Below are positions 1-64,000 of a stretch of 64,000 nt of DNA, in pieces. The stretch comes from Syntrophales bacterium (GTDB lineage Bacteria > Desulfobacterota > Syntrophia > Syntrophales > UBA2210). A model generated the notes under the pieces. That model ran no database searches. It had not been told where the DNA came from and was given only the letters and a program-made list of their open reading frames with translations. How positions within the stretch are numbered: the stretch's first letter is position 1; each line of letters starts with the position of its first letter. The position numbers and the translations under genes are program-made. The stretch covers positions 1,241 to 65,240 of the forward strand of contig DAISYQ010000012.1 of NCBI GenBank assembly GCA_036825195.1. Reading direction: 5' to 3'.

Positions 1-87
1 ATGGAAAAGATGGAAGATAACGATGATGTCCAGCACGTATACGCAAATTTCGACATATCCGATGAATTAATGGAAAAACTCAGTTAA
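1..87 (+). CDS. YebC/PmpR-family transcriptional regulator, C-terminal fragment (gene starts upstream of window)
   Basis: Frame 1 is open from base 1 to TAA at 85-87. The tail ...EDNDDVQHVYANFDISDELMEKLS resembles the conserved YebC C-terminus. The gene sits in the common yebC-ruvCAB arrangement. Confidence 0.65.
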   Translation: MEKMEDNDDVQHVYANFDISDELMEKLS

Positions 88-101
88 CGATTTGGTTATA
101 C

Positions 102-581
102 ATGATAATATTAGGAATAGATCCGGGCACGAGGACGACGGGGTACGGAGTCGTTGAAACGGGCGAGAGGGGGGTCGTTAATAGGGCATATGGTGAAATT
201 CGGATGAAAAAAGGAGAACCGCTATCATCATGCCTGAAGAGAATATATAACCAATTGATAGAAATAATTACAGAATATGTGCCAGATGTCATAGCACTCG
301 AGGATATATTCTACGGAAAAAATGTAAAAAGCCTCATAAAGCTCGGTCAGGCCAGAGGCGTGGTGATACTTGCAGGTTCTCAAACCAACACTCCTCTATA
401 CGAATACACGCCTCTTGAAGTAAAGAAGGCAGTAGTGGGGTATGGAAGAGCGGAAAAAACACAGGTTCAACATATGGTGAGAGTGATACTCGCTCTCAAG
501 GAAACCCCTCCGCTGGATGCGTCTGATGCCCTTGCAATAGCCATTTGTCATTCAAACTTTTCAAAAGAGGTCCCCATCTGA
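102..581 (+). CDS. ruvC: crossover junction endodeoxyribonuclease RuvC
   Basis: 159-aa ORF. N-terminus MIILGIDPGTRTTGYGVVE carries the RuvC catalytic Asp motif. The gene directly abuts ruvA. Confidence 0.95.
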   Translation: MIILGIDPGTRTTGYGVVETGERGVVNRAYGEIRMKKGEPLSSCLKRIYNQLIEIITEYVPDVIALEDIFYGKNVKSLIKLGQARGVVILAGSQTNTPLYEYTPLEVKKAVVGYGRAEKTQVQHMVRVILALKETPPLDASDALAIAICHSNFSKEVPI

Positions 582-1178
582 ATGATTGCCAGTCTGAAAG
601 GTGTATTGTCCCATAAGTCTATTGAAAACATTATCATTGATGTCCACGGAATAGGCTGTAGTGTCGCTGTGCCGTTGAGTACCTTTTATAAACTTCCCGA
701 TACGGGGAGCCAAGTTGAGCTTGTCATTCATACCCACATAGCTCAGGATGCTATCAGACTCTTCGGCTTTCTGGATCACAGAGAGAGGGACATATTTCAG
801 TTGTTGATATCGGTCTCAGGGATTGGTCCGAGGCTGGCGATAAATATATTATCCGGTGTTTCACCGAAAGACCTGTCCGAGGCGATATTCGATGGAGACC
901 TTGCCAGACTTGTGGGTATCCCCGGGGTGGGTAAAAAAACGGCCGAGAGGATGATTTTTGAACTGAAGGATAAGATCACGAAACTGATTTCCGACAAAAT
1001 CTCAGCACCATCCCCTGGCACATCGGTGAAAAAGGACGCCCTATCGGCGTTGATCAACCTGGGATACAAAAACAGCGCCGCACAGGACGCTGTCGACAAG
1101 GTATCAGCGCGAGCCGAAGAAAGGCTGACGCTTGAAATACTCCTGACGGAATCGTTGAAGATGTTATCAGGAACGTAG
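582..1178 (+). CDS. ruvA: Holliday junction branch migration complex subunit RuvA
   Basis: 198-aa ORF starting right after the ruvC stop. Helix-hairpin-helix motifs [12 protein letters not shown] and [13 protein letters not shown] are present. It lies between ruvC and ruvB. Confidence 0.95.
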
Positions 1179-1228
1179 GCTGTAGGTGTATTGTCTCAAT
1201 CAACAAAGAACATGCATGGTTATCCATT

Positions 1229-2248
1229 ATGAAGGCATCCGTCATAGACCCCGAGCAGTTGAACGAAGAAGAGAGTTATGAATACTCTCTTCGGCCAAAA
1301 ACCCTCAACGAATATGTAGGACAAAAAAAGATAAAGGAAAACATCTCGATCTTTACTGTGGCAGCAAAGGGCAGATGCGAGGCACTTGATCATGTCTTGC
1401 TGTATGGACCTCCCGGCCTCGGAAAAACGACCTTGGCCTATATCATGGCACGCGAGATGGGCGTGGACATAAAGGTAACGTCAGGTCCGGTTATAGACCG
1501 CCCCGGAGACTTGGCAGCCATCCTTACAAACCTGAAAGAGCATGACATGCTCTTCATAGATGAAATACACAGACTTCCCCATATCGTGGAAGAAATTCTT
1601 TATCCGGCGATGGAGGATTACTATATCGATATTCTTATCGGTCAGGGACCCTCTGCGCGGTCGATGAAACTGGATATTCCCCGATTTACCTTGGTGGGAG
1701 CAACCACAAGGGCGGGACTCTTAACCTCCCCGCTCCGGGACCGGTTTGGTATGAGTTTCAGGCTCGAATTCTACACTCCAGAAGAACTTTCGATTATCGT
1801 GGTGAGATCGGCTGATATCCTGTCGATACCGATTGATGATGCCGGAGCGCACGAGATAGCACGTCGTTCCAGGGGTACTCCGCGGATAGCGAACAGACTG
1901 CTCAAGCGGGTTCGTGATTTTGCTCAGGTACGGGCTGATGGAGTGATTACCGGGGAAGTGGCCAAGGATTCACTGGAAATGCTTGAGGTGGATGACAGAG
2001 GATTCGATTTTATGGACAGAAAGATACTATTGACTCTGATTGATAAATTCGAGGGCGGTCCCGTCGGCATCGACAGTCTTTCCTCTGCGATAGGAGAGGA
2101 GAGGAATACCATTGAAGATGTATATGAACCCTATCTCATCCAAGAAGGTTTTCTGCATCGAACGACAAGGGGAAGAGTGGTGACGAGGCTCGCCTGCGAA
2201 CATTTCGGTAGACCGTGGTCCGACAAGAACCAGAAAGAATTATTGTAA
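1229..2248 (+). CDS. ruvB: Holliday junction branch migration DNA helicase RuvB
   Basis: 339-aa ORF with Walker [12 protein letters not shown], Walker [11 protein letters not shown] and sensor/arginine region [18 protein letters not shown]. Confidence 0.97.
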
Positions 2249-2326
2249 GTTTCCGTAATCGGTTTGTTTGGAAAACAGAAGCCGGGAACCAAGGTTGGAG
2301 TCTTTGTTCCCGAGTAGGTATGTCCT

Positions 2327-2872
2327 ATGAAAATACTTCTTCACATTTGCTGCGCGCCGTGTGCCATCTATTCGCTGGATACCTTGAGAAGAGATGGGCA
2401 CGAGGTCACAGGAATCTTCTATAACCCGAATATTCATCCCTATACCGAATATAAGAGAAGACTCGATACGGTAATAGAATATTCTCAACATATGGGGATG
2501 AGGCTTATACGATTTGATGATTATCCCTTGGAGGAATTTCTCAGAGGAGCGGTCTTCAGAGAAGAGATGAGGTGTAGGTACTGCTATCACGTGCGCATGA
2601 AATATACCGCACACATCGCGAAAAAGGGTAAATTTGACCGCTTCACCACCACACTTCTCTATAGCATATACCAAGATCACGATCTCCTGAAAGATCTGGG
2701 CGAAAATCTTGGGAAAGAATTTGGGGTAGGATTTCATTACCATGATTTCCGGAAGGGCTGGAAGGAGGGAATTCGGGTATCAAAGGAGATGGGTATGTAC
2801 CGGCAACAGTACTGTGGATGCATTTACAGCGAAAAGGAACGATTTTATAAAACCCCCTCGGACAAAACATAA
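2327..2872 (+). CDS. queH: epoxyqueuosine reductase QueH (DUF208)
   Basis: 181-aa ORF. N-terminal LLHICCAPC and C-terminal QQYCGCIYS cysteine motifs are characteristic of QueH. Confidence 0.85.
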   Translation: MKILLHICCAPCAIYSLDTLRRDGHEVTGIFYNPNIHPYTEYKRRLDTVIEYSQHMGMRLIRFDDYPLEEFLRGAVFREEMRCRYCYHVRMKYTAHIAKKGKFDRFTTTLLYSIYQDHDLLKDLGENLGKEFGVGFHYHDFRKGWKEGIRVSKEMGMYRQQYCGCIYSEKERFYKTPSDKT

Positions 2873-3056
2873 GTGTGGCTTTTTCGACACATTCATTGAA
2901 GGCTCATCTTGACTGTTATTTTCGATCATTATAACTATTTGTAATAATCTTTTTTGTGTTAATGGGTTATGCCGCAGACTGGATGATTGGTTTTCTGCTG
3001 TCGAACCTGGTACGGTTATTGCTTTTGTATATATCTCCATACGAAAAGGAGACTCG

Positions 3057-3998
3057 ATGTATATACAAAAGACTATTGAAAAAGAAATACACTGCAAGAG
3101 CGTGGGTCTACACTCAGGCAGAAAAATAAATATGACTATTAAACCGGCGGGTGTTGATGAAGGGATCGTATTCTACCGAAGCGATTTGCCGGGGAGCGAA
3201 GGGATTCGGGCTGAACCCACCAATGTATCTGACACGACACTGGCAACGACTCTCGGAACGAACGGGACCCGTGTTTCCACGGTTGAACACCTTCTTTCCG
3301 CTCTTTTCGGAATGGGAATAGATAACGCGATAATAGAAACAGATTCCTTTGAAATTCCGATTATGGATGGCAGTTCTTTGCCGTTTGTCGCTTTTCTTAA
3401 GGATGCGGGTATCAAATCCCAGGGCAAGTCAAAAAGATTTGTGAGGATAAAAAAACCTGTGTCTGTTTCCGATAATGAAGGGAGAGTGGCCATTCTCCCC
3501 TTTCCCGAATTCAGGATCACCTACGATATAGATTTCAGTCATCCTGTGATCGGGAAACAGTCCTATGACCTGCTATTCTCCAATAACACATATGAGAATA
3601 ATATCTGTTCGGCCCGAACATTCGGATTTCTTCAGGAGGTTGAATATCTCCAGGCGAAGGGACTTGCCCTCGGAGGTTCTCTGAATAATGCAATTGTCCT
3701 GGACGATGAGAAGGTTATCAACAAGGAGGGTCTTCGGTTTCCCGATGAATTTGTGAAACACAAGGTGCTGGATGCAATTGGTGATCTGTCCCTTCTCGGG
3801 ATGCCTATTATCGGTCATTTTGTGGCATATAAATCCGGCCACCGGTTAAATAATCTTCTCCTGAGAAAACTCTTGGATCAGAGGGAATGTTGGGAGATGA
3901 TCCACTATTTTAATGGAGAACGTGAAGTTTTCGACGAGATAATCGATACCCGTCCCCATGACGAACCGAATGATGTCGTGTCTCTTGCCGGAAGTTAA
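3057..3998 (+). CDS. lpxC: UDP-3-O-acyl-N-acetylglucosamine deacetylase
   Basis: 313-aa ORF with GLHSG, STVEHLLSALFGMGIDN, HKVLDAIGDL and AYKSGH motifs of LpxC. Confidence 0.95.
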   Translation: MYIQKTIEKEIHCKSVGLHSGRKINMTIKPAGVDEGIVFYRSDLPGSEGIRAEPTNVSDTTLATTLGTNGTRVSTVEHLLSALFGMGIDNAIIETDSFEIPIMDGSSLPFVAFLKDAGIKSQGKSKRFVRIKKPVSVSDNEGRVAILPFPEFRITYDIDFSHPVIGKQSYDLLFSNNTYENNICSARTFGFLQEVEYLQAKGLALGGSLNNAIVLDDEKVINKEGLRFPDEFVKHKVLDAIGDLSLLGMPIIGHFVAYKSGHRLNNLLLRKLLDQRECWEMIHYFNGEREVFDEIIDTRPHDEPNDVVSLAGS

Positions 3999-4115
3999 CC
4001 GGCTACCCTCCAAATAAGCCTTGCTTTTTGGGCTGCCTTTTCTTAGTATATTCCGGTACTAAAGCTTGAATTCCTTTCAAGACTATCAGGCTTGACAGAC
4101 CGGAGATCAAATTAC

Positions 4116-4667
4116 ATGCGTAGTGGCAAGTTTCTCATATTCTTAGCATTCCTTTTCCTTTTGCCGAACGAATCATTGGCATCTAAAGCACGGGTGACAG
4201 ACCTGCTAATAACCAACACGTCCGATAATCTGCTTGTGTATCTGAAGGTGGAAAATTGTTTTACTGAAAAAATAGAAAAGGCGATACTGGCAGGAATCCC
4301 GACCACCTTTACCTTCATGTTGGAATTATATCAGGAACGGCGGTATTGGGTGGATAAACGGGTATCGTTTCTTGAGGTACAGCATACGATCAAATACGAT
4401 AATGTTAAAAAGATTCTGTATGTTGCACTTGATGGAAAGCAACCGGAACAGTTTAAAGAATTTTCAAGGGCGAAAATGGCAATGTCCGAACTGAACGGTG
4501 CTGTTTTTACACCTCTACAGCAGTTGACAAAAGGTAACAGATACTACCTGAGAGTGAAGGCAAAGCTTGAGGAAGTACGCCTGCCGCTGCATCTGGAATA
4601 CGTCTTCTTCTTTGTTTCTCTGTGGGATTTCGAAACGGACTGGCTAAAACAGGAATTTGTGTATTAA
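4116..4667 (+). CDS. DUF4390-like periplasmic protein (partner of the downstream NtrY/NtrX-like system)
   Basis: The ORF is open from 4092. ATG 4116 gives MRSGKFLIFLAFLFLLPNESLA, a signal peptide. Size and position directly upstream of the kinase/regulator pair match the DUF4390 family. The family call is from memory of the synteny, not a search. Confidence 0.6.
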   Translation: MRSGKFLIFLAFLFLLPNESLASKARVTDLLITNTSDNLLVYLKVENCFTEKIEKAILAGIPTTFTFMLELYQERRYWVDKRVSFLEVQHTIKYDNVKKILYVALDGKQPEQFKEFSRAKMAMSELNGAVFTPLQQLTKGNRYYLRVKAKLEEVRLPLHLEYVFFFVSLWDFETDWLKQEFVY

Positions 4668-4770
4668 TGATACTCGGTCTTCAACAGGCCCCTTGGGGCG
4701 ATGCCATTGCAAGCCCAACCTGTCCAGATAACAGGTGTACAAATATGCTATCTGACATAGCGGTAAACAG

Positions 4771-6966
4771 ATGAATACGAATGAAGAAAAACGACGCCGC
4801 AGAGAACGAATTGCAATAGTAGTAGTCATAGCTATCATCATTGTTCTCACCTATATAGAAAGCAACCTTTCCAGCATGGATGTCCTGTTACCGATATCAA
4901 ACGAAGTGCTGATATTCGGCCTGATTAATATCAACCTTATCCTCGTTATTCTCCTTATTTTCCTTATTTCAAGAAATCTGACCAAACTCATATTTGAACG
5001 GAGAAGGGGGGTCCTGGGATCGAAGCTCAGGACAAAGCTGGTCGTAGCCTTTATGAGTCTCTCTCTGATACCTACGATCACGCTTCTCCTGGTCTCCATT
5101 CAATTCCTTTCATATAGCGTGGACAGCTGGTTCGACACGAAGATGGGCCGGGCATTCAATCTGTCTCTTGAGGTCGCTCAGGATTACTACCAGCAATTTT
5201 CCGACAACGCGAAATACTATGCGCAACAGATCGGGTCCGAAATAACCGACAACAAGTTATATGAGAATGAGCAGACAGAGTATCTGAAGGCTTTTTTGAC
5301 GCAGAGGCAGAAATATTTTAATCTTGGGTCCATAACCGTTCGCTTCGATAACCGTGAGGGAGAACTGTTTCTCAAGGACCCGGGCAATCCCGATATCTTA
5401 CCCTCTCAATTTTCTCCCAAGGTTTTGGAAGATGTCTTTATGGGAAAAAATCTTTCAATCGTGCAGTCTGTCGGGGGGGGAGATATGGTAAGTGGCATAG
5501 CTCCGGTATATTCAAATCTCAGCCCCAAGGAAGTTCTGGGAATCATAGCCGTCAGTTATTATATAGACAAGATCTTGAGTGAGAAGATGTCTATTATCTC
5601 GAGAACTTCCGAAGAGTACGAACAGCTCAGACTGTTAAAAAATCCGATAAAGTTCAGTTACATTATCACCCTCTTCATCGTGACCCTCCTGATCATCTTT
5701 TCCTCGATGTGGTTTGGCCTTTTCCTGGCAAAGGGAATTACCGTTCCCATCCAGGAGCTTGCTGAGGCAACCCATGAAGTTGCCCACGGCAATCTTGATT
5801 ACCACATAGATGTTCTGGCGGAAGACGAGATAGGAGTCCTGGCGGATTCCTTTAATCAGATGACGAAAGATCTCAAGACAAGCAGTCTCGAGCTGGAACA
5901 GGTCAATGTGGACCTCAAGCAACGCGGGAAATACATAGAGACAGTGCTTCGCAATGTTTCAGCCGGTGTTGTTTCCATCGACAGAGACGATGTAGTCAGC
6001 ACAATAAACAATGCCGCTGAAAAGATGCTGGATATCAAAAGGGAGGAGATCATAGGCAGGAAATATGGAGATGTCTTGAGCCCGGAACATATGATTATGG
6101 TACGAGGACTTCGGGATGAGTTGACTTCGAGTGATAGTGGTTTTGTGGAGAGACAGATTCAATTGACGGTCAGAGATAAGGTGATTGTGATTTTGGTATC
6201 GGCGACGCTTCTGAGAGGGGATGATAACAACTATATGGGTGTGGTGGCCGTCTTTGAAGATCTGACCCAGCTTCAGAAGACTGAGCGTATCGCCGCGTGG
6301 AGAGAAGCTGCAAAGAGGATAGCACATGAAATAAAAAATCCTCTGACGCCCGTCAGATTGAGCGCAGAGAGGTTACAACGGAAATATGGAGATAAGATAG
6401 AAGAAAAAACAGATTCTGTGTTTCACGAATGTACGCGGACCATAATCGGTCAAGTGGATGTCTTACAGAATCTGGTCAATGAATTTTCGCGATTCGCGAG
6501 ATTGCCTGTGACAAATCCATCCCCGAATGATCTGAATGCGGTGGTTGAAGACTCCGTAATCCTTTTCCAAGATGCTCACAAAGAGGTGGCTTTCGAATTC
6601 AGGAAAGACACCAGTGTGCCCGTATTGAATATTGATGCGGAGCAGATCAAGCGGGTAATGGTCAATCTCTTGGATAACGCGGTTGCAGCCGTGTCATCGT
6701 TGAACCGCAAGGGAAAGGTTGAAATCAGCACCTATTATGATAAGAAGCACAGCAAAGTCACGGTAGATGTCGGAGACAACGGACCCGGCATTTCACCGGA
6801 GAACAAGAAGAAACTGTTTGAACCCTACTTTTCCACCAAAAAGACGGGGACGGGACTCGGGCTTGTCATTGTCAGTTCAATCATGTCCGACCATAACGGT
6901 TCTGTAACCGTAGCGGATAATATACGGGGAGGGACGATCGTATCCATTGAATTGCCTGTTGTATAG
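4771..6966 (+). CDS. membrane sensor histidine kinase with HAMP and PAS domains (NtrY-like)
   Basis: 731-aa ORF with N-terminal multi-TM region, HAMP-like linker, PAS region, H-box HEIKNPLTPV, N-box LLDNAV, and G-boxes DNGPGI and GTGLGL. Confidence 0.9.
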   Translation: MNTNEEKRRRRERIAIVVVIAIIIVLTYIESNLSSMDVLLPISNEVLIFGLININLILVILLIFLISRNLTKLIFERRRGVLGSKLRTKLVVAFMSLSLIPTITLLLVSIQFLSYSVDSWFDTKMGRAFNLSLEVAQDYYQQFSDNAKYYAQQIGSEITDNKLYENEQTEYLKAFLTQRQKYFNLGSITVRFDNREGELFLKDPGNPDILPSQFSPKVLEDVFMGKNLSIVQSVGGGDMVSGIAPVYSNLSPKEVLGIIAVSYYIDKILSEKMSIISRTSEEYEQLRLLKNPIKFSYIITLFIVTLLIIFSSMWFGLFLAKGITVPIQELAEATHEVAHGNLDYHIDVLAEDEIGVLADSFNQMTKDLKTSSLELEQVNVDLKQRGKYIETVLRNVSAGVVSIDRDDVVSTINNAAEKMLDIKREEIIGRKYGDVLSPEHMIMVRGLRDELTSSDSGFVERQIQLTVRDKVIVILVSATLLRGDDNNYMGVVAVFEDLTQLQKTERIAAWREAAKRIAHEIKNPLTPVRLSAERLQRKYGDKIEEKTDSVFHECTRTIIGQVDVLQNLVNEFSRFARLPVTNPSPNDLNAVVEDSVILFQDAHKEVAFEFRKDTSVPVLNIDAEQIKRVMVNLLDNAVAAVSSLNRKGKVEISTYYDKKHSKVTVDVGDNGPGISPENKKKLFEPYFSTKKTGTGLGLVIVSSIMSDHNGSVTVADNIRGGTIVSIELPVV

Positions 6967-6974
6967 GATTGATT

Positions 6975-8333
6975 ATGAACGAGATAATACTGGTTGTAGA
7001 TGATGAAGAAAGTATCTGCCTTTCGTTGAAGGGAATCCTTTCGGATGAAGGGTATGAGGTGCTGACCGCATACAGCGGAGAAGAGTGTCTCGATATCATA
7101 GAAGAAGAGCGTCCCAGTCTTGTACTCCTGGATATATGGCTTCCGGGGATTGACGGTATTGAAACACTGAAACGTATCAAGTCAAGATATCCGAATATGC
7201 AGGTGATAATGATATCCGGACATGGAACGGTTGAATCTGCGGTGGCGACGACGAAACTCGGGGCCTTTGATTTCATAGAGAAACCATTGTCTCTAGACAA
7301 GATTGTCCTTGTTGTCGATCACGCGCTGGATATTGTACGGCTGGAAGAAGAAAACAAGCTGTTGAAAGATGGGTATAGCTACGAAATTGACGGAAACAGC
7401 AAGAAGATTATCGAATTAAAGGAGATGATACAGATCATTTCTCCGACCAATGCGTGGATCCTGATTATGGGTGAGAATGGAACGGGAAAAGAACTGGTTG
7501 CCCGATCGATACACCGACAAAGTCGCCGCTCCGGTAAACCCTTTATAGAGGTGAACTGTGCGGCCATACCTGAAGAATTGATAGAGAGCGAACTCTTCGG
7601 GCATGAGAAGGGGGCCTTTACCGGGGCTACGGAGAAGAAGAGGGGGAAATTCGATCTCGCAAACAAGGGAACCATCTTTCTCGACGAGGTCGCGGATATG
7701 AGCCTGAAAGCCCAGGCAAAAATCTTGAGGATCCTGCAGGAGAAAAAATTTGAGAGAGTTGGGGGGACGAAGATCATCGATACCGATGTACGCGTGCTGG
7801 CTGCAACCAATAAGGATCTCGAATATGAAATGGAGAAGGGAAAATTCAGACAGGATCTGTATTACCGATTAAATGTCATCCCTCTTGAGATTCCTCCTCT
7901 CAGAGACAGACTGGAAGATATTCCACTCCTTGTGAACCGTTTCCTCAAGGGGTATTCTCTGAAGGAGTCGAATACGGAAAAACGTATTGCCGATGATGCC
8001 CTCGAAGTGCTTATGGAGCATACCTGGCCCGGTAATGTGAGAGAATTGAAGAATATCATTGAACGGCTGGTCATCACATCACCATCGGATGTCATTACCG
8101 CCGATGACATACCTCTCTTGTCGAGGGAGCTTCATAAAGCCCGGCACGCCGATCTTTCTGATGATGCATATTCTTTCAAGGAGGCGAAGGAGGAGTTTGA
8201 AAAGGACTTCATCGCTAGAAAACTTATGGAAAACAACTGGAACGTGAAAAAAACGGCTGAATCCATAGGCTTGGAGAGAAGCAATCTGCACAAGAAAATT
8301 AAGATCTACGGACTCGATGTCATGAAGGATTAA
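6975..8333 (+). CDS. sigma54-dependent response regulator (NtrX/NtrC family)
   Basis: Receiver domain (ILVVDDEE, LVLLDIWLPG). AAA+ domain with Walker A GENGTGKE and the GAFTGA sigma54-contact loop. C-terminal Fis-type HTH. An alternative TTG start lies at 6969. Confidence 0.92.
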   Translation: MNEIILVVDDEESICLSLKGILSDEGYEVLTAYSGEECLDIIEEERPSLVLLDIWLPGIDGIETLKRIKSRYPNMQVIMISGHGTVESAVATTKLGAFDFIEKPLSLDKIVLVVDHALDIVRLEEENKLLKDGYSYEIDGNSKKIIELKEMIQIISPTNAWILIMGENGTGKELVARSIHRQSRRSGKPFIEVNCAAIPEELIESELFGHEKGAFTGATEKKRGKFDLANKGTIFLDEVADMSLKAQAKILRILQEKKFERVGGTKIIDTDVRVLAATNKDLEYEMEKGKFRQDLYYRLNVIPLEIPPLRDRLEDIPLLVNRFLKGYSLKESNTEKRIADDALEVLMEHTWPGNVRELKNIIERLVITSPSDVITADDIPLLSRELHKARHADLSDDAYSFKEAKEEFEKDFIARKLMENNWNVKKTAESIGLERSNLHKKIKIYGLDVMKD

Positions 8334-8526
8334 TAGTGACCCCTCAGGGCAGAGGTGTCGCCCTTCCCCTCCGCCTCGATCGGCGCTCTTGCATAAAAAA
8401 GGTATCAGAGGGGCTTATGACAAATCCAGAGCGTACGTCTTATGAGGGGCGGTAACATAAAGAAACGCCCGGCCTACAGGAAACATGCGGTAGGGAAGAT
8501 GTCTCCAATGCCGGGCGATGTTTCGG

Positions 8527-8925
8527 TTACATATTCGACAGATAATCGGAAACCTTGTCGTGCAGGCGTTGTGATGCAGGTCGATCTCCAATGATGCCGA
8601 CCCTGATGGCGACGGTAGTCTGATTTTTAGCCTTATATTCAACGTTGAAACAGACCTCCTCGCCATCTATGACAGCATTGATTGTACCCTTGCTTATCTC
8701 CTTTACAGGAACCACATCCGTCGCATGCATGGAGGCCACGGTTTTTTCGCAGGCGCTCCATGTTTTATCGAATGAGTAGTGATAATCCGTGGTTAATTCG
8801 CCCTTTGTGTAAAGATATGCGCCTGTTCCTCCCGTGACCGCGGCGCCCCCTACGACGAGGGGTGCGCAACCCGAACACATGACGGCGCCAATTATCAGAA
8901 TCACAAGTCCTTTAACTCTCTTCAT
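8527..8925 (-). CDS. small lipoprotein (DUF3568-like)
   Basis: 132-aa ORF with signal peptide and lipobox LIIGAVMCSGC. The family name is recalled from similar Gly-rich N-termini and is not verified. Confidence 0.6.
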   Translation of the reverse strand: MKRVKGLVILIIGAVMCSGCAPLVVGGAAVTGGTGAYLYTKGELTTDYHYSFDKTWSACEKTVASMHATDVVPVKEISKGTINAVIDGEEVCFNVEYKAKNQTTVAIRVGIIGDRPASQRLHDKVSDYLSNM

Positions 8926-9259
8926 ATCTATATCCTTTCAACTCAGCTTTCAGATTATCCTGTGTATTTTCTCCCTCCGGGAACCCCGGCTCTTCACTGA
9001 CATATGAATAATGCCCCTCCTGATGAGAACTATTACCACATCTTGCCTCGACATTAAACCGTAAATATCTCCGGCCGAGATGGTCATTACCGATTATGAA
9101 ATTGTGCCGTTCAGTGATCATCCAGATTTTTTACCGGACTGCACGGGGATGTACCCAAGAAATACGATAACGGATGGTTCATACATGAATCATGCAATGA
9201 ATAAACGGGATCATGATCATACTTTGAAATTTATGCGTATCTGGTGTAAGGTCCCGCAC

Positions 9260-10153
9260 ATGAAGACGCATACGCTTATTATCTGCTCGATACTGATGAT
9301 GCTTTGTCCCGTGTGTCTGAACGCCACCCTGATAGTCACCCCGACAGATGAAGGAAAAGTAGTCATCCGTTCGGAATATCGCAGCCTCTGTCAGGGAGAG
9401 GTCGTAAAGATATCCCTGCAATCACCCGTACCGGTCTCTGCCGTATTGTCCTTTGACGGACACGAATACCCTTTTGTCTCGGATGATAAGAGGCTGAGAC
9501 ATTTTAGCCTCATAGCACTCGGGCTCGACATGGAGCCGGGAATATATGATGTTGTGGCTCACCTTGAATCCTCCCATGGCATGATACACGACATCCCCTT
9601 TAAACTTGCTTTGTCAGAAAAATCGTTCCCTACGAAGAGGATAACGGTAGCCCGGCGCTTTACCAGTCCGGTCCCGGCGGATATGAGAAGAATACAGAAC
9701 GAGGAAGATCTGTTGCGCCGTATCTATGGGAAATCATCCCTGCGCTGGTTGGGAAACGGCAGATTTATCATGCCGCTGGAGGGGAAAACAGGGAGTCTGT
9801 TCGGTGAACAGCGGATCTTTAACGAGAAAGTTGTGTCGCGCCACCGTGGAATCGATATCCGTTCGCCCCACGGGGCATCCATCACGGCTTCCAATTCGGG
9901 GGAGGTGGTCCTGGCCCGCGATCTTTATTATTCCGGTAATACCGTTATCATCGATCATGGCATCGGCCTTTTCTCCATCTATTGCCATATGTCGAAGATA
10001 CGTGTCCGCGAAGGCGCCTTTGTTGGTAAGGGAGAACCCATTGGATATACGGGCTCGACCGGAAGATCTACCGGACCCCACCTGCACTGGGGATTAAAGT
10101 TGGCCGGCATATATGCCGACCCCCTCTCCATCCTTGCTCTTGAATTTGATTGA
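9260..10153 (+). CDS. M23 family metallopeptidase
   Basis: The ORF is open from 9080, but ATG 9260 gives a signal peptide MKTHTLIICSILMMLCPVCLNA. C-terminal LytM motifs HRGIDI and GSTGRSTGPHLHW are present. Confidence 0.85.
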   Translation: MKTHTLIICSILMMLCPVCLNATLIVTPTDEGKVVIRSEYRSLCQGEVVKISLQSPVPVSAVLSFDGHEYPFVSDDKRLRHFSLIALGLDMEPGIYDVVAHLESSHGMIHDIPFKLALSEKSFPTKRITVARRFTSPVPADMRRIQNEEDLLRRIYGKSSLRWLGNGRFIMPLEGKTGSLFGEQRIFNEKVVSRHRGIDIRSPHGASITASNSGEVVLARDLYYSGNTVIIDHGIGLFSIYCHMSKIRVREGAFVGKGEPIGYTGSTGRSTGPHLHWGLKLAGIYADPLSILALEFD

Positions 10154-10169
10154 TATACGTTCCTTATAA

Positions 10170-11537
10170 TCAGTGAGGTGCAATGCCATCGAAACACTGG
10201 AGGCACAAATTTCCTCTGGGGATTAACAGGGATTCCACAAAGGCATCCATGGTGTTAAATTTTACGGAGTCCGCGGCGATCTTTTTTGCGACCCACGCCT
10301 CCAGATCCATCAGCTGTTGCATGGATATGATATCTCCCGTCGTATAGTAATTTCGTGCCAGTAATTCCCCTTCAGACCGGGTGGAGATTCCGAAGGCACA
10401 GGGATACATGAGGGGAGGACAGGCAACCCTGACATGAATTTCTTGTGCCCCCGCTTTCTTCAAATCTCTCACCTTATTCATGATCTGTGTACCTCGTACG
10501 ATCGAATCGTCGCATAGAACAACCCGTTTGCCCTTGACATAGGGAAGGACGGACAGTTTACGTTTTGCCATCTTTTCCCGGGCGACCTGGGTGATCTGGG
10601 TGTAGCTGCGATCGGCGTACCGGTTGTAGAGAAACACATCCTGATAATTAAGCCCTGAGCGTTTATGGTATCCGAGTGCGTGTCCGACACCCGACATGGG
10701 AACCGGCGCGACGATATCCGCCGTGATGCCTCCTTCGTTGATATCCCGCTGCGCGAGGCTTTCTCCCAGATTGTTACGTGCCTCCTGGACGGAAACCCCT
10801 TCTATGATGGAATCGATACTCGCAGTATATGCCCATTCAAAGGCGCAGTGGGCCCTGCGCCGAGAGTTGATCTGCGCTACGGTCTGGAATCCCCTGTCGC
10901 TGATGAGGACGATTTCTCCGGGTGCAACATCCCGATATATTTCCATATCCATATTCTGCAAGGCCCGCGATTCGGAGCTGACGGCGTAGCTCTCGGAATT
11001 TGCTCCGAGAATGAGCGGCCGGAAGCCATAGATATCCCTAGAGGCATAAATGCCGTCTGCAGTCAAAACCACCAGCGAGTACGATCCTTCGACTTTTTCT
11101 GAAAGTGCTGATATGCCGCTTACAATATCGTTATTCTCTATGATGATCTTGGAGATTATCTCGATATCGTACCCTTTGTAGAAAGATTTTCCCCGCATCA
11201 TCATGTCTTTCAGCAATGCGTCGGCATTGATCACATTGCCGCTGAAGGCGACCGATATCTCGCCGGAACGGGTCAGCCATTTCATGGGTTGACGGTCCCT
11301 CAGGCTTACGTGGCCGATTCCCCACGTACCGATCAAGCTGCGCAGTTCTTCACCGGTGAACATGTTGGTGACTCTGCCATGATGGGTAATATGGTTGACT
11401 CCCTCATCAAAGGTTGAGATACCGCAGTATTCCTGTCCTCTGTGCTGCAGAAAATCCAATCCCTGGTAGATCTCATCGACGCACTGGGTTTTTGAATATA
11501 TGCCGAAGACGCCGCAGTTTTCCTCTATGAATTTCAT
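10170..11537 (-). CDS. purF: amidophosphoribosyltransferase
   Basis: N-terminal nucleophile context MKFIEENCGVFGIY of class II glutamine amidotransferases. PRTase motif VVLCDDSIVRGTQ. The ORF extends to 11603, but the upstream 22 codons are unlikely to be translated. Confidence 0.9.
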   Translation of the reverse strand: MKFIEENCGVFGIYSKTQCVDEIYQGLDFLQHRGQEYCGISTFDEGVNHITHHGRVTNMFTGEELRSLIGTWGIGHVSLRDRQPMKWLTRSGEISVAFSGNVINADALLKDMMMRGKSFYKGYDIEIISKIIIENNDIVSGISALSEKVEGSYSLVVLTADGIYASRDIYGFRPLILGANSESYAVSSESRALQNMDMEIYRDVAPGEIVLISDRGFQTVAQINSRRRAHCAFEWAYTASIDSIIEGVSVQEARNNLGESLAQRDINEGGITADIVAPVPMSGVGHALGYHKRSGLNYQDVFLYNRYADRSYTQITQVAREKMAKRKLSVLPYVKGKRVVLCDDSIVRGTQIMNKVRDLKKAGAQEIHVRVACPPLMYPCAFGISTRSEGELLARNYYTTGDIISMQQLMDLEAWVAKKIAADSVKFNTMDAFVESLLIPRGNLCLQCFDGIAPH

Positions 11538-11655
11538 TTCCTGATTTTCCCCTTGCTCTGGATTTTGATAGTCAGTTGTCAATACCGAACAGCGGCGTGA
11601 CATTACGCTTTGTAATCCATGTCAATTCCATACAAAATGAAAAACGAGACTTCGA

Positions 11656-14600
11656 TCACTCTATGTCCGCATGATAGCTCTGAAGAGATTTGACATGGCC
11701 ATGATTTTTCCGTATGGCGGAGATTCCCCTGACGGTTGCCAAGGCTGCGGCTGCCGTTGTGATGTAAGGGACCTTGTATTTGATGGCGGTTTTTCTGATG
11801 TACGAATCGTCATATTTGCTCATTCTGCCGCTCGGTGTGTTGATGACAAGCTGGATCTCGTGGTTTTTTATCCCGTCGGTTATATTGGGACGTCCCTCGT
11901 GCATCTTGAGAATCAATTCGGAGGCGATACCGTGATCCTCGAGGAAACGGCAATTCCCCTGCGTGGCCTTCAGCTTGAAGCCGAGTTTCACGAATTCCCG
12001 TGCCACATCGAGGATAGCCTCCTTATCGTCGTCATACACGGTGATCAGGACGGTACCCTCTTCGGGAAGGACCAGACCGGTAGCCTCCTGTGCCTTGAAA
12101 AAGGCCAGACCGAAAGAATCAGCCATGCCGAGAACTTCTCCCGTTGACCGCATCTCCGGTCCCAGGAGCGGATCGACTTCATGAAACATATTGAAGGGGA
12201 AGACGGCCTCCTTGACACCGAAATGTCGAATTTTCGCCGTTTCAAGACGGAGGTCTTTCAGCTTTTTCCCCAACATCAGTTGTGTGGCGATCCGCGCCAT
12301 CGATATGTTACAGACCTTTGAGACCAGCGGAACCGTCCGTGATGCCCGCGGATTTGCCTCGAGGATATAGACCACATCATCCATAATGGCGTACTGGATG
12401 TTCATGAGTCCCACCACATGCAGTTCTCGGGCGATTTTTTTTGTGTATGCAGAGATGGTGGCTATTGCGGCGGCCGACAGACTGACGGGGGGAATGGTAC
12501 AGGCTGAATCTCCCGAGTGAACGCCAGCGAGTTCGATATGCTCCATGATCGATGGAATAAAGACATCCGTTCCATCAGAGATGGCATCGGTTTCCACCTC
12601 AATGGCATTTTCAAGAAACTTGTCGATAAGGACAGGTCTCTCAGGGGTGACATCGACGGCGGCTGCAAGATACCGTTTCAGCATCTCTTCGTCATGGACC
12701 ACCTCCATCCCGCGCCCTCCCAGGACATAGGATGGCCTGACCATCAGGGGATATCCTATCTGTTGTGCGATGTCGAGTGCCTCTTCCAGGGTGCTCGCCA
12801 TCCCCGATTCCGGCTCCGGGATCCCCAGCTTCTCCATCATTTTCCGGAAGCGGTCCCTGTCTTCCGCCAGGTCGATCATCTCCGGTGAAGTGCCGATGAT
12901 CTTCACCCCCGCCGCAGCCAGTTCATTGGCGAGATTCAGGGGTGTCTGCCCGCCGAACTGCACGATAACCCCCTCAGGTTTCTCCTTTTCATAGATGCTC
13001 AGGACGTCTTCCACGGTCAGGGGTTCGAAGTAGAGTTTATCGGAAGTATCATAGTCGGTGGATACGGTCTCCGGGTTACAGTTGACCATGATTGCCTCTA
13101 ACCCTTCGTCTTTAATGGCAAAGGCGGCATGAACGCAGCAGTAGTCGAATTCTATCCCCTGTCCGATGCGGTTCGGACCCCCGCCGAGGACGATAATCTT
13201 GCGCCTTCCGGTTGATTGCACCTTATCCGGCGCATTGTAGGTTGAGAAGTAGTATGCCGCATCCTCAACCCCGCTGACGGGGACGGGCTCCCATCCTTCT
13301 ACAATACCCAGTGATTGACGCCTCTGTCGTATCTCTTTCTCCGGGATGGTAAGCAGTTTTGAAAGATAGCGGTCGGCGAACCCGTCCCTCTTGGCCCGGA
13401 TCAGCAGATCGTCCGGGAGATCTCGATCCTTGTAGCCGAGGATCTCCTCTTCCATTTCGACCAGTTCCTTCATCTGTTCTATGAACCATGCCTTGATGTG
13501 GGTCCTGGCGTGGAGTTCTTCCACGCATGCCCCTTTGCGCAGTGCCTCGTACATGATGAACTGTCGCTCGCTCATCGGCTTTGACAGGAGCCCCATCAGT
13601 TCATCGAGCGATTTATCATGAAAGTTTTTTGCGAAGCCGAGACCGTAGCGGTTGATCTCCAGAGATCGGATCGCCTTCTGCAGGGCCTCCTTGTAGGTCT
13701 TGCCGATACTCATGACCTCCCCGACCGCCCGCATCTGCGTCCCCAGTTCGTCGATGGCCCCGCCGAATTTTTCAAAGGCCCACCGGGCGAATTTGACGAC
13801 GACGTAATCACCCGTGGGGGTGTACTTGTCCAGGGTCCTCTCTCTCCAGTACGGTATTTCATCCAGGGTCAGCCCGGCCGCCAGCATTGATGAGATGAGG
13901 GCGATGGGGAACCCGGTCGCCTTGGAAGCCAGTGCGGAAGAACGAGATGTTCGCGGGTTGATCTCTATGACCACGACCCGTCCGGTCTCCGGATTGTGGG
14001 CGAATTGCACGTTCGTGCCACCGATGACCTGGATGGCCTCAACGATGTCATAGGAATACTTCTGGAGACGTGCCTGCAGTTCGGGGGAGATCGTCATCAT
14101 GGGTGCAGTGCAGAATGAATCGCCGGTATGGATGCCCATGGCGTCGACGTTTTCTATGAAGCAGACGGTGATCATCTGATTCTTGGCGTCCCGGACGACT
14201 TCCAGTTCCAATTCCTCCCACCCAAGGACGGATTCCTCGACCAGTATCTGGCCGATCAGACTCGCCGAGATCCCCCGGCTGGCGACGGTCTGAAGCTCCT
14301 CCTTATTGTACACCAGTCCGCCTCCGGTTCCGCCCATGGTATAGGCGGGACGGATAACTACTGGGTATCCCAGCTCTTCTGCAATCTGTTCTGCCTCTTC
14401 CACACTGTAGGCGGGCTCGCTTTTAGGCATCTCTATGCCGAGGCTGTCCATGGTCTTCTTGAAGGCGATGCGGTCCTCCCCCCGTTCGATCGCATCGACA
14501 TTGACGCCGATGATCTGGACCCCGTATTTATTGAGGATACCTTTACGGGACAGTTCTGATGTCAGATTGAGCCCCGATTGTCCTCCCAGATTGGGGAGGA

Positions 14601-14856
14601 TAGCGTCCGGGCGTTCCTTTTCAATGATTTCTTTTAAATATCGAAAGTTGAGGGGTTCGATGTAGGTGGCATCAGCCATCCCTGGGTCGGTCATAATGGT
14701 GGCAGGGTTGGAATTAACTAGGACGATTTCATATCCCAGTTTTTTTAGGGCCTTGCATGCCTGTGTTCCCGAATAATCAAATTCGCAGGCCTGCCCGATG
14801 ATGATGGGTCCTGATCCGATAATCAGTATCTTCCTTATATCCGTTCGTGCGGGCAT
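11656..14856 (-). CDS. carB: carbamoyl-phosphate synthase large subunit
   Basis: 1066-aa ORF with duplicated ATP-grasp halves (ILIIGSGPIIIGQACEFDYSGTQA and IIVLGGGPNRIGQGIEFDYCCVHA) and a C-terminal MGS-like domain. Confidence 0.97.
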   Translation of the reverse strand: MPARTDIRKILIIGSGPIIIGQACEFDYSGTQACKALKKLGYEIVLVNSNPATIMTDPGMADATYIEPLNFRYLKEIIEKERPDAILPNLGGQSGLNLTSELSRKGILNKYGVQIIGVNVDAIERGEDRIAFKKTMDSLGIEMPKSEPAYSVEEAEQIAEELGYPVVIRPAYTMGGTGGGLVYNKEELQTVASRGISASLIGQILVEESVLGWEELELEVVRDAKNQMITVCFIENVDAMGIHTGDSFCTAPMMTISPELQARLQKYSYDIVEAIQVIGGTNVQFAHNPETGRVVVIEINPRTSRSSALASKATGFPIALISSMLAAGLTLDEIPYWRERTLDKYTPTGDYVVVKFARWAFEKFGGAIDELGTQMRAVGEVMSIGKTYKEALQKAIRSLEINRYGLGFAKNFHDKSLDELMGLLSKPMSERQFIMYEALRKGACVEELHARTHIKAWFIEQMKELVEMEEEILGYKDRDLPDDLLIRAKRDGFADRYLSKLLTIPEKEIRQRRQSLGIVEGWEPVPVSGVEDAAYYFSTYNAPDKVQSTGRRKIIVLGGGPNRIGQGIEFDYCCVHAAFAIKDEGLEAIMVNCNPETVSTDYDTSDKLYFEPLTVEDVLSIYEKEKPEGVIVQFGGQTPLNLANELAAAGVKIIGTSPEMIDLAEDRDRFRKMMEKLGIPEPESGMASTLEEALDIAQQIGYPLMVRPSYVLGGRGMEVVHDEEMLKRYLAAAVDVTPERPVLIDKFLENAIEVETDAISDGTDVFIPSIMEHIELAGVHSGDSACTIPPVSLSAAAIATISAYTKKIARELHVVGLMNIQYAIMDDVVYILEANPRASRTVPLVSKVCNISMARIATQLMLGKKLKDLRLETAKIRHFGVKEAVFPFNMFHEVDPLLGPEMRSTGEVLGMADSFGLAFFKAQEATGLVLPEEGTVLITVYDDDKEAILDVAREFVKLGFKLKATQGNCRFLEDHGIASELILKMHEGRPNITDGIKNHEIQLVINTPSGRMSKYDDSYIRKTAIKYKVPYITTAAAALATVRGISAIRKNHGHVKSLQSYHADIE

Positions 14857-14945
14857 ATGGCTTCATCCCTCCCCTGATATGCTGTTTGATAAAAAACAAT
14901 GTAAAGCGAAGCGCAGTATAGAAGACACACTCAATCGTGTCAAGG

Positions 14946-14968
14946 TGTAAAAAGACGGCTTCCGTCTT
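14946..14968 (-). terminator. Rho-independent terminator after the RND efflux operon
   Basis: Perfect 7-bp stem AAGACGG/CCGTCTT with a 3-nt loop, followed on the minus strand by TTTTT. It lies about 30 nt downstream of the RND permease stop. Confidence 0.7.
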
Positions 14969-14996
14969 AACTAATCGGATATCTGAACCGGTATTT

Positions 14997-17900
14997 TCAA
15001 TCCCGGGAAGGGCTGATCTTCTCCCTGATCCGTGCGGTGAAGTTGTGGATGTCATCGAGGATGAGGTAGAGACTCGGGATGAGGAGCAGCGTGATGAAGG
15101 TCGCGAAAAGCACGCCGAAGCCGAGACTGACCGCCATGGGGATCAGAAACTTTGCCTGGAGGCTCTTCTCCAGGATGATGGGTGTCAACCCGGCGAAGGT
15201 GGTGAGAGATGTGAGAATAATAGCCCGGAATCGCAGGGTTCCCGCCTGTGTGACAGCGTCGTGCGCACTGGCGCCCTCACGGCGAAGCCGGTTTGTCGCA
15301 TGGATCAGGACGAGTGAATCGTTGACGACGACACCGGCCAACCCCACGATCCCGAAGAGGCTGACAAAGGTGATGTCGAGTCCCATGATGAGATGCCCCG
15401 CCACGGAGCCGACGATACCGAAGGGGATAGCCATCATAACAACAAAGGGCTGTGTGAATGATCTGAACGGTATGGCAAGAAGCGCATAGATACCGAAAAG
15501 GGCGAACCACAGGCCTTTCTTGATGTCGTTCAGAGATTCCTTCTGTTCCTTCCCCTCTCCCTCCATCTCATATCTCAGACCGGGATACCGGTAGGTGAGA
15601 TCGGGGAGGAAACCCTTTTCGAGGGTTTGCCGAACTTCATTGGCATTGGTGACCGTTTCATCCACGTCGGCGTATACCTTGATGACGCGCCGCCTCTGTG
15701 CATGTTCGATAGAAACGTACCCCTGTTCCATCGTAACATCGGCCAACACACTGAAGGGGACTTCCGTGCCGTCGGAGGTCCGGATCCGCATCTCTTCGAC
15801 GTGCCCGAGAGATCGCCGCTCCCCTTCGGGGTAGCGTACCATGACCTTGATCTCATCTGTTCCCCGCTGCATGCGGAGGGCTTCGGCACCGTAGAAGGCG
15901 TGTCGAACCTGCGTGGCGATGTCGTTGAGGGTTACTCCCATACTACGGGCGGTGGGTTTCAGTTTGATCTGCATCTCCTGTTTCCCCGGCAGATAGCTGT
16001 CTTCGATATCATAGACGCCGGGATAACTCTTCAGTTCCTCCTTCAACTCATCAGCCGCCGCCAGGAGATCTTCGTGTTCCTCCAGGGACAGATGAATCTC
16101 GACCGATTTACCCGCGCTGTGCAGAACACTCTTGAAGTTGATCGATTCGATTCCCGGTATCGTACCCGCGTTCTGACGCCACTGTGCAGCGAGTTTCGCC
16201 GTGCTTGTTGTTCGCTTTTCTCCTTCCAGCACCTGTATCCAGATGTGGGCAAGGTGAGCCCCCGTGTCGGACAGACCCCCTCGTTCTCCCACCTGAGCCC
16301 CGATCAGTGAGAAACTGTACTCGAACAGGGGATCCGGACCGGGATGCTCCCTATCCGCATCGTCCAGCGTCTTTCGGGCGGTCTCCAGTAGGTGCCCTAC
16401 CACCTCGTTGGTACGCTCGAGGGGGGTTCCGGAAGGCATGGTGAGGGAACATTCCAGCATGTCTCCTTCCACCTTTGGAAAAAAGGTAAATCCGACAATG
16501 CCTCCCCGGTAGATTCCCACGGTGATAAGCAACAGGGCAACCCCCAGTGCCACCGTGGCATACCGCCATCGGGCACAGAAGTCTACCGCCCTCAGATAAG
16601 GACCGTTGATAAAGGTCCGTAGTCGTCGCGTCGTCCATTTTTCTCTCTGCTTCGCTGATCCCTGTCTGAGGTAAGCGTGCCTACTTCTGGACAGGTGAGA
16701 CGGCAGGATGAAGAGTGATTCGACCAGCGATCCGGCCAGGACAACTATAATCACGATCGGTATGCTGCGCATCAGTTTCCCCATCATCCCGGATGCGATC
16801 AAAAGGGGCGCAAAGGCGGCCATGGTGGTGAGAACGGAGAAGATGACCGGGTGGCCCACCTCAATGGCGCCTTGGGTTGCTGCCTGCAGGGGGGGGAGCC
16901 CCTCCTCCTGTTTCCGGAATATATTTTCTCCGATGATAATGGCATCATCAACCACGATACCCAGTACCATTATGAACGCGAACAGGGAGATCATGTTGAT
17001 CGTCACGTCCAGAGAAGGGAGCGTGGCGAGTCCCGCCAGGAAGGATATGGGAATCCCGAGGGTCACCCAGAATGAGAGTCTCACGGTGAGGAACGTCCCG
17101 AGTATGAGGATCACGAGAACCAGACCGATGGCCATGTTTCTGAGCAGGAGCTGGAGACGGCTGTACAGGATTTCCGACATATCGGCGAAGAAAGCGATAC
17201 CGACACCTGCCGGCAGAGAAGGGCCGACATCGACGAGATACTGTTTAACCTTCCTGGCGACATCGAGCGCGCTCTGATCGGCCACACGGTAGATTTCGAT
17301 CATCTCCGCGGGTTTGCCCTGAAACCGCGCAAAGAGATCGACATCTTCAAAACCGTCACTGAGGGTCGCAATCTGATCGAGCGTCACTTTACTGCCGTTG
17401 GCATTGGTGATGACGGGAATGTCGGCGAATTCATCGGCATAGTACCGTCTGCCCTTGGTACGGATCAATATCTCACCACCCTTTGCCTTGACGCTTCCCG
17501 CCGGAAGATCGAGGCTTGCCCTTCTGACGGCGTCGGCTACCCGGCCCAGGGTCAGACCGTATTGGCGCAATGTTTCCTCGGATATTTCGATATGGATCTC
17601 TGACTTGCGAGCACCCAGGATCTCGGCGGAGGTAACACCCGGCAGATTAGTGATGTCATCCTTGGTCTTCTCAGCATAGTATTTAAGGGTTGCGTAGGGC
17701 ACATCGCCATAGACGGCGACGTCGATTACCTGTACTCGCTGCACGATCTCCCGCACAACCGGTTTTTCCGCCTCATCAGGAAATGTGGTGATGCGGTCGA
17801 CCTCGGCCTTGACCTCATCAAGGAGTTCCTGTATGTCCCACCCCTTGATGACCTGTATGGTAACGACACTGATTCCCTCTTTTGAGGTGGAGTCGATGCG

Positions 17901-18143
17901 CTTGATGCCGGACAGGCCGGCTACCCGTTCTTCTATCCGGCGGCTGATGGCCTCCTCCACTTCGGCAGGCGAAGCACCCTGGTATTCGGTGCTTATGGAG
18001 ATTCTGTCGAGGGAGGTCTCGGGGAACACCTCCAGTTTGATGGAAAAAAACGTGAAGATTCCGGCCAGGACCAGGAATATCATGAGGAGGTTTGCCGCGA
18101 CGTGATTTCCGGCAAACCAGGCAATCATACCTTTCATGATCAC
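14997..18143 (-). CDS. RND (AcrB/HAE1-type) efflux permease
   Basis: 1048-aa ORF with 12-TM architecture and two large periplasmic loops. It is co-operonic with an adaptor and an outer-membrane factor. Confidence 0.93.
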   Translation of the reverse strand: MIMKGMIAWFAGNHVAANLLMIFLVLAGIFTFFSIKLEVFPETSLDRISISTEYQGASPAEVEEAISRRIEERVAGLSGIKRIDSTSKEGISVVTIQVIKGWDIQELLDEVKAEVDRITTFPDEAEKPVVREIVQRVQVIDVAVYGDVPYATLKYYAEKTKDDITNLPGVTSAEILGARKSEIHIEISEETLRQYGLTLGRVADAVRRASLDLPAGSVKAKGGEILIRTKGRRYYADEFADIPVITNANGSKVTLDQIATLSDGFEDVDLFARFQGKPAEMIEIYRVADQSALDVARKVKQYLVDVGPSLPAGVGIAFFADMSEILYSRLQLLLRNMAIGLVLVILILGTFLTVRLSFWVTLGIPISFLAGLATLPSLDVTINMISLFAFIMVLGIVVDDAIIIGENIFRKQEEGLPPLQAATQGAIEVGHPVIFSVLTTMAAFAPLLIASGMMGKLMRSIPIVIIVVLAGSLVESLFILPSHLSRSRHAYLRQGSAKQREKWTTRRLRTFINGPYLRAVDFCARWRYATVALGVALLLITVGIYRGGIVGFTFFPKVEGDMLECSLTMPSGTPLERTNEVVGHLLETARKTLDDADREHPGPDPLFEYSFSLIGAQVGERGGLSDTGAHLAHIWIQVLEGEKRTTSTAKLAAQWRQNAGTIPGIESINFKSVLHSAGKSVEIHLSLEEHEDLLAAADELKEELKSYPGVYDIEDSYLPGKQEMQIKLKPTARSMGVTLNDIATQVRHAFYGAEALRMQRGTDEIKVMVRYPEGERRSLGHVEEMRIRTSDGTEVPFSVLADVTMEQGYVSIEHAQRRRVIKVYADVDETVTNANEVRQTLEKGFLPDLTYRYPGLRYEMEGEGKEQKESLNDIKKGLWFALFGIYALLAIPFRSFTQPFVVMMAIPFGIVGSVAGHLIMGLDITFVSLFGIVGLAGVVVNDSLVLIHATNRLRREGASAHDAVTQAGTLRFRAIILTSLTTFAGLTPIILEKSLQAKFLIPMAVSLGFGVLFATFITLLLIPSLYLILDDIHNFTARIREKISPSRD

Positions 18144-19369
18144 TCCTTCTCCAGTGCCGCCCGAACGGTCATGCCGTCCGTGGGGGCCTTGAGTGTCGAA
18201 AAGACTATCATCTCGCCATCTTTAATGCCGGATTCCACGACAACCTCTTCCCCCTGATGACGGGCAACCCTGACCGGACGAAAATGGAGAATACCGCTAT
18301 CATCCACAATCCAAACGATATCTCCCTGATGCAGGGCGGCCCGTGGAATAACGGCGGCATCGGGCAGCATCCGCCCACTGATATCGACGGTCACGAAGAG
18401 GCCGATCGCAAGAGGCGGTTTTGTCGCGTACGGTTTTTCAACCCTGACGATGATGGTTATCATCCGTGTCTTTTCATCCACCTTCCCCTCAGCGCGGATT
18501 ACCTTCCCCGAAAAGGTCAGATTTCGTCCCGCAATTTCCGCATGAACGGTGGCAGGCGACGGAGATCCTCCGCCGGGTGTAAATCCGGGAACGTCAAACC
18601 AGAAGAGGGTCTCGTCTTCAATCGGCAGGGCGATTTCCACCGCTTCTGTTGAAAAGAGTTCTGCCAGTGCCTGTCCCGGTGTCACATATTGCCCCAGATC
18701 AACGAATTTCTTGCCGACTCTGCCATCGAAAGGCGCCTTCAAGACGGTTCGTTCAAGGTCCAAGAGCGCCTTTTCCAGATCTGCCCGGCTGGCTTCAAGT
18801 CGTGCGTGGGCCGCCTCCAGTTGCGGTTTCTTGGCCACCAGCGGCGGCGGATCTTCGATAGTGCGAGAGGTGTCCGAATAGTGGCTCCGCCATTCTTCCC
18901 GCGCCACCAGCGCTTCCTCCTGAATCATCTTCAGACTGCTCTCCGCATCCTTTACCTGCGCCTTTGCCAGGGTAACGGCCAGTTCGTAATCGACGGGATC
19001 TATTGCAAGCAATATATTGCCCTTGGTGAATGATCCTCCATTGACCAGGTCCGGCGAGATACGGACGATCTTGCCTCCAACCTCCGAAACGAGGTTGATC
19101 TCTCGCAGTGGCTGCACCGTCCCCTCACCACGAATGATGATGGTCTGCGGTCCGGTTGTCGCCTTTGTCACGCGTACCGCAGGAATCGGAACGGGGGGTA
19201 CCACTTTTTCGAGTTGGGATCTGGTTGCCGTCAGCGCACCCATGATGACGATTCCCGCGACGATGAGTGTCACACTGACGATAATATGAATGACGCGTTT
19301 TCGGGTCCGGGTCTTTGCCTTTCCCGTGGAGACTTGATTCTCAGCCATGGATTGCCTTTCCTCTTTCAT
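18140..19369 (-). CDS. RND efflux periplasmic adaptor (membrane fusion protein)
   Basis: 409-aa ORF with N-terminal TM anchor, a coiled-coil hairpin segment (EAAHARLEASRADLEKALLDLERT) and beta-barrel regions. It has 4-nt overlaps with both neighbours. Confidence 0.9.
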   Translation of the reverse strand: MKEERQSMAENQVSTGKAKTRTRKRVIHIIVSVTLIVAGIVIMGALTATRSQLEKVVPPVPIPAVRVTKATTGPQTIIIRGEGTVQPLREINLVSEVGGKIVRISPDLVNGGSFTKGNILLAIDPVDYELAVTLAKAQVKDAESSLKMIQEEALVAREEWRSHYSDTSRTIEDPPPLVAKKPQLEAAHARLEASRADLEKALLDLERTVLKAPFDGRVGKKFVDLGQYVTPGQALAELFSTEAVEIALPIEDETLFWFDVPGFTPGGGSPSPATVHAEIAGRNLTFSGKVIRAEGKVDEKTRMITIIVRVEKPYATKPPLAIGLFVTVDISGRMLPDAAVIPRAALHQGDIVWIVDDSGILHFRPVRVARHQGEEVVVESGIKDGEMIVFSTLKAPTDGMTVRAALEKE

Positions 19370-20775
19370 TCATTCCGCACCCCCGGGTTTTCGATTTGCG
19401 GGTTGCCCCAGCCGCCGCCCAGTGCGCGGTGCAGTGTTACGCGATTGCTGAGGATGGCCAGTTCAACCAGTACGAGGTTTTCTTCGGCCTGAAAACGGGC
19501 CTGCTGGGCGTCAAGCACGGTGAGGTAATCGACCAGTCCCCGTTCGTATCGGTTTTCGGCCACCTGCTGGGTGGCCTTCGCTTCGGAGAGAAAGATCAGC
19601 ATCTTTTCTCTTTTTTTCATCTGCTCCTTCCGCGTCAGGAGAGCGCTTTCCACTTCAGAAAATGCATTGAGGACCGTCTTGGCGTAATCGGCCAGCCCCT
19701 GCTGAAACTGTGCCTCTGCAGCCCGCTGGCCTGCCTTGAGTTTTCCCGCATCAAAGATCGGTGAAAGTGCCCCGAGCGATATATTCCACAGGCTGCTCCC
19801 CGGCATAATCAGTCGATCGAGCTCACTGCTGGAATAGCCGAAACTGCCTGTCAGTGTTATTCTCGGGAATCGGTTGGCTGTGGCGACGCCAATCTTCGCG
19901 TTCAATGCCTGCAGGTTTGCCTCCGCCGCCCTGATGTCGGGTCGGTTCAGGAGGAGTTCTGACGGCAGACCCGGTGGTACGGGGGAGGGCAGCCTGAAGT
20001 AGTCTTCCTGATGTGTCCGTGCCGATAGGGTTTCCGGATAGTGTCCCGAAAGGACGGCCAGCTTCTGCTGTGCGATGCCGAGTTCCTGCCGCAACGAGGG
20101 GAGCGCGGCTTCCGTCTGGGCGAGAATACGTCGTGCCTGCCGGAGATCCAGGATGGACGTCAAACCACCTTCGTATCGTCTTTCCACGAATGCAAGGTTT
20201 CGGCGGTAATTTTCTATGCTTTGCGTTGTGATCTGAATCCTTCTCTCCAGGGATTCCATCTGGAAATATAACGTTATCGCTTCCGATATGATGGTCTGGG
20301 CAATGATGCGGGCATTCTCCTCCGTTTGTGCGAGGCTCGCAAGGGCGGCTTCCTCGGTGCGGGCCAGGCGGCCCCAGAGGTCGATCTCGAATGATGCCGG
20401 CAGAGAGAGGCTGTAGAGGTTTGATTCGATTCCCGGAAGAACGCGCTGTCTTCTCGCTTCGCCCGTAATTTTGAGGCTGGGATACCGGTCTGCCCTGGAT
20501 TGAACAAAATAGGCACGCATCTCGGAGATGACGGCCAGTGCCTTTCTAATGTCCAGATTGTTCGACAATACGGTTGTCACGACCCGGTCCAGTTCGGGGC
20601 TGTTGAACGCGGTCCACCACCGGTCGATATGCTTCTCCGTTGAGCTATCGGGTGAAGCGTGCTGATACGACTCCCTGATCTGTGACTGCATGTCGGGTTT
20701 TGTGAAGTCGGGGCCCACTTTCATGCATCCCGAAAGGAGTGTAATGGTCAAGAGTACGACTGCCCTGTATTTCAC
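19366..20775 (-). CDS. efflux outer-membrane factor lipoprotein (NodT/OprM family)
   Basis: 469-aa ORF with lipobox TLLSGC and a duplicated alpha-helical/beta-barrel repeat pattern typical of TolC-like OMFs. Confidence 0.9.
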   Translation of the reverse strand: MKYRAVVLLTITLLSGCMKVGPDFTKPDMQSQIRESYQHASPDSSTEKHIDRWWTAFNSPELDRVVTTVLSNNLDIRKALAVISEMRAYFVQSRADRYPSLKITGEARRQRVLPGIESNLYSLSLPASFEIDLWGRLARTEEAALASLAQTEENARIIAQTIISEAITLYFQMESLERRIQITTQSIENYRRNLAFVERRYEGGLTSILDLRQARRILAQTEAALPSLRQELGIAQQKLAVLSGHYPETLSARTHQEDYFRLPSPVPPGLPSELLLNRPDIRAAEANLQALNAKIGVATANRFPRITLTGSFGYSSSELDRLIMPGSSLWNISLGALSPIFDAGKLKAGQRAAEAQFQQGLADYAKTVLNAFSEVESALLTRKEQMKKREKMLIFLSEAKATQQVAENRYERGLVDYLTVLDAQQARFQAEENLVLVELAILSNRVTLHRALGGGWGNPQIENPGVRNE

Positions 20776-21419
20776 TATATATTCTCCCTTACAGGCAGTC
20801 CGGACAGGGAAAAATCAACAATGTGTTGTACCAGCCTGTCCTTGAATGGTTGATCATAGGCATGCCCGATAATGTTCGATACCGGTAACCGGGCAAAATT
20901 GAAGTACAGAACCATCGAAAAGATACTGAGAATATTGAGGACCGTGCGTTCTTCATCTATGTTCTCATGCAGATAGGGCCGAAGAATTTCCCCCAGCCCT
21001 TCCATGTATGGTTTCATGGTCTCCGCCATTACGATTTCGAAGGCCTCTGTGGGTTTGTTCATCTCACGGATCATCAGCTGAGAATGGCACAGACGCTCTT
21101 CATCCGTAAGGGGACCCTTGATGACGGCCTCGGCCAGGGATTGGATTACGGCCGCGGGCGATATCTCACCATAACCGACAAGGTTTTTTTGAAACTGTTC
21201 CCGGATGCGCTGTGCCCGGGGCATCCACCGTTCACGGAACACGTTCAGGTAGAGGGTTTTCTTGTTGCCGAAGTGATAATTGACCGCGGCGAGGTTGCAT
21301 TTTGCAACATGCGTAATTTCCCGAACACTTACCCCGTAGTAACCCTTCTGAGCGAACAGCATCTCTGCGGATTTCAACAGGCGCTCTCTGGTTGTTTTAT
21401 TCTCGTTACCAGGAACCAT
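20775..21419 (-). CDS. TetR/AcrR family transcriptional regulator
   Basis: 214-aa ORF with N-terminal HTH RERLLKSAEMLFAQKGYYGVSVREITHVAKCNLAAVNYHFGNK. It is the first gene of the efflux operon. Confidence 0.9.
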   Translation of the reverse strand: MVPGNENKTTRERLLKSAEMLFAQKGYYGVSVREITHVAKCNLAAVNYHFGNKKTLYLNVFRERWMPRAQRIREQFQKNLVGYGEISPAAVIQSLAEAVIKGPLTDEERLCHSQLMIREMNKPTEAFEIVMAETMKPYMEGLGEILRPYLHENIDEERTVLNILSIFSMVLYFNFARLPVSNIIGHAYDQPFKDRLVQHIVDFSLSGLPVRENI

Positions 21420-21449
21420 GATGGGACCTCCTTCGAATAAATGCCTGTA

Positions 21450-21465
21450 TCAAACGAACGTTTGA
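21450..21465. promoter_or_regulatory. candidate TetR operator (perfect palindrome)
   Basis: TCAAACGAACGTTTGA is a perfect 7-bp inverted repeat with a 2-nt centre. It lies 31 nt upstream of the tetR start codon. Confidence 0.5.
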
Positions 21466-21616
21466 ATGTCAAAGTATTTTTGGATTGATCCGTAAGGACT
21501 CAACGGGTTCGGGAGCTGAAGTGTTTAGGGTATGGGAATTTTCAACGAAAGGTCGTATTTTTGAGGAACCATACGCACATACCTGACCGAGCGTAGAAAT
21601 TGGTACAGTATTTTGA

Positions 21617-21649
21617 AAGGCGCCCCGTGGGTGTTGCCTGGGGCGCCTT
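21617..21649 (-). terminator. strong hairpin terminator downstream of the ATP-grasp gene
   Basis: Perfect 10-bp GC-rich stem AAGGCGCCCC/GGGGCGCCTT with a 13-nt loop, about 20 nt past the stop at 21670. T-rich runs flank it on both strands. Confidence 0.65.
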
Positions 21650-21669
21650 CAGGTTTTCTTTCCGGATCG

Positions 21670-22344
21670 TTACGAATCGCTGAGTACGACCAGGGCGTCA
21701 ACGGCAATCGGTTTGTCTCCAGAAATAATGACGGGATTGATATCTATCTCCGCAATCCGGTCATAGGCGACTCCAAGATCACCAATTCCCACCAGGGCCT
21801 TGACGAGAGCGTTTTTGTCAACGGCGGGGTTTCCGCGAAATTCGTCCAGAAGTTTGCTGGTCTTTATCTCTCCTATCATTTCAAGGGCGTCGATCTCGGT
21901 GATGGGGGCTACCCTGAAACTGACATCGTTGAGGACCTCCGTGAATATGCCGCCGAGGCCGAACATGACGCACGGGCCGAATTGGGGATCACGGGTAAGG
22001 CCGATGACGAATTCCCTCACCCCCTTGATCATCTCCTGAACCAGCACACCGTCAAGCTCCACGCCTGCTTTCGTGATGTCATCATAGGCCCGGGTGACAT
22101 CGTCCCCGCTGCCCAGGTTCAGTTTGACCATTCCCATCTCCGTCTTGTGGGCCAGCGTGCTTGAACACCCCTTCAGTACGACCGGGAATCCAAGTTCTTC
22201 GGCAAGTCTGACGGCTTCTTCTCTGGAAGTAGCGAGACCTTCTCGTGTTATGGCAACTCCCGCAGATTCTATGACACGCTTAGAATCGTACTCTGACAGG
22301 GCCTTCTGTTTTCTGTCGATTGCCCTCTGCAGTATCTCTTTCAT
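21670..22344 (-). CDS. stand-alone ATP-grasp domain protein (beta-domain of ADP-forming acetyl-CoA synthetase family)
   Basis: 224-aa ORF. LSEYDSKRVIESAGVAITREGLATSREEAVRLAEELGFPVVLKG... resembles the ATP-grasp part of NDP-forming acyl-CoA synthetases. Confidence 0.7.
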   Translation of the reverse strand: MKEILQRAIDRKQKALSEYDSKRVIESAGVAITREGLATSREEAVRLAEELGFPVVLKGCSSTLAHKTEMGMVKLNLGSGDDVTRAYDDITKAGVELDGVLVQEMIKGVREFVIGLTRDPQFGPCVMFGLGGIFTEVLNDVSFRVAPITEIDALEMIGEIKTSKLLDEFRGNPAVDKNALVKALVGIGDLGVAYDRIAEIDINPVIISGDKPIAVDALVVLSDS

Positions 22345-22409
22345 TGATTATTCTCTCCCTGTTTAGACAAGGCGGCATATACCGCCGTGCCAAAGTATAT
22401 GATTTGATG

Positions 22410-24302
22410 TTATGTCCCCAGACCTAACTCTTTTGCCGCCTCTTCAATACCGAGAAGGACTGATTCGTCTTCGATCGTTGATGGGACGGTATACGTCTCG
22501 CCGTTGGCTATCTTGCGCATGGTTGCCCTCAGTATCTTACCGGAACGGGTCTTGGGAAGGGCCTTGACGATAGCGCACTGTTTGAAACAGGCAACGGCTC
22601 CGATATCCGACCTCACCATCTGTACCAGTTCCTTGACGATATCGTCCGGGTTTCGATCGACCCCTGATTTCAGGACGGCGAATCCGACGGGGACTTGGCC
22701 CTTGAGCTGCTCATTCGCGCCAAGGACGGCGCATTCCGCCACGTCCTTGTGTTTTGCCACCACCTCTTCCATGGCTCCGGTGGAAAGCCGGTGCCCTGCC
22801 ACATTGATCACATCGTCCATACGTCCCATGATAAAGAGATACCCGTCTTCGTCGACATGCCCTCCGTCGCCGGTGACGTAAAATCCCGGTATCTCGGTTA
22901 CGTATTCCAGAAATCGCTTGTCATCCTTCCACAGGGTCGGCAGGCACCCGGGGGGCAGGGGAAGCTTGATGGCAATAATACCGTCTTCTCCAGTTGGGAT
23001 CTCGTTCCCCTCCGAGTCCACGATTTGCACATTGTAGCCGGGGACGGCCTTTGTGGGGGACCCAGCCTTGACCGGAAAGGGTTCGATGCCCATGCAGTTG
23101 GCGGCAATACCCCACCCCGTTTCCGTTTGCCACCAGTGGTCGATGACCGGTATGTTCAGCATGGAGGATGCCCAGTGGTATGTATCGGGATCGAGCCTCT
23201 CGCCGGCGAGAAAGAGGTACCGCAGGGAACCGATATCGTATTTTTTCAGATAATCGGCCTGTGGGTCTTCCTTCTTGATGGCACGGAATGCCGTCGGGGC
23301 CGTAAACAGTACGGAGACACCGTGCTCTGAGATGACGCGCCAGAAGGCTCCGGGATCGGGTGTTCCGACCGGTTTCCCTTCGTATACGATGGTCGTGCAC
23401 CCTGCAAGTAGGGGCGCATACACGATGTACGAATGACCGACTACCCAACCCACGTCCGATGCCGCCCAATAGACTTCGCCCGGATTGACGCCGTAGAGGT
23501 ATTTCATGGTCCATTTCAGGGCGACGGCATGACCGCCGTTGTCACGCATGACCCCTTTCGGCTTGCCCGTTGTTCCTGACGTATAGAGAATATACAGAGG
23601 GTCCGTCGCCGTCACTGCGACACAGTCCGCCGGCTGTGCCGAACTCATCAGGGCCTCCCAGTCGAAGTCACGACCCGGGACAAGAGGGGCTTCAATTTGC
23701 GGACGCTGGAAGATGACACACTTCTCCGGCTTATGATCGGATATTTCGATTGCCGCGTCCAGGAGCGGTTTGTAGGGAATGACCTTTTTCCCTTCGACGC
23801 CGCAGGATGCCGAGACAATGACCTTTGGTTTCGCGTCATCGATGCGGATAGCCAGTTCGTTGGGAGCGAAACCTCCAAATACGACGGAATGCACGGCGCC
23901 TATCCTCGCACAGGCGAGCATGGCAACCGGAGCTTCCGGGATCATGGGCATATAGATGACAACCGTATCTCCCTTTGACACGCCAAGATCTCTCAAGGCA
24001 CCCGCAAATGTTGAAACTTTCGTCAGAAGCTCACCGTAGGTTATTTTTTGTACGGTGTCTGTCACGGGGCTGTCATAGATTATTGCCGTCTGATCGCCCC
24101 TGCCATTCTGTACGTGATAATCAAGGGCGTTATAGCAGGTGTTCAGCATGCCCCCCACAAACCACCGGTAAAAAGGTTTGTTGGTGTCATCCAGTACCGT
24201 GTCCCACTTTCTCTCCCACTGTACCGCCTCTGCAGCCTCTCCCCAGAACTGATCAGGATGATTAATAGAACGTTCGTAGATTGTAGAATAATCCGCTGTC
24301 AT
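22410..24302 (-). CDS. prpE: propionate--CoA ligase (AMP-forming acyl-CoA synthetase)
   Basis: 630-aa ORF, colinear by eye with E. coli PrpE. Shared segments include YERSINHPDQFW, YTSGTTGKPKGV, GWVVGHSYIVYAPLLAG, DHWWQTETGW, DDVINVAGHRL and LPKTRSGK. Confidence 0.85.
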   Translation of the reverse strand: MTADYSTIYERSINHPDQFWGEAAEAVQWERKWDTVLDDTNKPFYRWFVGGMLNTCYNALDYHVQNGRGDQTAIIYDSPVTDTVQKITYGELLTKVSTFAGALRDLGVSKGDTVVIYMPMIPEAPVAMLACARIGAVHSVVFGGFAPNELAIRIDDAKPKVIVSASCGVEGKKVIPYKPLLDAAIEISDHKPEKCVIFQRPQIEAPLVPGRDFDWEALMSSAQPADCVAVTATDPLYILYTSGTTGKPKGVMRDNGGHAVALKWTMKYLYGVNPGEVYWAASDVGWVVGHSYIVYAPLLAGCTTIVYEGKPVGTPDPGAFWRVISEHGVSVLFTAPTAFRAIKKEDPQADYLKKYDIGSLRYLFLAGERLDPDTYHWASSMLNIPVIDHWWQTETGWGIAANCMGIEPFPVKAGSPTKAVPGYNVQIVDSEGNEIPTGEDGIIAIKLPLPPGCLPTLWKDDKRFLEYVTEIPGFYVTGDGGHVDEDGYLFIMGRMDDVINVAGHRLSTGAMEEVVAKHKDVAECAVLGANEQLKGQVPVGFAVLKSGVDRNPDDIVKELVQMVRSDIGAVACFKQCAIVKALPKTRSGKILRATMRKIANGETYTVPSTIEDESVLLGIEEAAKELGLGT

Positions 24303-24711
24303 CTCATTCCCTTCCTTTCCTTATCACTTTTTATTTTCCCCCTGACAAATGGCCCGGTACATCCGACCTTTATCGCATCAATGATCATGGCTTGTCCGAC
24401 GCATCAAGCATCAGCCTCTCCTGAGCCGCCATATCGTTACTGCTTCCATCTATTGCTCCGAACATGGGAGGCATACATGGTGCTTCTTGTAGGAGGTGGC
24501 AGAAAAAGAACGAAACTACCCGTATGAAATAAGCCACTCTCTATAGTGACCATCCGATCTCGTGACGTCCGAAAGGGCGCACCATATCGTTATTCCCCTG
24601 TCTCTTCAAGAAAAAGTTTTTATACACCTTTCGCATCCGCCTCTTTCCGCTGCCCGGTAGGGTAGTGAATTCCCGAGAGTCTCTTCCTGGAGAATAACGG
24701 ATCGCACGCCT

Positions 24712-25254
24712 CTATTTGCCGCTGTCGTCGGAGGAGGCATATGCCTTTTTCCTCTTTTCAAGTTCGGCGGAATATCGATCTCTCAACAGCTGGAGCAAGG
24801 AGACGACCGTTGCGTAGATAAAGTTTCCGTCCTCGTTCCCTTCCTGTTTGACGACGGATTTGACCTGCTCGAAATCTTCGAGCTGTTCCTCGATGGAGAG
24901 GATCTCCTGCTCGAACTGACGGATGATGTTCTCCCTGTCGAGGAATCTGAAAAAGAACAGCTTCACGAGAAAGTCGAAGTCATAATCCATGGGATTCGAC
25001 GCCCCGACAAGGCTTTGCATAAAGAGTTCTTTTCCCGCATTGGTTATGGTGTACACGTGTTTGTTGGGCTTGCCGGTTTGAAAAACCACCTCTTTCTTTA
25101 CCAGGTTTGCCGTTTCGAGTTTTCGCAATGCGGGATAGATCTGGTTGAGACTCAGGTTATACGCAACCATCATCTTTCCGGTGATGTGCTTTATTTTGTA
25201 TCCGGTTTTCGGGCCCGACATGAGAAAGCCGAGTATCATCGTGCCTGTATCCAT
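24712..25254 (-). CDS. PadR family transcriptional regulator
   Basis: 180-aa ORF with N-terminal winged-helix GYKIKHITGKMMVAYNLSLNQIYPALRKLETANLVKKEV and a C-terminal coiled-coil domain. Confidence 0.85.
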   Translation of the reverse strand: MDTGTMILGFLMSGPKTGYKIKHITGKMMVAYNLSLNQIYPALRKLETANLVKKEVVFQTGKPNKHVYTITNAGKELFMQSLVGASNPMDYDFDFLVKLFFFRFLDRENIIRQFEQEILSIEEQLEDFEQVKSVVKQEGNEDGNFIYATVVSLLQLLRDRYSAELEKRKKAYASSDDSGK

Positions 25255-25412
25255 AAATATCTCCTGAAAATATCTTTCACAAAACCAATGTATAGTAATA
25301 TATCTTTTTGGAAAATATGGAAATAGATGTCATATGTCAAGATAATTATTGAACAGAAACATGAACAATCAGATCAGGTGTAGACCAATGTATAGGAAAT
25401 ATGAAGTGGGTC

Positions 25413-25460
25413 GATCGATACGCCTCTCCCACACTCTTGTTCCCGATCGTCACACGCAGC
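25413..25460 (-). repeat. 48-nt conserved element, copy A (upstream of padR)
   Basis: Hand alignment with 26753-26800 gives 36 of 48 identical positions (GATCGATA..CCTCTCC....CTTGTTCCC....TCAC.C.CAGC), in the same orientation. Confidence 0.5.
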
Positions 25461-25829
25461 CGCGTATTCCGGGGACATCTTACTTATGGCATGCATCGGA
25501 CCTGTATCGTGTTTTTGAATTGGGTGTTATGTCCCTGGATAACGCGTATCCGGTTCAATACGGGGTGCTCACCAAAGCCTCTTTTAATGTCGTGGTAACA
25601 GGCACTGCTGAGAATAAAGTCCTTGGCTTTAGCTGCTAGAAAGACGTTCACTGCGGTGCCCAGAGAATTCACCTTCTCCCTATCGCCCAAGACAATGCTT
25701 TTTGATCTGGCGCAAGTACTGGCCAGATGTGAGAGAACGATGTGAACGGAGATAAAGATCGAATGCCGGAGACAACTCGGCAACCCCTGCCATTCAACAA
25801 TTATTATTGCAGGTACATCGATTTGCCGA

Positions 25830-26678
25830 TCACGGCCCAAAGGGGTTGTATATGGGTAAAGGATTAATGTCGGCGTAATAATCCTCTAATTCTTCAATTG
25901 TAAAGGGCCGGTTTTTTTTGTTCACATATTCTTCCACCGGCGAACGCCACAGTGCGGTTTTCACTCCGTTGAATGTGAGGCACTGGCCATTTAATTTTGA
26001 TGCGGCGTCACTAACCAGCCAGACCAACCCCTGTGCTACGTCTTCCGGCTCTCCATACCCTAGTTCCGCTGCAGTTTTCCCAGAATTGTCTATAAATGGT
26101 TGGGTCATATCACTGCGGGATAATGGGCACATAGCGTTACAGCGAATATTGTAACGTTGTAGTTCTTTGGCTACGGTGTACATAATTCCCATTAGACCAG
26201 CCTTGGCGGCTGCGTAGTTTGTTTGTCCAAAATTTCCCACCAGTCCAGATGCTGAAGTGATCTGTATGATGTGGCCGCCGCCCTGCTCCCGCATTGCCAA
26301 GGCCGCCTGTCGAGTGCACATAAAAGGCCCCCGCAGATTCACGGCGATGACCTTGTCAAAATCTTCATCGCTCATTTTCATCAAGGTACGATCACGCACG
26401 ATCCCGGCATTGTTAATCATTACATCAATGCCTCCGAACTTGTCGACGCATGTGTCCACCAGGGCTGAGCAGACTTCTGATTCAGTGATTGAACCCTCCA
26501 CCGCATAGACGTCAGCACCCAGTACCGCTATTTCCTCGCGCACCTTATGCAAGGCCTCTGCGTTTGTGCCATTGATAATAAGAGAAGCTCCCTCCGCAGC
26601 CATTGCCAAAGCAAAGTGACGTCCAAGACTTCTGGATGACCCTGTTATAACAATGCGTTTTCCTCCTAGTCGACCCAT
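25830..26678 (-). CDS. SDR family oxidoreductase
   Basis: 282-aa ORF with Rossmann motif ITGSSRSLG, NNAG, and catalytic S...YAAAK. Confidence 0.9.
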   Translation of the reverse strand: MGRLGGKRIVITGSSRSLGRHFALAMAAEGASLIINGTNAEALHKVREEIAVLGADVYAVEGSITESEVCSALVDTCVDKFGGIDVMINNAGIVRDRTLMKMSDEDFDKVIAVNLRGPFMCTRQAALAMREQGGGHIIQITSASGLVGNFGQTNYAAAKAGLMGIMYTVAKELQRYNIRCNAMCPLSRSDMTQPFIDNSGKTAAELGYGEPEDVAQGLVWLVSDAASKLNGQCLTFNGVKTALWRSPVEEYVNKKNRPFTIEELEDYYADINPLPIYNPFGP

Positions 26679-26715
26679 TTGTATCTCCTTTAAAGACTTT
26701 CTTTAGCGTAAAATT

Positions 26716-26745
26716 ACTATAAAAAAATATGATATTGCGTGTCAA
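26716..26745 (-). promoter_or_regulatory. candidate sigma70 promoter of the SDR gene
   Basis: Minus strand reads TTGACA, then 18 nt, then TATAGT. It lies about 35-65 nt upstream of ATG 26678. Confidence 0.35.
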
Positions 26746-26752
26746 GTGATCA

Positions 26753-26800
26753 GATCGATATCCCTCTCCTGTACGCTTGTTCCCCACAATCACGCACAGC
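26753..26800 (-). repeat. 48-nt conserved element, copy B (upstream of SDR gene)
   Basis: See copy A. This copy lies immediately upstream of the candidate -35 box of the SDR gene. Confidence 0.5.
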
Positions 26801-26820
26801 GAATCGAGGAAAAATTTCCC

Positions 26821-26849
26821 TTGACACGTCAATTCGATTTCTTTATTGT
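26821..26849 (+). promoter_or_regulatory. candidate sigma70 promoter of the ABC uptake operon
   Basis: TTGACA, then 17 nt, then TATTGT. It lies about 130 nt upstream of the first permease ATG. Confidence 0.3.
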
Positions 26850-26976
26850 GACTTCATGTTATAAAGGCGCTTTTTTTCTTTTGTAAAATTCAGGAATTGA
26901 CTCTTCCTGCAACGGTCGGGTTTCCGGGCGATATATTATCCCTTTTGAAGAGATAACAGAAGATAGAGGTGTCTTT

Positions 26977-28047
26977 ATGGATATGAAGCGTGAGTATTAT
27001 GAGGACATCGAACTTATCGGAAGCGGTGTCGTTCTTTTCTGGTCATCGGCATTTCTCATTTTTCTTTTTACCCTTCCCATCTATACACCCAATTATTACA
27101 TCTATCTCCTGAATATCATACTGGTACACGTGATCCTTGCGGTGGGCCTTAATATCCTCGTCGGATACACCGGCCAGATATCGCTGGGACATGCCGGGTT
27201 CTTCGCCATAGGAGCCTATGGCACCGTCTTTTTGATGACCCATTTTCAGGTGCCTTTTATCTGTGCCCTTCCCCTGGCGGCTTGTATCGCGGCGTTTTTC
27301 GGGTTTATCCTCGGTCTGCCGGCTTTGAGACTGGAGGGACCCTATCTGGCGATCGCGACCCTTGGTTTTGGCCTGGCCATCATGCATGTCATAGGCAGAT
27401 GGGACATCTTTGGGGGCAGGATGGGACTCCATGCCCCTCCGCTGGATCTCGGGATACCGGCAATAGGCTTCAGCTGGGTGCTGGAATCCGATGTCGGCAT
27501 GTACTATCTGATACTGGTCATCGCCATTATTCTGATCGTGAGCGCCATCAATCTCATGAAGACCCGTGTTGGAAGGGCGTTTGTCGCAATCAGAGACAGC
27601 GATATCGCGGCTGAGGTGATGGGGGTGAATCTCACCATCTACAAGACCCTCTCTTTTGCCATAAGCGCATTCTACGCGGGGGTAGCGGGGGGATTGTTCG
27701 CGTTTGTATGCGGTTTCTTCGATCCCTTCACCTTTAATATGATCCTTTCCATTGTGTTCCTCGTCATGGTGGTTGTCGGTGGATTGGGCTCGATCCTTGG
27801 GTCGATCATGGGCGCCACCCTGATAACATACCTGCAGTACGATCTGCTGAAGAATGTATCCGAGGCTCCGTATATCGGAGAGTATCTCGTCACCATCTCC
27901 AGAAAATGGTTTACCGTGATCGGACTGGAAAATTTCGGGAGTATCGCCCTCGGTCTTATCATGATCGGCATCATCATATTCGAACCGCTCGGTATGTACG
28001 GCGTGTGGATTCGAATAAAGAAATACTGGATGACGTGGCCCTTTTAA
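26977..28047 (+). CDS. branched-chain-amino-acid-type ABC transporter permease (LivM-like)
   Basis: 356-aa polytopic membrane ORF with the LivM-like segment ILVGYTGQISLGHAGFFAIGAY. Confidence 0.88.
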   Translation: MDMKREYYEDIELIGSGVVLFWSSAFLIFLFTLPIYTPNYYIYLLNIILVHVILAVGLNILVGYTGQISLGHAGFFAIGAYGTVFLMTHFQVPFICALPLAACIAAFFGFILGLPALRLEGPYLAIATLGFGLAIMHVIGRWDIFGGRMGLHAPPLDLGIPAIGFSWVLESDVGMYYLILVIAIILIVSAINLMKTRVGRAFVAIRDSDIAAEVMGVNLTIYKTLSFAISAFYAGVAGGLFAFVCGFFDPFTFNMILSIVFLVMVVVGGLGSILGSIMGATLITYLQYDLLKNVSEAPYIGEYLVTISRKWFTVIGLENFGSIALGLIMIGIIIFEPLGMYGVWIRIKKYWMTWPF

Positions 28048-28108
28048 TCATGGTGTTTGAAAACCGGATGCCCTGCGGCATTCAGGAACACATTCATGCG
28101 GAGAGCAT

Positions 28109-28981
28109 ATGATAGGACAACTGATTGTTGAAGGTCTGGCCATAGGGGCCTGCTACGGGCTCATGGCCATAGGCGTGGTGATCATATACAAGACATCCGA
28201 GGTGGTAAACTTTGCCCAGGGTGAGATGGCGATGTTTTCAACGTTCATAGCCTATCATATTCTGGTTCACTATCACGTTCCGTTCTGGCAGGCCTTTATG
28301 ATCACCATGGTGTTCGCCATTCTGCTCGGTGTCTTCATAGAATGGGCCTTTCTCCGTCCCGCCAAAGAACCCACGGCCCTCGGGCTTATCGTGATTACCC
28401 TCGGAGCCGAAATGCTCCTCATGGGACTGGCTGGATGGAAGTGGGGTGCGGAACAGAAGGCCTTTGAAATCCCCATGTCGTTCGAAGTTACCCACGAACC
28501 GATACGGGGGGTTATCGTAAGCGACTGGGCGATCGGTGTGTTTGTCATAGCCGCCATCCTTATGATCCTTCTCTACCTGTTCTTCCAGTATACCCGTCTG
28601 GGGGTGGCGATGAAGGCAACACAGCAGAATAAAAACGCCGCAAAAATCATGGGTGTCCGTGTGGAGCGGATGTTTTCCCTCGCCTGGGGGATGAGTTCAC
28701 TCATGGGTGCCGTGGCCGCCATGTTCTTTGCTTCGAGGGCGACGCTGGACCCCAACTTCATGATGGAACCATTTCTCAGGGCATTTGCGGCCGCCGTTCT
28801 GGGAGGACTGATGAGCATCCCGGGTGTTCTTATCGGAGGGGGGCTCCTCGGCCTGATAGAAAACTTCTTCGGCTTCGTGTGGCCCGAGTGGAAACCGATC
28901 GTTGCCTTTCTCGTAATCGTGCTTGTTCTCTGTATCCGGCCCAGCGGTCTTTTTGCGAAGCATTATGTAAAGAAGGTATAG
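28109..28981 (+). CDS. branched-chain-amino-acid-type ABC transporter permease (LivH-like)
   Basis: 290-aa polytopic membrane ORF with the LivH-like N-terminus GLAIGACYGLMAIGVVIIYKTSEVVNFAQGEMAM. Confidence 0.88.
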   Translation: MIGQLIVEGLAIGACYGLMAIGVVIIYKTSEVVNFAQGEMAMFSTFIAYHILVHYHVPFWQAFMITMVFAILLGVFIEWAFLRPAKEPTALGLIVITLGAEMLLMGLAGWKWGAEQKAFEIPMSFEVTHEPIRGVIVSDWAIGVFVIAAILMILLYLFFQYTRLGVAMKATQQNKNAAKIMGVRVERMFSLAWGMSSLMGAVAAMFFASRATLDPNFMMEPFLRAFAAAVLGGLMSIPGVLIGGGLLGLIENFFGFVWPEWKPIVAFLVIVLVLCIRPSGLFAKHYVKKV

Positions 28982-29019
28982 CGGTCACAGTACCGGCACC
29001 GGATGATGGGGGGAATGCA

Positions 29020-29475
29020 TTGAAGACTTCGGCTTTGCGCGTAGAGATCCCAACCCTTTTGTTCGTTATCCTTTTTGTCTTTCAGGGGTGCAGTACCCTT
29101 GAAGGGAAGCTGTCACTCTTTTTTGAGAAGCCCCGCATAGAAAAGGCTGCCGAGCGGTATTTTGCCGCCGAGATTAACAGGAACTGTGAGGATGTGTATG
29201 ACTGCCTCGCCCCTTCATCCATATACCGTTCCACACACACCTACGGGGACTATCTGGAGCAGACACGGAACTCACCCGTGAGGATCAAGGGGTATCGAAT
29301 TCTGAACATTCACGATCTGCGGGGAAATCACGACAAGGGAACATACCCGGCAGTAGAAAAGTTCGTGCGCGTCGAGGTCGATGTAACGCTGTTGTATGAC
29401 GACACACATGAAACGATGGAGGTTAATCAGGACTTCACATTCATCAAAGAAGGGGGGAAGTGGTACAAGGGATAA
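29020..29475 (+). CDS. small lipoprotein of unknown function embedded in the ABC operon
   Basis: The ORF is open from 28879 but overlaps the livH-like gene. An in-frame TTG at 29020 gives (M)KTSALRVEIPTLLFVILFVFQGC with a lipobox. The start codon is uncertain. Confidence 0.5.
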   Translation: MKTSALRVEIPTLLFVILFVFQGCSTLEGKLSLFFEKPRIEKAAERYFAAEINRNCEDVYDCLAPSSIYRSTHTYGDYLEQTRNSPVRIKGYRILNIHDLRGNHDKGTYPAVEKFVRVEVDVTLLYDDTHETMEVNQDFTFIKEGGKWYKG

Positions 29476-29515
29476 ACGTTACTATAAATAATATATGGTA
29501 GAGAGGGGGAATAAT

Positions 29516-30709
29516 ATGAAGATCGGAAAGAAATTGGTTGCAGTCGCACTGACGGTTTTCTGTATATCGGTACTGGCCGTAGACGGTTCCGCCGGAGCTC
29601 CCGGCTTCGACGACAAGGAGATCAGGATTGCTCAGTGGGGGCCCCAGACGGGACCCGCGGCGCCGTGGGGTTCGGTGGCGCGCGGTTCCTCTGTGCTGTT
29701 CAACCTGGTGAACGAGGAGGGGGGTATCCACGGGAGAACGATCAAGTATTTTATCCGGGATGATCAGTACAACCCCGCCCTCTGCAAGGCGGCGGTCAAG
29801 GAACTGGTGGAACGCAAGGGGATCTTTGCCTTTATAGGTGGTGTGTCGGGTGCAAGCGGTATGGCTGTGAAAGACTATCTCGCGAAGAACAAGGTTATCT
29901 GGGTTGGCCCGGCCACATCGATCAACGAATACGTGTTCCCGACCCAGAAATACCTCTTTGCCGATTATCCGCTTTTTGAGGACGAGGCGAGCATTATCAC
30001 GAAATATCTCGTGGAGAAGATGGGATTCAAGAAGATCGGATTTTTCTACCAGAACGACTCATACGGCAAGAGCGGTCTGGCGGGCTGCAAACAGCGGCTG
30101 GATGCTCTGGGAATGAAGCTGGTTGAGGAGATCCCCGTCGAACCCGGCGAGAAGGATCTCGCGTCCCAGATGCTGAAGTTCAAGGACTCCGGTGCGGAGG
30201 CGGTGATCATGTGGGTCAATCCGACGACGGCCGTCATCGCGCTGAAGACCTGTGCCACCATCGGGTATAAGCCGCAATGGGTATCGTGCGATGCTCTTTC
30301 CGATTACCCGCTCATGTACAAGATATCGGGCGGTCTGTGGGAGGGGGTTATCACCGGTGCCTTCGCCCTGCCGCCCGACTCGACGAATCCCCTGATGGTC
30401 AAGTACCATGAGGCACAGAAGAGGATGGCCCCCGAAGAGCGATGGGGAACGTTCTATTTTGCAGGGATCCTCTTCGCCGAACCGCTTGTTGAGGCACTGA
30501 AGCAGGTTGGACCGAACCTGAGCACGGAGGCCTGCCTGAAGGCATTGAACTCTATTAAAGGATTTCAGGGAATAGGACCGCCGATCACCTGGAGTGAGGA
30601 TAGTCATCAGGGAACGGATTCCATCATGATTCAGCAGTGCGGATCGGGCGCGTCCTACATAACCCTGCAGGACTGGACATCAAACGACCTGGCAACGTGG
30701 AAGAAATAA
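29516..30709 (+). CDS. ABC transporter periplasmic substrate-binding protein (type I PBP, Liv family), paralog 1
   Basis: Signal peptide MKIGKKLVAVALTVFCISVLAV. Liv-type PBP length and motifs (IRIAQWGPQTGPAAPWG, FIGGVSGASGMAV). Confidence 0.88.
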   Translation: MKIGKKLVAVALTVFCISVLAVDGSAGAPGFDDKEIRIAQWGPQTGPAAPWGSVARGSSVLFNLVNEEGGIHGRTIKYFIRDDQYNPALCKAAVKELVERKGIFAFIGGVSGASGMAVKDYLAKNKVIWVGPATSINEYVFPTQKYLFADYPLFEDEASIITKYLVEKMGFKKIGFFYQNDSYGKSGLAGCKQRLDALGMKLVEEIPVEPGEKDLASQMLKFKDSGAEAVIMWVNPTTAVIALKTCATIGYKPQWVSCDALSDYPLMYKISGGLWEGVITGAFALPPDSTNPLMVKYHEAQKRMAPEERWGTFYFAGILFAEPLVEALKQVGPNLSTEACLKALNSIKGFQGIGPPITWSEDSHQGTDSIMIQQCGSGASYITLQDWTSNDLATWKK

Positions 30710-30736
30710 GTTCCACAAACTCAAGGAGGGAATATT

Positions 30737-31933
30737 ATGAAGATCAGAACAACATTGTTCGCGGCAGCGCTGGCGATTGTCTGTATCTTTGTACTGGCTG
30801 TTGACAACTTCGCCGGCAGCCCCGGTTTCGACGACAAGGAGATCCGGATAGCGCAGTGGGGACCCCAGACAGGTCCCGCTGCCCCATGGGGTTCGGTAGC
30901 ACGTGGCCCCTCGGTGCTGTTCAACCTGGTGAACGAAGAGGGAGGTATCCACGGGAGAACGATCAAGTATTTTATCCGGGATGATCAGTACAATCCCGCT
31001 CTCTGCAAAGCGGCGGTCAAAGAACTGGTCGAGCGCAAAGGGATCTTTGCCTTTGTGGGTGGTGTGTCGAGCGCGAGCGGTATGGCTGTGAAAGATTATC
31101 TCGCGAAGAACAAGGTTATCTGGGTGGGTCCGGCCACGTCGATTAATGAATACGTGTTCCCGACCCAGAAATACCTCTTTGCCGATTATCCGCTCTATCA
31201 GGACGAGGCGAGCATTATCACGAAATATCTTGTGGGGGAAATGGGGTTCAAGAAAATCGGATTTTTCTATCAGAACGACTCATACGGTAAGAACGGTCTG
31301 GCGGGCTGTAAGCAGCGGCTGGATGCCCTGGGAATGAAACTGGTGGAGGAGATCCCCGTTGAACCGGGTGAAAAGGACCTCGCGTCCCAGATGCTGAAGT
31401 TCAAGAACTCCGGTGCGGAAACAGTGATCATGTGGGTCAATCCGACGACGGCCGTCATCGCGCTGAAGACCTGTGCCACCATCGGGTATAAGCCGCAGTG
31501 GGTTTCTTCCAGTACGCTTTCCGATTATCCGCTCATGTACAAGATATCGGGCGGTCTGTGGGAGGGCGTTATCACCGGCGCGTTTGCCTTGCCGCCAGAT
31601 TCCACGAACCCTCTGATGGTGAAGTATCATGAGGCACAGAAAAGGATGGCCCCTGAAGAGCGATGGGGGACATTCTATTTTGGAGGCATCTTCTTTTCCG
31701 AGCCGATAGTTGAAGCCCTGAAACGAGCAGGGCCGGACCTGAGTACGGAAGCCTGCCTGAAGGCATTGAATTCCCTTGAGAATTTTCAGGGGATAGGACC
31801 GCCGATCACCTGGAGTGAAGATAGTCATCAGGGGACCGATTCCATCATGATTCAAAAGTGCGGACCGGGAGCTTCCTACATAACCATGCAGGACTGGACA
31901 TCCAACGACCTGGCGACATGGAAGAAGAAATAG
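30737..31933 (+). CDS. ABC transporter periplasmic substrate-binding protein, paralog 2
   Basis: 398-aa ORF. After the signal peptide I count 26 substitutions and no indels relative to paralog 1. Confidence 0.88.
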   Translation: MKIRTTLFAAALAIVCIFVLAVDNFAGSPGFDDKEIRIAQWGPQTGPAAPWGSVARGPSVLFNLVNEEGGIHGRTIKYFIRDDQYNPALCKAAVKELVERKGIFAFVGGVSSASGMAVKDYLAKNKVIWVGPATSINEYVFPTQKYLFADYPLYQDEASIITKYLVGEMGFKKIGFFYQNDSYGKNGLAGCKQRLDALGMKLVEEIPVEPGEKDLASQMLKFKNSGAETVIMWVNPTTAVIALKTCATIGYKPQWVSSSTLSDYPLMYKISGGLWEGVITGAFALPPDSTNPLMVKYHEAQKRMAPEERWGTFYFGGIFFSEPIVEALKRAGPDLSTEACLKALNSLENFQGIGPPITWSEDSHQGTDSIMIQKCGPGASYITMQDWTSNDLATWKKK

Positions 31934-32065
31934 AAGATTTCTGTGAAGAATACTGGAAAGGATCGGGCGCGGGTCTCCACTGGGTATTCCCAGAAGGATA
32001 TCCGGTGATCCACGCCTGAAAGAAATGGCAAGTACGACTTCCGAATGTGAGGGGTAATTCTGATA

Positions 32066-32842
32066 ATGTCTCTCTTCAAGGTTGAAAATCTCAGTATAAG
32101 TTTCGGTGGGTTGAAGGCAGTGGATGATGTGAGTTTCGAAGTAGAGCAAAACTCCATATTCTCCATCATCGGTCCCAACGGGTCGGGCAAGACCACCATC
32201 TTTAATCTGATCAGCGGCATCTATAAACCGGACTCAGGGAGAGTGCTCCTTGACGGTGAAAACCTGGTGGGATACCTGCCGGACAGGATCGCGAAGAAGG
32301 GGATAGCGCGCACCTTTCAGAACATAGAACTCTTCAAGAATGCGACCGTTATGGACAACCTGATGCTGGGGCGTCACATTCACATGAAGACGGGTATATG
32401 GAGCGGCGCCACGGCCACCCTGTTCGGCAAAAGATCGAGGGCGGCGAGGGAAGAGATACAAAACAGGGAATTTGTCGAAAAGATCGTTGACTTTCTTGAT
32501 CTCCAGTCCGTGAGGGATCAGTTCGTAGCCAACCTTGCCTACGGCAGGCGGAAGCTTGTGGAGCTGGGGAGGGCGCTTGCCCTGGAACCCACCATACTTC
32601 TCCTGGATGAACCCTCCGCCGGAATGAATACCGAAGAGAAGGAGGATCTGAACATCTGGATCAAGGACATACAGGAGGTATACAAGATTACCATTCTGCT
32701 GATCGAACACGACATGAATATGATCATGGGCATTTCCGACCGGATACTCGCGATCAATCAGGGGAAGAAGATCGTGGAGGGATTGCCCCAGGATGTGCAG
32801 CGTCACCCCGAAGTCATAGAGGCCTATCTCGGAGAGGAATGA
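32066..32842 (+). CDS. ABC transporter ATP-binding protein (LivG-like)
   Basis: Walker A GPNGSGKTT, signature PSAGMN region, and Walker B ILLLDEP. Confidence 0.9.
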   Translation: MSLFKVENLSISFGGLKAVDDVSFEVEQNSIFSIIGPNGSGKTTIFNLISGIYKPDSGRVLLDGENLVGYLPDRIAKKGIARTFQNIELFKNATVMDNLMLGRHIHMKTGIWSGATATLFGKRSRAAREEIQNREFVEKIVDFLDLQSVRDQFVANLAYGRRKLVELGRALALEPTILLLDEPSAGMNTEEKEDLNIWIKDIQEVYKITILLIEHDMNMIMGISDRILAINQGKKIVEGLPQDVQRHPEVIEAYLGEE

Positions 32843-33639
32843 TAATGCTGAAGATACAGAACATTGAGACATGGTACGATCTGATACGGGCCCTTCACGG
32901 TATATCCTTTGAGGTGAAAGAGGGCGATATCGTCACCCTCCTCGGTTCCAACGGTGCGGGAAAGACAACCACGCTCAAGAGCATCATGCAGATACTCGAA
33001 GACGACGATCAGCCCGAAAAGGGCTCCATAGAGTTTCTGGGGCAGAGGATCGACAAGAAGGATACCGAAGAGATCGTCCGGATGGGGATCAGCTATGTGC
33101 CGGAAGGGAGAGAGGTCTTTCCCGAACTGACCGTGATGGAGAACATCCGGATGGGTGCCTTTACGAGAAAAGACCGGGGAGAGATAAAGGCGGATATCGA
33201 AAATGTGTTCAGGCATTTCCCCATCCTCCGGGAGCGGCAGAAACAGCAGGCCGGGTACATGAGCGGCGGCGAGCAGCAGATGCTGGCCATCGCGAGGGCG
33301 CTGATGAGCCGCCCCAAGCTTCTGATGCTGGATGAACCCTCCCTGGGCCTGTCCCCGATTCTCACAAAGCAGATATTCAACATCATCCAGGACATCAACA
33401 AAGAGGGGGTAACCATTCTCCTTGTCGAACAGAACGTCAATATGGCCCTCAAGTACGCTGACTTCGCCTATCTGATGGAAAACGGCAGGATCGTACGTGC
33501 CGACAAGCCGGAAGTGCTGCTCGAAGATGAGGATGTCAAGAAGTTCTATCTGGGGATTGAAACCGAGGAGACAACGGCCGATGGGTACCGAAAGGCCAAA
33601 TCGTCCAAGCGATACAGACGGAAGGTCAGATTCCGCTGA
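32839..33639 (+). CDS. ABC transporter ATP-binding protein (LivF-like) with basic C-terminal tail
   Basis: Walker A GSNGAGKTT, signature MSGGEQQML, Walker B LLMLDEPS. An extra 27 residues follow the usual YLG end. Confidence 0.9.
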   Translation: MIMLKIQNIETWYDLIRALHGISFEVKEGDIVTLLGSNGAGKTTTLKSIMQILEDDDQPEKGSIEFLGQRIDKKDTEEIVRMGISYVPEGREVFPELTVMENIRMGAFTRKDRGEIKADIENVFRHFPILRERQKQQAGYMSGGEQQMLAIARALMSRPKLLMLDEPSLGLSPILTKQIFNIIQDINKEGVTILLVEQNVNMALKYADFAYLMENGRIVRADKPEVLLEDEDVKKFYLGIETEETTADGYRKAKSSKRYRRKVRFR

Positions 33640-33668
33640 AAAAGCACCACGTACCGGGAGCGAACACG

Positions 33669-35468
33669 ATGCAAGCAAACACCCTGCCTAAGGCCCTTAT
33701 CGATATAACCGGGAAACAGCCCGACCGGATCGCGTTACGGATGAAAGAATACGGCATCTGGCGTGACATTACCTGGAGGCAGTATCTGGAGAATGTGAGA
33801 CGCACGGCGCTGGGTCTGCACCATATCGGAGTGAAGAGGGGCGACCACGTCGCCATTATCGGTGAAAACAAGCCGGAGTGGCTCTATTCGGCCTTTGGCG
33901 TCATGTCTCTGGGCGCAACCTTCGTGGGGGTGTACACGACAAATCCCCCGAAGGAATGCGAATATGTGATCGACCATTCCGATTCGGTCGTATTCATCTG
34001 CGAGGACGAGGAGCAGATGAACAAGGCTTTTCTCTTCAGGATGAACACACCCAACCTAAAGAAGATCATCGTGTGGGACATGGAGGGCCTCAGAGACCTT
34101 GACGACCCCATGGTGATCAGCTTCGACGAGATTATGGAGATCGGCGGAAAAGCCGATGAGGAAAATCCCACACTCTTCGACCGTTTCGTGGGAGAAGGCA
34201 ACCCCCGGGACATAGCCGGGATCATCTACACGTCGGGAACGACAGGTCCCCCGAAAGGCGCCATGCTCAATCACGAGGGGTATCTGTGGGTGGGCGAGCA
34301 GGCCGCGAAGATAACGCAGGCCGGCCGGGAGGACGAATCCATATCGTTCCTTCCCCTCAACCATGTGTACGAGCAGATCTTTGACCTGATGATGCACATG
34401 ACCGTGGGGCATATCGTGAACTTTACGGAAAACACGGATACGGTGATGAACGATATGATGGATGTCTCACCCACCATATTTCACGCCGTACCCCGGATAT
34501 GGGAGAAATACTATTCCGCCATCGTGCTGAAAATGGCCGATGCCACCTGGTTCAAGAGAACGGCCTACGGGCAGGCGGTGCGGATCGGGTCGAAATACAA
34601 CGACCTGCGACTCGCCGGCAGGAAGATACCCCTGCCGTTATATGTCGGTTACCATCTGGCATACTTCTGTGTCTTTCGGAAGCTCAAGGAACGGCTGGGC
34701 TTTGACCGAACACGGCTGGGATTTTCCGGCGCCGCTCCCATATCGCATGACATCATCAAGTTCTTTCAGAGCATCGGCATACCGATCCGCGAGGGATACG
34801 GTATGACGGAGACAACGGGGGTCACCCATATGGGGAGCGAATTCGAGTTCAAGCTCGGCACGGTGGGAAAGGCCATCCCGGGGACCGAGGTACGGATCGG
34901 AGAAGGCGGAGAGATTATTGTCCGGCACAAGGGGATCTTTCAGGGGTACTACCGGGATGAAGAAAACACGAAAGAGGTCCTTGAAGACGGATGGATGCAT
35001 ACGGGAGACGTGGGGGAGATCGATGATGAGGGGTATCTCAGGATAACGGACCGGATGAAAGACCTGATCATCACGGCGGGAGGCAAGAACATCGCCCCTC
35101 AGTACATAGAAAACCAGCTGAAGTTCTCTCCCTATATCAACGACGCGATCGTCATCGGGGACAAGAGAAAGTACCTGACGGCCATCATCGTGATTGACGA
35201 GGAGAATGTCCTCAAGTTTGCACAGGATGCGAAGGTCCAGTTCACCACATTCGCGACGCTGACAAAGGCGCCCGAGGTAATCGATCTCATACAGCAGGAG
35301 ATCAACGAGGTGAACAGACAGATGGCCAGGGTGGAGAATATCAGAAAATTCAAGATCCTGGACAAGAAACTCTATACCGAAGACGGTGAAGTGACGCCCA
35401 CCATGAAGGTCAAGAGAAAGTCGATCAACGAACAGTTCGCCGACCTGATCGAATCGATGTACGAATAG
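33669..35468 (+). CDS. AMP-dependent long-chain acyl-CoA synthetase/ligase
   Basis: 599-aa ORF with AMP-binding motif YTSGTTGPPKGAML, then GYGMTET, DGWMHTGD and the C-terminal TPTMKVKR. Confidence 0.88.
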   Translation: MQANTLPKALIDITGKQPDRIALRMKEYGIWRDITWRQYLENVRRTALGLHHIGVKRGDHVAIIGENKPEWLYSAFGVMSLGATFVGVYTTNPPKECEYVIDHSDSVVFICEDEEQMNKAFLFRMNTPNLKKIIVWDMEGLRDLDDPMVISFDEIMEIGGKADEENPTLFDRFVGEGNPRDIAGIIYTSGTTGPPKGAMLNHEGYLWVGEQAAKITQAGREDESISFLPLNHVYEQIFDLMMHMTVGHIVNFTENTDTVMNDMMDVSPTIFHAVPRIWEKYYSAIVLKMADATWFKRTAYGQAVRIGSKYNDLRLAGRKIPLPLYVGYHLAYFCVFRKLKERLGFDRTRLGFSGAAPISHDIIKFFQSIGIPIREGYGMTETTGVTHMGSEFEFKLGTVGKAIPGTEVRIGEGGEIIVRHKGIFQGYYRDEENTKEVLEDGWMHTGDVGEIDDEGYLRITDRMKDLIITAGGKNIAPQYIENQLKFSPYINDAIVIGDKRKYLTAIIVIDEENVLKFAQDAKVQFTTFATLTKAPEVIDLIQQEINEVNRQMARVENIRKFKILDKKLYTEDGEVTPTMKVKRKSINEQFADLIESMYE

Positions 35469-35472
35469 ACGA

Positions 35473-36402
35473 TTACAGATCTTCGGGCGTGAAGGCCACC
35501 ACGTCGTCGATCGATTCGCTGTTCGTGAAGATCATCGCCAGCCGGTCCACACCCAGCGCTATCCCCGAGGCTTCGGGCATGGCGGAAAGTTCCGCTAAAA
35601 ACTTTTCCGGCATGGGGTACACCACATTGCCGGAAGCGCGTCGGTTTTCCTGCTCCTCTTCAAACCGCGCCCTCTGTTCGGCCGCGTCGGTCAGTTCCGA
35701 GAAGGCGTTGGCCAGTTCAAGACCGCCCATATACAGTTCAAACCGCTCCGCCACGTCAGGGTCCGTCTTCTTGACCCTCGCGAGCGCCCCGAGAGACACC
35801 GGATAATCGTACAGGAAGACCGGCCGTTGCAGTTCTTTGAACCGCGGTTCGATCTCTTCGACCATGATTTCGTCAAAGCGATTGCTTCTCAGCGCATCTT
35901 CCAGAGATACGGAGGCATAACGACTGAAGGCGTCCCGTACGGCGATTCTCTCCCACGGTGAACGGATGTCGATCTTCTCCCCGCGGTACTCGACGGCCCC
36001 CTCATGGCCGAGACTCCGTGCGATGTGGATGATAAGCTCTTCACACTCTTCCATCATGGTGCAGTAGCCGATGCCGCTCCGATACCATTCGAGGAGGGTA
36101 AATTCGGAGATATGGAGCGATCCCCGCTCTCCACTGCGAAAGCACCTGGCAATCTGGAATATGCGCGGGTATCCGGCGGCCAGCAGGCGCTTCATGCACA
36201 GTTCGGGTGATGTGTGAAGGTACCAGCCGTCGGAGGAGATGGCGTCGATGTTGCATTCCGGAGCGGGGGCGGGAATCCTGGAAGGTGTTTCCACTTCCAG
36301 ATACTCCCTGTCGGTAAAAAACTCGCGGATGATCCGGATCATCGCGGCACGGGTATGAAGATCGTTTTGTTTACGTGAAAGTTTCCAGTTTCTGTCAACC
36401 AT
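35473..36402 (-). CDS. epmA: elongation factor P--(R)-beta-lysine ligase
   Basis: 309-aa class II LysRS-like catalytic core lacking an anticodon domain. It is colinear by eye with E. coli EpmA (RAAMIRIIREFFTDREYLEVETP, FTLLEWY, ERFELYMGGLELANAFSELTD, GIALGVDRL). Confidence 0.9.
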   Translation of the reverse strand: MVDRNWKLSRKQNDLHTRAAMIRIIREFFTDREYLEVETPSRIPAPAPECNIDAISSDGWYLHTSPELCMKRLLAAGYPRIFQIARCFRSGERGSLHISEFTLLEWYRSGIGYCTMMEECEELIIHIARSLGHEGAVEYRGEKIDIRSPWERIAVRDAFSRYASVSLEDALRSNRFDEIMVEEIEPRFKELQRPVFLYDYPVSLGALARVKKTDPDVAERFELYMGGLELANAFSELTDAAEQRARFEEEQENRRASGNVVYPMPEKFLAELSAMPEASGIALGVDRLAMIFTNSESIDDVVAFTPEDL

Positions 36403-36445
36403 TATTTACAAAGCTCCAATCTTCCGGCTTGTTCGGTGGTAATTT
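36261..36445 (-). repeat. direct repeat copy 1 (intact epmA 5' end plus leader)
   Basis: Matches 39861-40075. About 127 of 143 positions are identical over 36261-36403 versus 39861-40003 (hand alignment). Weaker similarity continues into the leader. Confidence 0.85.
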
Positions 36446-36747
36446 ACTCAAAAGGTTGCCACCTCGGCAATAAAACTCACGCCACTACATGTGCAATGGG
36501 GTTTTGTCTTTAGTCAGGCCGTAATCCCATCCGGTTGTAACCGCTAAAGGCACATATAATCATTAGATAAAAAATATGTAGACGACTAGCCCTATTGCGA
36601 TATCTTGTCAAGAATAAGATTTACACGACAGAGATCGATTTGATTCTGAGGAGAACTTTACACTCCGGACGGCTGCTGTTCAGGCGGCTTCCATGCCCCG
36701 GCGACGCATGACTGCATAGGGATGCATGAAGGCAAAACCAATCCCCG

Positions 36748-36783
36748 GAATAAGAAAGAGGGTACCAACAGATTGATACCCTC
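36748..36783 (-). terminator. terminator downstream of cydB
   Basis: Minus strand has GAGGGTA and TACCCTC forming a 7-bp stem with a 12-nt loop, followed by TTTCTTATTC. It lies about 30 nt after the cydB stop. Confidence 0.55.
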
Positions 36784-36813
36784 CCTTCTCTCGTATTATA
36801 ATCGTTCCATGTT

Positions 36814-37842
36814 TTAATAAGCCTCCTCATATCCGAGCTCTTCCTTGGTCACTTTGTGCCTGAACAGGTTGTATGCCCAGATCTGATAGACAAGCACGAT
36901 GGGAACAAAGATAAGGGCCACTATCAGCATGATCTTCAAGGTCAAAGGGCTGGAAGAGGCATTATGAGCCGTCAGGCTGAATCCCGGATTCATGCTCGAC
37001 GGAAACATATTCGGGAACAGACCGATTATCCCGTAAAAAGTCGCCCCGACAATCGTGACGGCCGAAGACAGCCATGCCATCCAGTAGCTCTTCTTTGCGA
37101 GAAAGACCCTGATACCGAGAAGCGCCAGAACGGTAATAAGGATAAAGATGAAAAGCGCCGGGTGGGCGATATAGTTGTCATACAGGTTGGTGACGAACAA
37201 TGAAGCCGTCAAGAAGATCAACGCCGCAGCCAAGAGAAGGGGCCACAATTTCCTGGCCGCGCCAGCGGCCCTCTCATGAAGCTCTCCTTCGCTCTTGATT
37301 GCCAGCCATATGGCACCGTGGACCAGAAAGAAAAGCAGAAAGAGAACCCCGCCGAGAAGCCCGTACGGGTTGAGCAGGGTCAACAGGGTTCCGTGATAGA
37401 TTCCGTCGCCGTCGAAGGGAATTCCCCTGAAAATATTGGCGAACGCGGCTCCGAACAGGATGGCGGGAAGCAGACTGCCGACAAACATGCAGGCATCCCA
37501 TAGTTTATGCCAGCGAGGGTCCTCCACCTGGCTTCTGAATTCAAAAGACACCCCCCTGACGATCAGGGCGAACAGGATGAGCATCAATGCGGAATACAGA
37601 GAACTGAACATGACCGCATATACCGTTGGGAAGGCGGCAAACGTCACCCCTCCTGCGGTTATGAGCCAGACCTCGTTTCCATCCCACAGCGGCCCCATGG
37701 AATTGTACATAATTCTCTTGTCTTCATCTGTCTTTCCCAGAAACGGAAGGAGGCTTCCGATGCCGAAGTCGAAGCCGTCGGAGATAAAATAGATGGCCCA
37801 GAGAAGTCCCCAGAGAAAAAACCATACATTTTGTAATTCCAT
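36814..37842 (-). CDS. cydB: cytochrome bd ubiquinol oxidase subunit II
   Basis: 342-aa polytopic ORF with N-terminus VWFFLWGLLWAIYFISDGFDFGIG typical of CydB. It follows cydA. Confidence 0.93.
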   Translation of the reverse strand: MELQNVWFFLWGLLWAIYFISDGFDFGIGSLLPFLGKTDEDKRIMYNSMGPLWDGNEVWLITAGGVTFAAFPTVYAVMFSSLYSALMLILFALIVRGVSFEFRSQVEDPRWHKLWDACMFVGSLLPAILFGAAFANIFRGIPFDGDGIYHGTLLTLLNPYGLLGGVLFLLFFLVHGAIWLAIKSEGELHERAAGAARKLWPLLLAAALIFLTASLFVTNLYDNYIAHPALFIFILITVLALLGIRVFLAKKSYWMAWLSSAVTIVGATFYGIIGLFPNMFPSSMNPGFSLTAHNASSSPLTLKIMLIVALIFVPIVLVYQIWAYNLFRHKVTKEELGYEEAY

Positions 37843-37891
37843 ATTCTCCCCCTTTCTTGAAATCGAAGGATGTATATCTTGTTTTTATCTG

Positions 37892-39196
37892 TTACGCCGC
37901 GACGGGTCCCTTTTTCGCATTTTTTGCGATCAGGTAGAATCCGATAGCTCCGAGAAAACCATACACGACGATAAAAGCCCAGAAAGAGATAAAGACCTGT
38001 GCCGTGGCAACCGGCGAAGTGGCATCGGATGTCTTCATCAATCCGTAGACAATCCAGGGCTGGCGACCGACTTCAGCCAGAATCCATCCGGCCTGCGAAG
38101 CAATATAGGGCAGGGGAATGGAGTAGATCATCAGCTTCAAATACCGCGGGAATTCGGACAGGCGATCCCTGATCCTCCATCCGATAACCGTCATCACCAC
38201 GAAATATACTCCCAAAGCCACCATTATCCTGAAGGAAACCATGTTGATAAATACGGGAGGCCGCTCTTCCCTGGGGAAATCGCTGAGCCCTTTCACCTCG
38301 GCATTAAAACTGTGATTTGCCAGAAGGCTCATCATGCCGGGGATCGGGAGGAACTCGACAGAATTTCTTTCATTCTTTTCATCCGGTAATACGATGAGAT
38401 AGATCGGCGCATTTCCCCTGGTTTCCCAGTGGGACTCCATGGCGGCCAGTTTGGTGGGTTGCTTTTCGGCCAGATCGGCCCCGTGGAGATGGCCCTCCGC
38501 TATCTCGAATATGGAGAAAATCAACCCGAAGACAAGGGCTATGCGAAAAGACCGTGCAAAGAAATCAGAGTGTTGTTTTTTCAACAGATGGTAGGCGCTG
38601 ATCCCCATTACGAAAAAGGCACTCAGGACATAAGCGGCGCTGGCCGTATGCAGAAATTCCAGGATGGCCCACTTCTGAAACACAACGGCGGAAAAGCTTT
38701 CAAGCTCAGCCCGTCCGTTTCGGATAGTATAGCCCACCGGGTTCTGCATCCACGAGTTGGCGATCAGAATCCATATGGCCGAAACGGTCGAGGCCGCTGC
38801 AACGAGCCACATGATGGTGGCATGTGCCTTTCTAGACAGCTTTTTCCAGCCGAAAACCCAGACGCCGATGAAGGTTGATTCGAGGAAAAACGCCGCTGTT
38901 GCCTCAATGGCCAGCAAGGATCCGAAGATATCGCCGACAAAGGATGAATACCGTGACCAGTTGGTGCCGAACTGGAACTCGAGGGTGATCCCGGTGACAA
39001 CCCCAAGGACAAAGTTGATCAGAAACAACTTCCCCCAGAATTTGGTCATCTTCAAATAGACTTCATCCCCGGTTCGCACATACCTGGTTTCCATAATGGC
39101 CACCATGATGGACAATCCCAACGTAAGCGGGACAAACAGAAAATGAAACATCGTGGCAGCGGCAAACTGCAATCTCGATAGAAACAATACGTCCAT
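37892..39196 (-). CDS. cydA: cytochrome bd ubiquinol oxidase subunit I
   Basis: 434-aa ORF. MDVLFLSRLQFAAATMFHFLFVPLTLGL and GWILAEVGRQPW (Q-loop region) are typical of CydA. Confidence 0.93.
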   Translation of the reverse strand: MDVLFLSRLQFAAATMFHFLFVPLTLGLSIMVAIMETRYVRTGDEVYLKMTKFWGKLFLINFVLGVVTGITLEFQFGTNWSRYSSFVGDIFGSLLAIEATAAFFLESTFIGVWVFGWKKLSRKAHATIMWLVAAASTVSAIWILIANSWMQNPVGYTIRNGRAELESFSAVVFQKWAILEFLHTASAAYVLSAFFVMGISAYHLLKKQHSDFFARSFRIALVFGLIFSIFEIAEGHLHGADLAEKQPTKLAAMESHWETRGNAPIYLIVLPDEKNERNSVEFLPIPGMMSLLANHSFNAEVKGLSDFPREERPPVFINMVSFRIMVALGVYFVVMTVIGWRIRDRLSEFPRYLKLMIYSIPLPYIASQAGWILAEVGRQPWIVYGLMKTSDATSPVATAQVFISFWAFIVVYGFLGAIGFYLIAKNAKKGPVAA

Positions 39197-39236
39197 GGCC
39201 TTCCTCCTTACCTATGGATTTCGCAAAGCCGATAGG

Positions 39237-39704
39237 TTACCCGTTTCCGACACTTATCTTCTCTTTCGGGACGAGTCTCTGCGGCTGGAGGTTCATGCAG
39301 GATGGTTCTGCGAGCAATCCGTCGAATGTTGCTTCCCGCAGGGTATCCCTCAACCGCGCTCTTGCCTTTTCCCAGACCACATTCACGGAACATGAAGCAC
39401 TTCTGGAGCAGGAACCGGGTCTCATGATGCAATCATTAAGAAATATCTCGCCGATAACGGACTCGACCACATCCAGGAGCGTTATTTCCTCCGGTGGCAC
39501 CAGGAGGCGATATCCACCCTTGGCTCCCTGAACGATCTCAAGAAATCCGGCTCTGGCAAGTTGCTGAGCAATCTTACCCATAAATTGTTCGGGGATATCC
39601 ATTTCCCGGGTAATCTCTCTGCGGGGAACAACGGTTCCTTTTTTCTGCCCGGCAAGATAAAGAATACATCGCACCGCATATTCTCCGGCCCGTGTCAGAC
39701 GCAT
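39237..39704 (-). CDS. Rrf2 family transcriptional regulator
   Basis: MRLTRAGEYAVRCILYLAG is a canonical Rrf2 N-terminus. A C-terminal Cys cluster (CIMRPGSCSRSASC) suggests Fe-S sensing. The ORF extends 4 codons upstream to 39716. Confidence 0.9.
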   Translation of the reverse strand: MRLTRAGEYAVRCILYLAGQKKGTVVPRREITREMDIPEQFMGKIAQQLARAGFLEIVQGAKGGYRLLVPPEEITLLDVVESVIGEIFLNDCIMRPGSCSRSASCSVNVVWEKARARLRDTLREATFDGLLAEPSCMNLQPQRLVPKEKISVGNG

Positions 39705-39725
39705 GGCTTCCTCCAAATGAGATAA

Positions 39726-39746
39726 ATAGGATGTTTTTAATCCTAT
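39726..39746. promoter_or_regulatory. candidate Rrf2 operator
   Basis: ATAGGAT-N7-ATCCTAT is a perfect inverted repeat. It lies 22 nt upstream of the rrf2 ATG at 39704. Confidence 0.45.
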
Positions 39747-39860
39747 ATATTGGTAGATTAACCGGCTGTCAAGCTTTTTCTATGTACGCTCATCCGGATT
39801 TTTCTGAAGAATCTGTGGGGGAATCAGCGCGCAAGAGACGGGGAAACTCATGTATCTATG

Positions 39861-40075
39861 GAGCGGGGGAGGGAATTTTGGAGGGCGTTTCCACTTACGG
39901 ATACTCCCTATCGGTAAAAAACTCGAGGATGATCCGGATCATCGCGGCGCGGGTGTAAATGTCGTTTTGTTTACGTGCAAGTTTCCAGTTTCTGTCAATC
40001 ATTTTCAGTTGTGAGTCCAATAGTTCTATATTTGTAAACTCCAATTTTCCGGATAACTCGGGTTAATAATTAAAA
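39861..40075 (-). repeat. direct repeat copy 2 (epmA 5' fragment plus leader remnant)
   Basis: See copy 1. This copy carries a 26-nt insertion relative to copy 1 just upstream of the ATG. Confidence 0.85.
39895..40002 (-). pseudogene. epmA 5' stub (35 codons then TAA)
   Basis: Translates to MIDRNWKLARKQNDIYTRAAMIRIILEFFTDREYP*. The intact EpmA reads MVDRNWKLSRKQNDLHTRAAMIRIIREFFTDREYLEVETP... Confidence 0.85.
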
Positions 40076-40164
40076 TTAATGAATCAGTTCCAAGGGGTAA
40101 AATCATAATGCTACCATAATGCTTTAAGTTTGTATCATGAGAAAATGGATAACTATTTGAATAT

Positions 40165-40689
40165 TCAAGATGATATATAACTAACTCTTAAATTTTGGGG
40201 GGCATCAGGTGGACGGAGGAGTGGCTCGGGAGAAGATAAAACATTTTCGAGATATTCATTTGTAATGATAAATGATTCATTTGATAAGACTTGACTTTTT
40301 TCATATGTGTTTAATCTACTTAAAAAATGTAGAGGTAAAAAAAGTACCGAAGAGATAATCAAACATGATAACAAAGTTGGAGCCATTGCTATAAATAAAG
40401 TTTTTATTTTTAATAAGAATGATATGCTAGATAGGTCAAATTTACTATATATGTTTTTCCGTGTTGATTGATGAACTCTTCTTTTATCAAACTCCTGTTC
40501 TATCGCCTCACTTATTTTTTCATTATCATGAGTATTCTGTGAGTTATATCTTCCAATTGATTTACATAAAAGAAAAGATTCATTATCAATTGTTAGATAA
40601 TTCAATAAGCTTCTATAACATTGAATACCCCAATAGCAACCTGAACATGCCAATAAGACATAATATATGACTTTATTCTGTATATTCAT
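40165..40689 (-). CDS. small membrane protein, lipoprotein-like N-terminus, Pro-rich tail (third gene of the ExbB/ExbD-like operon)
   Basis: 174-aa ORF starting 1 nt after the upstream stop. Features are MNIQNKVIYYVLLAC (lipobox-like), a TM at about residues 96-123, and the tail SSPEPLLRPPDAPQ. I recognise no family. Confidence 0.5.
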   Translation of the reverse strand: MNIQNKVIYYVLLACSGCYWGIQCYRSLLNYLTIDNESFLLCKSIGRYNSQNTHDNEKISEAIEQEFDKRRVHQSTRKNIYSKFDLSSISFLLKIKTLFIAMAPTLLSCLIISSVLFLPLHFLSRLNTYEKSQVLSNESFIITNEYLENVLSSPEPLLRPPDAPQNLRVSYISS

Positions 40690-40690
40690 C

Positions 40691-41191
40691 TTACTGAAAA
40701 TATGTTTTTATTTCTTGTCTGATATTTTTTGCTAACCATTCTTGTACAATATAACATAAATGATAATTGGGTGTTGTTTTACTCTTCATTAATACTAAAA
40801 TTACCTTTTCTGAATTTTTAAATGATTCGATCTCTCTTTTTAAAATATCTATTATAGATTGACTAGATACAGGGAAGTCCCTTATTTTTTCTCCACTCTT
40901 GATTATGGAGAGAATGTCGTACCCATTTTTCTGATTAATAACGAGAACAGTGATATCATCAGGTAATGTTGATGGTGGACTTTGTCCATTTCCGACCTGA
41001 CGAACTTCCAATTGATATGCATTTTCATACTCTGACACTGGTTGAATACCAAAAATAACAGAAGCGATAATAAGAGCAAATGATAATAATGTAAAAAGAT
41101 CCACTAACGATTCAAAATTATCATCAGATTCTTGAAATAGAGAAAACTGTGTTTTATTTAGTCTACTCTGCATTATGAATAATTTTTTCAT
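40691..41191 (-). CDS. ExbD/TolR-like single-pass membrane protein
   Basis: 166-aa ORF with TM ESLVDLFTLLSFALIIASVIFG carrying an Asp at the cytoplasmic edge. The periplasmic domain shows an ExbD-like pattern (ITVLVINQKNGYDIL...EKVILVLMKSKTTPNYH). An alternative start lies at 41173. It overlaps the upstream gene. Confidence 0.55.
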   Translation of the reverse strand: MKKLFIMQSRLNKTQFSLFQESDDNFESLVDLFTLLSFALIIASVIFGIQPVSEYENAYQLEVRQVGNGQSPPSTLPDDITVLVINQKNGYDILSIIKSGEKIRDFPVSSQSIIDILKREIESFKNSEKVILVLMKSKTTPNYHLCYIVQEWLAKNIRQEIKTYFQ

Positions 41192-42251
41192 CTAAAACAG
41201 GGGTTTGATTATTTATAGAATTTTCGATTTTAAAAAAATAAATATCAGCCCGAATTAATATTTTATCGTTCAGCTTTTTATGTAATATTGATGTTAATCT
41301 TATGAGCAGTCCAACAAATGTAGATATCATTGCTATTTGAATAGCTTCAAAAAAACTACTTATACCTATATCTCCTAACTCTCTTATAGATGGGTGTAAA
41401 GCAGCAATTAATGATGAAATAGTTAATGTGAATCCAACAGCTGGTCCCAAGACCTGTAAAAATCTGAGCCAATTATCTTTTCTCACATAATGCATTCCAA
41501 AATTATCTTTTGCGCTCACAATGTTTGATGGTGGTAATAGCGATTCTCCATTATCAGGAAAATACTTTTCATTGATATATCTTTCAAATCTTACATTAGA
41601 AAGTAATATGAATTTACAGTTAAATAATAGATTTGTAACTGTGACTAGAAAAAAGAGGGTAAATATTGTTAAAATGTAATTACTTATCGAGTCATTATAT
41701 TTTAATAGCAGTAAGGCTAAAGACTCACGAATATATCTACGATCTTCGTATGTTTTGTTTCCCGATAGTATATAGTTATCAAAAAATTCTTTAAGATCAA
41801 TCTGTTGCCCATCGATTGTAACGTTTATAATTTCTGTTGGACTGTATAGTTGATTCTTGGTGTTTATAATGATTCTAAATCCTTCACTATCATCATATTG
41901 ATCAAGGTTTAATTTATCAGTATAAAGATTTTTTAACGTTAATGTTTTGACATTTTGTTCAATCCTTTTTTCTCGATAATCATTTTTATTGTTACTATTT
42001 ACACGCCTCATCGCATAGAAAAAAACAAAGGTTTCATGTTTGAAGTTTATTGAACACTCTCTAAAATTATTCGGTAAATTCAGTGTTATTTTTTTTGTAG
42101 TTATTTTTATAGAAATATTGTTTGACCAAAGAGGATAAAGAATGAATGCTATTGAGGCAAATATGATGCAGAGAGAGATGACATATTTATTTCTACATAT
42201 GGATTTTATTTTTTCTAAAAAATCACCAATGTTTCTCTCATCGGTTGACAT
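41163..42251 (-). CDS. MotA/TolQ/ExbB-like proton-channel family protein with a large N-terminal loop domain
   Basis: 362-aa ORF with RBS AAGAGG 7 nt upstream and four predicted TMs. The C-terminal TM pair LGPAVGFTLTISSLIAAL / FFEAIQIAMISTFVGLLIRL resembles the MotA_ExbB signature. Confidence 0.55.
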   Translation of the reverse strand: MSTDERNIGDFLEKIKSICRNKYVISLCIIFASIAFILYPLWSNNISIKITTKKITLNLPNNFRECSINFKHETFVFFYAMRRVNSNNKNDYREKRIEQNVKTLTLKNLYTDKLNLDQYDDSEGFRIIINTKNQLYSPTEIINVTIDGQQIDLKEFFDNYILSGNKTYEDRRYIRESLALLLLKYNDSISNYILTIFTLFFLVTVTNLLFNCKFILLSNVRFERYINEKYFPDNGESLLPPSNIVSAKDNFGMHYVRKDNWLRFLQVLGPAVGFTLTISSLIAALHPSIRELGDIGISSFFEAIQIAMISTFVGLLIRLTSILHKKLNDKILIRADIYFFKIENSINNQTPVLDEKIIHNAE

Positions 42252-42630
42252 AATTAACCTCTTTTAAATAATAGGAAAACAACGATTTAAGAATTTATTT
42301 TGTAGGTTAACTTCAATATTAATGTTGTTTTGTAGAATTGAGTGAAGACCGTTCCTTACTTTTTAGTGAGTTACAGTGAAAAGCTATATAAACAAAGTAA
42401 ATCAAGTCATTATATCAATTGGGACATTAAGGGGACACAATACATAATTTGAATTAAGTGTTATGTCCTCAGAATTGCGCCTAATTGCGAATTACCCTCT
42501 TGTGAAGAACTGACTCTATAACTTCTTTTTCATCTATCATCTTTCTCTCTTTTTATTAACATAACGACAAGCTTACCAGCCCGCGTGACAAGGCCGTCGT
42601 GGGTCAGGTGAAACGCCAAGTTAGTGAAAT

Positions 42631-42918
42631 TTAGCCTTTCCAAGTATCATGAAGCCATTCAAATTTTTTCGTTTGTCCGAAGCCTGCCCAATCAGTATTA
42701 CTTTCTATTGCGAGCACTATCATATCAACGTCTGGTATCAATTCCTGTACTTTGTCTCGGATGCTTGCGACATTCCAAGTATTAGTACTGTCAGTTAACA
42801 ACCATGCATCACTGAACCAATGCCAATAACCCATGTGGTCCTTAAAATAATTTGAGACAGTATTTTGTTGTATTTCTGTTGCATTATCTATAACGAGGAT
42901 GAAACGTTTCTTATTCAT
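42631..42918 (-). CDS. small Trp-rich soluble protein of unknown function
   Basis: The ORF is open to 42939. ATG 42918 lies 6 nt after GGAGAGGAGG and overlaps the stop of the upstream 2-TM gene. I recognise no family. Confidence 0.5.
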   Translation of the reverse strand: MNKKRFILVIDNATEIQQNTVSNYFKDHMGYWHWFSDAWLLTDSTNTWNVASIRDKVQELIPDVDMIVLAIESNTDWAGFGQTKKFEWLHDTWKG

Positions 42919-43294
42919 GATCATCCTCCTCTCCTGCAATCAAGGACTTAGGTTCGTTGCTTAAGGTATACAGAGTCTTTTCGTCTCTTAGTCCGGTCAG
43001 GTTATCTCCTACCAACCCACGTTCAATAGCCATCTTGGACAGTGTGTAACTTTCTGATCTTAATGCATCTGGGCTTTTGATTAAGAAATATATATAAGCG
43101 CCTAAAAACGTAGTCAAAACAACAGCAAGCGCACTAGCGATTCCAATCAAGATCCATGAAGGAGCACCTGCTATTGCTGTAATCGGAATGCTTGTTAAAA
43201 GCATTGCTATCACCCATTGTAGGGCATGCAAGGCTGTTGACCTAGCACCTTTAGCACTAGCCTCAGAAAAAAAACTATGAATAATATTTGTCAT
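42911..43294 (-). CDS. small 2-TM membrane protein of unknown function
   Basis: ATG 43294 is preceded by GAAGGAG. Two hydrophobic helices are followed by an acidic C-terminal tail. The ORF track extends it to 43366. Confidence 0.5.
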   Translation of the reverse strand: MTNIIHSFFSEASAKGARSTALHALQWVIAMLLTSIPITAIAGAPSWILIGIASALAVVLTTFLGAYIYFLIKSPDALRSESYTLSKMAIERGLVGDNLTGLRDEKTLYTLSNEPKSLIAGEEDDHE

Positions 43295-43483
43295 AGAAAC
43301 TCCTTCGAACACCAACAAATTATTATATTGAACAATATAACTTCGAAAGAAAAAACCCTGAAACACTTTCCTTTATGTAACATTTGTATTTTCTGTCAGG
43401 ATATCACACAACATGGAATTGTATGCCGTTAACAGGGTGCCTTAACATGCTGGAGATACCTGAATTCGGATAGTCTTCCTGAT

Positions 43484-43770
43484 TTTCTCAATAAACTCAA
43501 AGAAACGGAACACAACAAAAACAAGCCCATAAATCGGTACATCTGTTTTATGAAGCGGCAAGCCAACAGACTGCATTAAAGATGTCTTAGATCTGATAAG
43601 TCAACAGAGCGAGCTGGATCTAATACCCAATATTTGCTCCGATAATTCTTACCGAAAAGAGAATTTTCGTAACTATACCAAATTACCGATAATTCACAAA
43701 GGGGAAATTAAGTATAAATGGGAAAAAAGACAGAACCGTGCCTCTACCCAAAACGGTGTGTCCGGAATGA
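43484..43770 (+). pseudogene. possible tyrosine recombinase (integrase) debris
   Basis: Two short fragments lie in different frames. FLNKLKETEHNKNKPINRYICFMKR is like the N-terminal core-binding helix region. FTKGKLSINGKKDRTVPLPKTV is like the GKGxKxRxVPL strand of integrase catalytic domains. Both are interrupted by stops and far too short for a functional gene. Confidence 0.3.
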
Positions 43771-43819
43771 CAGGCCCATCGTTAACAGATAAAAAATACA
43801 CAAGAAAAATCTGAAAAAT

Positions 43820-44383
43820 TTATTCTTTGACGCGGGTAAGGTACTCGCCGGTACGCGTGTCGATTCTGATCTTTTCGCCTTCTTCGATGAAGGGTGGTAC
43901 CAGAAGGCTGTAGCCTGTTTCGACTTCGATCGGTTTTGTCCTTCCCGTAACCGAGTCCCCCTTTGCCCAGGGTTCCGCTTTGGTGACGGTGAGGTCAACG
44001 AAATTGGGGAGAGTTACGCCGAGTGGCTTATCTCCGAAAAAGAGGATTTCCACGTCCAGATTGTCGAGCAGGAAGTTTTTTGCGTCCCCCAGCTGATCTT
44101 CTGTCAGGAAAACCTGTTCGTATGTCTCCGTGTCCATGAAACAGTATTTCCCGCCTTCTTCGTAAAGGTACTGCATCTTTTTTTCCTGCAGATTGGCGGG
44201 TTCGAAGGTATCCACGGAACGGTAGGTGCGTTCAAACTGGTTTCCGTTGATCATGTTTCTGAGTTTACATCGATAAAGAGATTGTCCCTTGCCGGGTTTT
44301 GAAAACTCAAAATCAACTATTACATATGGATCACCATCGATCTGTATCTTCAGGTTTTTTCTCAAGTCGCTTGCATTATACAT
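43820..44383 (-). CDS. efp: elongation factor P
   Basis: 187-aa ORF. MYNASDLRKNLKIQIDGDPYVIVDFEFSKPGKGQSLYRCKLRN contains the KPGKG loop lysine targeted by EpmA. Confidence 0.96.
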   Translation of the reverse strand: MYNASDLRKNLKIQIDGDPYVIVDFEFSKPGKGQSLYRCKLRNMINGNQFERTYRSVDTFEPANLQEKKMQYLYEEGGKYCFMDTETYEQVFLTEDQLGDAKNFLLDNLDVEILFFGDKPLGVTLPNFVDLTVTKAEPWAKGDSVTGRTKPIEVETGYSLLVPPFIEEGEKIRIDTRTGEYLTRVKE

Positions 44384-44492
44384 GGCCTGCTCCTTTGTTT
44401 TTTAAGGAATTCAATAAATCCGTACTTCTATTCTATTTGGTGGGATATGTCAAAAAAATGTTGGAGTCTTCCGGTGAGGGGATAAAGACGGG

Positions 44493-46178
44493 TTACATCC
44501 TGGTGACTCTGAACACCTCTTCGATGGTGGTGATCCCTTCCAGTACCTTCCGCGAGCCGTCGTGGAGCATGGTGGTCATACCGGATTTGATCGCTTCTCG
44601 GAGGATCTGGTTCGAGTCGGATGTCTTCAGTATTAGTTTCTTCAAGTGATCGTCGAGGACCATCATTTCAAAGATGGCGGTTCTTCCCTTGTACCCCGTA
44701 TTCATGCAGGCGGGACAGCCCTTCTTCCGGTAGATGGTGTGGTCTTGCAGCAGACCCTTGTCGATGCCTATCCTCATCAGGGATTTGTCGTCCGGTGCAT
44801 AGGCTTCCCTGCATTGAGGGCAGAGCACCCTGACGAGCCGCTGGGCGATGATCGCGATGACGGACGATGACACCAGGAACGGTTCCACGTCCATGTCCGT
44901 CATGCGTGTTATCGCACTGGCCGCGTCGTTGGTGTGGAGTGTGGAAAAGACCAGATGTCCGGTGAGGGAGGATTGAATGGCAATCTCCGAGGTCTCCTTG
45001 TCCCGGATTTCTCCGACCAGTATCACGTCCGGGTCCTGTCTCACGATGGATCTCAGACCCTTTGCGAAGGTAAGATCGATCTTGGGGTTGACCTGTATCT
45101 GGCCGATCCCCTCTATCTGATATTCTATGGGGTCCTCGATGGTGATGATGTTGATCTCAGGGCTGTTGATGGTGGAGAGGGCCGCGTAGAGGGTCGTGGT
45201 CTTTCCGCTCCCCGTCGGACCCGTTACCAGAATGATGCCATAGGGAGATTTGATCAGTTCGTTGAAGGTGGCTAACTGATCGTCGTGCATTCCCAGGTCG
45301 GACAGCTTCAGAATGGTGCCGGTCTTGTCGAGGAGCCGGAGGACGGCCCGTTCACCAAAGGCGGTTGGGATGACGGATACCCGTATGTCGATGGCCTTGT
45401 CGCCGATCTTGATGTCTATCCTCCCGTCCTGGGGCAGCCTCTTTTCCGCGATATTGAGCTTTGCCATGACCTTCACCCTTGAAATCAGTGAAGATTGGAT
45501 CCTCTTCGGGAGTTTGAGAATGTTGTACAGGACGCCGTCTATCCGGTATCTGATAACGAGCGAGTTCTGATAGGGCTCTATGTGGATGTCGCTGGCCCTG
45601 TCTTTGACGGCGCGCGAGAGGGTAAGGTTCACCAGCCGTATGATCGGCGCGTCGCTGGTATCGTCAAGCAGGTCGGCTGTCTCTTCTATCTCGGAGATGA
45701 TGCTGTCCGGCGATTCCTCCTCGTTCATATCCTGGATGAACTCTTCGGCCGAATCCCCTCCCTGATCGTATGCGAAATTTATGGCCGAGAGAATGGCGGT
45801 CTGTGTGGAAAGGACGATGCGGGCATCTTTCCAATCCAGTATATGAAGAATATCGTCGACCGACTGAAATTTGGATGGGTCGTTCACCGCCACAAAGGTT
45901 CCGTCCGGTGTTTCAAGCGGTACCATCTTCTGCCGTCGCAGGTACTGGATGGAGAGGGATTTCGTGAAGCCCACGCCGAGATTTTCGGAGGGGAGATTGG
46001 GCCAGAAGGGTATCCCGAGCCGAGCTCCCATTGCCTCCAGGAGAGCGGTTTCGCTGACGTCCTTCCTCTGGATCAGCCTGTCGATAAGCGTCTCGCCCGC
46101 GGCGACGGGCAGCCGTAACACATCTGCTATAATCTCTTCGGAAAGACCATATGCCGCAAGCTGAGATTCCCTGTTCAT
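44493..46178 (-). CDS. gspE: type II secretion system ATPase GspE
   Basis: 561-aa ORF with Walker A GPTGSGKTTT, Asp box, Walker B ILVGEIRD, His box, and tetracysteine CPQC...CPAC. Confidence 0.92.
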   Translation of the reverse strand: MNRESQLAAYGLSEEIIADVLRLPVAAGETLIDRLIQRKDVSETALLEAMGARLGIPFWPNLPSENLGVGFTKSLSIQYLRRQKMVPLETPDGTFVAVNDPSKFQSVDDILHILDWKDARIVLSTQTAILSAINFAYDQGGDSAEEFIQDMNEEESPDSIISEIEETADLLDDTSDAPIIRLVNLTLSRAVKDRASDIHIEPYQNSLVIRYRIDGVLYNILKLPKRIQSSLISRVKVMAKLNIAEKRLPQDGRIDIKIGDKAIDIRVSVIPTAFGERAVLRLLDKTGTILKLSDLGMHDDQLATFNELIKSPYGIILVTGPTGSGKTTTLYAALSTINSPEINIITIEDPIEYQIEGIGQIQVNPKIDLTFAKGLRSIVRQDPDVILVGEIRDKETSEIAIQSSLTGHLVFSTLHTNDAASAITRMTDMDVEPFLVSSSVIAIIAQRLVRVLCPQCREAYAPDDKSLMRIGIDKGLLQDHTIYRKKGCPACMNTGYKGRTAIFEMMVLDDHLKKLILKTSDSNQILREAIKSGMTTMLHDGSRKVLEGITTIEEVFRVTRM

Positions 46179-46253
46179 GGCCGGTATCCTGAGATTTCCC
46201 GAAACATGATCGGGATCGGGGAAATAACATTTTTTGTTGTCATATCACTTCCC

Positions 46254-48296
46254 CTATGGCTTGCGTTTTTTCTCGTACGTCTTGATCACGCCCTCTTCGA
46301 CCTTTTTGATCTGTTCCTGTTTTTCTTCGTATATCTCGCTGGCCTCTCTCGGATTTTCTACGATATGGGGGGTAATGAATATGAAGAGATTTCGCGTCTC
46401 ATGGGATACGCTCTCATATTTGAAAAGCCAGCCGAGGAAGGGGATATTCCCGAGGCAGGGGACCTTGTAGGCCGTATTGGTCACGTCGTCTCCTATGAGA
46501 CCGCCAATGACGATGGAGTTCTTGTCCTGTATCGTCACGACCGTTTTGGCAGTGCGTTTCAGCGTGGTAGGTCTCACCGTCTGCTGGCCCGCTTCCGTGA
46601 CGAGTTTCGTAACTTCCTGATAAATGTTGAGTCTGACGAAGCGGCCCTGGCTGATCTGAGGGGTGATTCTCAGGGTGACCCCCACGTCCTTGTATTCATA
46701 GCTGCTGTAATCGATATCGCTGGAGGATGTTTCCGCCCGTGTCTGATAGGGAACATTTTCCCCCACATATATTTCGGCCTCTTCGTTGTCCAGGGTGAGT
46801 ATCTGGGGCGTGGAGAGGATATGGACATCTTCATCTTTCTGATAGGCCTGCAGGATCGCACCCAGGTTGGGGAACGCGATGCCGCCGATGTTGATCGTCT
46901 CGCTGAATACGCCCAGCGAGAGTCCCTCCGGGAAGGTTGTTATTCCTGTGGTGGCATTAACCGTCGGCATGATATCCTTTCCCCGGAACCCGCCTCCGTA
47001 ATATTTATTGCTGCCGAATTCCTCCCCAGCCATCCATTCCACGCCGAGATTGAAGCCCTTGTCCACGTTGACTTCCATAATGAGCGCTTCGATATAGACC
47101 ATGGGGCGGGGGATATCGAGTTTCTTGATCACCCCCTCAAGGATAGCGTAGTCATCCCGTTCCGCCGTGATGATCAGCGTGTTGGTTGCTTTGTCCGGGA
47201 TGATATGTATGTCTTTCGACAGGAGCGGTGATTTGCCCTTTTGGGTGGTTTTGGTGTCTTGTTGTTGAGAGGGAAGGTTCATCAGAACAGCTGCAAGCTC
47301 TTCGGCATCGGCGTTCTCGAGGCGATAGACGTGCAGTCCTTCTTCTCCCTTGGGCACATCCTTGTCCAGAAGCTCCAGGAGCTGTCTGATGCGTGATGTG
47401 TCATTGTCGCTGGCCAGAGTTATGATGGTGTTGGTGCGTTTGTCGGCCACAATCTTGATGGTGGAAGTGGGCGTTCCTTTCTTTTGCCTGGTCTCCTGCT
47501 CGAATATTTGCGTCAGCGATTGGGCAATCTCCGTGGAAGACGCGCGTTCCAGTGGTATAACCGAGATCTGTTCTTCTATCCCCTCGGCGTCCAGGGCTTC
47601 TATGATCGTGATGAGCCTTTTGATGTTGGAGAGCAGATCCGTAACGACAAGCATACCCGTGGGGGGGTATGACAGCATGACGCTTGACTTTGATATCAGG
47701 GGGGCGAGCACCTTTTTCATCTCATCGGGATTGGCGTAATTCAGGGATATGATCTGGGTCACGATCCTGTCTTCGGGGGTTATTGCCCCGTCTTTGAGGC
47801 GCGTTTCCATATTCCTGGTCGCCGCGTCTCTGGAAGGCACGATCTTGATGATATTGTCCGACGAAACAGTACTGTACCCGTGCACATCAAGTACCGATTC
47901 GAATACCTTGTAGGCCTCCGGGATCGAAATTTTCTTCGGGGAGATAATGGTGACCGTTCCCTTGACTTCCCGGTCGATTACAAAATTGGTGCCGGTCAAT
48001 TCGCTGATGAACTTGATGAAAACCCGTATGTCCACATTGTCGAAATCTATGGTGACAAACTTGGATGAGTCATCCTGTTCTTGTGGTTTCGCGAGGGTTT
48101 CTTTCTTTGCAACCTCTCCATTGGGCGGAGCTTTGATGGAGGGTTTCTCTGCGGGAGTCGTTTTGGTGCCGGATGTGGTGACAAGTTTTTCCTCGCCTGT
48201 CACTTTTGCTCCCATAATGATCCCGGGTGCCGTGAATGACACGAGGCACAGAATAATGACGGATACCGATATGTATGTAATTATTGATCGTTTCAT
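46254..48296 (-). CDS. gspD: type II secretion system secretin GspD
   Basis: ATG 48296 gives a signal peptide MKRSIITYISVSVIILCLVSF. N-domains and a C-terminal secretin domain (VPCLGNIPFLGWLFK) are present. The ORF is open to 48398, which would overlap the TPR gene. Confidence 0.92.
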   Translation of the reverse strand: MKRSIITYISVSVIILCLVSFTAPGIIMGAKVTGEEKLVTTSGTKTTPAEKPSIKAPPNGEVAKKETLAKPQEQDDSSKFVTIDFDNVDIRVFIKFISELTGTNFVIDREVKGTVTIISPKKISIPEAYKVFESVLDVHGYSTVSSDNIIKIVPSRDAATRNMETRLKDGAITPEDRIVTQIISLNYANPDEMKKVLAPLISKSSVMLSYPPTGMLVVTDLLSNIKRLITIIEALDAEGIEEQISVIPLERASSTEIAQSLTQIFEQETRQKKGTPTSTIKIVADKRTNTIITLASDNDTSRIRQLLELLDKDVPKGEEGLHVYRLENADAEELAAVLMNLPSQQQDTKTTQKGKSPLLSKDIHIIPDKATNTLIITAERDDYAILEGVIKKLDIPRPMVYIEALIMEVNVDKGFNLGVEWMAGEEFGSNKYYGGGFRGKDIMPTVNATTGITTFPEGLSLGVFSETINIGGIAFPNLGAILQAYQKDEDVHILSTPQILTLDNEEAEIYVGENVPYQTRAETSSSDIDYSSYEYKDVGVTLRITPQISQGRFVRLNIYQEVTKLVTEAGQQTVRPTTLKRTAKTVVTIQDKNSIVIGGLIGDDVTNTAYKVPCLGNIPFLGWLFKYESVSHETRNLFIFITPHIVENPREASEIYEEKQEQIKKVEEGVIKTYEKKRKP

Positions 48297-48339
48297 CTCT
48301 GAACTGTCTCGTTTTCTGTAATTACTGCCTTCATCGTTG

Positions 48340-49107
48340 TCATTCAAATATGGTTTTAAACTCCTCCGTTTCGCGAACATTTTCCAGATCTTTATCATCT
48401 TTTACCCATTTTCTCACGTCATTATTTAGGCGCACGGCACGCTCCAGATACTCGAGGGAACGGGAGATATCCCCCTCCTGAGAATAGAGACACGCCAGAT
48501 TATAGAAGGGGTTGACATAGTCGTCCTTCAGCTCGATTGCCTTCCGGAACATCGCCTCGGCATTCTTGATTTGCCCCTGGCTCATATAGATAACCCCGAG
48601 ATTATTCAGAGAGAATACGTGTCCCGGATCGATATGCAGGAGGTTTTCGTATGTCTTACCGGCCATATCCAGGTTGCCTTTCCGCTGGTAGTTCAGGGCC
48701 GCTCGGTACAGGGTTTCCACGCGGACTGTCATGTCGGTGGATTTTTTCACGCCACCCGTATTCTCAGCCGTGGGGGGCGGGGGCATTGCCTGCTTGCCGG
48801 TTTCGGGACGCGAAACAGGTTTCGGGTTTGTGGCGATGACCGATTTCTGTTGTGGTGCCGGTACCTTTTCAACCACAGCTTCGCTACGTGGAACCGGACG
48901 GTCCTTCCCGTCCGGTGACCTGCCTCCGAACAGGAAAAAGACGACGAGGGCGAGTATTATCAATGCCACAACTACACCGATTGTCCATAAGGCCCGGGGG
49001 CGTTTATAACCGGTATAAGCTGCCGCCGGTGTCACACGGCTATAGCGTTGGTACAGGCTGTCTTTTTCTTTTTGAGCCTTTTTAAGGGCGTTTTCTATAT
49101 GACTCAT
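48340..49107 (-). CDS. TPR-repeat membrane-anchored protein (MshN/GspB-like accessory)
   Basis: 255-aa ORF with a cytoplasmic head, TM LWTIGVVVALIILALVVFFLF, a Pro-rich linker and C-terminal TPR repeats. The start abuts the exeA-like stop. Confidence 0.7.
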   Translation of the reverse strand: MSHIENALKKAQKEKDSLYQRYSRVTPAAAYTGYKRPRALWTIGVVVALIILALVVFFLFGGRSPDGKDRPVPRSEAVVEKVPAPQQKSVIATNPKPVSRPETGKQAMPPPPTAENTGGVKKSTDMTVRVETLYRAALNYQRKGNLDMAGKTYENLLHIDPGHVFSLNNLGVIYMSQGQIKNAEAMFRKAIELKDDYVNPFYNLACLYSQEGDISRSLEYLERAVRLNNDVRKWVKDDKDLENVRETEEFKTIFE

Positions 49108-50070
49108 CTATTTCACTGAAAAAATCGTGTTCGAAAAAAAATGAAAAACCGTCTCTCTGTTAACCGTCACAACGACCAGGAAAAGGATGATAATCAGTAC
49201 AGCGAAGATCAGCAGTTGTCTCTTTCTTGTCCTTGTGTTTACCCTATCCGTCAGGTACCCGCTGCCGATATCGGAAGCGGCCTCCCTGATGAGATTTCTG
49301 CTGATGACGTTTGAATCCCTGGTGTACGCAATGAGCAGGGCCCTGTCACAGATGACATTGATGCGCCTGGGGATGCCCCTGGAATAATGGTGAATCGTTC
49401 TGAAGGCCTGGCTGGAAAACAGGGGGCCTCCGTTGTTGCCCCCGCTTACGGAGAGTCTGTGTCGTATGTAGTCCTCTTCCTGGGCGCGGTTGAAGGGAAG
49501 CAGGGCATACCGGACCGAAATCCTTTCGTTCAGCTGTTTCAGAGATGGAGATATGAGAAGTTCCTCCAGTTCCGGCTGCCCGATGAGCACTATCTGCAGC
49601 AGCTTTTCCCGTTCGGTCTCGAGGTTGGACAGCATCCGGATCTGCTCCAGCACCCCACGGGAGAGGTTTTGAGCCTCGTCGATCAGTAAGACCGCGTTTC
49701 TCCCCGCGGAGAAGTTCTTCAGCAGGAATGTGTTTAGTGCGTCGATATACCGCTTTTTGGTCTTTCTCCCCCGTCCCGATTTGACTCCGAATTCCTGATT
49801 GATCGTCGCCAGAAGTTCCATTTCCGAGAGCGAGGGGTTGAATATGAGGGCGCTGTCAACCGATTCGTCGAGGATGGAAAGCAGGTGTCTGCAGATGGTG
49901 GTCTTTCCCGTCCCGATCCCCCCCGTAACGACGATGAATCCTTTTTTCTCATTGATGCCGTAGATCAGGTGGTTTAACGCCTCGCTGTGTTGCGGACTGA
50001 GGTACAGGTACCGGGTATCCGGTGTCATATTGAATGGATTTTCTTGTAAGCCGAAATATGATGTGTACAT
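49108..50070 (-). CDS. ExeA/GspA/MshM-family AAA ATPase
   Basis: 320-aa ORF with FGLQENPFNMTPDTRYLY, Walker A GGIGTGKTT, Walker B LLIDEAQNL, and a C-terminal TM. Confidence 0.85.
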   Translation of the reverse strand: MYTSYFGLQENPFNMTPDTRYLYLSPQHSEALNHLIYGINEKKGFIVVTGGIGTGKTTICRHLLSILDESVDSALIFNPSLSEMELLATINQEFGVKSGRGRKTKKRYIDALNTFLLKNFSAGRNAVLLIDEAQNLSRGVLEQIRMLSNLETEREKLLQIVLIGQPELEELLISPSLKQLNERISVRYALLPFNRAQEEDYIRHRLSVSGGNNGGPLFSSQAFRTIHHYSRGIPRRINVICDRALLIAYTRDSNVISRNLIREAASDIGSGYLTDRVNTRTRKRQLLIFAVLIIILFLVVVTVNRETVFHFFSNTIFSVK

Positions 50071-50119
50071 GGTACAATGAAAGACCCTGTGCCCTTCGGA
50101 TCCTTATCTCCTCCTGGTG

Positions 50120-50956
50120 CTATTCAAAGACATATTCCAGATCCTGTTTCATTCCCCTTCGTTCGATGTTAAGGCTTACGGAGGAACCGGATTTCAGCCC
50201 GTTGTACAGCTCCATCATCTCCTCGGGGCTCTTGATGGGTTGATCGTTGACGTTCTGTATGACGTCCCCGTTCTGCATGCCCATCTTCTCGAAGATGCTC
50301 CCCTTCTTTATCCTGCTTATGATGAAGCCGTTCGATTTTCCGCCTGAAAAGTACGGTCGTATCCTGGCTTGTGTAAGAATCTTACTGATATCCTGCAGGG
50401 CTTCATCTATCTCGTCCTTTCTCACGGTGATGGAACTCTTGTTTTCCGGTGCTGTCCGTTTGGTTATTCCCGTTTCTTTGTCGGGTTTTGCTTCCATAAT
50501 CAGTATCTCGTCTCTGCCATCCACACGCAGGACAACCATGCCGCGCATGATCTTCACGATCGTGGCGGAGGCGACGGTATCGCCCGTCCTGAAGAGTCCC
50601 TGCTCTTTCTTGTCCCTTTCCTCGATAACCGCATAGTCGAAATCCTTATCGCCTGCCACCGTTCCGAGGAGAGCCAGATTGAGTGTGGTGGGTTTCAGGT
50701 CTTCTATGTCGATTTGCCCTTTCGGGATGACTTTGCCGGTCGTGCCGAAGATATTCCTCTCTGCAATCGAGCCGTAGTAATTGAGGGGCAGTTTCTTGGT
50801 GGTCTTGTGAGAAAGGGTTTTCTCTACCGGTATCCCGCTCGCACGGATTCTGACGAGATGGGCGGACATGGCTCGATAGAATATGTCGACGGACAGGTAT
50901 GCCAGGATGGTTATTGCCAGCAGAATAGTGAGTGTTCGATAGGTGGTTTTCATCAT
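50120..50956 (-). CDS. gspC: type II secretion system protein GspC (PDZ-containing)
   Basis: 278-aa ORF with an N-terminal TM anchor, an HR-like region and a C-terminal PDZ (GFIISRIKKGSIFEKMGMQNGDVIQNVN). Confidence 0.7.
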   Translation of the reverse strand: MMKTTYRTLTILLAITILAYLSVDIFYRAMSAHLVRIRASGIPVEKTLSHKTTKKLPLNYYGSIAERNIFGTTGKVIPKGQIDIEDLKPTTLNLALLGTVAGDKDFDYAVIEERDKKEQGLFRTGDTVASATIVKIMRGMVVLRVDGRDEILIMEAKPDKETGITKRTAPENKSSITVRKDEIDEALQDISKILTQARIRPYFSGGKSNGFIISRIKKGSIFEKMGMQNGDVIQNVNDQPIKSPEEMMELYNGLKSGSSVSLNIERRGMKQDLEYVFE

Positions 50957-50958
50957 TC

Positions 50959-51777
50959 CTACCTGATCTTGTGTCTCGGATTGGCAAGGGTTCCGCTCAG
51001 CACAACGGAAATATTCTTGTTAAAGGCGGGCACGTTTGCACGGCCTTTTATCGCTATCCTGCTGTTGAGAATATTATTGTTGAGCGCTATGTTTCCGTTA
51101 AAGGACCCATTCAACTGCTCTCCCGATATGTCTGCCTCATCTATCGTGAGAACTCGATCTTTCAGGGCGATATTGGTTTCAATGACGTCAAAATTCAGTT
51201 TGCCGAGTCCCAACAAGGCTTTGAGCAGTTCCAGTTCTCCATTGCGGAGTTTTAAGTCGGCGGTTCCCTTTCCGTTGATCATGTCCCCTGTCTTGCCGCT
51301 GAATTCCACAGAGCCGGTAAGTCTCCCGGTTATATGACGGTTCAGGGCGGTCTTCAGATAGGAACATTGCCCTATAGCGATGTTGTTCAGTCTGATCTGT
51401 GACTGTACCGGTCCACTGGTTGAAAAGCGATCTGCGAAGAGAATATCGGCAAGCACATCACCACCATAGGCATGTGCCTGCAAAGACACGGAGATGTTCC
51501 CCTGCAGGAGTTTGCCGAACAGCAACCGTGCCTTCACGTGATCTATCTTAACGTTTGTTCCGGGATCGTCCTTGCGGCCGAATACCAGGTTATCTCCCGT
51601 CATGGCCAGTGGGAAGGCAAGCGAGGCGGAATCCAATGACACGGATATATCGGGATTGTTCTTCGAGACGGCCGACTCGATGAACGTTCGTACACAGGTA
51701 TCGGGAAAACAGCAGTACAGAAAGACTACCGTTATCAGAATGGCGTATAGTATATATCCCGCAACTTTCTTTTTCAT
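50959..51777 (-). CDS. gspN: type II secretion system protein GspN
   Basis: 272-aa ORF with an N-terminal TM and a beta-rich periplasmic body. Position next to gspM/gspC supports the call, which rests mainly on size and synteny. Confidence 0.55.
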   Translation of the reverse strand: MKKKVAGYILYAILITVVFLYCCFPDTCVRTFIESAVSKNNPDISVSLDSASLAFPLAMTGDNLVFGRKDDPGTNVKIDHVKARLLFGKLLQGNISVSLQAHAYGGDVLADILFADRFSTSGPVQSQIRLNNIAIGQCSYLKTALNRHITGRLTGSVEFSGKTGDMINGKGTADLKLRNGELELLKALLGLGKLNFDVIETNIALKDRVLTIDEADISGEQLNGSFNGNIALNNNILNSRIAIKGRANVPAFNKNISVVLSGTLANPRHKIR

Positions 51778-51797
51778 GGCCTCACATCGTCCGCTCG

Positions 51798-52340
51798 CTA
51801 TAGGTATGTCATCAGGTGAATCAGTACGGTCAGGTATTCAGGGCTGTTCTTGCTCTGCTTGACCGATATTCTTTTTACCCGTACCAGGTTTTCCGGTGAT
51901 TCAACGAGATACAGGTATTCGACGAGCTGTTGCAGCGTTATGTTTTCGAGGTTCATCTCTACGGATGATTCCTTGTAGGGATCGGCTTCTGTAGAGATGG
52001 AAGGCTTCATATATTTTATGTTTGCTTTAATAGCCGCTTTTCCCGCCTGTTCTTCGAGGAAAGAGAAAAGGGTAAATCCTTTCGGTCTCCGGGCGAGGGT
52101 GACACCGATATCGCCGGAATCGGCGCTCAGGGTACGGTATTCCGAACTGAGGGCGACGATTTCCTCCAGTGCCTTTTCGTTGACCTTTATGGAGTGTCTG
52201 ACTCTTTCCCGCGCGTCCACAAAGGGGAGGATGACAAACTGGCCGACAAGAAATACAATTACAAGGAACGCCCCCAGGGAAACATAGAGCTTCTCTCTCT
52301 TTGTCAGTTTTGGTTTCACCAAAAAATTCATCGTCATCAC
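51798..52340 (-). CDS. gspM: type II secretion system protein GspM
   Basis: 180-aa bitopic protein (TM YVSLGAFLVIVFLVGQFVILPF) overlapping the gspL stop. The call rests on size, topology and synteny. Confidence 0.55.
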   Translation of the reverse strand: MMTMNFLVKPKLTKREKLYVSLGAFLVIVFLVGQFVILPFVDARERVRHSIKVNEKALEEIVALSSEYRTLSADSGDIGVTLARRPKGFTLFSFLEEQAGKAAIKANIKYMKPSISTEADPYKESSVEMNLENITLQQLVEYLYLVESPENLVRVKRISVKQSKNSPEYLTVLIHLMTYL

Positions 52341-53860
52341 AGGTCCATTTTCATGTCCAATTCGACCCTGTTTTCCTTCTTTATAAGGCTTGCAGAGCTG
52401 ATCTTGACATTCTTAAGGATGTTCGATTTGTCAAGGGCCTTCTTTATGGCATCCACCGTGTTGAAATTATCGGTCTGGCCCTTGATCGTTACGGTGTTCC
52501 CGTCATACTGGAAACTCGTTATGAGAAAATCCACGGACGTTGGAATAAGCCGCGATATATCGTCCAGTATGGCCAGTACTCCTGTACCCATACTGTTTTT
52601 TGTCCCTGTGAACGGATTGCGCAGTTGTTCGACCTTGACCCTCGCCTGTTGAACGGGATCGACTATCCGGGTCACTTCCGGCCATGTGTCGCGAAAGACG
52701 CCGGTAATCTCCTTTTTCAGGTCTTTCAGGTATACTGTGTCGTAGTGGTAATCGAGAGAGAGATCGATACCGAAGAGACAGAGAATAAAAAAGAAGAGGA
52801 GTGCTATCCAGCGGAAACTTTTCTTGAATTCATCATACTTTCTTTTCGGTCTGAAATCGCCACGGCTGAAGTTAAATCCGTCCGTGTCCCGTACATTCCT
52901 GGTTGCGAGTGCAAGGGCCTGATTCATAAATGCAGGATCCCAGCTCTTTGCGGTTTTTCTCTCCATATGAATGGATTCGGTCGCCGATAGATCGGCCACG
53001 GCTACCGGAATGGAGAAGAACCGTTCCATCTCCTCCCTCAGCAGGGGCGAGTGCGACCCTCCGCCGGTTAGAAATATTGTTGAGGGCATCGAATCGATTG
53101 CGCCGTTGAGCATAAGAAAGTTCAGGGTATTCTCAACGTCTGAGAAGAAGCGGGTATATACCGTGCCGATATCCTCCCTCGCACCTTCGACCCTTCCCGT
53201 CTTTTTTCTCTCTTCCGCAAGGTTCCGGTCGCAACCGAAGGTTCGGGCTATCCGGTCGGATATGTCATCCCCTCCGAATCGAAAGTGTCGTATCTGGATG
53301 ATTTTGGTCCCTGTAAAAAGGACGCCCGCCGTTTCACTCTTGCCTATGTCCAGCAGCAGACCGTATTCGTCGGAATCGCAGTCGGCCGCGAGTTTCAGGG
53401 CTACGGGAACGGAGCCGATATCTATGATCGATGTCTCCACATGGTGCATTGCAAGGAGGCGGACGAGGTCGCCTACGGCGGATTTCAGGGTCGATGCCAC
53501 CAGCGCCTCCGGCTGTTCCGAGGGAACCGTTATCACGTAGTCGATCAGGACGTCGTCGAAGGGGTATGGGATAAGCGGTTCAATCTCGTAGGGAAGGATC
53601 TGGCCGATCTTTTTCCTGTTCTTGAAGGGGAGTTTGATATTTCGGAAGGAGAACCGGCTGACCGGCAGAGATGTGATGCATATGTTACTTCTGATGGTGC
53701 CGTTCTCAAACAGCTTCTCTATTGCCCTGTCGAGACCGCCCGCTTCTTCGATATCGATCATCGTCGAGTCGATAACATGGTATTCCCTGAGACCGGCGGT
53801 AACCTGAACCGCTTTTATGCTGTCTTCACCTATGTCGAGGCCAAGGATCTTTTCCGGCAT
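52337..53860 (-). CDS. gspL: type II secretion system protein GspL (PilM-like actin-fold N-domain, TM, PilN-like periplasmic domain)
   Basis: 507-aa ORF with N-terminus ILGLDIGEDSIKAVQV, a mid-protein TM WIALLFFFILCLFGIDL, and a periplasmic ferredoxin-like tail. Confidence 0.7.
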   Translation of the reverse strand: MPEKILGLDIGEDSIKAVQVTAGLREYHVIDSTMIDIEEAGGLDRAIEKLFENGTIRSNICITSLPVSRFSFRNIKLPFKNRKKIGQILPYEIEPLIPYPFDDVLIDYVITVPSEQPEALVASTLKSAVGDLVRLLAMHHVETSIIDIGSVPVALKLAADCDSDEYGLLLDIGKSETAGVLFTGTKIIQIRHFRFGGDDISDRIARTFGCDRNLAEERKKTGRVEGAREDIGTVYTRFFSDVENTLNFLMLNGAIDSMPSTIFLTGGGSHSPLLREEMERFFSIPVAVADLSATESIHMERKTAKSWDPAFMNQALALATRNVRDTDGFNFSRGDFRPKRKYDEFKKSFRWIALLFFFILCLFGIDLSLDYHYDTVYLKDLKKEITGVFRDTWPEVTRIVDPVQQARVKVEQLRNPFTGTKNSMGTGVLAILDDISRLIPTSVDFLITSFQYDGNTVTIKGQTDNFNTVDAIKKALDKSNILKNVKISSASLIKKENRVELDMKMDL

Positions 53861-54834
53861 CAGTCAACTTCCCAGGATAGTATCTGTACGGTCTTCTTTC
53901 CGCTGTCTCTCTCGACGACGCTGCTGATTTTCCTGCTCATGGAGTTCAGGATCCCTGTAGATGTTATACTAAAGATGTTGCTCTTCACGGATATCAGTGA
54001 CGGTGATATGGTGATTCCGTCCATGCCCGGCACCCCCCTATACCATGATGAATCGGACAGGGTGTTCAGTTTGTCTTTTCTGAACTCCTCCATATTCGAA
54101 ACCATTTCCTCGGTGATGTCGTCTGCCAGTGCCATCAGCACCACTCCGGGAGCCGTATTTATATTGATCGTACCCGTTCCGTACACGGTGAGATATTTCC
54201 TGATGCCGGGGCTTTCTTCGGTTCCGTAGTACAGTTCTTTCGTAACGCCCTTTATCATAAGCAGTTCATCGATACTGTCGAGAGGTCCGTTCTTACATGC
54301 ATAGGGCTTACTCAGATTTCCATAATACGAATTTTCTGCGCCGAAGCCGGTTATTTCTCCATCCTCATCAATCCAGTCCTTCATCGCGTCGATGATATCT
54401 CCGGCCTGATGTTCATCGAGGCTGAATGCAGGGAGGGTCAGAAATCGTATAAGCACGTCTTCGATCTCGCTGTTGTATTCACCGTCCTTGACCAGGTGAT
54501 TGATCGGTATCTTACCAGATTCATCCGTAATATTCAGCATGAAATGTCCTTCGTCAAAGAAAGCGGATGATCCCGCGGAGATGAGTTCCAGGTTTGCCCA
54601 GTCTTCGTTGAGAGAATCGAAATCGTTTGAATCTTCTATCAGGAACGCTTCCGCCCCGTACAAACCGGACTTTGCGATATACAGAAGCTTGATCCCGTCT
54701 CGCAGATTTGCCGCCTCGTACACCTCGGATCTCGATGACAGGTTGAGCTGCAGCGTGAGGGCAATGATGACGGCTATCATCAGGATTACCAGGATTAATG
54801 CCACACCGCGATTGTTTGACAGGACCTTTCTCAT
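53860..54834 (-). CDS. gspK: type II secretion system minor pseudopilin GspK
   Basis: 324-aa ORF with N-terminus NNRGVALILVILMIAVIIALTL and no conserved Glu5, as in GspK. Confidence 0.8.
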   Translation of the reverse strand: MRKVLSNNRGVALILVILMIAVIIALTLQLNLSSRSEVYEAANLRDGIKLLYIAKSGLYGAEAFLIEDSNDFDSLNEDWANLELISAGSSAFFDEGHFMLNITDESGKIPINHLVKDGEYNSEIEDVLIRFLTLPAFSLDEHQAGDIIDAMKDWIDEDGEITGFGAENSYYGNLSKPYACKNGPLDSIDELLMIKGVTKELYYGTEESPGIRKYLTVYGTGTININTAPGVVLMALADDITEEMVSNMEEFRKDKLNTLSDSSWYRGVPGMDGITISPSLISVKSNIFSITSTGILNSMSRKISSVVERDSGKKTVQILSWEVD

Positions 54835-55484
54835 GGTTTTTCCACCATTGGCAGGAACACCTTCGTCATGAACCGGTACGGATTCTCAGCGTCATCGGGA
54901 TTCGTAAACTCCAGATGTATCGCGATTATCGAGGGAATTTTGTTCTTGTGCGGTTCGAGCCCGGAATGCCATGAGTCATACTCTTCTCCCTTTGTGTCGT
55001 AGAAGGTATACGTTACGGAACGCAACCCTTCGCACAGGATAAATCCCTCACCCCTGAAAAGAGTATCTTCATTCTCGGCACTATCTTTAAAGACCGTGTC
55101 TTCTCTCATCAGGGTAGGACCTTCTTCACCTTCCTCCTCGATATAGTAGCCGATCTGCGCAATACCCGTAACATCTCCGTACTCGGGGTCCAGATGGGCC
55201 GATGAAAAAAAGGAAAGGTTCATAAATCGGTTGTCCGCTATTTCGAACTCTTCCGAGATAAACCTGAACGAATCATCGTACCTGCAGACGGATTCCAGAT
55301 CGATTATCATACGTGCCATAGTACTGCGGGCCGAGCGATAGACGGTATTGCCGGATTGTGTGTCCTCAACAATCCCGAACGTTCCCATATAAGCGGCATA
55401 TACGGTACCCATCACGATCGTCAGGATCGCTATGGCGATAAGTATTTCAACAAGGGTGAAGCCGCTTTTTTTAACCGCAATCAT
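54831..55484 (-). CDS. gspJ: type II secretion system minor pseudopilin GspJ
   Basis: 217-aa ORF with prepilin N-terminus KSGFTLVEILIAIAIL. Confidence 0.7.
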   Translation of the reverse strand: MIAVKKSGFTLVEILIAIAILTIVMGTVYAAYMGTFGIVEDTQSGNTVYRSARSTMARMIIDLESVCRYDDSFRFISEEFEIADNRFMNLSFFSSAHLDPEYGDVTGIAQIGYYIEEEGEEGPTLMREDTVFKDSAENEDTLFRGEGFILCEGLRSVTYTFYDTKGEEYDSWHSGLEPHKNKIPSIIAIHLEFTNPDDAENPYRFMTKVFLPMVEKP

Positions 55485-55565
55485 AACGGTTCCTCGGTGT
55501 GTCCGGGTATCTGCGTAAATGGTTTGTTACCGCCTATCTCGCATGAGAATCCAATAGGCGATACA

Positions 55566-55955
55566 TCACCGGTACAGGACGAGCCGGTAGGCGTTATTCA
55601 CTAACAGCCGGCTGTTTGTTACCGTCAGTTCAATCTTTTTCAGGTTTTCAATCTCCGTTTCGAATACAGCCAGGTTCCATCGATAATCGGGAAAATCATC
55701 ACCGAAATCGCCTTCTCCGGAATGTATGTCTCCCGGCGACATCGCTTCGATGTGTGCCATCCGGGATTGGGCCAGAAGGGGAGCCGTTGTTTCAAACCGC
55801 GACCTGCCGGTCATGGATATACTCTGTGACTGTGATTGAAAAACCGCTGTGAGGGAGATTGCGAGAATGGCCATGGCCAGCATGACTTCAAGGAGCGTAA
55901 ATCCCCCGGAACCATATCTGCGTGAACGCTGCGTCATCTGTGTCCAGCTGCCCAT
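55566..55955 (-). CDS. gspI: type II secretion system minor pseudopilin GspI
   Basis: Prepilin motif GGFTLLEVMLAMAILAI. Small size. An alternative ATG lies at 55937. Confidence 0.7.
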   Translation of the reverse strand: MGSWTQMTQRSRRYGSGGFTLLEVMLAMAILAISLTAVFQSQSQSISMTGRSRFETTAPLLAQSRMAHIEAMSPGDIHSGEGDFGDDFPDYRWNLAVFETEIENLKKIELTVTNSRLLVNNAYRLVLYR

Positions 55956-56250
55956 ATCTCATCCTTACAATGCTCAACACCGTGTATTTTAAAAATTTCT
56001 ATCATAGGGTTCCGGATTTTTCAATACGGCCATTTATCTGTTGACAAGCACATTCGTTCAGGTATTATGCAATGATAATCACGATGTTTGCATAAAGAAA
56101 CAGTTCTAAAGCCACCGGAAGTGAATCATAGCGATATTGTAGAGAATGAACGAAATGTCCGGATACATTCTCTCAGAGCCCACCCTTTCAGGCTCCGGTG
56201 ACTGTGTCTGGGGATCAGAATGTTTCTCCATATAGGTGTTATACGATGCC

Positions 56251-57717
56251 ATGAAGACATTCAGAATAATTCTTCCCGGCCTCTTGGTTGCTCAGATTAT
56301 AGCTACGCTTCAGGTTTACATCTCTGATATCCATCTGTCCCTGTCCCTCGATGCCATAAAGAGCGCCGGTTATTTCGCCGTTCCCAACCAGTACATAGTG
56401 TCCGGCCTCCGGGAGCTGTCCACGGCCTTCTTCGGCGGTATGTTTTTCACCTTCAGTGCGGGAGTTGGTATCTCACTCCTGGCATTTCTGGCAGCCTGGG
56501 TGTGGGATCGTATCTTCTCGCGCAACAAATTACTCCTGATTCCCTTCCTGGTATTGTGGATATGGGTGATTGCTGAGGTAAACAGCCATGGGGTATGTCT
56601 CATTGTCTCATCCTACTTTTTTGTCATACCACCCATCGTCTTCACGGTCTTCATGAGACGGATATCCGGGGAAAAAGCTCCTTTTAAAGAGGCTGCCTGT
56701 TCGATCCCCCTTTTACTCCTCGCATTGCTCTGGACGCTTCAGATGGGAACCAGCCCGTTCCAGGGTATCAGAGATGTCTATCTCCTTTCCAATTCGTTCG
56801 GTGCTAAGATAAACGATTTCTACTATGCCTATACCCTGTATCCTGCGGAGGTATTCAAGACACAGGAACAGAAGATGCTCAAAACATACAGACTGGAGAA
56901 TGCTAGCGGTATTTCTTTCATGCAATCACTGGAAAGAACGCTGGAGGGTCGAGATTACCTGTATGTGGAAGGGTATGATGATGTTGACCTGACGATAAAG
57001 GATGAAGGAAACGGGACCTTGCTTTTTAAGGACAGAGGCAAAACGATTCTTACAACCAGTCTTGAGGACTTTCTTCTCAAACCGTCAGCCGTGTTACAGG
57101 AGTTTTCAGCCAAAACCGACAGGTATGCATTCTTCCGTCAGTTTACCTTTTTTTCTATTCTCATGGCTTTTCCCATACTCCTGTATATCGTAACATATAC
57201 AGTGATTCATAGAATATTTCGTCTTTTTCTCGATACGAGAGACTCGGTAATTATCACCTCGATAATCTGTTTTTTCATAGGCGTGGCGTTTCTCCTCCCT
57301 CTTGTGGGCATAGGGAAGAACGTCAATACGGGTAATCTGAGCAGTGCTATGGAGTCCGGACAGTGGCGAAATCGAGTCGCTGCCCTGAAAACGATACAGC
57401 AAAAACGGCTTGATATTAGTGCGTTCGGAAACTATAGACCGATGCTCACCTCTCAATATGCGGCTGAGAGATACTGGCTTGCAGACGCTCTGGGGTACAG
57501 CAGGAAACCCGAGGCGTACAGGGACCTGCTGGTTCTTCTGGACGACCCTTCGCCCAATGTGGTCTGCAAGGCATTTGAGGCCCTGGGGAGAAGGGGGGAC
57601 AGGCATGTTGTTCCGGAGATTATGAAGAGGATCGAAGCATCGGATCACTGGTATGAACAGTGGTATGCCTATAAGACCCTGAGGACCCTTGGGTGGAAGC
57701 AAACAAGATCGAAATAA
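56251..57717 (+). CDS. polytopic membrane protein with C-terminal HEAT repeats
   Basis: About 10 predicted TMs, then HEAT/PBS-lyase-like repeats (NRVAALKTIQQ..., SPNVVCKAFEALGRRGDRHVVPEIMKRI). The ORF track begins at a GTG at 56236. Confidence 0.7.
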   Translation: MKTFRIILPGLLVAQIIATLQVYISDIHLSLSLDAIKSAGYFAVPNQYIVSGLRELSTAFFGGMFFTFSAGVGISLLAFLAAWVWDRIFSRNKLLLIPFLVLWIWVIAEVNSHGVCLIVSSYFFVIPPIVFTVFMRRISGEKAPFKEAACSIPLLLLALLWTLQMGTSPFQGIRDVYLLSNSFGAKINDFYYAYTLYPAEVFKTQEQKMLKTYRLENASGISFMQSLERTLEGRDYLYVEGYDDVDLTIKDEGNGTLLFKDRGKTILTTSLEDFLLKPSAVLQEFSAKTDRYAFFRQFTFFSILMAFPILLYIVTYTVIHRIFRLFLDTRDSVIITSIICFFIGVAFLLPLVGIGKNVNTGNLSSAMESGQWRNRVAALKTIQQKRLDISAFGNYRPMLTSQYAAERYWLADALGYSRKPEAYRDLLVLLDDPSPNVVCKAFEALGRRGDRHVVPEIMKRIEASDHWYEQWYAYKTLRTLGWKQTRSK

Positions 57718-58346
57718 AACTACTGGCAGTCATCATTGCCGCCGTTGTTCTTACGGAGGCAATAACGAGATGCATGCTTCTGATGGAAACGTATCATCCC
57801 ATGATTATCATGGGGGCGGCCCGCATCACCGGGATAGTGCTGATTGTTCTGATTGTGCTCCTGTGGGGAAGGGGTATGTCGTCCATAGGGCTGTCACCTC
57901 CTGCCATAATGCCCGGGCTGAAAACGGGCCTGCTGTGGTCGGCCCTTCTGGGGGCGGTTACCCTCCTTGTTTTTGCGGGATTATTCGTAGCCGGGATCGA
58001 TCCCATGTCATTGATTCGGGCCGATTTGCCGTCAGGACGTAAAGACATCCTCCTCTTTTTTGCCGTGGGAGCCGTTATAGCCCCCGTGGCGGAAGAAGTC
58101 TTTTTCCGGGGGGTGTTGTATGGGTTTTTCAGGAGATGGGGTGTAGTGGTCGCCCTTGTCATCAGCACGGTGCTGTTTGTTATGGTGCATCCCATCGGTT
58201 CCGGTGTGCCGTGGCCACAGATTGCGGGGGGCGTACTCTTTGCGGCAGCATACGAGACCGCGGGAAGCCTGGCGGCGCCTATGGTCATTCACATCCTGGG
58301 AAATCTTGCCATCTTCACCCTGTCGCTCATATCCGGCATGTCTTAA
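57693..58346 (+). CDS. CPBP family intramembrane glutamic endopeptidase (CAAX protease-like)
   Basis: 217-aa polytopic ORF with the three CPBP motifs EEVFFRG, FVMVH and HILGN. It overlaps the HEAT gene by 25 nt. Confidence 0.85.
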   Translation: MEANKIEIKLLAVIIAAVVLTEAITRCMLLMETYHPMIIMGAARITGIVLIVLIVLLWGRGMSSIGLSPPAIMPGLKTGLLWSALLGAVTLLVFAGLFVAGIDPMSLIRADLPSGRKDILLFFAVGAVIAPVAEEVFFRGVLYGFFRRWGVVVALVISTVLFVMVHPIGSGVPWPQIAGGVLFAAAYETAGSLAAPMVIHILGNLAIFTLSLISGMS

Positions 58347-58377
58347 GTAGGAATCTGCCCTCTGTGTCTGAAGAACT

Positions 58378-58881
58378 CTATCTGTAATCGTCATACACCC
58401 TGATGCGGCTGAGGAAGGGCTCGAAGATCAGTGTGCGATGTCTGTCCTTTTTGGCAAGATGCAGTACCGTCGGCTGCACGTAGCCTTTTCTGAAGAACCG
58501 TATGTCGAACCCCCCGTCGGTGGTTTTTTCCTCCTTAAACCGGAAGATATCTTCCACTATCACTCCATCGGGGAGTTGGTAGGCACGGTTCCGTATCGTA
58601 TCCAAGGCTTCAGGAGTTGCATCTGCGCTGTATGCGTAGATACGACGGTTGTCGAGATCCAGGTGCAGGATGTAATCAACCTGGTTGCGGATTGCGTCGC
58701 TGCGCAGTTCATCGCCCCTATTAACCAGATGGTTTGAAGCCGATTGTAAGCCGTCGTTGAGCAGGCTATCGCGGACCCTGGGGACGGCTATCAGCATCAT
58801 CAATCCTATGAGGAGCACGACAACGGAAAGCTCTATTAAGGTAAATCCGCTGTTACTCCGTATCCCAGTTCGTAATGTCAC
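58378..58881 (-). CDS. gspH: type II secretion system minor pseudopilin GspH
   Basis: Prepilin motif [25 protein letters not shown] prefer the in-frame GTG at 58881, giving (M)[20 protein letters not shown] 58920 is an alternative. The 256-aa track ORF overlaps gspG. Confidence 0.65.
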
Positions 58882-59287
58882 TGTTTTTACCGTCGCCGCC
58901 CGGCTCACCGTCGGCCCCATAGGATATGATGTCGTAGTCTCCTTTTGTTCCCGGGGACAGGTAGAGGTAGTCGTTATCCCAGGGGTCTCTCGGAATCTTT
59001 CCCTTTTCAAGGTACCCGCCCTCCCGCCATTTTTTGGCGAGTTCCCCCACTTCGGGGGGCTCGACGAGCGCTTGCAGACCCTGCTCCGTGGTGGGATAGT
59101 TTCCGTTATCGAGCTTGTAGAGTTTGAGGGCCGTTTCCAGGCTTTCAATCTGTATCCGGGCTTTTGCCTGTCTCGCCTCGTCGGGTCTGCTCATGATTCT
59201 GGGCATGATCAGTCCCGCAAGGATGCCGAGAATCACTATGACAACCATCAATTCAATCAGCGTAAAACCATTGTCATTTCTTCTCAT
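58853..59287 (-). CDS. gspG: type II secretion system major pseudopilin GspG
   Basis: 144-aa [64 protein letters not shown] is a hallmark GspG sequence. Confidence 0.93.
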
Positions 59288-59319
59288 TACCGTCTTCTCC
59301 TCGCCGGTTTCCGGTGTGA

Positions 59320-60549
59320 TTACCGTATTAATTGATTCATCTCGTAGATCGGAAGTAATATGGAAACGACTATGATGCCCACCAGGAGACCCATGATAAG
59401 GATCATAATCGGTTCCAGCATGGATGTCATGATCATGATGCCCGACTCCACCTCTGTTTCATAACTGGCGGCAATCTTGGAGAGCATCTGTTCCAATGTC
59501 CCGCTTTGTTCGCCCATGGAGATCATCTGGATCGCAAAGGGAGGAAAGAGACCGCTCTTCGAGAGGGCCGCGGACAGGCTCTGCCCCTCTTCCACATCCC
59601 TGGCCGCCTCCTCGAGTGCATCCGCTATCAGGGTATTATCCGCCACGTTCTTTGCGATGGCGAGGGCTGTCAGAAGGGGGACCCCGCTCCGTAGAAGGGT
59701 GGCGAGTGTCTGGCTCAGACGTGCCACGACCATTTTATGAATCATGGGGCCAATCAGCGGCATCCCTATCTTCATCCTGTCCCACAGATATCGTCCCTTT
59801 CGAGTTCGTTTGAACGCATAGGCAAGCCCTCCGTACAGGGCGATGGCGATCAGAAGTATGATGAGCCAGAACGATCTCAGAAAACCGCTGAAAGAGATCA
59901 GGAGGACCGTTATGCCGGGAAGGGTCTGATGCATCTCGTCAAATATATGTGTAATCTTGGGGACAATAAAGGTGGTGAGAAAAAAGAGAACGGCGCTGCC
60001 TATGAAGAACATAAAGAGCGGGTAGGCGAGAGCAGCCTTTATTTTTCCTCTGACGGCCTGCTGATTTTCGTTGAAGTCCGCCAGTCGTTCGAGGACGATA
60101 TCGAGTGTTCCCGATGCCTCGCCGGCACGAATCATATTGATGTAAAAAGGGGAAAAGGTTCCGGGGTACTGGGAGGCGCTTTGTGCCAGACTGTTCCCCT
60201 CATTGACCCCTTCCTTGATCTGGGCCAGAGTTTTTTTCAGTTGCGTGTTAACGGTCTGGGAAGTGATGGCCACTAATGAGGCTACGAGGGGTATCCCGGC
60301 GCCGAGAAGCGTGGCCAGCTGCCTGGTCATAACGGATATATCACGCTGACTTACCCGCTTGAACGGATTGCCGACGGATCTTTTATACGATGTCTCCTGT
60401 CTTTCCCCTGACGATGTTTCAATCAGATCAATGGGAAACTTATTGCTCTCTCTCAATTTTTGCCGTGCTGCCAGAGTGCTCTCGGCATCAATGATACCCT
60501 TCAGCTTCTTGCCCTTGATACTCAGGGCATGATATTCATAGACAGGCAT
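59320..60549 (-). CDS. gspF: type II secretion system inner-membrane platform protein GspF
   Basis: 409-aa ORF with duplicated GspF domains and 3 TMs. It begins [24 protein letters not shown]. Confidence 0.92.
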
Positions 60550-60865
60550 GTGAGAATAGTATTTCCCTTATCCCAGCGTTATGTGTGAATTTTCCATTCA
60601 TATATCTTCCTACCATATCGGATGCCCTATTTCAATATTGCCGGAAGGGACACGATTTCGCCTCGTGGTATGTGTGTATTGATCAAAGATATGGTGCCGG
60701 CGGTGCAAAACTCATCGTCACGGCTGTGTTGCCTAAACGAAGAAACGGTTCCCCTGAGGGTATTTCCTTCTTACCAATCAGCACATATTCATTTCTTGAG
60801 GGGATCTGTTTATGCGATTGTTTCAGGTCAGAGTATCGGCATGGTGATCGGAGGATGGCGATCGA

Positions 60866-61924
60866 TTATAGCTCACCCCGGAGTTCGGCAAATTCCCGGA
60901 GGAGTTTTTCCTCTTTTTTGCTCAGACCCGTCGGTATCTCTACTGTAACCTGAACGATCTGATCTCCTCTTCCGAATCCTCTGAGATGGGGAATCCCCTT
61001 GCCTTTCAGCCTGAATATCTTGCCGTGGGGGGTATTCCTGGGTATTTTGATCCGTTCCGTCCCCTCAAGGGTGGCAACTTCGACATTGCCGCCGAGCACG
61101 GCCCGGGTCATAGGTATGGTTATGCGGCAGATGATATCGTTGCCATCCCTTTCAAAGAATTCGTGGGATTCTATGAATATAAAGACATAGAGGTCTCCGC
61201 TGGGTCCGCCGAATTCTCCATCTTCACCCTCACCGCGGAGCCTCAGGCGTGAACCGGTTTCCACACCGGGTGGTATCTTGATCTGTAAAGATTTTCGTAC
61301 CTTCGTTTTGCCCGTCCCGCGACAGGCCCTGCACGGCTTCTCTATTATCCTGCCTTCGCCGTGACACTGGGGGCAGGCGGATCTGACACTGAAGAAACCG
61401 CTTGATCTGGTTACCTGTCCTACCCCGCGGCACATCGGGCACACCACCGGCTGAGTTCCCGGAGCGGCGCCACTACCGTCGCATTCGGTACACTTTTCAA
61501 GTCGTTCTATCTCTATTTCAGGGGATGTTCCGAACGCTGCTTCCATGAACGAGATTTTCAGGTCGTACCGGAGATCGGAACCCTGTCGGGCGGCAGTTCC
61601 AGATCGTGTCCTGCCTGAGGAGAAACCAAAGACATCCTCGAATATATCGCCGAAGCTTGAGAAGATATCCTCGAAGCCTCTAAATCCCTGAAAGCCGTTC
61701 CCCTTCAGTCCCTCATGTCCGTATCTGTCGTAGATTTCCCTCTTTCTCGGGTCGGACAGAACTTCGTAAGCCTCAGCGGCCTCCTTGAATTTTTCCTCGG
61801 ATGCCTTATCCCCCGGATTCCTGTCGGGATGATATTTCAAGGCCATCTTTCTATAGGCGACCTTTATCTCATCACTTGCGGCGTTGATCTCCACGCCGAG
61901 GGTTGCATAATAATCGTTCTTCAT
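60866..61924 (-). CDS. dnaJ: DnaJ-class molecular chaperone (type I, with zinc-finger domain)
   Basis: J domain with HPD ([13 protein letters not shown]), a G/F-rich linker and four CxxCxGxG repeats ([32 protein letters not shown]). No dnaK or grpE is adjacent. Confidence 0.8.
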
Positions 61925-62040
61925 AATCTACAGCATTATAGAATGCGGATTTCCGTTCGATAGGTAAATTCACTGTTCGCAGGATGTACAAACGACAGTT
62001 TTAAGTTAGTAACTGTTTGCCGCATGTCAAGTGTGGTGCC

Positions 62041-62937
62041 TTACGAAAGGTCGTGTCCCGAAATACGCCTCAGGGCTTCTTTATATTTACCCTTCGTTTC
62101 GGCAATAACATGTTCCGGCAATTGGGGGGCGGGAGGTTTCTTACCCCATTGTATGGAGAGAAGATAGTCTCTCAGGAATTGCTTGTCAAAACTCTTCTGC
62201 GGTCTGCCTTCCTTAAAATCATCTTCAGGCCAGAATCTTGACGAATCAGGTGTCAGAAGTTCGTCGATCAGTATCAATTCGCCGTCGATCGTCCCAAATT
62301 CCATCTTCGTGTCGGCGATGATGATTCCGCCTTTCTGGGCGATTCCGAGCGCCCTACTGTAGATCCTCATGCTGATATCGATAATTCTGTCGGTCATATC
62401 ACGACCGATCAGGTTTTCCATCTCCTCCTTTGAGATGGGCGCATCGTGTTCCCCTTCACCGGCCTTGGTTGAAGGTGTGAAGATAGGATACGGGAGTTTT
62501 GCCGATTCTTTCAACCCTCCGGGAAGGCGAATCCCCGAAACAACCCCTTCTGCACAGTAATCTTTCCAACCCGAACCGCTCAGGTATCCCCGGACAACAC
62601 ATTCGACTGGCAGGGCGACAGCCTTTTTGACCAGCATGCTTCTTCCTCTCAGCATGTCCCTGTAAGGACTACATTCTTCGGGAAACGCATCCACATCCGT
62701 CGAGATTACATGGTTGGGTACGATGTCTTTCATCTCGTTGAACCAGAAGGCGGACATCTGTGTCAGAATCTTTCCCTTATCCGGAACGGGATCGGTCATG
62801 ATGACATCAAAGGCCGATATCCTGTCCGTTGCGACGATAAGGAGGTTGTCTCCGACCTCGTATACATCCCGTACCTTACCCCTGCTGAAAAGTTTTAGCC
62901 CTGCGAGGTCTGTCTTGATGATAGCGTTGTTATCCAC
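62041..62937 (-). CDS. purC: phosphoribosylaminoimidazole-succinocarboxamide synthase
   Basis: 298-aa long-form SAICAR synthetase with GKVRDVYEV, ATDRISAFD and ILIDELLTPDSSRFW. Confidence 0.93.
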   Translation of the reverse strand: MDNNAIIKTDLAGLKLFSRGKVRDVYEVGDNLLIVATDRISAFDVIMTDPVPDKGKILTQMSAFWFNEMKDIVPNHVISTDVDAFPEECSPYRDMLRGRSMLVKKAVALPVECVVRGYLSGSGWKDYCAEGVVSGIRLPGGLKESAKLPYPIFTPSTKAGEGEHDAPISKEEMENLIGRDMTDRIIDISMRIYSRALGIAQKGGIIIADTKMEFGTIDGELILIDELLTPDSSRFWPEDDFKEGRPQKSFDKQFLRDYLLSIQWGKKPPAPQLPEHVIAETKGKYKEALRRISGHDLS

Positions 62938-62953
62938 GGGTGATCTCCCTTTT

Positions 62954-63601
62954 TTATCCCAAGAAGGGATTGTTCTCTTTTTCGTTCTCTATGGTTGATG
63001 TTGGCGTCCTTCCGTAGTTGTGGCCAGGCAATACAACGGTGTCACCGGGAAGTGTCAACAGTTTATTCATGATTGACGCATGCATGACGTTCCATGATCC
63101 GCCCGGAAGGTCTGTCCTTCCCAGGCCCTCAACGAACAGGGTGTCGCCGGTAAAGACGTACCCGGGGGTATAGAGTGACATGCCGCCCGGCGAGTGGCCG
63201 GGAGTATGTATAACCTTGAGACTGATCTTACCGATTGTAATCAGGTCACCGTCCTGCACGGTACTGTCTGCCGGGGGAGAGGGCTTGGCGTGGAACATGC
63301 GAAGTACCATGGAAGGTGTTGAAACAAGCATGTCGGCATCGTCCTTGTGGATGATGATGTCGGCCCCCGTTAGAGCCTTCATGTCGGCGTTGCCTGAGAT
63401 ATGATCGACATGTCCATGGGTGTTGACGATATATTTTATGGTGATACCGTTGCTGTCGGCTTCTGATTTTATGCGTTCAATCTCTTCGGCGGGGTCGATG
63501 ACCAACCCTTCTCCATTCTCCCTGTCACCCACAATATAGGCGAATACCGCCATATGGCCTACCTGCATCTGTCTTAGAAACACCTGTATCCGTCCTCTCA
63601 A
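62954..63601 (-). CDS. MBL-fold metallo-hydrolase
   Basis: HxHxDH motif NTHGHVDHI, then downstream HTPGHSPG and GD..F. The likely true start is the internal ATG at 63568 (MQVGHMAVFAYIVGD). Confidence 0.85.
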   Translation of the reverse strand: MRGRIQVFLRQMQVGHMAVFAYIVGDRENGEGLVIDPAEEIERIKSEADSNGITIKYIVNTHGHVDHISGNADMKALTGADIIIHKDDADMLVSTPSMVLRMFHAKPSPPADSTVQDGDLITIGKISLKVIHTPGHSPGGMSLYTPGYVFTGDTLFVEGLGRTDLPGGSWNVMHASIMNKLLTLPGDTVVLPGHNYGRTPTSTIENEKENNPFLG

Positions 63602-63795
63602 TTGTAATAATAAAGGTTCACTGCTATATTTTTTTCAGTGTAAAGTCAACCTATTTCGGGGAGCTCGATGATCCGTACTTCTTCCCGGTTGCCTTCGGTT
63701 TATGCTTTATGTTTTCTGTATGATATGATATTATACTTATGCCAAAAACCGATGTCATGCATGAACGTGGCCGGATAGCAGGGAGGTGATGGGAT

Positions 63796-64000
63796 ATGCT
63801 GGAACCACGACCGTATATACGGGTGAAATATATAGATGACTCATACGATTACGTTGCCGGGCTTGTGCTCGACAAGCTTATACGAGCTAACAAGATAAAA
63901 CAGTTCTATCGCTATTCCGAGGAAAAGTGGGTCACTCCGGGTGTCGATCCCATACGGGGTATGGGTGGACTATACACGGGTGCAGAGAGAAGAAGAGTTT
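63796..64000 (+). CDS. small conserved hypothetical protein, 3' end outside window
   Basis: ATG lies 9 nt after GGAGG and the frame is open to the window edge. It translates to MLEPRPYIRVKYIDDSYDYVAGLVLDKLIRANKIKQFYRYSEEKWVTPGVDPIRG..., which resembles small proteins I recall from Geobacter-type genomes. It is absent from the ORF track because no stop is reached. Confidence 0.45.
   Translation, partial: MLEPRPYIRVKYIDDSYDYVAGLVLDKLIRANKIKQFYRYSEEKWVTPGVDPIRGMGGLYTGAERRRV

Follow-up and report, generated by a model that had tools for sequence, protein, structure and literature searches.

The DNA analysed here, which we call the window, is a 64,000-nucleotide stretch from a Syntrophales bacterium. 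Three ORFs, A (42251-41163), B (41191-40691) and C (40689-40165), are packed tightly on its minus strand. ORF calling reproduced the coordinates of the original prediction, together with the 29-nt overlap of A and B and the 1-nt spacing between B and C. In public gene calls, B starts at Met7 (41173); this start gives a 160-aa form of B and an overlap of 11 nt. At the base composition of the trio, a stop codon is expected approximately every 12 codons, and the probabilities that ORFs of 362, 166 and 174 codons arise by chance are about 4e-14, 7e-7 and 3e-7, respectively. Homologues of all three proteins were found elsewhere. A Shine-Dalgarno-like AAGAGG is located 7 nt upstream of the ATG of A, and B and C are positioned for translational coupling. 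The trio is preceded by an AT-rich leader or promoter region of about 315-380 nt (42252..42566, minus strand), in which searches revealed neither an Rfam element nor a convincing sigma-70 promoter. Because a terminator-like hairpin (42584-42567, minus strand) lies behind the ORF upstream of the trio, the three genes form their own transcription unit.

The GC content of the trio is 0.286, as compared with 0.507 in the rest of the window. In 400-nt windows, the GC content is 0.26-0.31 over positions 40000-42400 and 0.47-0.58 in the flanks. The composition profile delimits a low-GC island (about 40004..43750), which contains the three-gene cassette and an unrelated two-gene module; the 2-TM protein of this module matches a phage protein family. 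The island is bordered by a 5′ fragment of epmA on one side and by efp (ORF 43820-44383) on the other, and a 144-nt direct repeat ends at 40003. Neither tRNA nor recombinase debris, which had been reported beside the trio, was found at the island borders. The cassette is horizontally acquired and compositionally foreign, as had been inferred earlier.

Proteins A and B

Protein A (362 aa; 41163..42251, minus strand) is predicted from its ORF, Pfam, AlphaFold and Foldseek to be an ExbB/TolQ-like subunit of the pentamer type. Hydropathy and the AlphaFold model (pLDDT 91.6) gave the same TM layout as that proposed earlier, namely an extra N-terminal TM (residues 23-42) and core TMs at residues 191-216, 262-285 and 298-323. 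About 40 aa lie beyond the last TM, and the C-terminus is a short cytoplasmic helix. Between the extra TM and the ExbB-like core, residues 47-169 constitute a beta-sandwich-like domain (41745..42113, minus strand), which was modelled with 7-8 strands at a pLDDT mostly above 90. Positive-inside counts place this domain outside the cytoplasm. In Foldseek, it had weak matches to C2-, CBM32- and IFT25-type sandwiches (probability 0.4-0.84).

PF01618 gave 15.6 bits (E=0.014, residues 260-321) with A from the window, the gathering threshold being 22.9. The same profile matched 8 of 8 close homologues of A (best E=2.6e-7), and it is listed for several members of the A family in public pre-computed annotations. 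When the A model was compared with the PDB by Foldseek, ranks 1-38 were all ExbB/TolQ chains (probability 0.9-1.0, E 3e-3 to 3e-2). The TM-scores were modest (0.28-0.38) because A possesses the extra domain. The A profile had no match among PDB sequences. TM2 (residues 262-285) and TM3 (residues 298-323) form a conserved helix pair (41283..41468, minus strand): in an alignment of 58 sequences, G269, P270, G273, T277, A307, T311, G314, L315 and R318 are invariant, T277 and T311 being the pore-lining threonines. By hhalign, P270/G273/T277 are placed on ExbB P141/G144/T148 (TolQ T145) and T311/G314 on ExbB T181/G184 (TolQ T178), the alignments with single ExbB and TolQ sequences being weak (E=0.011 and 0.0023). 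Thus, A resembles the ExbB-ExbD and TolQ-TolR systems in its helical core, with Pro/Gly/Thr in TM2 and Thr/Gly in TM3. However, it differs from ExbB/TolQ in its extra N-terminal TM, its periplasmic beta-sandwich of ~120 aa and its much smaller cytoplasmic domain. The position of ExbB E176 is occupied by Gln or His in the A family. A is a divergent member of the MotA/TolQ/ExbB superfamily, to which it had been assigned originally, and is closest to ExbB/TolQ; PF01618 in the homologues, Foldseek and hhalign agree on this point.

Protein B (166 aa; 40691..41191, minus strand) begins with a short head in the cytoplasm, which is followed by a trans-pore-type TM helix (residues 27-48), a disordered linker and a periplasmic domain (residues 80-165), the modelled fold of which is beta-beta-beta-alpha-beta-alpha-beta. 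The AlphaFold model has a pLDDT of 83, with values above 90 for the TM helix and the periplasmic domain. Counts of K+R (121 versus 76) indicate an N-in orientation. Where its single TM meets the cytoplasm, at the start of a modelled helix (residues 21-48), B carries the motif E27-S28-x-x-D31-L-F-T34, in which E27, S28, D31, L32, F33 and T34 are invariant in an alignment of 44 sequences. Asp31 (codon 41099..41101, minus strand), conserved in 44/44 sequences, is presumed to bind the ion. It is the positional equivalent of ExbD D25, TolR D23 and MotB D32 (PMC12204202 and established knowledge).

The original prediction that B is ExbD/TolR-like was upheld at the level of architecture, since B shares with these proteins the short head, the TM aspartate near the cytoplasmic end and a compact periplasmic alpha/beta domain. 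In contrast, it is not recognisable as one of them by sequence: PF02472 (ExbD/TolR) matched none of the 44 members of the B family at E<=1, and the ExbD-like strand pattern read in B is backed by no profile match. With E. coli ExbD and TolR, hhalign gave E=0.15 and 0.085, and the B profile matched no ExbD/TolR chain, and indeed nothing at all, among PDB sequences. In Foldseek, RNase-H-like folds (integrase core, YqgF and ribosomal protein S11) led the ranking for the B model, and the likeness to TolR 5by4 was weak (rank 48, E=0.024, probability 0.87, TMt 0.44). The Pfam profiles OmpA, MotB and MotB_plug also matched 0/44 members, in line with the reported lack of an OmpA-type domain, which is another feature common to ExbD and TolR. 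B was rejected as a MotB/ZorB-type subunit because it has no OmpA domain, is only 166 aa long and has a different fold. Nevertheless, its architecture is supported as that of a motor partner subunit.

Protein C

Protein C (174 aa; 40165..40689, minus strand) is a bitopic membrane protein, and homologous third genes are present in 11 other loci. Its N-terminal cytoplasmic region of ~95 aa contains C15-x2-C18-YWG...C24. A central TM (residues 95-123), which ends in LFLPLH, and a Pro-rich tail are present as described earlier. Between them lies a strand-like motif, SFIITNEYLEN (residues 139-149), and the tail ends in PPDAPQNLRV (residues 160-169). C15 had been read as part of a lipobox (VLLAC). 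The letters are there, but the motif is not conserved and is not preceded by a signal peptide; the homologues in L001, L005 and L009 have neither Cys nor a hydrophobic leader at this position. C is therefore not considered to be a lipoprotein. C15 lies instead within a cytoplasmic CxxC...C / CxCxxC motif that is common to other clades. C had no match in Pfam, PADLOC, NCBIfam or PHROG.

In 12 loci, the members of the C family possess the same order of motifs: TM, strand, Pro-rich stretch and terminal strand. The strand motif, F-(I/V)-x-T-(E/Q)-(E/D)-F-(I/L)-(E/D)-N, is located 15-17 residues past the TM. Of the prolines, P161 and P164 do not vary, and P119 hardly does. The terminal PPxAPxNLRV motif is conserved across the loci, and C ends 5-10 residues later. 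The suggestion that the 3′ end of the gene is truncated or non-native must be rejected: because the tail is conserved in the homologues, the GC-rich patch that encodes it is native. Over 12 sequences of the C family, the net charge amounts to +16 on the N-terminal side of the TM and to -13 on the C-terminal side, and this bias indicates that the tail is outside the cytoplasm. We propose that C has a periplasmic output region (40168..40275, minus strand), in which 40243-40275 encode the strand motif and 40168-40233 the Pro-rich tail, terminal strand motif included; these motifs are conserved in the 12 loci.

These features invite comparison with energy transducers, for which the architectural framework and the concept of a "motor box", a beta-strand within disordered sequence a little beyond the TM, have been presented (PMC12204202). 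The spacing of the TolA motor box (SIDAVMVD) from the TM is similar to that of the post-TM motif of C. Like TonB, TolA and the recently proposed vWA transducers (PMC12204202), C has a TM, a predicted strand at motor-box-like spacing, a Pro-rich segment and a terminal element suited to strand addition, and it is always encoded beside motor genes. Unlike TonB and TolA, C has its TM in the centre, after the cytoplasmic region, and no pattern like the motor-binding SHLS motif occurs in this TM. A His residue (His121) is present at the outer end of the TM only in the clade of the window. The periplasmic part is about 50-60 aa long, and one short strand motif replaces the globular C-terminal domain of TonB and TolA; no TonB_C/TolA_C-type domain, nor any other Pfam domain, was found in C.

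Distribution and genomic contexts of the cassette

In about 12 independent loci (L001, L003-L009, L016, L019, L020 and L022), the three genes occur in the same order, A-B-C. C is inherited strictly together with A and B. The neighbouring genes are otherwise unrelated and provide no other constant partner. In all eight loci with enough flanking sequence, the GC content of the cassette is lower than that of the flanks. Contigs that carry the cassette include some binned to archaeal MAGs. In a related locus, L018, the A and B genes are truncated. The cassette was not found in a search of sequenced plasmids, phages and viral contigs. With the A profile, 193 representatives were recovered from 1.84 billion proteins. 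Since mainstream ExbB/TolQ proteins abound, so small a count implies that they were missed. A-B-C is a conserved, self-contained cassette and a rare, undescribed branch of the ExbB/TolQ type.

As in ExbBD and TolQR, the genes of the cassette are adjacent and arranged for translational coupling. In contrast to the Ton and Tol systems, the cassette is mobile, rare and AT-rich and is not accompanied by genes for TonB, TolA, a TonB-dependent receptor or TolB-Pal. In none of the about 12 loci is a TonB, TonB-dependent receptor, Tol-Pal, flagellar, Zorya or nuclease gene present beside it, so the earlier observation that the trio has no Ton, Tol, Mot or Zorya partner holds beyond the window. Within the window, over about 26-58 kb, there is no recognisable TonB, TonB-dependent receptor, Tol-Pal, flagellar or Zorya gene. 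The non-flagellar MotAB relatives termed "generic ion transporters" (GIT; PMC12505986) are similar to the cassette in that they comprise heterogeneous A/B pairs with an Exb/Tol scaffold, extra domains of unknown function and a compact B. However, the N-terminal TM and beta-sandwich of A, the new domain of B and the obligatory small third subunit are not described in that survey (PMC12505986), and the cassette family is far rarer than the GIT set.

Only one locus, L001, is clearly a defence island. There, the cassette has as its direct neighbours a strong HEC-02 candidate pair of defence genes (E=3.8e-150 and 3.4e-72), a gene for an nSTAND-Mrr protein, a transposase gene and toxin-antitoxin genes. 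Weaker hints come from a weak AbiEii neighbour in L020, IS66 elements and an RHS toxin in L019, and a CopG antitoxin in L006. Other contexts are those of housekeeping genes: in L009, the cassette is flanked by Rnf/YgiQ genes on one side and acetyltransferase genes on the other, in L022 it is close to complex I and in L003 to sugar-utilisation genes, and the window itself is also of this kind.

Proposed machine and possible roles

We consider it somewhat probable that the cassette encodes a self-contained, mobile 5:2 ion-driven motor on the ExbB/TolQ-ExbD/TolR side of the superfamily, in which C acts as a miniature TonB/TolA-like transducer. A would form a pentameric ring, and two TM helices of B would be placed in its pore, with Asp31 facing a ring of A threonines (T277 and T311). 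Protonation and deprotonation of Asp31, driven by the PMF, would rotate A relative to B. The TM of C may dock onto the outer face of the A ring. The strand ~16 residues past this TM would contact the periplasmic domain of B, as does the motor box of TolA and TonB, and the Pro-rich tail would offer PPxAPxNLRV as a terminal beta-strand, so that a target could be bound by strand addition. Most of the non-membrane mass (the beta-sandwiches of A, the alpha/beta domain of B and the tail of C) is outside the cytoplasm, in contrast to ExbB, TolQ, MotA and ZorA. It should be mentioned that several observations count against this model. The A of the window is sub-threshold for PF01618, the hhalign matches of A to single ExbB and TolQ sequences are weak, the A and B profiles miss PDB sequences, B carries no sequence signal of ExbD or TolR, and in the Foldseek ranking the domain of B is nearer to an RNase-H-type fold than to TolR. 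Furthermore, C has no SHLS motif and no globular C-terminal domain, its TM is central and His121 is clade-restricted.

The likeliest role of such a motor would be an accessory, envelope-directed function on mobile DNA, for example, defence or exclusion; a role in defence is plausible. A more specific version, that the cassette is a stand-alone, outside-in anti-phage or anti-plasmid system and a minimal functional analogue of ZorAB that lacks a nuclease, is possible but rather unlikely. In such a system, perturbation of the envelope by an invader would be sensed through the periplasmic parts of all three proteins, and the channel would be unplugged. The effector would be the ion leak as such (PMF collapse and abortive infection) or a signal to the cytoplasmic, Cys-containing N-terminal domain of C. 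The composition (AT-foreign in the 8/8 loci measured), the rarity, the patchy distribution and the self-contained nature of the cassette are consistent with this idea, as are the neighbours in L001, the weaker hints in L020, L019 and L006 and the phage-related 2-TM protein in the island of the window. The cassette, like ZorAB, would be a non-flagellar motor pair of the MotA/ExbB superfamily on mobile or variable DNA, and it, too, could conceivably serve as an envelope sensor. However, PADLOC models matched none of 58 A or 44 B members, which agrees with the earlier suggestion that the trio falls outside Zorya and other known defence types. The contexts of L009, L022 and L003 are plain housekeeping ones, the cassette is absent from the plasmids, phages and viral contigs searched, and it has no effector domain. 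The contexts compared come from about 10 independent loci, too few for an enrichment statistic. The cassette was rejected as a Zorya system itself. The ZorA and ZorB HMMs had no match, and the structural neighbours of A are ExbB/TolQ, not MotA-like proteins. A lacks the long cytoplasmic coiled-coil of ZorA, the tail of which is essential and reaches about 700 Angstrom, B lacks the peptidoglycan-binding OmpA-like domain of ZorB, and no effector gene (ZorC/ZorD or ZorE, F, G) was found in about 12 loci.

Two further explanations seem improbable. If the trio were an ordinary Ton/Tol motor paralogue, the genes for its TonB/TolA-type and outer-membrane partners would lie at other sites in the genome, with C as no more than a minor accessory membrane protein. 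Extra exbBD paralogues distant from tonB do exist in many bacteria, and ExbB and TolQ are the closest structures to A. Against this stand the 193 representatives recovered by the A profile, the lack of an ExbD/TolR profile match for B, the extra TM and periplasmic domain of A, which are absent from ExbB/TolQ, the strict co-inheritance of C, and the mobile, compositionally foreign nature of the cassette. Moreover, a Ton/Tol partner is unexpected on the archaeal-MAG contigs. That the cassette is inert cargo, that is, xenogeneic AT-rich DNA which is silenced or decaying and at present functionless, is judged to be marginally less probable still. A GC content far below that of the host, the lack of a clear promoter and the truncated A and B genes in L018 would fit decay. 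However, three ORFs have remained intact in DNA of such stop-prone composition, with conservation of the key residues. In addition, the start of A is preceded by a good Shine-Dalgarno sequence, and the layout of B and C suits translational coupling.

More speculatively, and we regard this as doubtful, the transducer motor may be a portable rotary motor of a new, ExbB/TolQ-derived type, with nearly all of its working parts in the periplasm, which serves on its own as a device for envelope immunity or exclusion. Five beta-sandwiches, possibly binding glycan or the cell wall, would then anchor the A ring, and the B dimer and the tail of C would move. Such a device would work without a nuclease or any other enzyme: phage or pilus structures might be disrupted mechanically on arrival, or the PMF might collapse upon a trigger. 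It could be transferred among distant lineages, possibly including archaea.

To our knowledge, every characterised 5:2 ion-driven motor has been understood via the machine that it powers (the flagellum, Ton, Tol-Pal, gliding/T9SS and Zorya). The cassette would be a three-gene, self-contained and mobile version, with a new type of B subunit and a transducer of only ~55 periplasmic residues. For these reasons, it is perhaps the smallest tractable system for studying how rotation of an ExbB-type pentamer yields useful work. B, like C, has no counterpart in Pfam, NCBIfam, PADLOC or PHROGs, and the invariant motifs of A, B and C supply family-level definitions that are missing from current databases. 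If a role in defence or exclusion proves true, an effector-less mechanism that acts at the envelope would be added to prokaryotic immunity. If not, the cassette would point to an unknown PMF-dependent process of the envelope.

The AT-rich cassette and its surroundings

ORF calling recovered, on the minus strand, all three genes of the original prediction: A (42251-41163, 362 aa), B (41191-40691, 166 aa) and C (40689-40165, 174 aa). The A and B genes overlap by 29 nt, or by 11 nt when B starts at Met7, the start used by public gene calls, and 1 nt separates B from C. An AAGAGG Shine-Dalgarno sequence is present ahead of A, and B and C are positioned for translational coupling. The GC content of the trio is 28.6%, in contrast to 50.7% in the rest of the window. 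At the composition of the trio, the chance probability of ORFs of such lengths is 4e-14 for A, 7e-7 for B and 3e-7 for C. In the composition profile, the low-GC island extends from about 40004 to 43750. The recombinase debris proposed originally was not detected at the island borders by a six-frame Pfam scan, and ARAGORN detected no tRNA integration site there. An Rfam scan of the island and leader gave nothing real, and a promoter scan gave fewer sites than in shuffled controls.

We assigned by eye the ORFs at approximately 26-58 kb of the window; they encode a Liv-type ABC transporter, an acyl-CoA synthetase, EpmA, CydAB, Rrf2, Efp and a type II secretion/pilus-like cluster. Within the ABC transporter operon, the Liv-type periplasmic substrate-binding protein is present as two tandem near-identical paralogues (404 and 398 aa; 29495-31933). 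A 144-nt direct repeat (36260-36403 and 39860-40003, 89% identical) originates from the 5′ end of epmA (genX/poxA-like). The former copy falls in the 5′ end of the intact epmA gene (35473-36402, minus strand) and the latter is an epmA fragment broken by a stop (MIDRNWKLARKQNDIYTRAAMIRIILEFFTDREYP, then the stop). The two repeats flank an rrf2-cydA-cydB block and the AT-rich island starts immediately after the second copy. Therefore, efp and epmA were probably once neighbours, which are now parted by two separate insertions.

The island also contains a two-gene module (42631-43366, minus strand) that is unrelated to the trio. One gene (42911-43294, likely start Met25) encodes a 2-TM protein, which matches phrog_27377 (E=5.9e-13), a phage family of unknown function, and shows in addition a very weak SLATT-like match. 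The other gene (42631-42918) overlaps it and encodes a soluble protein of about 95 aa without matches. The idea that the module is part of the trio system was rejected because a terminator-like hairpin (42584-42567) follows the module and lies between it and the trio, and because no homologues of the module are found beside the trio in any other locus. The module may represent a small pair with a toxin/immunity or defence function.

Proteins A and B

The match of window A to Pfam PF01618 (MotA/TolQ/ExbB) is sub-threshold (15.6 bits, E=0.014) and covers exactly both C-terminal TM helices. PF01618 was matched by 8/8 close homologues (best E=2.6e-7). Thus, the reading of this helix pair as MotA/TolQ/ExbB, made from the sequence alone, is borne out. 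An AlphaFold2 model of A from a 58-sequence alignment had a pLDDT of 91.6 and a pTM of 0.77. When this model was compared with the PDB by Foldseek, ranks 1-38 were all ExbB or TolQ chains (probability 0.9-1.0), and no MotA, ZorA or GldL chains were among the best 50 matches. G269, P270, G273, T277, A307, T311, G314, L315 and R318 are invariant in the A family. In the profile alignment, P270, G273 and T277 correspond to P141, G144 and T148 of ExbB (T145 of TolQ), and T311 and G314 correspond to T181 and G184 of ExbB (T178 of TolQ). In contrast, E176 of ExbB is replaced by Gln or His in the A family. It should be mentioned that hhalign of A against single ExbB or TolQ sequences was weak (E=0.011, 0.0023) and was used for residue mapping only.

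A differs from ExbB and TolQ in that an extra N-terminal TM (residues 23-42) and an added beta-rich domain of about 120 aa (residues 47-169) precede the core, and in that its cytoplasmic part is far smaller. Over the 58 sequences, K+R residues number 213 ahead of the first TM and 122 past it; the TM1-TM2 loop has 532, the TM2-TM3 loop 57 and the stretch past the last TM 174. These counts support a predicted topology in which both termini are inside and the beta-domain is outside. The structural neighbours of the beta-domain are weak (C2, CBM32 and IFT25-type sandwiches). No relevant PDB sequence was found with A or B, either by single-sequence or by profile search. A weak PADLOC PDC-S33 match of A (E=0.0088) was dismissed as chance; among the 58 family members, it was given by the window copy only. 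In one public MAG, A bears the label "MotA/TolQ/ExbB proton channel family protein"; proteins of this kind were therefore already known. Among the A-profile matches, a subgroup of about 350 aa (P0085-P0139) aligned only with the ExbB-like core (about positions 165-335 of the profile). The N-terminal periplasmic domain of this subgroup is evidently of another kind, an indication that domains have been swapped on a common motor core; the loci L016, L019 and L020 in other genomes may belong to it.

The B family has 45 members and none of them carries a Pfam annotation. In an alignment of 44 members, E27, S28, D31, L32, F33 and T34 are invariant; these residues are at the cytoplasmic end of the sole TM helix. 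The essential Asp of ExbD, TolR and MotB is located at the same TM position as Asp31 (PMC12204202). By sequence, B is not a member of the ExbD/TolR family, contrary to the original prediction: PF02472, MotB_plug and OmpA matched 0/44 members at E<=1, the B profile found no ExbD/TolR chains in the PDB, and hhalign against E. coli ExbD and TolR was non-significant. In the B model (pLDDT 83, with folded parts >90), a TM helix (residues 21-48) is joined by a disordered linker to a beta-beta-beta-alpha-beta-alpha-beta domain (residues 80-165). Because this layout and the invariant Asp are present and the ExbD/TolR sequence signal is absent, we conclude that B is a new family with the architecture of the "axle" subunit of a 5:2 motor, in which a pentamer of A-type subunits surrounds a dimer of B-type subunits. 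Foldseek of B placed RNase-H-like folds first and TolR (5by4) at rank 48. A nuclease function, which these matches brought to mind, was rejected because the domain lies in the periplasm and lacks conserved acidic residues.

Protein C and the proposed mechanism

In every locus of sufficient length, B is followed by a small third gene, and these third genes are mutually homologous (blastp down to 1e-15; alignments). The order of motifs in C is a TM ending in (F/Y)LPL(H), then, about 15 residues (15-17) past the TM, F-(I/V)-x-T-(E/Q)-(E/D)-F-(I/L)-(E/D)-N, then a Pro-rich stretch and the terminal PPxAPxN(L/V)(R/K)(V/I). P161 and P164 are invariant. The suspicion that the 3′ end of C is truncated or non-native is therefore refuted: conservation within C is highest in the tail, and its conserved motifs and invariant prolines show that the Pro-rich tail is native. 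The lipoprotein reading of C also fell, because the lipobox Cys15 and leader are not conserved and a signal peptide is absent. Cys15 belongs to a cytoplasmic CxxC...C motif, and other clades have CxCxxC...RGxRL; many C homologues in the loci L003, L016, L019 and L022 carry CxCxxC and then RGxRL in the cytoplasmic N-terminal region. The CxCxxC resembles a small zinc knuckle, and the window clade instead has C-x2-C-YWG-x3-C. The net charge of C is +16 ahead of the TM and -13 past it, and this bias places the tail, as a prediction, outside the cytoplasm. Pfam, NCBIfam, PADLOC and PHROGs had nothing that matches C, and the last three gave no meaningful match for A or B either.

The cassette encodes an ExbB/TolQ-type subunit, in which the Thr ring is conserved, and, next to it, a single-TM partner whose Asp is invariant, together with a small bitopic protein, C, which is strictly co-inherited and has its conserved parts in the periplasm. 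By analogy with ExbBD, TolQR, MotAB and ZorAB, the established basis for this stoichiometry (PMC9389320), A and B would assemble as A5B2. Proton flow through Asp31 and T277/T311 would then turn A relative to B. In TolA and TonB, a TM is followed by a "motor-box" strand that touches the dimeric subunit and then by a Pro-rich spacer, and the target is bound by strand addition (PMC12204202). The layout of C parallels this plan: the TolA box (SIDAVMVD) is 15 residues past its TM, and the conserved strand of C is 15-17 residues past its own TM. Given this parallel, we propose that C acts as a miniature transducer, through which the motor would act on a target in the periplasm or envelope. Judged as a member of the TonB or TolA family, C fails: it has no SHLS motif and no C-terminal domain, and its TM is central. 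Thus, the likeness of C to TonB/TolA is an analogy of mechanism and not family membership.

Distribution, genomic neighbours and possible roles

The A-B-C order recurs in the homologous loci L001, L003, L004, L005, L006, L009, L016/L017, L019, L020/L021 and L022/L023. L007 and L008 are short contigs with room for A and B only, and L010-L012 are from the same organism as L009. L018 (8946-10993) contains a decayed copy, in which A is cut to 266 aa ahead of the last two TMs and B is cut to 139 aa; its C-like gene still terminates in PPAPPSAPTLNLQ, and the locus adjoins type IV pilus minor-pilin genes. A word-indexed search found 7 A homologues among 5.8 billion clustered proteins, and an exhaustive profile search found 193 A-family representatives among 1.84 billion proteins. 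Mainstream ExbB, TolQ and MotA proteins are known to be very numerous, so a count as small as 193 implies that they were not recovered. It follows that the A clade is isolated; the family as a whole is very rare. Searches for A in viral contigs, in the viral structures of BFVD and, by tblastn, in sequenced phages and plasmids gave no match, and hence no evidence that a phage or plasmid carries it. Archaeal labels are attached to two of the MAGs with the cassette (ANME-1-type and Lokiarchaeota). Because their contigs are just 3.3-3.4 kb, these host assignments by binning are uncertain.

One possible role is that of an outside-in defence sensor, whose effector would be an ion leak or the cytoplasmic domain of C. 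The rarity of the family favours this idea, as does the foreign composition of the cassette: its GC content was below that of the flanks in 8/8 loci with enough flank (for example, 0.214 versus 0.469 in L009 and 0.44 versus 0.585 in L003). L001 is a further point in favour, since it is a defence island with a HEC-02 candidate defence pair (PADLOC E=3.8e-150 and 3.4e-72), nSTAND-Mrr, a DDE transposase and toxin-antitoxin genes. However, neighbours vary between loci and housekeeping contexts at others oppose a defence role: Rnf complex and YgiQ genes in L009, a rhomboid protease and complex I in L022, and a two-component system and glycoside hydrolases in L003. The remaining neighbours are IS66 elements and an RHS toxin (L019), a weak AbiEii-like gene and an RND pump (L020), a CopG antitoxin (L006) and large adhesin-like proteins (L016). 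The lack of any match to a defence model also stands against the idea: PADLOC models, including ZorA and ZorB, match no family member, in agreement with the expectation that the trio is not a known Zorya or other defence subtype.

Several details of these loci should be recorded. In L001 (1946-6549), the cassette is the closest well-flanked homologue; beside it are a 931-aa nSTAND1-Mrr_cat protein and the HEC-02 pair, with a DDE_3 transposase between these genes and the cassette and the toxin-antitoxin genes PhdYeFM and BrnT farther out. In L022, the rhomboid-family intramembrane protease gene (2073-2969) is directly downstream of the cassette; this single occurrence may be coincidence. In L016 (a Verrucomicrobiae MAG), the beginning of A is overlapped by an extra 183-aa gene (5727-6278), which has a (KD)n repeat (KDKDKDKD...) and is not conserved in the other loci.

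An ordinary Ton/Tol paralogue is unlikely, because the A family is isolated, the B family is new, C is obligatory and the cassette is mobile. No TonB, TonB-dependent receptor, Tol-Pal, flagellar, Zorya-effector or nuclease genes were found in L001, L003, L006, L009, L016, L019, L020 or L022; the trios are not paired with TonB or receptors, and the absence of a Ton/Tol/Mot partner, noted originally in the window, extends to these loci. The cassette is also unlikely to be inert cargo, because the ORFs are intact and the key residues are conserved.

Literature searches gave no description of the cassette. The cassette as a unit, the periplasm-heavy architecture of A, the B family, and the C family with its terminal motif are not found in the searched literature or profile libraries. 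Recent papers state that further systems driven by 5:2 motors are still to be discovered (PMC12505986, PMC12204202). With a probability that we consider rather low, the cassette could be a portable motor for immunity or exclusion that acts at the envelope without an effector.
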